A stretch of DNA of 47,469 nucleotides, the filler included, from Streblomastix strix (lineage: Eukaryota), in NCBI GenBank assembly GCA_008636045.1. It is 2 parts of 2 records of this genome, joined end to end, with 100 filler letters (N's around TTAATTAATTAA, not from the genome) between each part and the next. Parts side by side here need not be neighbours in the genome. Positions count along the whole stretch, not along the records: positions 23,799 to 47,469 come from SNRW01000266.1; 1 more part is not named here. The stretch is one strand, 5' to 3'. The notes beneath the pieces were generated by a model that saw only the letters and a program-made list of their open reading frames with translations, was not told where the DNA came from and did no database searches. Each line of letters begins with the position of its first letter. Position 1 is the first letter of the stretch. The position numbers and the translations under genes were made by a program. Below are positions 1 through 47,469 of the stretch, piece after piece.

Positions 1-2
1 TT

Positions 3-170
3 GTTGCTAAAACTTTATGTAACGATATTGCAACTCATTATGCTGCTTTCTTAATACCACCTAATATTTTCGACCTAAAATTTGCTATTCCAGAGAAGCA
101 ACCCATTCGATTTATTATAAAAACTTTTATCGCAAACTTCTCTTCAGTTCATTAATATTTATTTTATTGA
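3..170 (+). CDS. 3' end of an ORF cut by the window edge (probably from an endogenous virus remnant), unknown product
   Basis: Open under table 6: VAKTLCNDIATHYAAFLIPPNIFDLKFAIPEKQPIRFIIKTFIANFSSVHQYLFY*. TGA at 168-170 is followed one base later by the next ATG (172). No introns. Confidence 0.45.
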
Positions 171-171
171 A

Positions 172-792
172 ATGTCATTCAAATCTAGTGATTATCCAGG
201 ATGCTTAGCAAAAATGCTATATTTTGATTACGTTAGTGGATATATGTAACTTGGGGAAGTTCTAAAAAAATTATCTATCCATCTATTACCGATTGAACTA
301 TCTAAGTAAAATTTCTTAAATTCTCCTATTACTGAACTTACATCTAGTGGAGTTATATATACTAGAGCACCATTAGGAGCAAGAGGTAAATCTGCATGTT
401 CAATGGTAAAAACTTGTTAAGTAAATTGAACAATTACTATACCTGCAAACCCATTAATTATGCTATTAAATAAAACATCTATTGAATGAAATACTCCAGT
501 AAAATTTAACGTACGAACTAATTTCAAAAGGTTCGAAGATCCGACAGCAGATCGGACTACAAATATGTCATAAACATCATAGGGATATTATGGTAAAACA
601 GCTTAAGGGATTGAATCATCATAACATCTGTAATTTTGGCTCGGTTTCTCAACTTCGTGCGGACCAATCTATCAATTTTAAGTAATGAAAGATGTAACAA
701 CGTTATGTGAATCTGCAATTTATGCAAGAGAATATGCAGTAATTAGTGGAAATTCTCTTAGTGATTTGTACATTAAAAATAGAACCTAATGA
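172..792 (+). pseudogene. Disrupted, 3'-truncated intronless ORF; candidate capsid gene of a Polinton-like endogenous virus
   Basis: ATG at 172: MSFKSSDYPGCLAKMLYFDYVSGYMQLGEVLKKLSIHLLPIELSKQNFLNSPITELTSSGVIYTRAPLGARG...QFWLGFSTSCGPIYQFQVMKD...SAIYAREYAVISGNSLSDLY. In-frame TGAs at 427 and 487. Beta-strand-like composition, and it lies next to a fibre-gene fragment. The capsid identity is inference only. Confidence 0.4.
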
Positions 793-874
793 ATTACTAA
801 CAATAAAGAATTTGAAAGTAATTAATTTTGATTTTGTTGTATAGATTAATTGGTTGATTAATTAAGTGAGTTTA

Positions 875-1020
875 TTTTAATAATCAATTGAAACAATTGA
901 ATAGGATATCACTGATATAAAAAATGATATTGATACTATTATTTAAGAATTGTCAAGATAAATACTTTTCCGATGGTACTATTTAATGAATATCATCAAG
1001 TAATTCTACGTAAACTAACC
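875..1020 (+). pseudogene. Fragment of the same fibre-like viral gene family as 42004-42523
   Basis: Reads IEQDITDIKNDIDTIIQELSRQILFRWYYLMN, which aligns with QDICGIQQQINVNNDELNRQIHFRGYYLLN at ~42330-42420. Confidence 0.65.
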
Positions 1021-2697
1021 TAACATTATTTAATTATTATATTATCAGTTTTAGTTTTAAGTAATTCGTTAGCATTTTGGTTAAATTAAAATGTATAATT
1101 TAGCAAATGTGTCACAATAATCATCATATTTCTGTTTAATTTCATAGTCAATACTCCTAAATACAAAAATTTTTAATATAAAACTAAGATAATTTGCTGT
1201 TATGAGCGGAATTTCGCAGATTAACAATTTGCTACAAAACATCCAATATTCTACGTTAATTTTATATTTAACTACCAATATTTATGTTATTATCATAATT
1301 TTATAATAAATATGTTAAATTTTGAATAATTTGTTAAGCAAAATTTGTGAGTGCCAAAATGTAATTGCTGTTTAAACTTTGAATGATTGCTAAATATATA
1401 AATTTACATTATTTTACATTAATATTTATTAAAATTATTGCATCCTTATCTTTGTGAATCCAGTCTGAAGTTTGTTTTGACCGTCCAGGCAACCTTTAAG
1501 CTTTATAGGGTTTGTTATCAAATATATTTAAAAGGTTTCATTCATATGAACCACTTTTTATCTGTAGGTATGATCAAAATTGGAACGATACAGATTGGAT
1601 TTAAATGAAATTTTAATAAATAGTGCTATTACAGCGATCTATCCATCCAATTTCAACCAAAATCTTAATTTATGTAGATTTATTTTTTTATTTAAGTATT
1701 TACCCTTTTATTTTGTGCATAATTACCGTATTTTAAATATTTTTTTTAAATTTATTTTGGTTTAAAATCGCCGCTTACAGCAAATTTAAGAATAAAATTT
1801 AAACAATAAATAAATAAATTTTCCAGCAAATTCGTTCAATTTATCTTTTCATTTTATCATTGGTACTAAAATATTTTTTTAAATTAGCGCATACTTGGTT
1901 TGCGAGAATAAACAAATAAAAACGCTTACGTATTATTAAAATCAAACCAGACTATAATATTATTTGAAGCTTTAAATTTTAAATTTTAAATTTTGAACAT
2001 ATATGATATGTAATATTTCAATTTCATATCATTTTAATTATATTTTCACTTCATTACGAAATTTTTAAAAAAAAATAATATAAATTTTTAAATTTTTAAC
2101 TTTATACGTAAAATTTTTCGAAAATAATTATTAACTTCGTAACTTTTGTTTGATGACAGTTGATATATATGTTGTAATTATGTTTAATTTATGAGATGGA
2201 ACGTGATATAAAATAATTCGAATTTAATATTTAAAATAAAATTATGTTCGAATCCACGGATAATCATGAGTTAGAATATTTTCACAAAAAATATTTTCCC
2301 TGACACAAAAATATAAATATTGTAGTGCTATTAAAATTCGTCAATTTCGTTCATCTAGCACAATTTTTATGCGAAGAATACGGCTAAATATTAAAAAATA
2401 AAAATATTAAGTCCTTTTTAGTTTTTTATGATTAAAAAATTAATTAGTTTTGTTTGATAATAAATATATATAATAGTAAATTTAAATATAATGCAACTGA
2501 AAAATTAGAATAAATTTGACAAACTATGAAGTTTATGGTTATTATTTTTTTTAAAAAAAGAGAAAATGGATTTCGTTTACTTATGAAAAATAATTTATAT
2601 GTTTTTAAGGATAAATTCGGTTTATATTTGTACGATTCATTATAATAATATGAAAATATTTAAATTAATTATGTATTCCAATTGAAAATTGAAAATT

Positions 2698-3053
2698 GAC
2701 GGTTCCGTCTCAATTTTTACAAGTGACGGTTCCGTCACTCCAATTAAATTTTGACGGAAACATCAAATCATTAATTTCTTGTTAGCAAGTAAATGTTAAT
2801 TATGTCACATTTTAAAATATAATTTTATTGATGATTTTTAAAAATTTAAATATGATACAATAATAAAATCTTACTGTTTCGGATAGTTTGAAACAAAAGT
2901 GAAAAAAGGATAAATTTATTTTTCTTTTGAGAAAAATGTCAATTAATTCTAAAAAAAAATTTTTATCGAAAATTTATACTTTTAAGCATATTTTCAAATT
3001 TTGGAACATAAATAGCTGAACATGTGTTGCAAAATTTATACGTTCCGTCACTC
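2698..3053. repeat. Cluster of short palindromic GACGG-TT-CCGTC motifs
   Basis: gacggttccgtc at 2698-2709; agtgacgg-tt-ccgtcact (8-bp stem) at 2722-2739; partial copies at ~2751 (ttgacggaa) and 3042-3053 (gttccgtcactc). Confidence 0.6.
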
Positions 3054-4770
3054 AAATAAATTGTGAAGGGAGATTTTCTCTGTTAAATTGTGAAAGATAC
3101 AGATTATAATTTTTATGCGCAATTTGATATTCACGAAACATCTAGTATTTTCTTTAAAATGAAATACATTTAAAAAGTCAATTCATCTTGGAGAGGACAG
3201 ACATCAAAAATAAAGGATTTGTGGATTTGGATTTTTAATCAAAATATTTCGTTTGTTTTTGTCAATAATTTGCATAATAAATACTTTTTTAATAATAAAT
3301 TAATCATTCCAATAATAATTACTAAACTTAAATTAAACAATAAATATATTTTTAAAAAACTGATTTAAAGACTGAATTACTTAATATTTTTTTATAAATT
3401 TTATTAAAATTTATATATAATAACACTTATATTTTATATCATCAAATTTTTCCTACTAAAAATGTCTATATTTCTTAAAAAATCATAAATTGTTATTTTA
3501 TTTTCCAAACAAAAATTTCGTCAAGATTCAACTGATTAATATTATTACATTTATTTGGTTTGAGTATATTTCAATATTAAATTCAATTTACTTTTTTTTA
3601 AATATCATTTAATTCAAAAATTTCATTATATTTTAAAAGTAATTAATTAATATTTGAAAATTTTTATTTGTATTAAAGGACTAAATATTTTTTTTAAGAA
3701 TTATGAATTCAACCTATTTTTTATATTACTATTAAATATTTTAGAATGATAGCAGCTATCCAATAAATGCCATTTAAAACAAATAGTTATATATGCATCA
3801 AAACTTGCACATACTAAAAGAGAATTGGTTGAAAATTATAATTTGTCAAAAATATAAATATCTTAGACGACTTCGTCCGTCATTTGAAATTGGTTTGAAG
3901 GATTTTAACTGTCCAAAAATTATGAAAAAGTAACAAAGACAAAATATTTGAAATTTTAAAAAAATTAATATAATAAAAGCTTTCCAGAAAATGTGATTAT
4001 TATTAAAGAAAATTATAACATAAGATATGGAGAAAATGAACATTTTTATCTCAAAAAATACTTTTACCCTGCATTTTTACTCGAAACCTGTCGGATAAAA
4101 ATTGCCTAGGTATTTCTCTGTCTAAAAAATGATTTGTAAATGTTAAAATAATAAATTGTATTCCAAAATTCGCAAATTTAATGTTTGATATAAAAAATAT
4201 TTATAATATTTTTAAATAAAACAAATTAGTGGGATTGTCTGTGAATGGACACATCAATTTACGGAATTAACTTTAAAAATATGTAAATAAATAAACTTTT
4301 TTATTCTCTCGTTCATTAATACTAGTTCTGAATAAATTTCTATTGAAAGTAAAGTAATTTAAAGTGCCTAAAAAAATAATTAAACAGATTTGGCCAAAAC
4401 AATCGATATATTTCAAACTGAAGACTCATTCATAGAGTTCTTTTTCTTTTGATCATAGGAAAAAACAAATTGACGAGATAGTGTCTAAAAGACAAAGATG
4501 AAAAGCTACCACCTAACAATGTTGGCGCTTCCTATTATGCCTGTCGCAAACTTTATGAGACTTTTTTGAGATATATTTAAATTTGAAGGTTTTTTACATG
4601 AAGGTAGTTACTTTTTTATTTAACGATCAAAACTTAAATTTTTGGATCTAATATTTCTGTGATAGTAGCAGTGTTCCCTTTTGCATCAAGTGTCTTAATG
4701 TATTGAAGTTTATCTTGACGCATTACCAGTTAATAATTAAAAAAAGGTAATTTATAAATAATAATATATT

Positions 4771-4852
4771 GCGAGGCCCGAAAGGTTGAGCAAAAATATT
4801 TACAGTTATAATAAATGACTAATATTTTTTTGCGAAGCCCGAAGGGCTGAGC
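4771..4852 (+). repeat. Two copies of a 21-bp GC-rich GAA-loop hairpin motif
   Basis: gcgaggcccgaaaggttgagc (4771-4791) and gcgaagcccgaagggctgagc (4832-4852; stem agccc/gggct, loop GAA) in otherwise very AT-rich DNA. Confidence 0.7.
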
Positions 4853-5391
4853 AGAAATTTTTTATCTTAATATATACGTTTTCCTTCAATTTTCAAAATG
4901 ACTTGATGCGCCTTCCAATTAATTATTTTTGACTTACTGCTAAATGCAACAAGTCCAAAGGCTAGAGGGAACACTGGACAGAAGGAATGATGAAATAAGA
5001 CAATTGTAGGTGCTTGCATTTATGGATCTTATTACAGCAAAATAAGAAATAGATAAAGAGTAGAAGCATATGATTATTATAATAATATCAAGAATAAATC
5101 AATAATGTTCAAAATATATACCCTGAACTTATATATTGATAGGAGCAGTACAAAACGGTGGTGATTAAGTTAAGTTTAATCTCTTTCTCTTAATTTCACT
5201 TTTAGAAAATTATTAAAAGCTTTAAATTGTAGATAGTTAACACATTTCATTATTATACTAAAATAAAATTAATTAAATAACTAAATTTATAACAATTTAT
5301 TATATGAAAATTAAAATTAATTCATGCATATTGGAAAAAAATCACTTGTTTTTAATGGAAAAATTAAAAATTATCTTCATATTGAAATTAA

Positions 5392-8300
5392 TCAATAGTC
5401 ATAATCTTCAAATTGATTGTTTGTTCTATCTATACTATTATGTAAACCCTGAAATGATGCTCCAAATCTATTTGCTTTCTTTGTTTCAATGACATATTAA
5501 TTAATTGATTCAAGTAACAAACTAGCATTATGAGCAAGATTTCTTTTTTCGCTCGTAGCTTTAATTTGTTACTGTTCGTCAATATTTTGAAGTTAAATTG
5601 ATGACGAATTAATATTATTATTACTACTTTAATATTTTTCATTTTGTTCTGATTACTCTTTAAGAGATTGTATTTCATTATATTATTCTTTTTCTTATTT
5701 TTCTTTATTTTCAATGATTATTTTATTATTTATATCAATCGCTTCATTATCGGTCATTTTTGAAGCTAACAACTCAAGATATTCCATTGGTGCATGCTCA
5801 ACAATAATCTCAAATAGATCAGGAATTTAAGATTGGTTTTCGGTACTTAAAATGATATTATCTGTTTTTGGTAATATTTAAGATTAAGGTTTGAGATTTT
5901 ATCTCATCTGTTTTTATTTGGGTTGAACTGTTTATTTATTTTTATTTGTATTACTAAATTAATTTCTGCTTTTATTATTTGTTTCCTCTTTAATAATTTT
6001 CGTGGTTTATTTCTTTTCTTATTATTTATCAATCTTTTTATCATTTTAATTCACTTTCGTAATATTTTTACCTTTGTTTAATTATTATTATCTAACTATT
6101 TCTTCTTATATTTCTTATTAACGCTTTTATTCATCAATATAACGATCGTATCTTTTTTATTTTTCAATATTTTACTGTTTTATGAGAATTAATTCTTTGT
6201 TTATTAAACGATAGAGTAGATCAAGTGCATTGAGAATGATTATATCTGGTGATCTAGTAATGTAATAACAATAAATAAGTAAATAAATTTATTAAAATTT
6301 AAATAAATAAATGAATATAATTATATTAGACATAATTATTTCATACTTTTCTATGTTCTTATATTTACCAATGAGACTCAACATTCGCTATACAGTACGG
6401 AGTCTGTTCAAAACGATATGATTTTCTGAGAAAAAAATAAATTTATAAGGAAAATATAATTATTAATAAATAAATTAATAAAATTTTTATTATTTTTAAA
6501 TATTTTAATTTTATCTACTTACCTTCATTCATTGCTATTCTACACAAGGCTCCAAGTGCATCAATTATAATAAAATTTAAATTACTTTCTTTATTTTGAC
6601 CATTTAAAACATTATTATCTTTCTCTTCTTTTAAATCATTGATTTGTATAACATTATCTTAATTTCTTTCAATATACTAGTTGTTATTATAAGTTATTTC
6701 ATTGTTATTTAATTCACTTTATCCAGCTATATTTTATTTATCCTCATCATTATTATATGTTTCTATCTAAATATTAGTACTTTCAACCAAAACCAGAAGC
6801 CAATTAATCAATTTGTGTTTGTAATTATCAAGCAAAGTTAAGAATGAAGTGAAATTTTCATTTTTTTTATTGTTATGCATTTTATTAGGAGATTGTTTTG
6901 AAGTGTTAATTGATGATTAAGTATATAAGAATTTAGATTTAATATTGGATGAAGAAGGTGAATTCAGCAGCGAAATGTTTTGAATTGTTGATTCTTATCT
7001 TTGAATAGAAGTTTAATATGTACTAATAGTAGATTCTTATATATTTTGGTCATTCTTTCCAACTTCCCATTAAATTTTCTATTTTGAAATATTTTTATCG
7101 ATTTTCTTTACTCTTTCTTTCTTATTTTTAATTTCCTTCTTAGCATCATTATATCTTTCATATTCATTCTCAATGTTCTGTTTCTCTTATTCAATTAATT
7201 ATTCTTTCTCTTTTTATCTCTGAATTTCCTCATCTTCGCTCCGAAATGTGAGGACCAATGCTAAAACAATTGGAAGTCTTTGTTTAATGGGCAGAGTTGG
7301 TGAATGGAAAAATAATCTGAAAATTGTGTCTGTTGCTTCTGAGTTATCCATGAAGTGAGAAAGTGAGATTTGGAGTTGTTGATATTGTTACTGTTAATAT
7401 TATTTTAATTACAGCTAATATTCTTATTGATCATTTTATTCTGAATTTTGCTATGATTAAGTAGCCTCTATTGCTTATTCTAGTCTAACTTCTGAAATAT
7501 TTTCAATATTTTTTTAATTTTCATTTTCCTTTCTAATAAACTACTCATTCCTGTCAGCCAACATATTAATCACAGCTAATAATATCAATTCAACTTATTC
7601 AATCCATTTAATCTTATTTTAACTCTGATTCACACTACTAATGTAATTGTTCCTATTTTAGGATTAAAGTGTATTTAATTCAGAATATTGATTGTGCTAA
7701 AGAGTATTATTAAATAATTTCAGTGTACTTTACTGAGTTTATAAATGATACATTGATTATACCTAATTTTAGCCTAATGTTTGAATATTGTAAATATCAG
7801 TATGTTTTAGTGTAGAATATGGTGATGCTTTATTTGGCGATTGACTATATGATTAATATGAAGTAAATTCATTGTTCTAATTTTGACTAAAATTTCTTTT
7901 TAATTTTCTTTTTTCTTTCTCTTTTTCTTCTTTATTTAATTCTTCTTTCTCCTTCAAAACGATATAATATTAACTCATTCCAGCAACTACAGCTAAAAGA
8001 ACATCAATTGATCCTTATTTAACCAAAATCTAGTTCATTTAATCATTGCCTTCACAACTCATGTTCAGTATTGGTATTATATGCAATGGTTCTATTATAG
8101 CCCATTTAATCTCATCTTTCTCTTTCTGGATCTGTTTATGAGACTGTTGCATAATTTAAGAGAATGAATTTTAAGCTAAATTTTGTTTGGATATTGTTCC
8201 TGATGGGGATCCTATTGATGGAGGTTGAATTTGGGATTGTGATTATTACAATTGTTATTCTTATGTCTATAATGATTATTAAGATGCGAATTATGATTAT

Positions 8301-11300
8301 TTTGAAGTTTATCCTAAAATTTGTGATTGTTAATAAACTGACCCGATTTCAGTATACCTTCATTGTTGACCGAAATCATCTAACTCTAAACTCACAATAT
8401 TTGAGTTACTCGAAGATAATGTTCTCGTTAATTTCAATTTATCATTCAATTTATCATTCATAACTGGAATAGCTTTGATTTTTTCATTCATCATTCTTTC
8501 TTCAATGTATTTCTTCATAAGCATTTTTTCTGTATATAGCAAAAGCAATGTTTAAGGAATTTGTGCTGAAAATGCAGCTATTACAGCAGCTTGATTCTCA
8601 AACAGAAGTGAAATGAGACATATGCACACAGTTTCAATGACATCAATTCTTTTCAATTCTTCTTCTTCTTCCTCCTCTTACTATTTTTTCCGTTATTTTT
8701 CAAACTCTTCCAACTCGAGCTTTATTTTATCTTCTCGAATTTTTTCTTATTTTTCTTTATTTTCTTTTTAAATTCTTTCTTTTTATTATAAATCTTTTTC
8801 TTGCTATATTTTTCTTTCATTTTCTAACATTTCATCGATTTTCTATATTTCTTCATCAAAATCCAGGTTTTCTCCACCTTTTATTCTTTATTTAATTTCC
8901 TATTATAAATCATATTTCCTTTATTCAAATTACTTAAATTCTTTCTCTTTCTATTCTTATTCTTATTTCTTCTTCTTCTCTTCAATATCCATGTCTTTAT
9001 ACATTTATTCAATTCGTTTTTTCTCTTCATGCACTTTCCTTGCATGTTCATCAGTATTTAATTTCTCTTCCTATTCTTTCTTCTTTTTAAGCAGTTTCTA
9101 TTCACGCGTCAGTTTTTTCTATTCTAATTCACTCTATTTCTTTTTGATTTCATTATCAATTTTCTTTTATTCTTCTTCTTTCCTTTGTTTATTTTCTTTT
9201 TGTATTCTTTCTTCTTTTTCATCTTCATCTTCATCATCCTCATCATCGCAGCTATCATAAATTAACTTTTCGTATTCTTAATCAAAATTCCCAGATTTTG
9301 CTCCATTTTTATTAATTTCCCTGATTTTCTCTCTTCTCTCACGTTTTTCTCTTCTTTTTCGCCATTTTTCAATTTCCTTCATCATCATTTGATTCATAAG
9401 TACAAAAAATCCTTATCCAATCAGATCAAACTTCCTTTCATTCTAAATCCCTTCTGTAATTTCACTGGTGATCTCTCTAAGCATAAACTTCCTTCTTTGA
9501 CTCTGTTTTGAATTCATAACCTGTATTATCTGTTAAGTTGTCATTTCAGATGAACTTATCAGCGGAATGTCAAGTTCTGGATCATAATCTGCTTGCATCT
9601 TTCTTTGTTTCTCTTTTAGCTCAAAAATAATTTATTCTTATTTTTCTCTTTCTATTCTCAATTTTTCTTCTTCTTTAAATCTTTCATCTGCTGCCAAAGC
9701 TTCGATTCTTTGTTTTTCTTCTTCTTTCATCCGTTTCAAAGTCAATTTTTCTTCTATTTTTTTCATTTTTCTTGTCTATATTAATTGTGCAATTTATTCC
9801 TAAACACTCAAATTTCGCTAATTTTTGTTTATTTTCTGCCAAAGTGATCCATTTTACGCTGAAATGATAATATTCTCTCCTCCTAACTGATATGGTGATC
9901 TTATTGAGCCCATTCCTTATAAAGTCTGCTTATTAAATAAAATGAAGTTCAAACTTGGTTTTTATGGAACTATTGAATTTTCAGGTTTGCTTTGAATTGG
10001 AATTATGAGCTCTGGTCTTCGTGATGGTGATTTTGATGATACATAATATGGATGCTATTATTCTTATTAATGTTATGGTTAAGACGAAGATAAAGAAAAT
10101 GATTTAGTATTTGATTATAATTCATTCTTATTATTAATGGGTTTTCTTTAATTTGTATTTGGTGTGCTAATTGATGAAAAATAAGTCTATCTCTATGAAG
10201 AAGGTGACTTTTAGGAAGAAAATGCGTTATTTTATCGTTTAGAAGATTATTATACAGATTAAGCTCGTTTTACAGTTGATTTCGATTTGCTTCCTTCACT
10301 AATAAAAGAATCAATAATATCATTATTATCATCTTTATTAACCTAGTTTTCATTTTCGTTTTCGCCTGTTCTAACATTCAAGGTTAAATAAGACATTTCA
10401 ACCGATCGAGAAAACAAAGGAATTGAGTGCTTCTACCTATACGGAGATTAATATTTCACTTTTTATTGATCTTTTTATATTCCATTATTTCTTTCTTGTT
10501 ATAATTATAGCGCAGGAATACTGAGTGGTTGATCAATCCATATATCTTCATTATCATTATCTTATATTATTTTATTGTCTTTCTTATAGTTTGGGCTTGA
10601 AATTACATTCACATTATCATTATCAGTAAAAAAACTTGAACCTTATGTTTTTCTCCTTTAATTTGTCTGATTTTATTGGAGTTATTATTATTTCTAATGA
10701 GTTTAAGAATCAGATTAAGTTCATTTCTACACTTAAGATTTTGATCTAAAATCAACAGATTGCGAGAATTTCCCTTAATTTCTTTTTTCTTACTAATTAT
10801 CATCCAATCTTCTATTATCCATATTATGAAGAAAATCAAATTCCCTTCTTCTGGCTTCAACTGATGAAAAAGATGTGTTTGATCGCATTGATTTGGATGT
10901 TTTTGATTTATTATCATTTTATTTATAATCTAAGTTTCTTGATTATTAATTAATTTGATTATTAGTCTGGTATTTAGAAAGAGTTGATGGAGTTCGATCG
11001 TATTGAGATTTATATGATTTTTTATTCAAAGCAGATTTTGGCCTTTATTCACTTGGTTGAATAGCATACTTCATTTATTACCATTACTTCAATGTTTCAT
11101 TTTATTGTTATTTTTAAGAGCTAATTGATCTATGCGATGATAAAGTTTACTATGACTAAATCGGTTATAATTATTATTATGGGAATTCCTACTATTATAA
11201 TAATTATAACTCATATTATTATTGTTGCAACTTTTCTTTTTATAATTTCTCTCTTTCTATTTATCTCTGCCAATCTCTTTATCTTGAATAGAATGGAGAT

Positions 11301-14300
11301 CTATTTGTATATTTAGGTTTCTTGTATACTTCACTCTCTCTCGTCTCATATTACCTTCTTCTTATCTATTTGTTCAGTTTAGTTGAATAATTCAAATCAT
11401 TTTTTGAATTTGTTGTGCTCAATGATCTGTATTTAGCTTTTATTTATTGTTAATTCTATTTATTAGGCAATAATTCGTCGTTTTTCAACTCTTTTTCAAT
11501 CGTTTCTTATTCTAATTTTTTCTATTTCTCTTCTTTTTGCTTCCGTTTCTCATATAAAACATAAGATGTATTCACTTCTCCTAATCTTTGTTTTTGCACC
11601 TTTCTGGCTTTTTCGCTTTTCTCTTTCCATTATCTGGTTTGCTTTTCCCATATTTGATACGATTTTTTATTCATTTGAGGTGATTTTTGGCTTCGTCTTG
11701 TTTTTGATTGATTTGGCGTTTTTTCTTTAGTTTTACATAATGATCGATCAGTAATTGATTATCTTTTTTATGAATTGGGAGTTTTTATTTGTTTCCTTTT
11801 TTATTGAATAGGATCTAATTATTATTCTGATTTTCTTTTTAATGGACTCATATAATGAGGTGGAGTTGCATTTGAATCAATAAAAGAGGCAATTAAAGCT
11901 GATTTTGCTCTTCGTTTGGATGATTTATCTGAAGTTTATGATAAATTTTGTTGATCTGATGGAGAATTTTTAAGTTGCAATTTTTATAGTCTAGATTATG
12001 AAGATTAAGTATTTTGCATATAATGTGGAGTAGTTCTGCTTGGAGTTTATGAAAGTTATTTATTTGGAGTTAATGATTATTATTTATTGGGAGATTATTA
12101 CTATTATTTATTTGGAGTTTGTTATTTTAATTATTATTTAATTGGTGATATATTTGTTGGAAGTGATTGTTTTTTCCTAATTGGAGATTTAATTGTTTAT
12201 TTTACTTTTGATTATTATTGTGGTGATTTATTTTATTATTATTTCTATTATATTTTAATCTCTGTTGGTGAATTAATATGAGATGATTATTCATTTTATG
12301 AGGACAATAATGATTTATCTTGTAACATAGAAAAATCTTATTATCTATCAGATGGTGATATTAAAGAAGTAGTTAATTATTAATCATAATAATGAATAGG
12401 TGAATTTGCACGAGATTATTTTTGTTATATAGAAGCAGTAGTTTACGAGAATGGAGATTATAATGAAGAATGAGAATTAGTGGGAGATTTCAGTTCTAAT
12501 TATATGGTTGGTGGTTAATTTTGTGATTATGGTTATATTGGTGAAATTGTGGATTATTTATTAAGTGAAATTTCAGATTATTTATTTGGTGAAATTTGAC
12601 GCGAATGTAAAGAAGATTCTAGCAATGGATCATCAGTTATTTAAATCTATTTTCTCTATCTTTCTTTTTCTTTTTTAATTTATTCAATATCATTTCTTTC
12701 ATTGGTTATTCCACGAGTCAACTGTTTGATTTATTACTCTTCATCATCATCATTAACTTATTAATTATTTCCTTTTTATTATTCATTAATTTAATACTGT
12801 TTGTTTGTTTCCTGTTGAATTTTGTTATTTTATTATATAACTGATTATCCTTATTCTAATCCTTGTTCTTATTTATGGGCTTATATGTGTTGAATATATT
12901 ATGAAATGGGAAATCATTTCCAACAAACAGCGCAATCTATCACTGGTTCTGCAATTTATGTTTAATTTAGTTATTATTATTGTATTTGTTTTTCTTTCTC
13001 TTTATCATTCGAAATTTAATTTTGAGGTATAATTTTCTTTTCTTATTATATTTATTGTTACTTTCCTTCATTATCAACCAGAATTGAATCATCTCTTTCA
13101 AAAAGAACTTCATCTTCCAAACTTTTGTCTTTATATTTTTTATTATTTAGTTCTTATTGATTAAAGTTTCTTTCTACTGTTTTGTTATTTTGTTATTATT
13201 ATTTTTCTTCTTATTTCTGATCATTAACATATCTCTTATATACTTCACCTCGATCAATAACTTTAATTTCATCTTTTTCTTATTGTTATTATTAATCTTA
13301 ATTAATGTCTTATTCTTCTTATTCTTATTATTGTTCTTTTTCAAATTCCTTATCTTTAATCTATTCTTCTTCTTCTTCTGTCTTCTTCTGATCGTGATAT
13401 CGTTAATAAACTTATCCTCGATCAATAACTTAGATTTCTTATTCTTATTCATCATGTTCTTATTTATCTTATTATTATTAGACTTCATTATACTCTTTTT
13501 CTTATTAATATTCTTTTTCCTTTTCTTATTCCTATTAATATTAAATTATTAAATCAACTTTTCCAACAATTTTCCCATATAACTTATTAACTCCTGTGAA
13601 AGTATATTAATCTTATATTTATTGGTTAATAAATTTAGAGATCTTATGTATATAGAATAATATAAATAGAAAAATTAACAGTACATAAATTAACAAATTA
13701 ATAAAATAATATATGATATAATGAATAAATAAATTTATTTTCATACAGGAATATCAAGTTTTCCAATTTGGTCATTATCGCTAAATGTATCATAATCCCA
13801 AAGTTCAAAATGAATTGATTTATCTTCAGTCGCGTTTGAATTATAATCAAATTCAAATGCTATTTTGAAAATTAATAAAATAATAATCATAATAATATAA
13901 TAATCATAATAATATAATAATGAAAATATGAAATTAATAGTTGTTTAAATCAAATAAATAGAAAATAATTAATAAATGGAAAATATTATTTCAAACTTTC
14001 ATTATATTCAGCATTTAATACATTTTTAACTTTTTTTGTTTTAAATTCACTTGTTCCAATTTTCACAACAATAAATGGATCAGATTTTCCATTAGAATCA
14101 ACTCCTGTTACATCTTTAACTCCAATAACTGTAACTTTCACTTTTCCTTTCTTAAGATCAATTTCTTATTCTTATTCATTTTCATTGTCTTTATCTTATT
14201 ATTACTTTTATTCTTATTATTGTTCTTGTTATTATTATTCTTATTCATTTTCCAAATCTTATTCTTCAGTTATTTATTCATCTACATTTTCTTCTTCTTT

Positions 14301-26269: not shown

Positions 26270-27900
26270 TCAGGACTGCAGTTGGGAAAACATTACTTTA
26301 TTATGAGGCAAAATGGGCTGTTATTGAGATATGATAGTCTATTGAGGTGTGAACCATAGAGATATTTGAACATTTGGATTGAACATCATTGGCTGAGGTG
26401 CATATAATGCTGATTGTAATTGGAATAGTTGCATCTGGTGATGTTGAAACTGTGACGAAGAGTATGGTTATTGAAAAAAGTTATTCATGGGGTATTGATA
26501 TTGTTATTAGTTATCAAATTGAGGGATTCCATTACGGTTTCTCTTGAAAGGTCCTCTCCCGAATCCTTAATATTACGAGAATAAAGCAGCTCTTGCTAGT
26601 TATTTGGGATTGATATATCTAGATTAGCTTCCATAGCTGTTTGCTACTTGAAATTAGACCGGATTTGAGGGCTGAAATTGGATTTGTGTTTGTTCTTGGT
26701 TTATTTAAGGTTGAGTTAACTGGTTTACAGGAGTCTGTGTAGCAGGATGGGGTTGTATAACCTAGTTAATCTACACTTGCTCCTTGATTCTATCCTTTGA
26801 TAGCTTTCCAAGAACGCCGTAAGCATCATCGCCTTTGCCGAGAGCCTCTTTAAATTATTCGTTAACGAGAGCCAGTTCGCGTCTTTGCTGTGTATCACCT
26901 GCTATGATTCTCTCGGCATGGTGGATAGTAAGGAAAAATCTTTGCACTGCAACTGGGTCCTCTTGTGTCATAGCAGCAGAACCAGCGACGCAAGCTCTTT
27001 GAATTAGGACAGCAAATTGAGAAGTTTCTACTTCAGCTTTAGCGTCACCTTCACCAGTACTAGGATGAACCCCGAATTTGTTCAGTTCTGGACCCAACAT
27101 CTCGTCTTTACGTTATAAAAGAAGCGTATGTTCGTGTTTTGAAACCCTTTTCCCAGTAGAATCTAAATCTGCAGCTTTCTTCTTATAGTACTGTTCGTAT
27201 ATTTGAGTATTCGCATCTAACTGCAATTACAAGCGTTGAGCAGCAGGTGAGTTGAGAGGTCTCCACAGGAGGGCGCGCATGAACGGCGGAACCTGGCCGG
27301 TATCATTTCCTGTACGCTAGCTCAAGCCAGGATGTTCATTTTCACGATTCATATGTTGACTTTGTTCGTCGCCATCGTGGAGGTCACCTGTTAGCATTTT
27401 GACGCGAATATGTCTTATTTTTGAAGTTTTGTTTGATCTAACCCATTGACCGGGTTTGTGTATTTCAGTACAAATGGAAACCGCATTAGACGGCCTGGGT
27501 AGTTCTAAACATAGAAGCACGGTTGGGTTTAAATAGCACTGCAAATATGATTAGTTCTCATCATTCGTTCAAGTCCATGTTACGGTATTGTAGCCTGATG
27601 CTCGCCTGGGACTGAATCTGAGCTGGTATCTGTCCAGTCTGTGTTTATATTCCTGTTCCACTTGTATATTCCTTACCCCGTCCTTATAGAATCTGCTGCT
27701 GTCCTGTTTAGGCCAAATAAAGATTGAACATCATCTGTTACTGCTGAAGTTAATGCTATAGTTAGAATTAGTTCTAATCGTTTAATTGGCCGATTTATTA
27801 TTAAGGAATGGAAGGTTAAAGTTATATTTGATTTTATTAGATCGACTATGTTGGATTTATTGGAGTTATTGGTTGAATTAGTGAAATTGGCTGATTTTGA
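26270..27900 (-). pseudogene. ORF1 (gag-like) of the retrotransposon, disrupted
   Basis: Upstream of RT on the same strand. Helical core (AVLIQRACVAGSAAMTQEDPVAVQRFFLTIHHAERIIAGDTQQRRELALV) flanked by Q/P-rich regions. Internal TGA and frameshift near 27560; ends at TGA 26272-26270. Confidence 0.6.
27733..27859. repeat. Direct repeat copy 2
   Basis: Identical to 23799-23925. Confidence 0.9.
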
Positions 27901-28376
27901 AATAATAATCATAATGATAAATTATATAAACTATAAAATTAGTATTATAATTGAATGAATTAAAGTAAAATCTGAGCCATAAGAAAGAGGAAATGGCGCT
28001 ATTGGTGGCAAGTAAGAATTACTATGAAATTAATTCTTAATTAAGGGAATTTATGAGAAATAATATTGAAAAAGATAATAATAATAATACAAGGAAATGG
28101 ATTAAGGGGGGTAGATTAAATGGGAAATTTGAGAAGTGTTATAGAATAGAGGTTTAGGAAACATTATTAAAGTGGATGGAATAACTGGGGAATTAAGGAG
28201 CGGGGTAATAACTGAGGTGCCGGACGTGGAGGGGGTGAAATAAGAAGGGGGATTGATGGAAGATGGTCGTGATAACAAAATACCATGCGCGTTCAAAGTT
28301 TAGGGGTTGATATGGTATTTTTAAGATTTCATCTCTAAAAATAGGGTTTTTTGGAGTAATGTGTAAAAATGGATTT

Positions 28377-31300
28377 TCAAAAATGATAATTATGAATTTT
28401 TGTATTTCACAATGCAGATTGGTTTTTTAACGGTGATTATTTTGGATTTTTCATTTTCGTTGGCGGGCATAAATTCCCATACATTAAATCCTTTATCAAT
28501 CGTCACAGCATATTCACCATATAATTTCTCGAAATATGGGATGAATTCTTGCTTTAACTTATAGCTGTAAAAGCGTATTTTCTTAATTTATGAGACTTTA
28601 TATTCGCATTTTTGCTTAATCTCGATTCAAAACGTTTTGTTCGCGATATTTTCTGGTTTTTAACTCAATGCTACCGATGTACTCATTCCATTTTTCAATT
28701 CCATAAAGTAGTCTCTAATAAATATGTCAATATCTGTTAAAGATACTTCGATAATATCGGCAATTGCTAAAGTAAGTGGAATTTTACGAAAATTTACGGT
28801 TGAAATTTCTCTTTTTGCAAGAAATGTAAATAAATTTTCATAAAATAGTTTTTAATCACTTAATTCATTAATTTCCATGAAGAATTTAGTATTATCTGCA
28901 TAAATTGTTACGCTATCATATGTCCTAAAATTGCTATTATCATTTAATACCAAATATTTTCTATCTGTTATTGATATTTATATTGGATTGCTATGATTTG
29001 ATATTAAAATCAGGTTTGTAACATTTTATTCAATGCATGGATTTATATATTTTGCCTCATGTTCTAATTGATTGACCGTTATTATTGATTTCAATGATTC
29101 AATATCATGTTACGACATATCGCTGAACTTTCTTAGCTCATTTCTAACAGCAAATACTTTAAATAACAATGAGCTGTTGAATTTACCCCCGATTGAGGAC
29201 AATTTTGTTAAATTTCCCTCTGAATATCCATCAATTAATTCGCTTAATAAGTTCGTAAACGTATTTTTTTCCAGTACCTTCCAAGCCTGTTAATATAATA
29301 TATACTTCAGTTTGTAATTGCGGGTATTAATCAGGTGTGATATCCAATTTAAAATATTTTCATAAACTTACTCATTGTTATTTGCAATAATATGTCTTAG
29401 AAGATGTAGAAACAGTGAAATTACTTATAATTAATGATTATATAGAAGAAAATCGTACATCTAGCCTTAAAATATTGAAAAAAAACACTGGGATCTTGGC
29501 GTAGAAAACACATATCAGTAATTAATAAGAAATCCACTTAAAGATTTGCTATTTGCAACAGTTTTTACGATTTCAAATCATTATATTTCGAATGCAAATT
29601 TAGAAATTTTTTTGCAGCATCAATGGATAACCTCTGAATTTCATAAAACGGAATATTTCGAGGCAATTTGTCGTCGTTTTCGATTATATTTTCTATTTAT
29701 TCCATAATTTTATCTTGCGACTTTTCAATGCTGCAACAAAGTTGTTTCCATTGAAATACGTTTATTTACGATGGTTTCTTCTATTTTCTTATTTTTTTTA
29801 GTAAATATACCACCTCACTCCTATATTTCTAAATTTTCAGTATTTTTGTCAAGTTTGAAATAATTTCTTCGATACATTCATAAGGTTTTACTCGGATTTT
29901 ATGAATAATGTTATCTAAACCGAATTATTCTTTTATATCGATGTTATGCACTTATATCTTCTTGAAATCGATAACAGCAGTTTATGATCCGTTGCTTTAT
30001 TTCTTTTATAACGCCAATTATGTAAAAAATTGTTATATATAATAATAATCTGACTTGAACTTCTTAATAAATTCCTACAAACAATAAGGCGATTATTATT
30101 TTTCAGAATTACATTCACGATATGCCTGAAACATGTTTTCTCTAATAAAGAGTAATCACAATTTTCTTCTATATAATCATAGCATTCACTTATGAAATCT
30201 TCATCAGCATCTTCGATGGATCTCAATCCATTTATATGAGTGCACAGTGTAAATAAGCTTAATTATCCTTCTTCACCACGATGATTTGTGTGAATTAAGG
30301 TCAATTTAAGTCCACGAACTAATATTTCTGCTTATTCTTTGGTCATTCCGCATTTTTCTGAACCACTCACAATTTAGTGATTTTTGATTTTTTCCAATTT
30401 TGCTTCATCGAGCTGAATAACTTTTATGTCAAAGCCTAAGATTAGAAATACTTCTTATATTTCTGCAAGATTCGTCTTTTCATAGGCATTATTTAAGTCC
30501 TGATATTTAGGAATTGGATTTCTCAACTCACCTGTTTATCACTTCTATTTTATCTTTGGATTTAGTGGTTTTCTCATTGAATTTCGATATTTGTATATTC
30601 AAGTTCCAGATTGCACAATTCTTTTTGATTTATTTCTGTATTCAAAGTCGATTAATTCATCTATTTATCTGTCAGATATTGCATCAACTCATGCAAATAC
30701 ATCAACTGAAAAATCGTTTGCACAAATTGTATTAATCATAGAATTTTGATATAATTTATATGTGCCCATGTTACAATAAATATGAAGCCCGTCTCTTGCT
30801 GATTTAACAAGTCCGACATTGCGATGTTAATTGTATTTTTCCATCAAGATTTGCGCATCGTTTGGATTTGTAGCATAATCTTCAAAATCTTCTTGTTTTA
30901 CAGGATAAAACAGTTTAATTATGCTACTTATTATCTTACCACGCTGTGTAACATCTAATTTCTCTCCATGATCAATGTCAGTATCAATTTCCGCCAAGTA
31001 TTTGCATTGCGCAATCTCAAGAGTGCGTACAGTGCGCGTTTTATTGATATTTTTCTTGACTTACGCTTTATCGGATTGATAATTTGTTTGATAAGCGATG
31101 TTGTTATAATTAGGCAGATTAATTGACGCGAACTAAATTTTTTCAATTAATCTTTTTGATGTTTCATTTTTAGAACGCTCTCGATATGATAAATCACATT
31201 TTTTAGTGATAATCCATACTTTTCGCTACGTTTACGAAAATCCATAAAAACACCTTGTTAACCATGTTTTCCATGCGATTTATAGCCAAATTATTCATAT

Positions 31301-31461
31301 ATGAGAGGATCATCTATTTCTAAATCAAAAAGTCAAGCCCTTGACAATTAAATTAATGTCTCATCATTTGATTTTTCCTCAATTCACAGATCTTAACGGA
31401 TATATCCGAGATTTGAGACTTTTTCTTATTTGTACATTTGTCAATTAACTAAAGGCAACAT
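28377..31461 (-). pseudogene. PrimPol (AEP-type primase) fused to a superfamily 3 (D5/DUF5906-like) helicase
   Basis: AEP motifs AEIDTDIDH (~30971-30995) and LVKSARDGLHIYC (~30772-30811). Helicase: ILNWISHL, Walker A ILTGLEGTGKNTF (29264-29287), GKFNSSL, Walker B FAVRNE, LKSIIT, motif C NLILISN, TDRKYLVL. Several in-frame TGAs and frameshifts (for example near 29315). Confidence 0.85.
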
Positions 31462-31600
31462 GATAAAAATCAAACTTCATGAATTAATAATTAATTACGA
31501 CATTAATTAAAAATTTAAAAATTAAAAATAATAAAATTTAATAAATAATCATTTTTAATTTTTTAACTATTTTTTGTGAATCTATCTTTTTTGACATTTT
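31462..31600. promoter_or_regulatory. Putative bidirectional promoter between the divergent primase-helicase and PolB genes
   Basis: About 140 bp of almost pure AT between two head-to-head replication genes. The evidence is positional only. Confidence 0.35.
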
Positions 31601-34600
31601 ATCAAATCTCAAACGTCCGCCAACTCTCGCCGCAGACGACGTAATCAACGTCGAAATCAGCCTCTGAAATCATAACCTCCATTAAACAAGGCAAAAAATA
31701 ATAAAAATCATCCAAATTAGCATCATCTGTAACGGATGCGTGATTTAGTATCTCAAAAGCAATGTATTCAACAGTAAAATCAGCAAGCTAAAAATTCGCC
31801 GACAAAATCACCGACAACGTCACCAAGCGTCGCACTTAAAGAAACCGTCAAAAATTAATATCGAAAGCAGTGTCGCAATCTTAAATCAGAATCTCGCAAA
31901 CAGCGAAATAAGAAGCGTAAATAACGTAAATCTGCAAAAAAAAAGAAAAGAGATAGATGCACGAATAGATGAATCGTGAAAATTACATGTTTTGGATATA
32001 ACATTATGAGCAAAGTTTAGATAAAAATTCTCGCGAAATTCTCAGAAAAACCAAGTTGTAATTCAAGATCTCATAGATAAATACGGGGATTTTGTTTTAT
32101 AATTAGTTTCTTCTGGCGATCCCGAGTTTATGATATTATTTAAGCCGCTAAATTTGGGTTTGCTTACTTAAGCAATTAATGAAGCTAGGACCAGACACAG
32201 TGGAAATAAACTAGATTTTCATAACTTAACTAATGCAACTGCAATTACTGTTGATTTCAATCATAATGATATCCGTTCGCCGGATGATATTGACAAATTC
32301 AGCGAATATATGTATACACATGATAAAGGAAAATTATTTAAATGTATTTTTGACTTTGGTATCGGTATTGAACGTAAAGAAATGCCCGAAAACATGAAGG
32401 AATTACTGAAAACCAAATAATTTATACATAAACTCTAATATATTGACGGTCGCTGCTTAGTTACTTACAGAATTAAACTTTCTGATAACAATTTCAGTTA
32501 ATTACATGCTCCAATGATTCTATTCGACAGAAATTCAATCGACATTTTCAAAGAATACATACGTTCATCAATTTTGTTTATGCAAGAATTTGGAGAACTA
32601 ACTGATACAAAGGAATTGATTGTCACAATCTTTTTTATGTAAATTATATCACACAGACTACCTTTTCTTGGTAAAAATATGGAAAAATTGATTAAAATTC
32701 AAAAGAAAAAGAATATTATCAAATATTTTCATACTGATGATGATTATAACATCTGCTTCTGGTATAATTTAATATGTGTAACTATGCCTGATTTAAGCTG
32801 CGCCGGCAAGATTGCAGAGGAAGTGAAAATTGATAGATATAAACGGATTGCGGAAGGTAAACGTATATTATTCTCCTTTTACGGAATTCCAGAACCTAAT
32901 TAATGTAAATTTCTTAAAGATTATCCAGGATATAATTGGAATGATGCAAATAAAGTTGCTGAAAAAATTAATATAAATATCAATTGTTATGAATATGTCA
33001 GCGAAGGGTTTGAGGCTGATGATAAAAAACCCAAATATTAACGACTAATTTCATATCCTGATATGAAAGTTGATGGACGTAAATCTTATAATATTTTCTT
33101 ATTAAACGATGCTATTGGTAATTAACATATCATGTATATCATCAATGTCGAGAAGTTGATTGGTTTACTTATTTGTCCAATCTGCAACAATCATGCAACC
33201 TATTTAAAGGATGAAAATAGACCTATTTAACGCATAATGGACGTTCACATTAAAGAATGAATGATGAAACTTGGAAATCCAAATAAAAAAGTTAGATTCG
33301 AGAAGTTTTCAAAACCATTTGCACCACTTATTATATCGAATTAAACTTATAAATATCTTCTTTCTCACAATCGATTATAAAAATATAAACCAACGTAATA
33401 TTAAATTACTTTTCTATTTAACTTAGTGTTTCAATAAGAAGATGATATAAAATACCTTGTAATTAAACCAATTTCTGTAGCATCAGCAAATAAAACAAAG
33501 TCAGGAATAAAAATATGTCATTTCGACTGTAGCGAACTTTCAGTTAGCCAAACTCCGTTCGGTTTCGTAATTTAATGGCTTGATTATCAATTTGCAGAAG
33601 CAAAATAGGATAAAATCGATGATATGTATCCTGATGGGGTAAATTAACGCTACGAGGTGCAAGTAATTGGATTTGATTCGCTGAAAACATCGAATAACTA
33701 GATTTTCAGAAATCGCCAATCGAAAAACTATGAAATTGTCGATTTTATTGGATAAACATCGTCTCCTAAATACTTTATAGTTAAACCAACCGAAAAATAT
33801 CTATAAATAATGAAAAAATAAGATTAAGACATAATCTCGATTCGTCTTAAATTCATTGACTCAAATAATTATTTAGTTGACAATATTTCCTTTGAGAAAT
33901 TCATAGAAGACATTGGTCAAGCTAAGTTTTAAGAAAACGACAGCCTTTAGGCCAGCAATGAAATTGCTACAGTATCGTAATCAAAATTAATGATTAATTC
34001 CATCGATTTCTTAATAATTCTATATTTCAAAAACAAAATTAACTTATTAGCGAAAGCATCACTTGCAAAACTTGTTTGTCTTGATAAATTTTCTCATGCT
34101 TATAAGAATTTTGATATTGATACTAATTACACACCATAAACCAACGATTTACCACTTAATTAAGTAGAGAAACAATGTAAATATAAAGTGAAATCTTATA
34201 AAAAACAATACAAACTAAAAAATCGACGTACAGATCACAATATATCTGATTCTGATTATAAATATTGTCATGATTTATTTATTTCTTCTTGATGCCACAT
34301 ATGTAAAACAATATTTACTTATAAAATTCCATCAACTTTAGATAGAATTAATAATTGAAAATCGCATAACAAAACAAACGTTAAGCCTTGCTGTCTTTAC
34401 TGCAATAAATATGCATCAAACAAAGATGAAGATATGTGTCGATTTATGATATAATTTCGTAAGTTTGCATAACTTAATCATCTTGCAATGACTATTTTTG
34501 ATCAAGATGTTTATAAAATCTTGCGGAACAATACGATCGGAGGAAACTCATACGTTATGCACAGAGAGAATATATCTGGATTAACGCCAATTAACAAATT

Positions 34601-36025
34601 TAAGTACAATTCTTCAAATAAACATGTTCATTACATCGATTTACCCTATATTATCTCGCACATAACATGTTTTGATTTCAATTCCTTTTATCTTTCTGTA
34701 GAGAGCTCAAATTCGCATATTCTGATTCCGTACATAAATCATAAGATATATATGCCTGGAGATGTAACTTCAGTAATTAAGGATGAAAACAGAGCAAGAC
34801 AAATATTTTATAATGAAAATCGATTCTCTTGCGACGAAGATATCTTTGAAAACATGGCTTAATTGTTCATTGCAGTTGTTAAAACTCATCTTCCAGAAGA
34901 ATTTATCAATGAATTTATAGATTTTCCTGTAATTTGGTGAAATCTGAAGATAACAATGAATAAACAGATTGTCGGGGAATATACTTACAAAAATATGATT
35001 GAACATCACATGGCATGCGATAAAGAAGAATCAAAATTACTTACGTTATCGTCGACACATAATGAATTCATGACTTTTAACAATTATTACTTATGTTTTC
35101 TTATAGATAGATGTCATCATGTAATTGATGAAGTATAATAAGTCATAATATACAGTAAAAATACTTCATTTCACGAATTCGGAAATGAAACTCACAAGCT
35201 TAGATGTGATACTTTAGCTGCAGGTATTAAAAACCTGGAATTAATGAATAAAATAAAACTGAATGCTTCATTTGGTTATGATGTACTAAATACTGAGAAA
35301 TTTCGAGATATTAGGATATGCAATAGATAAAATCTTGGACGGTGTCATATGCTTAATATATCCATATCAGAAAGATATTTATCTGACTATTCATCGGTGG
35401 TTGAGTTAGAAAAGAGGAAATGTTAATGCTCAACACCGTTATAAGTGGCTTATTTCGTTATTGATAATTCCAAATATTTCTATCTTAATATTTTCTATAA
35501 TTTTCTTGTTCCATGTCTTGACAGGAATAAAATACATGTAATTTATGGTGACACAGACAGTTTATGCTTAGGAATCGCAGATAAAATTGGCCAATTCTGA
35601 AATAAAACTTATGGAATAAATTACATCCTAAATTCTTCCCGGCATCTGATTAAATTCACGAAAAGAAGAAATTACTTGGTTGGAACATTGAACTTCAAGT
35701 AAAATAATGCTTTGCTTTAGTCCCTAAGTGTTATTATTTAGATATATATGATAATACGGAAATTATGAAGCTAAAGTGGGTTGAACATTAGTAAAATCCA
35801 AACTTTTCAAGGTATATCTTTATCAAAAATATTTAAGATGATTATCACACTGTAGTAACAAGGAAATCTGTAATTTAAAAATAAGTTTTAACGTCAGAAG
35901 TAATATCAATTCGTGTTGGCATTAGCGAAATTAGCTTAAAAACAATAATTCTTAAAAATCAATCATGCGCACGTATCTTGTATGGAATTAATACTAATAA
36001 ATATTACGTTGAAGAAACACATTGA
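31601..36025 (+). pseudogene. Protein-primed family B DNA polymerase with basic N-terminus, putative terminal-protein/vOTU region, zinc finger, degenerate exonuclease and HNH-like insertion
   Basis: TIGGNSYVMHR; motif A CFDFNSFYLS (~34668-34697); motif B KIKLNASFGY (~35250-35280); motif C IYGDTDSL (35541-35564); ALVPKCYY. NICFW at 32748, QHIMYI at 33123, CPIC zinc finger, CHIC...TLDRINN..SH...NVKPCCLYCN at 34293-34406. In-frame TGAs and a frameshift near 35585; TGA at 36023-36025. Confidence 0.9.
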
Positions 36026-36083
36026 ATGTGAAGCTTTTAAACCGTCAACTCTTATCTTAAATTATTTTTGCTTAAGCACATAA

Positions 36084-37267
36084 ATGAACGCACAAACATA
36101 GGAAAAAGTGCCATAATGGATCGAATATAGTGCATATCATAACATGAATTAAATGAAATATTAGGAATTTGTCAAGAATCTGAATAAGTAAAATCTTGGG
36201 AAATTTAATGAGAAATTGCTTGAGAAATTATATAAATAATATATGTAAAAATATGATTAATCAAGAATTCCAAGATTACGAAACAAACCGAGGTTGCATA
36301 GTGAAAAAACAATTCGTCAGGAATAGGAACACATTTTAATGGATTATCCATTCAAATCGAAAATTTAATAATATAAGAAGATTCATGGTGAAAAGCCTCA
36401 AAAAGTGCAATAAACTCCGCCTGATTATTAAATTAAACCATTATCTAAGCTAAATCGTCCATATTATTCTCCACAATTCGGATCTTGGGAAATCGATTTG
36501 GTATTTTTAATAGATGAACATATCATTCGCGCAAATCAAATATATATCTTTTGCATAAATATTAACACAAAATATCTCGCTGTTTTTCCATTAAGAGATA
36601 AATCAGCAAGTTAAATCAAGAATGCATTGTAAATATTGATTAAGAATTATAATGTTACGAATATCAGAGGCGATGGCGAGAAAGGATTTAATAGAAATAT
36701 ACTGAAATAATTTTGTTAAGAGAATAACATTACTTCATTCTTTACCGATTCTAAATTCACAAATCATAACAGAGTTATAGATTCCGTTATCAGAACTATT
36801 CGCAATGGATTTGGCAATGATTTTGGGAAGTTTGCTGATAATGATTTAATGCAATAAATGATATAAATTTATAATTCGACTCCCCATTCTGTTTACGACT
36901 ATAAATTTACGCCAGAATAAGCCAATTCCAATCATGATATTGAAGGGATTTACATAAGATAATAGTTAAATTAAATATTTGAAATCAAAAAATGACAAAA
37001 GAAGTAAGGACATATGTCATTCTCTCCGGGAAATATTCTTATGATGCATCTTGATTATTCTAAAACAGAACATCAGTTCGTTAAATTAAGAAGAAATTTC
37101 AATGAATTAGCTTAATTCATAAGATATTCAAATGGAAATTTGGTTGCTAAGTTATTAAAACCAAATTCTGATGTAAATATTATTGAATTACCCGCATAAT
37201 ATTGCAAACTGGTTGCAAAAGAAATAAGTTAATTAGATTAAAATTTAAATAGTTTTTCAAAATATGA
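36084..37267 (+). pseudogene. Retroviral-type (rve) integrase, Polinton c-integrase-like, DD(35)D triad
   Basis: ATG at 36084; GSWEIDLV (D at 36495), CININTKYL, IRGDGEKGF (D at 36672), NRVIDSVIRTIR (D at 36780), IYNSTPHS, FTPEQA. One in-frame TGA at 36993; the 3' end is probably frameshifted near 37250. Confidence 0.85.
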
Positions 37268-37301
37268 GATCTGCTAAAATGGAAATTGTCTTTTATAAAA
37301 T

Positions 37302-37680
37302 ATGCAAAATGAAAAAATGTAAAATTCTACAAACGTCGCTGATGCAAAGAGATAATCATCACGATTTAAATATAAAACACAAGAAGAAGCACTGAAAGCT
37401 GCTGAAATTAGCTTTAATCGTGCATATGCAAAAGAATTACTAAAAATGAAAGTATAACGGTAATTTACACTAGAATTTTAGCAATATTTAATTAATAGAC
37501 TGTGAATATTGATTGTAAACAATGAAATTGACCTTGCTTTAATGCAATAAATCGCAGATAAATATGATGAAAAGGATAAGAAAATAATGGTATTTGCATT
37601 TATTGTTGATTTGAAAGAAGCAATGTAATAAAAATATGACATAATTGAAGAATGGAATTGGGTTTTAGACATACATTTTT
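37302..37680 (+). pseudogene. Small orphan ORF of the viral element
   Basis: MQNEKMQNSTNVADAKRQSSRFKYKTQEEALKAAEISFNRAYAKELLKMK...; one in-frame TGA near 37503; 3' end uncertain. Confidence 0.45.
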
Positions 37681-38377
37681 CACCGAACGAAGTTTGGCGA
37701 CGAGGAACGCAGTCACCATAAATCTGTTTCATTAAATAGTATTTCAGGAATCTTATCTTAAGGTTCAAAATCGCTTGCGATTTAGCGACGAGCTTGCACA
37801 GTCTTTGGATTCTCAGCTTACGGCGGAGTTTATGGTTGACATTAGGATTCTTCAGCTTTCTTTTACTTGAACATCTTTATTTTATCCTTATATTTTTCAA
37901 CTTATTTTATTGAATCTTGATGTTATTATTTAGTAAATGCATTTTTAGTGCGCAAACGTATTAATTCTTCAAGATCAACTTATGGTGAAGAGTAATTAAT
38001 TTAAGATTTCTTTGCTGTTTTCTATGGAGTTGACTTTGGAGTTTCACAGGTTTTTCGATTATTTCTGAACCATCATCAGCGTCATACAATAATTGATCGC
38101 TTTGTTAGAATTTAAGTTCGTTTTATGAAAATTCATCATATTCGTCATCAAATTATTCAACTTAACGTTTTGATTAACGTTTTGGTTTAGTTTAACCTCC
38201 ACCTCGTGCATACAATAACAATTTAGTTTGTTAAGCTTAAGTCAATGTCCTTGCTGATTTCTTATCTTCTTCATATACGTTTATCTTATCCTTTGCTTTC
38301 ATGATATATCCTTCATTGAAATACTCGATTGATGTTCCATTTTCCATGAGATTCTTGAGTGCTTATGCTTGATTCAT
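37678..38377 (-). pseudogene. Orphan ORF of the viral element (frameshifted)
   Basis: MNQAQALKNLMENGTSIEYFNEGYIMKAKDKINVYEEDKKSARTLTQAQQTKLLLYARGGG...; acidic and basic low-complexity middle; 3' end uncertain. Confidence 0.5.
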
Positions 38378-38453
38378 CTTGATTGACTCCGATTTGATTT
38401 TACTTAAACTCGCAACTTTAAGTTGCAAGCAAACTGAAAAAGGTTGCAAAATC

Positions 38454-39233
38454 ATGACAACAATATAAACGAATCAGATTAGAGTTCATAAAAGTAAGCA
38501 TGCAAATCCTGTTAAGAAAGAATTGTCACAAGAAGGTATGGAGAGATTATAAGCCATTGTTGACGCGATAACAAATAGTTTTCGGAAACAAATTGAAATT
38601 CCGCAGCTTTAAGTTTAACGGAACTAGCTCCAACCTATATTTTCACATAAATTGAGCAACGCAGTTGATAGCCTTTAGGCCGGCAATGGAATTGCTACTC
38701 CGATTTAATCACGTGAATTCAACATCGATGAAGATCAATAAAGAGGAATTTAAACCGATCGTCCACGACGAAGAGCATACAATATTCATAAATATAAGGA
38801 GGTTTCGCGCGAAACTGCTTAAGTTGAACCAGAATAAGTTGTAAAAGATACATATTTATCTCATCCTAACTTAGAAGTTTAGAAATTTATCATAGCTTTT
38901 GTATGGCGTACGGTAGATTCCCGTAAGAAAGGATAAGATTTCATATTCAATTCAGATAATTATATCAAACTCTTGGCATTAATAATATAAGAAGATGAGA
39001 ATTATATTGATGTTGTAGTGGAAGAACCATTGATGAGATATAATAGTTGTACTTCGAAAAAATACTAAAAGAAAGAAATCGTAAGAGTAAATGATGTTCC
39101 AATAAAGAATGTCTCAATTTCTAACCTTGATAACGTCTTATGGAATAGTATCGAGAAGCTGTATCAAGTAAATATGGACTTTGTCAGGTTATCTGATAAA
39201 CTTGAATCAGATACTGTACATGATGATTTCTGA
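38454..39233 (+). CDS. Intact 259-aa orphan protein of the viral element
   Basis: ATG 38454 to TGA 39231-39233 with no internal TGA (MTTIQTNQIRVHKSKHANPVKKELSQEGMERLQAIVDAITNSF...LESDTVHDDF*). A GC-rich hairpin follows immediately. Confidence 0.7.
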
Positions 39234-39281
39234 CGCTGCGCAAAGCTCGCGGCAGTAATCTGACTCATCAGCTTGCTCCCA

Positions 39282-40358
39282 ATGGGAGTAAAGCTTCGCA
39301 TTTCTGATTAAAATATGGAGGTTTAAGAAATGATTTATTTTTGTTGAAAACTAATGTAATAAGAAGCGTAATAAATAACTGATTTAAAAGATTCATCAGA
39401 AGAAGAACTATAATAAATAAAATCAGAATATGAGAAGTTGAAGAAATAAAAATAAGAAATATAATCACTATAGAAGTTATAGAAATAAAATATTTAATAG
39501 ATAGTTAATGAGATAATAAAATATTTTACTTATTTTAGTTAATTCTTTAAGAAATTGCAGTAAAAAGATGTTGATTTATCGCATTTAGTAACATTAAACA
39601 CAGCCTAAACTATTATTGCAACTAAATCATTTAGGAATCAAGTTACAGAATAATCTTTTAAAGAACCAGAAGGTACCAATTAATAAATTATGCTTGCAAA
39701 TGGATCTTACATGAATCATTTTAATTTTAGGCCTTATTATGATGCTGAATGTGTTGATGGAATAAGAATTTCCAGAAATTTAGCAAAATCAACATCGGAT
39801 TAGAATTTTAGCATATATCTTGGCAGTTTAAATACTTAGGAAAGTGGTGCTATAAGTGGATAATGGACAATAAGAGTAGGTAAATTAAATAGTTTATTAA
39901 TTCATCCAAGTAATGATTCATAACATGGATTAGCTATGATGAGTGATAGATTAATGTTTAATGACCTCATAATTTATCCTTCAACTTTATTAACTAATTA
40001 TTGTAGTTCCATAACTTTGAATACAAATGTTTCATTTTCGTCCGAATTTTCGACATAATTCGTCTTTAAATGGTAAAAAATGTTGTTTATTAACATGGTT
40101 CTAACAATATATGAGACAACATTCAGTTAGAAAGTAATTACATTAAGCATTCCATAAGATATTAGACCAACATTAGAAAAATAATATCTTCCACTTTAAG
40201 AAATTTCTATTTCATAAAGTTCTGCTTATCCAACGAATGTTTATTTAAGAATTAATGGTCCAATTGATGGTTATTACTGGTAAGTATGGAATAATCAAAA
40301 AATAAGTTTGTTAACAGGAAATTCTGTTACAATTAATGGAATGTATTCACTATAGTGA
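39282..40358 (+). pseudogene. Fibre/spike-like protein: N-terminal coiled coil, tail-fibre-like repeat, beta-rich C-terminal head
   Basis: Q/K/E heptad region, then LVTLNTAQTIIATKSF, GTNQQIMLANG, GIRISR, SIYLG, GQWTI, IPQDIRP. Ends at TGA 40356-40358; one early in-frame TGA near 39345. Confidence 0.55.
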
Positions 40359-40409
40359 ACGGACAACCGAGCGAAGCTCGACAACATTAGGTGTCGCTTC
40401 GTTGCCTAC

Positions 40410-40631
40410 TCACTGTTAGCCTGACATTGTGTCGAAAGTTTTGAGATTCTATAACTTCAAATACAGAATGCATATCCACATTTTAGCAAGTTCTTCGTCT
40501 TATTTTTCAATTGCTTCCTTAATGAAATCTTCTATTTATTCATCTGTGTACTTGGACCAATGTGCGGTGCATGGTAAACTTTCGGTTTAATGAAAGAATT
40601 ATTTCTCTTAAGATTTTTCTTATGATTCCAT
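40410..40631 (-). CDS. 73-aa orphan protein
   Basis: MESQEKSQEKQFFHQTESLPCTAHWSKYTDEQIEDFIKEAIEKQDEELAKMWICILYLKLQNLKTFDTMSGQQ*. It converges on the hairpin cluster at 40368-40409. Confidence 0.5.
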
Positions 40632-40683
40632 GTCTACCTTCATCTTCGGACATTGTATCTTATTTTTGTTTCTTCTACGATAA

Positions 40684-40911
40684 ATGAATTAGAATACATA
40701 GATGATTATATTCAATGGCACTAGAATCGCATCAAAATAACTCCATAATTACTTTATTAATGAAATTATTTATATAAGATATTCAGGAATAAATAATAAA
40801 ATTACAGAAACTAAGAAGTTAACTCCATAAAAAATAGAATTATTTGTTAATAGTAACAGATTCATTTGGCAATTAACTAAAGCAACTTGCTGCAACAGTT
40901 AACCTAAATGA
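40684..40911 (+). CDS. 75-aa orphan protein
   Basis: MNQNTQMIIFNGTRIASKQLHNYFINEIIYIRYSG...ATCCNSQPK*. Its TGA overlaps the ATPase ATG (ATGA). Confidence 0.5.
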
Positions 40912-41965
40912 CATTAGAAGAGATATAATCCGTTACATCGGACGATAGTCCTATACTAGATGAATACAAAACAAAGCCATTAACAAGAAATTCACTATTA
41001 TTAATCAATGGAAATCATTATATTGTTGGCGTTGTTGAGTCAGGAAAAACAACATTATTAATCAAACTAATTATAATATACAAATAAAGAATTAATCCTT
41101 TCTTTTATATTTTTCAAACTTTTGTGCTGATGAGACTATGGCATTGAGTCTTAACTCGAAGAATATCATATTAACCAAGATAACTTATGAAGATGCAATG
41201 TATTTCTTACCATAATTTGATGAAATCAAGTATTCAGTAAAAGAAGTCTATATTTATTAGAAATTACGTGAACTAAACATATCTTACAAATCAAATTATA
41301 CATAAAGAATTAAGGAAAGAATTATTCAAAGTAATCCAATTAAAGAGAATCCAACACGTCTTGCATCCGCGTCTATCGAGAAATAATTGGAGAAACCTAA
41401 GGATTATGCAAGAAGAATTGCTGAGAAATTTGAAAAAGAGTGCATTGATAAAATAATTAAATACAGTGTTTCGACAATAATTATGAGATTTACTCTCCCA
41501 GTATTCATTTATAATGTGTATTTCGAGAGGAAAATATCTATTTCATAAGTAAATGGAGATGCAGAGTTAAAAATATCAAAAATTCCTATATTATTTCATA
41601 GTTTACTGTTAAATTCATTGTTAATATTTGATGATATTGAAAGTAATGCTGATATATAAAGATTCTCTTCATGATTAGCTAAGACAATAACTCATTTAGT
41701 TTCCGACAGTAGACATAGCAAAAATACTGTTTTCTTTGTTGCATAACGACCAAGTTATTTGTTCAAAACTGCAAGAATATTATCACATGTTATATGTTTA
41801 GGTGTTAATCTATCTGAAAGTGATTTAAAACAAGCTTATGAAGAGAAATCTATTTGGAATCTAGACTTTGATGAGTTTATGCTAGTATATGGTACTCTTA
41901 ACAAGTATGAATTCATAATACTTAATAAATATTAAAGTAAATATGAAATACTAAAGAATCAATGA
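40908..41965 (+). pseudogene. A32-like (FtsK/HerA) genome-packaging ATPase
   Basis: Walker A YIVGVVESGKTTLL (~41019-41060), Walker B SLLIFDD (~41614-41635), DSRHSKNTVFFVAQ, LFKTAR. Frameshift near 41105, in-frame TGA near 41672; TGA at 41963-41965. Confidence 0.85.
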
Positions 41966-42003
41966 TAAATTATATGATTATATTTATTTTTCTTTATTCA
42001 AAT

Positions 42004-42523
42004 ATGACAGTAGCTAAAACCTTAAGTTAGTAATAGATCTAAGTTATTCGTTTTTCAATTTAACCTGATTTCCAATATTTGATACAATATCAGAGGAAAT
42101 TATCAAGTTCAAGCGGTTAATTACCAAAAAGTGAATATTAATAGTAGATGATTAGAATTCATATATACATGCACTAATAGATTATACTTAGAATTTTGCA
42201 ATAAAACTGGAAACTAATGGTGTTATGACATTGAAGAATATAAATTTATTAAATAATGATTTTTTTGCAAAAATAACTACATTAGAACAGGAAGTTAATG
42301 TGATATAATAGACATTGGGAACTGCAATTTAAGATATTTGTGGTATTTAATAATAAATTAATGTAAATAATGATGAACTTAATAGATAAATACATTTTAG
42401 AGGATACTATTTACTGAACTCAGATATATAATAATTAGAAAACTCTGCCAATGGAGATTTTGCATTCTCCGCTGATAGTGGAACAGTATGGATGTATGAT
42501 TAGAATTGGTATAACATTCGTTG
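42004..42523 (+). pseudogene. 5' part of a second fibre-like structural gene, truncated at the right edge of the element
   Basis: Coiled coil (LEQEVNVIQQTLGTAIQDICGIQQQINV), then ELNRQIHFRGYYLLNSDIQQLENSANGDFAFSADSGTVWMYDQNWYNI, which resembles the FxG...GD....WxY..W module of viral structural/fibre proteins. Frameshift near 42145; breaks abruptly into AT-rich DNA. Confidence 0.55.
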
Positions 42524-42981
42524 ACAAAGCAATTATTTCTTAAATCATATTACTGTCATTAATATTATACTGTTTTCCATGTAAATATTTTATTTTAACC
42601 AAATAAAAATACATTAAATGTGTAAATGTGTTCGAAAATTTTGCTATTTCAGTAATTATGATTTTATACATACAGAAAACGGCAATTGTTTAATTAAATC
42701 CAAATTCTCAACCATTAACAGATTATGTGTTTCAATAAATATTTAAATGAAACGATGCATATATTATTATTTAAATACCTGATGATGCGCCGAGCACTAT
42801 TTTAGTAGCGAGGAGAATTGTGAGTGCAAGCATTTTCCTATTGATTTCATAAGATTTGTTTAACTTTTATTACTAAAAGTTACTTTTCAATTATTTAAAA
42901 AATAAGAATATATTTTTGATTGTTTTTGATACTCTACAAGATTTATTTATAAAATTCGTTGATATTTCTACTACAAAACTC

Positions 42982-45818
42982 ATGGAAGAAAGTTTATAGT
43001 GCCAACAAAATTCTACTGATATGGAGTCATCAATTCGAACACAGTCATAATCTGAGAATAATGTATGCTGTGATAAATTTACAAGTTTTTGTAATTCTTG
43101 TTTATTTGCGCAATCATCTATTAATTCCAGTGTATTATAATTATTTGATATTTAAATATTATTTTTATTATATTTATTATATAAAATCTTTTTAAAACAA
43201 TTTTTTCAAGTCGATAATAACAAATCATAATAATTTAACTTTCTTTCACTTTTTCTTTTTAGATAATCCTATTTGACAATTTTAAATTCATATTTATTTA
43301 TTTTTATGTTATTTTTATTAATGAATTATAGATTAAACTACAGATTGCATAACATGCTGCACATTTACGCCTGCCAGAAATTTCTGACGAAGATAAAATC
43401 GGGTCACTAATTCAACTAATTATTTTGGTTGTGAATAGTATGTATTTTATCTAAATCAATATTTTTTAGTAAGATTTTATAATTTCAGTTGCTGAAAGTG
43501 AGTGGAATGGAATAATAACGACAAGTGGAGTTGTTGAAACTGTTTCAGGATTGATGCTTGAAACTACCAATCCTAAAATCCGCGTATGATAATAGCTTTA
43601 TTTATATCAATAACTATTTTTACTATTTCAAATTGATCAGACATTATGTGGAGCTGTGATTGAAGTAATATAACAACGTGGGTGTGAAAGTGGAGAATCA
43701 ACTGACTGGGGATTACTTCTCTCACCAATTGTCTCACTACTATTTGTATATTTCTTTATTTTATTATTAAATTGTTATATTTTTATTTGAATATATTATT
43801 TATTATATAATCAGAATCCAGATGAAAAGATATCAGAGATTGGAAAATAATCTCTTATGAAAGTTGCTGATCGAAATCCTGAAGCACTTTGTGGGCTCAT
43901 TGAAATTGGATTGTTTGACAAAACATCTGAATTACTTAATCTCACATTTCCTTCTTCATAATCATCTTAATTATCTGAAAAACTATCGTAAAAAGTCATA
44001 TTAAATATTCTTTAAGTTGTTGAATCTATAATTCGTGAAAATGCTTAAGCAGAAATGAAAGCAAAATAATTAATGAAAACCGCAGAAAGAATAAAACAAT
44101 TAAATCCACCCAGACAGATTAAAAGTGTGATTAGTTCAATTATATCCATTTTAGATGATGAATAAGAACAAAATGAAAATAACATTGATAATGATAATAT
44201 TGAAAGATCAATATAAAATAAGATTTAAGAATTAGAAAGAAAAGTTATTGAATCCGAAGAGAGAATTCGTATATTCGAATTGAATAGAAGAGATTCTGAA
44301 TTGAAATTGAGAGAAAATGAAGAAAAATTAAGATTAGTTGAATAAGAAAAAGAAAATGAAAAAGCAAGGGCTGATTAATTGGAATAAGAGAAATAACAGT
44401 TGGTCATACACCTATCGTAGAGAAGATTCAGGAGAGAATTTTCAATCACATCACCAAATATACAACAACAAACTTAACAAACACCAATTGTACCTTAATA
44501 AGCTGCTCCTGCACCAGTTCTAATTGGCGCTCCATAACTTATAGGTTTGAATAATTATGAATTGAAATAAAATGTTGAATAAAAAGAGATGATATTAATT
44601 CTTTATAAAATATTCATATATAAATTTGATTATTATTATATTCCTTTACTATAATCATAATATTAGTACAAGATAAAATTGACTTCACTCCTCTAATATC
44701 ATATCCTGACGATGTTATCATCAATTAGAATCTGTTTACACACACCAATGAGAATGATTATAATTGCACTATTCTCTTTAACCCTGTAATTACCAGTGGA
44801 ATAACGAAATTTGAGATATTCACTGTTCAGGATATATTCAGTGTTATATATTTTATTTATTTGGTGATTTTGAGAAAAAAATATAATTATATTATTTGTC
44901 ATAATTTCCTTTATTGTTTATTTACTAATGTATTTTATTTAATTCATAAACAGATCTCGGAATTGCAGAAGAATCGGCCACCTATGAACGAAAAGAAATA
45001 CCTTTTCCAAAAAGTATATAGAATATAAAAATATGTTTAATATTTAATTATTTTATTTTATTACCAATTTTTTAAATAATAATTAGGAGAAAAAAGGTCA
45101 ATTTTGTACAAGAGTAAGTATGTTCTATGTATATTTTTTAATTAAAATAAATATTCAGTTCATTGTTAAATTAAATTAAAACATTCTTTTATATTATTTT
45201 ATTATTTGTTATTATTATATAATTAGTGGAACAATTCATCATATTGAATATCACCATATGGGGTGCAACAGTGTGTTTTATAATCACCAGAGTATAGCGA
45301 TGGAAGTTTGCATATTATGAATATAGATTAATATTTTAGAGAAATATGAATAAATGATTTAATGAATTTAAATAGAGTAGATAATTTTCTAATTGATTTA
45401 TTATTTCAATTTATTATTAATTTATTCTAGTTAAACCTTGAATCTGACCCAACAACCTTGACCTTCTTCTTGAATAACAAAGAATAGAAGATATATATTA
45501 CACATATACCTCATGCTGTTAGATTCTGGGTAGGGAGAAATATATATAATATTTAGTATATATTTATTTGTATATATCTATTTATGAAATATATTAATCA
45601 ATAGAAAATCATTTTTATATTTAATAAGTATTGAATATATAAAAATATAATTTATCAATATTTGCTCTTTTTATTATTATTCTATTTATTATTTACTGAC
45701 ATAGGTCTGCATTTCCAATAAAGGATCAGCATTCAAACTACTTAACTTCGAAAAGATAGCTGAACCAAAAGCAAAACACGGATATTCTTCCTGGAAATGC
45801 AAATGGGAAAATGATTGA
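42982..45818 (+). CDS. Multi-exon host protein: helical N-terminus, coiled coil, C-terminal B30.2/SPRY-like beta domain
   Basis: Exons bounded by GT-AG. C-terminal CTILFNPVITSGITKFEI / LGIAEES / SIAMEV-NLESDPTTLTFFLNNKEQKIYITHIPHAVRFW-VCISNKGSAFKLLNFE; TGA at 45816-45818. The start codon is uncertain. Confidence 0.65.
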
Positions 45819-46284
45819 TTTGAATGAATAAATAGAAGTGAATAAAGAATAAAAGGTAGTAAAAGGATAAGTTCACATCAATTAATGTGTTATATTGTAG
45901 TAACTCATTTCAATATTTAGTGATACATACATGTTTAATGGTTATATTATTTTTCTTTATTATTATTTTCTAATTTCAAATTATCATATAATATATAAGT
46001 AAATAAAATTGATTTTATTTGATTATTCAAATGTTTATTAAACAAATTTGTAAGTCAAAGTCTTCCTTTCTAATCTCTAAATTTGTTCGTCTTTCATAAT
46101 TATCAGAAACAGGTGTAATCAAATCAAAAGTGTGGGAATGGGGAAAGAACTGGATATGAATGATGGAAAATATGATTTAAAATAGATTTTTTACATTTCG
46201 ATATTAATGAATAAATTCAATTCATTATTTTACATTAAAATTATTATATTATACCATTGAATAAGTGTGAAGGTGTGAAACATA

Positions 46285-46935
46285 TCAAACTTATTTATTC
46301 CTCCATGGTCTTGGATTGCTCCTGTGAATAAAGTAGTTCAATATTGTCCATTTAACTTCGTATGCATAATCTTTAATATTATAATACCCGATTCTTTCAC
46401 TTATGAATTTTACTTCAACTTCTTCAATTCCACCCTCTTCCTCTACTTGTTCAAATGATCTTTTTTCAAGCAGAAGTTAATGTGAGAAGTATGGTTAGCG
46501 ATAATTACTCCCTTGATGAAGATCTTAGAGGAATGCGGAGAGGTAAACTAATCCCCTCCAGATCGACAAATCATTTTCCTCACCATTTCCACCTGCTGTG
46601 CTAAATGAAACGACAAATAATCCAGCATATTTTTCATTCACAAGTTCTGATTAATCTGAAACATCACCATAGCTTTGAATCCTATAAAGACAATTTCTGC
46701 TGCTACTTCTAACTTCTTATGATAATTCACCTTATTTCATGTCTGTTTTTATGCTTATTTTATATGTAGTAAGATTAGCGAGTGAGTGAATTAGGTTTGG
46801 AATTTTAAATATTTTTTTACTAATAATATTATTATTATTGATTTGATTCCAAATGAGAAAAAGAGAATCAATAGTATTTGAAAGTGAAGTGGAATTATTC
46901 GATTGTTATTATTTCAATTATTCATTTGAATTTCT
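46285..46935 (-). CDS. 3' part of a host multigene-family helical (ARM-like) hypothetical protein; 5' end unresolved or decayed
   Basis: Open frame IPNLIHSLANLTTYKI...VRSSSRNCLYRIQSYGDVSDQSELVNEKYAGLFVVSFSTAGGNGEENDLSIWRGL...FEQVEEEGGIEEVE...RSNPRPWRNKQV*, TGA at 46287-46285. Confidence 0.6.
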
Positions 46936-47469
46936 TGAAGTTCCTTAATATGTTTTTTTTTGTAAAGTTCATTTAGGGATTGAATTTTTGTATTTAATGA
47001 AGAAGATTTTATTTAATATATATTGAGTTCAAATGTTATCTAAAATTATTTTTATACAAAATTATTATTATTGTGCGGGTTATTTCATATGTGCAGGTTA
47101 ATTTGAATGCCTTAATACGTTTTATAACATAAAGGCTTTCGCAAAAACCCGCACATAGAATATGAAAATGTTTATCATTATATTTTTAAATATATGGGTG
47201 TTTAACCATGGCATTTTGGGGAAATTTGCCCTAAAATTACTAAAAAAAATTTCCTCAAACGTTATTCGAAAACCACACACTCTTAAATCGTTCGAAAATT
47301 TTCAAAAAATTGAAATATTATAAAATTAAGAGACAATAACCACAGCTGTAAGACTTGAAAATCAGTTTTTCTAAATCCATGCAAAGTTTTCGTTTCACTT
47401 AATTGTTTGCTTTTATCAGAATAACTGCTTGGGTGTATGTCATATTTTGCATATTATTATAAATAATGC

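Follow-up and report, generated by a model that had tools for sequence, protein, structure and literature searches.

Streblomastix strix is a termite-gut oxymonad protist. The Mavericks/Polintons of T. vaginalis resemble the S. strix element described here in having a metamonad host and in encoding a DNA polymerase B with protein priming (pPolB), an integrase and an ATPase, and they use the standard genetic code. They carry phage-tail-repeat fibres (PMC12220804) and are still ungrouped in a recent classification, in which metamonad Mavericks and PLVs remain unplaced (10.64898/2026.06.19.733378). For S. strix, table-6 endogenous viruses with 820 capsid hits are already published (Bellas 2023, PMC10120064). 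Our locus resembles these Metamonada-group elements in its S. strix host, table 6, intronless viral-type genes and hundreds of diverged copies, but they are defined by capsid genes and the present copy has none. Host and table-6 coding, which mark their capsid cluster, were both found here; the cluster is otherwise drawn from capsid proteins that group with the MCP of T. vaginalis and S. strix, and the present copy is placed in it putatively. In the covered part of that source we found no gene-level description of the S. strix elements.

The mavirus genome combines pPolB with an SF3 helicase and an rve integrase (PMC11161782, PMC3671162), but the mavirus helicase stands alone without a recognisable primase domain, whereas that of S. 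strix is fused to a Prim-Pol. No adenain-type protease was seen in the S. strix copy, and of the hallmarks of mavirus-type virophages (capsid, protease and a conserved morphogenesis block) neither capsid nor protease is found in this truncated copy. PLVs and group-2 Polintons with AEP-SF3 share the AEP-SF3 fusion, the A32 ATPase and fibres, which are putative in S. strix; there AEP-SF3 replaces pPolB, mostly with tyrosine recombinases, whereas in S. strix it lies beside pPolB and a DDE-type integrase. The descriptions consulted treat pPolB and AEP-SF3 as alternative modules replacing each other, and according to Yutin 2013 the two do not seem to be combined commonly. Nematode and oomycete Polintons are known to carry an HNH insert in pPolB, which is said to be absent outside their pPolB2 (10.1101/2023.08.22.554363), which, compared by description, would set S. 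strix apart from T. vaginalis.

A decayed table-6 element in S. strix

The window is the whole 47,469-nucleotide stretch of S. strix DNA that was analysed; an N spacer (23699-23798) divides it where two contigs were joined. We observed a Maverick/Polinton-type endogenous viral element from about 28377 to ~42559-42632 (28377-42590), with the following features.

28377..31440, minus strand: Prim-Pol (AEP), helical domain and SF3/D5-like helicase; ~1000 codons, broken
31760..36025, plus strand: putative pPolB; ~1400 codons, broken, start predicted
32730..33140, plus strand: probable vOTU protease domain within pPolB, with Cys near 32754 and His near 33126
34260..34410, plus strand: candidate HNH/endonuclease VII-like zinc finger in pPolB, between exonuclease region and palm
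36084..36995, plus strand: rve-type integrase; open frame, no internal stop
37014..37913, plus strand: broken stretch with a piece of the integrase tail and orphan frame(s); no family match
37880..38380, minus strand: small basic orphan; conserved in other copies
38454..39233, plus strand: 259-aa orphan; conserved, open frame
39354..40358, plus strand: putative fibre gene 1; open frame, coiled-coil N-terminus, rest beta-rich
40410..40700, minus strand: small orphan frame; no family match
40902..41965, plus strand: A32-like packaging ATPase; broken
42060..42523, plus strand: putative fibre gene 2, 5' part; truncated
42559..42632, no strand: right boundary, from multicopy to single-copy DNA; truncation without TIR

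The window holds 134 ORFs of at least 100 aa under table 6 versus 4 under table 11, and a Gln that is invariant in 19/19 aligned ATPase relatives corresponds to a TAA codon at 41744-41746. Counting TAA/TAG against Gln in relatives gave 45-68%, a figure that is partly circular because the relatives' proteins had been translated in table 6. GC is uniform at 28% across the element, and the genes are tightly packed and co-oriented. The genes for pPolB, Prim-Pol-helicase and ATPase are all broken by TGA stops and frameshifts, and the present copy is unable to replicate or package itself. Among the scanned frames of this truncated copy we found no capsid gene, neither a double-jelly-roll major nor a single-jelly-roll minor one, and no match to an adenain/Ulp1-like protease; Rfam gave no family match. 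Motif positions were read by eye.

On the right, summed contig depth is 34620 within 42256-42632 and 42 beyond, a single-copy contig begins at 42559, and the element ends in a break inside putative fibre gene 2. A retroelement adjoins the left end. TIRs and a 6-bp TSD were looked for and none was found, the right end being a break in a gene and the left abutting the retroelement.

A preliminary description had reported a truncated, metamonad-type Polinton-like endogenous element at 28377..42523, and this holds for the most part. Its gene order and strands were confirmed by ORFs and alignments of relatives, its table 6 coding by the ORF counts and the invariant Gln, and its statement that neither adenain-type protease nor capsid is visible agrees with the scanned frames. 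The left start also stands, but multicopy sequence extends beyond the right end given there, to ~42559-42632. The genes it listed are present, although their decay (TGA stops, frameshifts and the break inside putative fibre gene 2) had been overlooked.

Two replicase genes and an integrase

On motifs and modelled fold, the N-terminal domain of 28377..31440 is assigned to the Prim-Pol clade of the AEP superfamily. The Prim-Pol motifs (DxD, His and a third acidic residue) are conserved across the alignment of relatives. One of these, P0172, aligns to 31437-30125 (71% identity over 363 aa; frameshift near 31202), and its predicted structure matched the pRN1 Prim-Pol (Z 7.5, rmsd 4.0, 147 aligned). 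This model is closest to the pRN1 and CAPP Prim-Pols, and Prim-Pols fill the first 2 VIA rows and the first 9 Foldseek rows; the scores are middling (Z <8, best Foldseek E 0.032, model pLDDT 53.7) and belong to the relative. The Pfam Prim-Pol family reached E 0.19, on one relative only, and a PDB sequence search with the Prim-Pol profile gave nothing significant. Four further contigs carry close relatives of the Prim-Pol (68-77% identity). Three of 15 matches (P0164, P0165, P0167) were left out because they are long proteins aligning at their low-complexity start alone. Within the SF3 helicase part, DUF5906 matches 28630-29514 (E 1e-12) and PHROG primases match at E 7e-6; the Walker A of the helicase sits in a different reading frame. 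The gene contains at least 4 stops (in-frame TGA at 30691, 30601, 30541 and 28629) as well as frameshifts. A weak search among 2304 candidates found no helicase relatives of at least 486 aa.

The motifs suggest that 31760..36025 encodes a pPolB of the Maverick/Polinton type: polymerase motifs A, B and C follow in order near 34670, 35260 and 35550. Four in-frame TGA codons (33258, 34290, 34356 and 34938) and a frame change near 35598 interrupt it, and no significant Pfam, PDB or phage match was found. Judged by eye from the layout in PMC11161782, 32730..33140 is likely a vOTU protease domain; the candidate gave no profile match. The candidate HNH insert has two Cys pairs flanking a His-Asn stretch, and its best phage match is annotated as endonuclease VII (40% over 55 aa, E 0.05); Pfam gave no match and a PDB sequence search nothing significant. 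On that pattern and E 0.05 match, it would resemble the HNH-like zinc finger within the pPolB2 of nematode and oomycete Polintons. Several "modified" features are known from this decayed copy alone and may reflect decay.

The integrase shows a D(58)D(35)D triad at 36495, 36672 and 36780 (spacing counted by eye), giving the three acidic residues, with Asp as the third, of a Maverick/Polinton rve integrase. Both Pfam rve (E 0.047) and an IS30-type DDE transposase profile (E 0.0019) scored below cut-off, and a PDB sequence search gave nothing significant.

The claim of a PrimPol-SF3 helicase divergent from pPolB is thus supported by the DUF5906 match, the motifs and the relative's fold match to pRN1, and that of a DD(35)D integrase by the 35 residues counted between the second and third Asp of the present copy. 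The pPolB was also recovered, on motifs A, B and C and with no profile match, but the description of it as unusually modified goes too far: an HNH insert in pPolB is already known.

The right half and its relatives

The ATPase is broken by 1 frameshift near 41100-41123 and 1 TGA at 41672. It has 36 S. strix relatives, with PF04665 in 4; P0121 passes Pfam Pox_A32 (25.6 bits vs a 22.8 cut-off). Since a relative 85% identical to the present gene passes Pox_A32, the A32/FtsK-like ATPase of Mavericks/Polintons is present, as first described. A PDB sequence search with the ATPase profile gave nothing significant.

Pieces of the small basic orphan occur in gene models P0083, P0084 and P0111, where it shares its direction with the next orphan. 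The 259-aa orphan found 179 matches among 466 candidates, and 119/119 non-self matches listed are from S. strix. It was left unassigned when considered as a capsid or minor capsid protein: its predicted structure is too poor for a call (pLDDT 42.5) and has a mixed alpha/beta fold, the best Z is 3.4 with none of at least 5, and there is no PDB sequence match. Its Atlas features are PDZ-like (at most 0.84), a lead only.

Gene model P0094 repeats the succession from orphan to putative fibre gene 1, which had one phage match (E 0.6) and which we tentatively take to be a fibre gene from its general resemblance. Models P0134, P0144, P0155 and P0156 fuse the ATPase to putative fibre gene 2; the match stops at 42515 and the models continue into His-x-His repeats. 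P0155 weakly resembles a 1123-aa phage protein located before lysis genes (E 0.02). Neither putative fibre gene matched a PHROG, Pfam or NCBIfam family, and BLAST found no likeness between the two. The two "fibre-like" genes thus keep the position and order first given to them, while their fibre identity is without a family-level match.

Gene order in the right half is conserved across the family. An orphan relative adjoins an ATPase relative on 6/36 contigs (null mean 0.64, P 5e-5), and both are full length in many cases. Contigs from one sequencing run, which may be the source sample, were mapped onto 31700-43000 only, to the right of the Prim-Pol gene and left end; 4717 mapped, 3182 of them <95% alike, and all 30 bins were covered. 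Multicopy DNA also occurs upstream of pPolB, on the side of the Prim-Pol gene. In summed depth, pPolB and the right half are far apart, with a step at the pPolB-integrase junction; it was not taken as copy number because contig depth cannot rank genes.

On another S. strix contig (21,840 bp), the gene model P0169 couples a Prim-Pol domain to a segment with motif C of a pPolB (E 8e-7 against the present pPolB). Its arrangement differs, the two replicases reading the same way, and its Prim-Pol shares only ~30% identity; a head-to-head replicase pair was seen in no other copy. Order conservation in other copies was found for the right half (6/36 vs 0.64) but not for the replicase pair. Neither a Prim-Pol relative (0/13) nor a published capsid tag (0/4) was found within 4 locus tags of any relative of the orphan or the ATPase. 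Viral and metagenome contigs yielded 0 related loci, in a search whose back-translated patterns may miss TAA/TAG Gln.

Origin and meaning of the replicase pair

We consider it probable, with some reserve, that the locus belongs to a multicopy family of Maverick/Polinton-like endogenous viruses of S. strix, coded in table 6, and is a copy in decay that is truncated on the right; the ancestor of this family likely replicated a linear genome with pPolB, aided by the Prim-Pol-SF3 helicase. What was observed is which genes are present, their code and breaks, the multicopy state and the right-half order, and the replication scheme is drawn from known families. By analogy, synthesis by pPolB would begin at the ends of the genome, from a terminal-protein domain of its own that the vOTU domain would release. 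Ahead of pPolB the SF3 helicase would open the duplex, as proposed for mavirus, and the Prim-Pol fused to it would serve to re-prime, or to prime the strand that is displaced. Genome insertion would fall to the integrase and packaging to the ATPase, into a double-jelly-roll capsid that the lost part would have encoded, and the putative fibres would bind the host cell.

An unlikely alternative is that an ordinary pPolB-integrase Maverick acquired, within or beside it, an independently mobile AEP-SF3 gene, so that the locus is a snapshot of replicase exchange with redundant, non-cooperating systems. PLVs often exchange their replicase modules (10.64898/2026.06.19.733378), AEP-SF3 genes have been proposed to be partly autonomous (10.64898/2026.10.13.758929), and the replicase arrangement is unlike between the present locus and P0169. 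However, both replicases co-occur at these two unrelated S. strix loci, and the Prim-Pol relatives on other contigs are spread much as those of the other genes are. It is quite improbable that fragments of different repeats, brought together by chance or by chimeric assembly of a single-cell metagenome, make up the 14 kb: the conserved right-half order, the packed, co-oriented genes of uniform GC and the full coverage of 31700-43000 (30/30 bins) argue against it, although the family is highly repetitive, no run contig spans the whole stretch, depth steps at the pPolB-integrase junction (not a copy number) and a retroelement adjoins the left end. Very improbable is a capsid-less self-synthesising transposon rather than a virus, with ATPase and fibre-like genes as relics. 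The present copy has no capsid gene and no capsid tag was linked to the subfamily, but the break of this copy lies within a gene, relatives of the ATPase and of the orphan are frequently complete, and the genome contains 820 capsid-gene hits according to the covered part of PMC10120064.

Under the favoured reading of a decayed virus copy, the code, the host and the majority of the individual genes had been described before, and the present copy is dead. The alternative code is published for S. strix viruses (PMC10120064). The phage-like fibres had been put forward as part of a poorly described combination; such fibres are known in T. vaginalis elements (PMC12220804). Of the claimed novelty, the unusual combination of two replication systems survives. 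In the passages and supplement rows consulted, we found no printed account of pPolB and AEP-SF3 within one element.

The two replicases side by side likely worked together; related viruses usually carry one. It is possible, though we hold this tentatively, that the endogenous viruses of oxymonads are a lineage of their own, stably keeping an HNH-bearing pPolB, a Prim-Pol-SF3 primase-helicase and a DD(35)D integrase. If true, this dual-replicase lineage would represent the hybrid state, called uncommon, from which virophages and PLVs have been suggested to descend, or through which they may have passed, and hundreds of copies would be available for dating replicase exchange. In conclusion, a family keeping both replicases would reveal a two-enzyme stage of replicase swaps, or the cooperation of both.

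Two broken replication genes of the element

We observed two broken replication genes side by side, on opposite strands:

31440 to ~28377, - strand: one Prim-Pol-helicase gene, broken; 5' part probably Prim-Pol, 3' part SF3/D5-like helicase
~31760 to 36025, + strand: pPolB of ~1400 codons, broken; polymerase motifs A, B and C read by eye, in that order

The 3' part of the first gene was identified as an SF3/D5-like helicase (DUF5906, E 1e-12; PHROG primases, E 7e-6) whose Walker A is displaced to another frame. For the 5' part, 15 relatives were found among the 1.84 billion proteins searched; 12 were retained, and the ten of these looked up comprised nine S. strix proteins and one JGI metagenome protein. 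Three motifs of the AEP type, the superfamily of Prim-Pol, are kept across the relatives. Fold evidence came from a model (pLDDT 53.7) of one relative, P0172, which shares 71% identity with the window gene over 363 aa. When this model was compared with 48,161 chains, the pRN1 Prim-Pol took ranks 1 and 2 (Z 7.5 and 7.4; rmsd 4.0; 147-149 aligned), and an unrelated helical protein reached Z 7.3 on a different part of the model. Foldseek placed Prim-Pols in the top nine rows (best E 0.032). These data support, with moderate strength, a Prim-Pol assignment for the 5' part.

The pPolB frame is interrupted by TGA at 33258, 34290, 34356 and 34938 and by frameshifts, and it gave no significant library match. 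By eye, we recognised an OTU-like Cys and His ahead of the exonuclease region, a layout matching the description of Polinton pPolBs in the accessible text of PMC11161782, and an HNH-like zinc finger ahead of the palm, with endonuclease VII as its best phage match (E 0.05). HNH inserts are found in nematode and oomycete pPolB2 and are reportedly absent from other pPolB2, according to the accessible part of 10.1101/2023.08.22.554363. No exonuclease motifs were recognisable in pPolB of this copy, which reflects either decay or a lineage trait.

A 32-nt GC-richer repeat lies in pPolB (33939-33970) and, 91% alike, at 38667-38698 in the orphan, a conserved 259-aa protein encoded at 38454-39233 (+). 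It is in frame in both genes, and the orphan relatives lack it. A second short insert type was seen in 5/120 orphan proteins, in 1/20 Prim-Pol matches and near 37770-37803. Both types resemble small mobile inserts that stay in frame and are spreading through the virus family.

The preliminary description had proposed two replication systems in one element, and the adjacent genes bear this out. A gene model on another S. strix contig (21,840 bp), P0169, opens with a segment holding pPolB motif C (match to the window pPolB at E 8e-7) and runs on into a Prim-Pol ~30% identical to that of the window; therefore, both replicases occur together at a second, distant locus, in the same direction there. 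Judged from sequence, the pair is real at this locus and probably recurrent. In the openly accessible literature searched, which did not extend to paywalled papers, supplements on bioRxiv or gene maps given only as figures, one paper names both Streblomastix and Polinton, and no description of pPolB and AEP-SF3 in one element was found.

Remaining genes and genetic code

The integrase frame is open (rve E 0.047; IS30-type E 0.0019). Asp residues are encoded at 36495, 36672 and 36780, and the spacing read in this copy is therefore D(58)D(35)D, in agreement with the DD(35)D integrase described earlier. The third Asp may be family-wide or confined to this copy, and the accessible text of PMC10045372 does not decide between the two. 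The ATPase of this copy has two breaks, and an 85% identical relative passes Pox_A32. The S. strix gene model P0154 fuses part of an ATPase with a KilA-N domain (E 1e-11), hinting at KilA-N genes in some copies. KilA-N genes occur in Trichomonas Mavericks.

The 259-aa orphan had 179 matches and no assignable fold by structure prediction and by fold and sequence comparisons. Phage-like fibres had been claimed for two further genes. Neither gave a family match; relatives of fibre gene 2 carry His-x-His repeats in its continuation, and one matched a large phage protein whose gene precedes lysis genes (E 0.02). Together with a general resemblance to fibre proteins, these features give both genes a putative fibre identity. 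The other contig holds a second fragment of fibre gene 2 at 763-1024, in a more advanced state of decay (63% DNA identity over 231 nt).

Coding by table 6, as first described, was confirmed. The window holds 134 ORFs of at least 100 aa under table 6 versus 4 under table 11, and TAA at 41744 encodes a glutamine invariant in 19/19 aligned ATPases. TAA/TAG stood opposite Gln in relatives at 45% (ATPase, n = 327), 68% (orphan, n = 1465) and 57% (Prim-Pol, n = 47) of aligned positions, percentages that are partly circular. Streblomastix strix was the source of 119/119 non-self relatives of the 259-aa orphan among the matches listed and of 36/36 ATPase relatives, which identifies this oxymonad as the host.

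Gene order, copies and element ends

The gene order was recovered in part in other copies. An orphan relative lay at most three locus tags away for 6/36 ATPase relatives on same-length contigs (6/20 on contigs of at least 4.5 kb), against 0.64 ATPase-orphan neighbours with shifted locus tags as the null (P 5e-5), in a test that took in 119 of 178 orphan matches. In fused gene models, fibre 1 again follows the orphan (P0094), and fibre 2 again follows the ATPase (P0134, P0144, P0155, P0156). Against a recurrent replicase pair, 0/13 Prim-Pol locus tags were near orphan or ATPase tags. Three gene models suggest that the small orphan (37880-38380, -) is inverted in some copies.

Contigs of sequencing run X1, which may be the source sample of the assembly, occupy 30/30 bins of window 31700-43000; of 4717 records there, 439 were at least 99% identical and 3182 below 95%. 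Summed contig depth, which is not a copy number, rises ~10-fold or more at 35847, the pPolB-integrase junction. This step may reflect many copies with other or no replicases.

X1 depth falls to single-copy level past 42632, and a single-copy contig begins at 42559. The right end is a truncation, because relatives of fibre gene 2 run on past 42515, where this copy stops. Searches of this copy for TIRs, TSDs and capsid motifs gave none, and its characterisation as truncated and lacking a visible capsid gene was upheld. On the left, the element meets a region resembling a DIRS retroelement (24899-26218 matches RVT_1, E 2e-19):

24899-27397, - strand: remnant of a DIRS-like retroelement, with RT/RNase H at 24899-26218 and a gag-like frame at 26270-27397

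No tyrosine recombinase was seen in this remnant. A 162-nt direct repeat (23799-23960 and 27733-27894; 97.5% identical), with its first copy at the contig start, is either a retroelement terminal repeat or an assembly effect. The N spacer with a palindromic 12-mer at 23699-23798 is an artificial join of two contigs; therefore, no sequence left of it neighbours the element. Host DNA at 18008-18200 contains a tandem array of 14-15-nt units.

Proposed replication and place among known viruses

Starting from the observed gene identities and breaks, and by analogy with known families for every role, we propose that the ancestor was most likely a linear dsDNA virus. Synthesis would begin at the genome ends, primed by the terminal-protein domain of pPolB, with the SF3 helicase opening the duplex, a role already suggested for it in mavirus. 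The Prim-Pol would prime anew or copy the strand that is displaced. Genome insertion would fall to the integrase, particle assembly to the ATPase and a since-lost capsid gene, and binding of the cell to the fibres. This copy is defective.

In their accessible parts, published accounts cover much of this setting. Bellas 2023 (PMC10120064) reported 820 capsid matches in S. strix, recognised a Metamonada group and described use of the host code, and Bellas 2026 (10.64898/2026.06.19.733378) left Metamonada elements ungrouped and described how pPolB and helicase fusions replace each other. In Barth 2026 (10.64898/2026.10.13.758929), pPolB is tied to DDE integrases and AEP to tyrosine recombinases, and stand-alone SF3 helicases are noted beside PolB. 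AEP-helicase and PolB are placed in separate elements in PMC11296320, and phage-tail-repeat fibres are described in T. vaginalis PLVs in PMC12220804. We infer that the element belongs to the capsid-defined cluster. In conclusion, the element is real and decayed, a member-like copy from an S. strix endogenous virus group that is already known, and its new aspect is the dual replicase.
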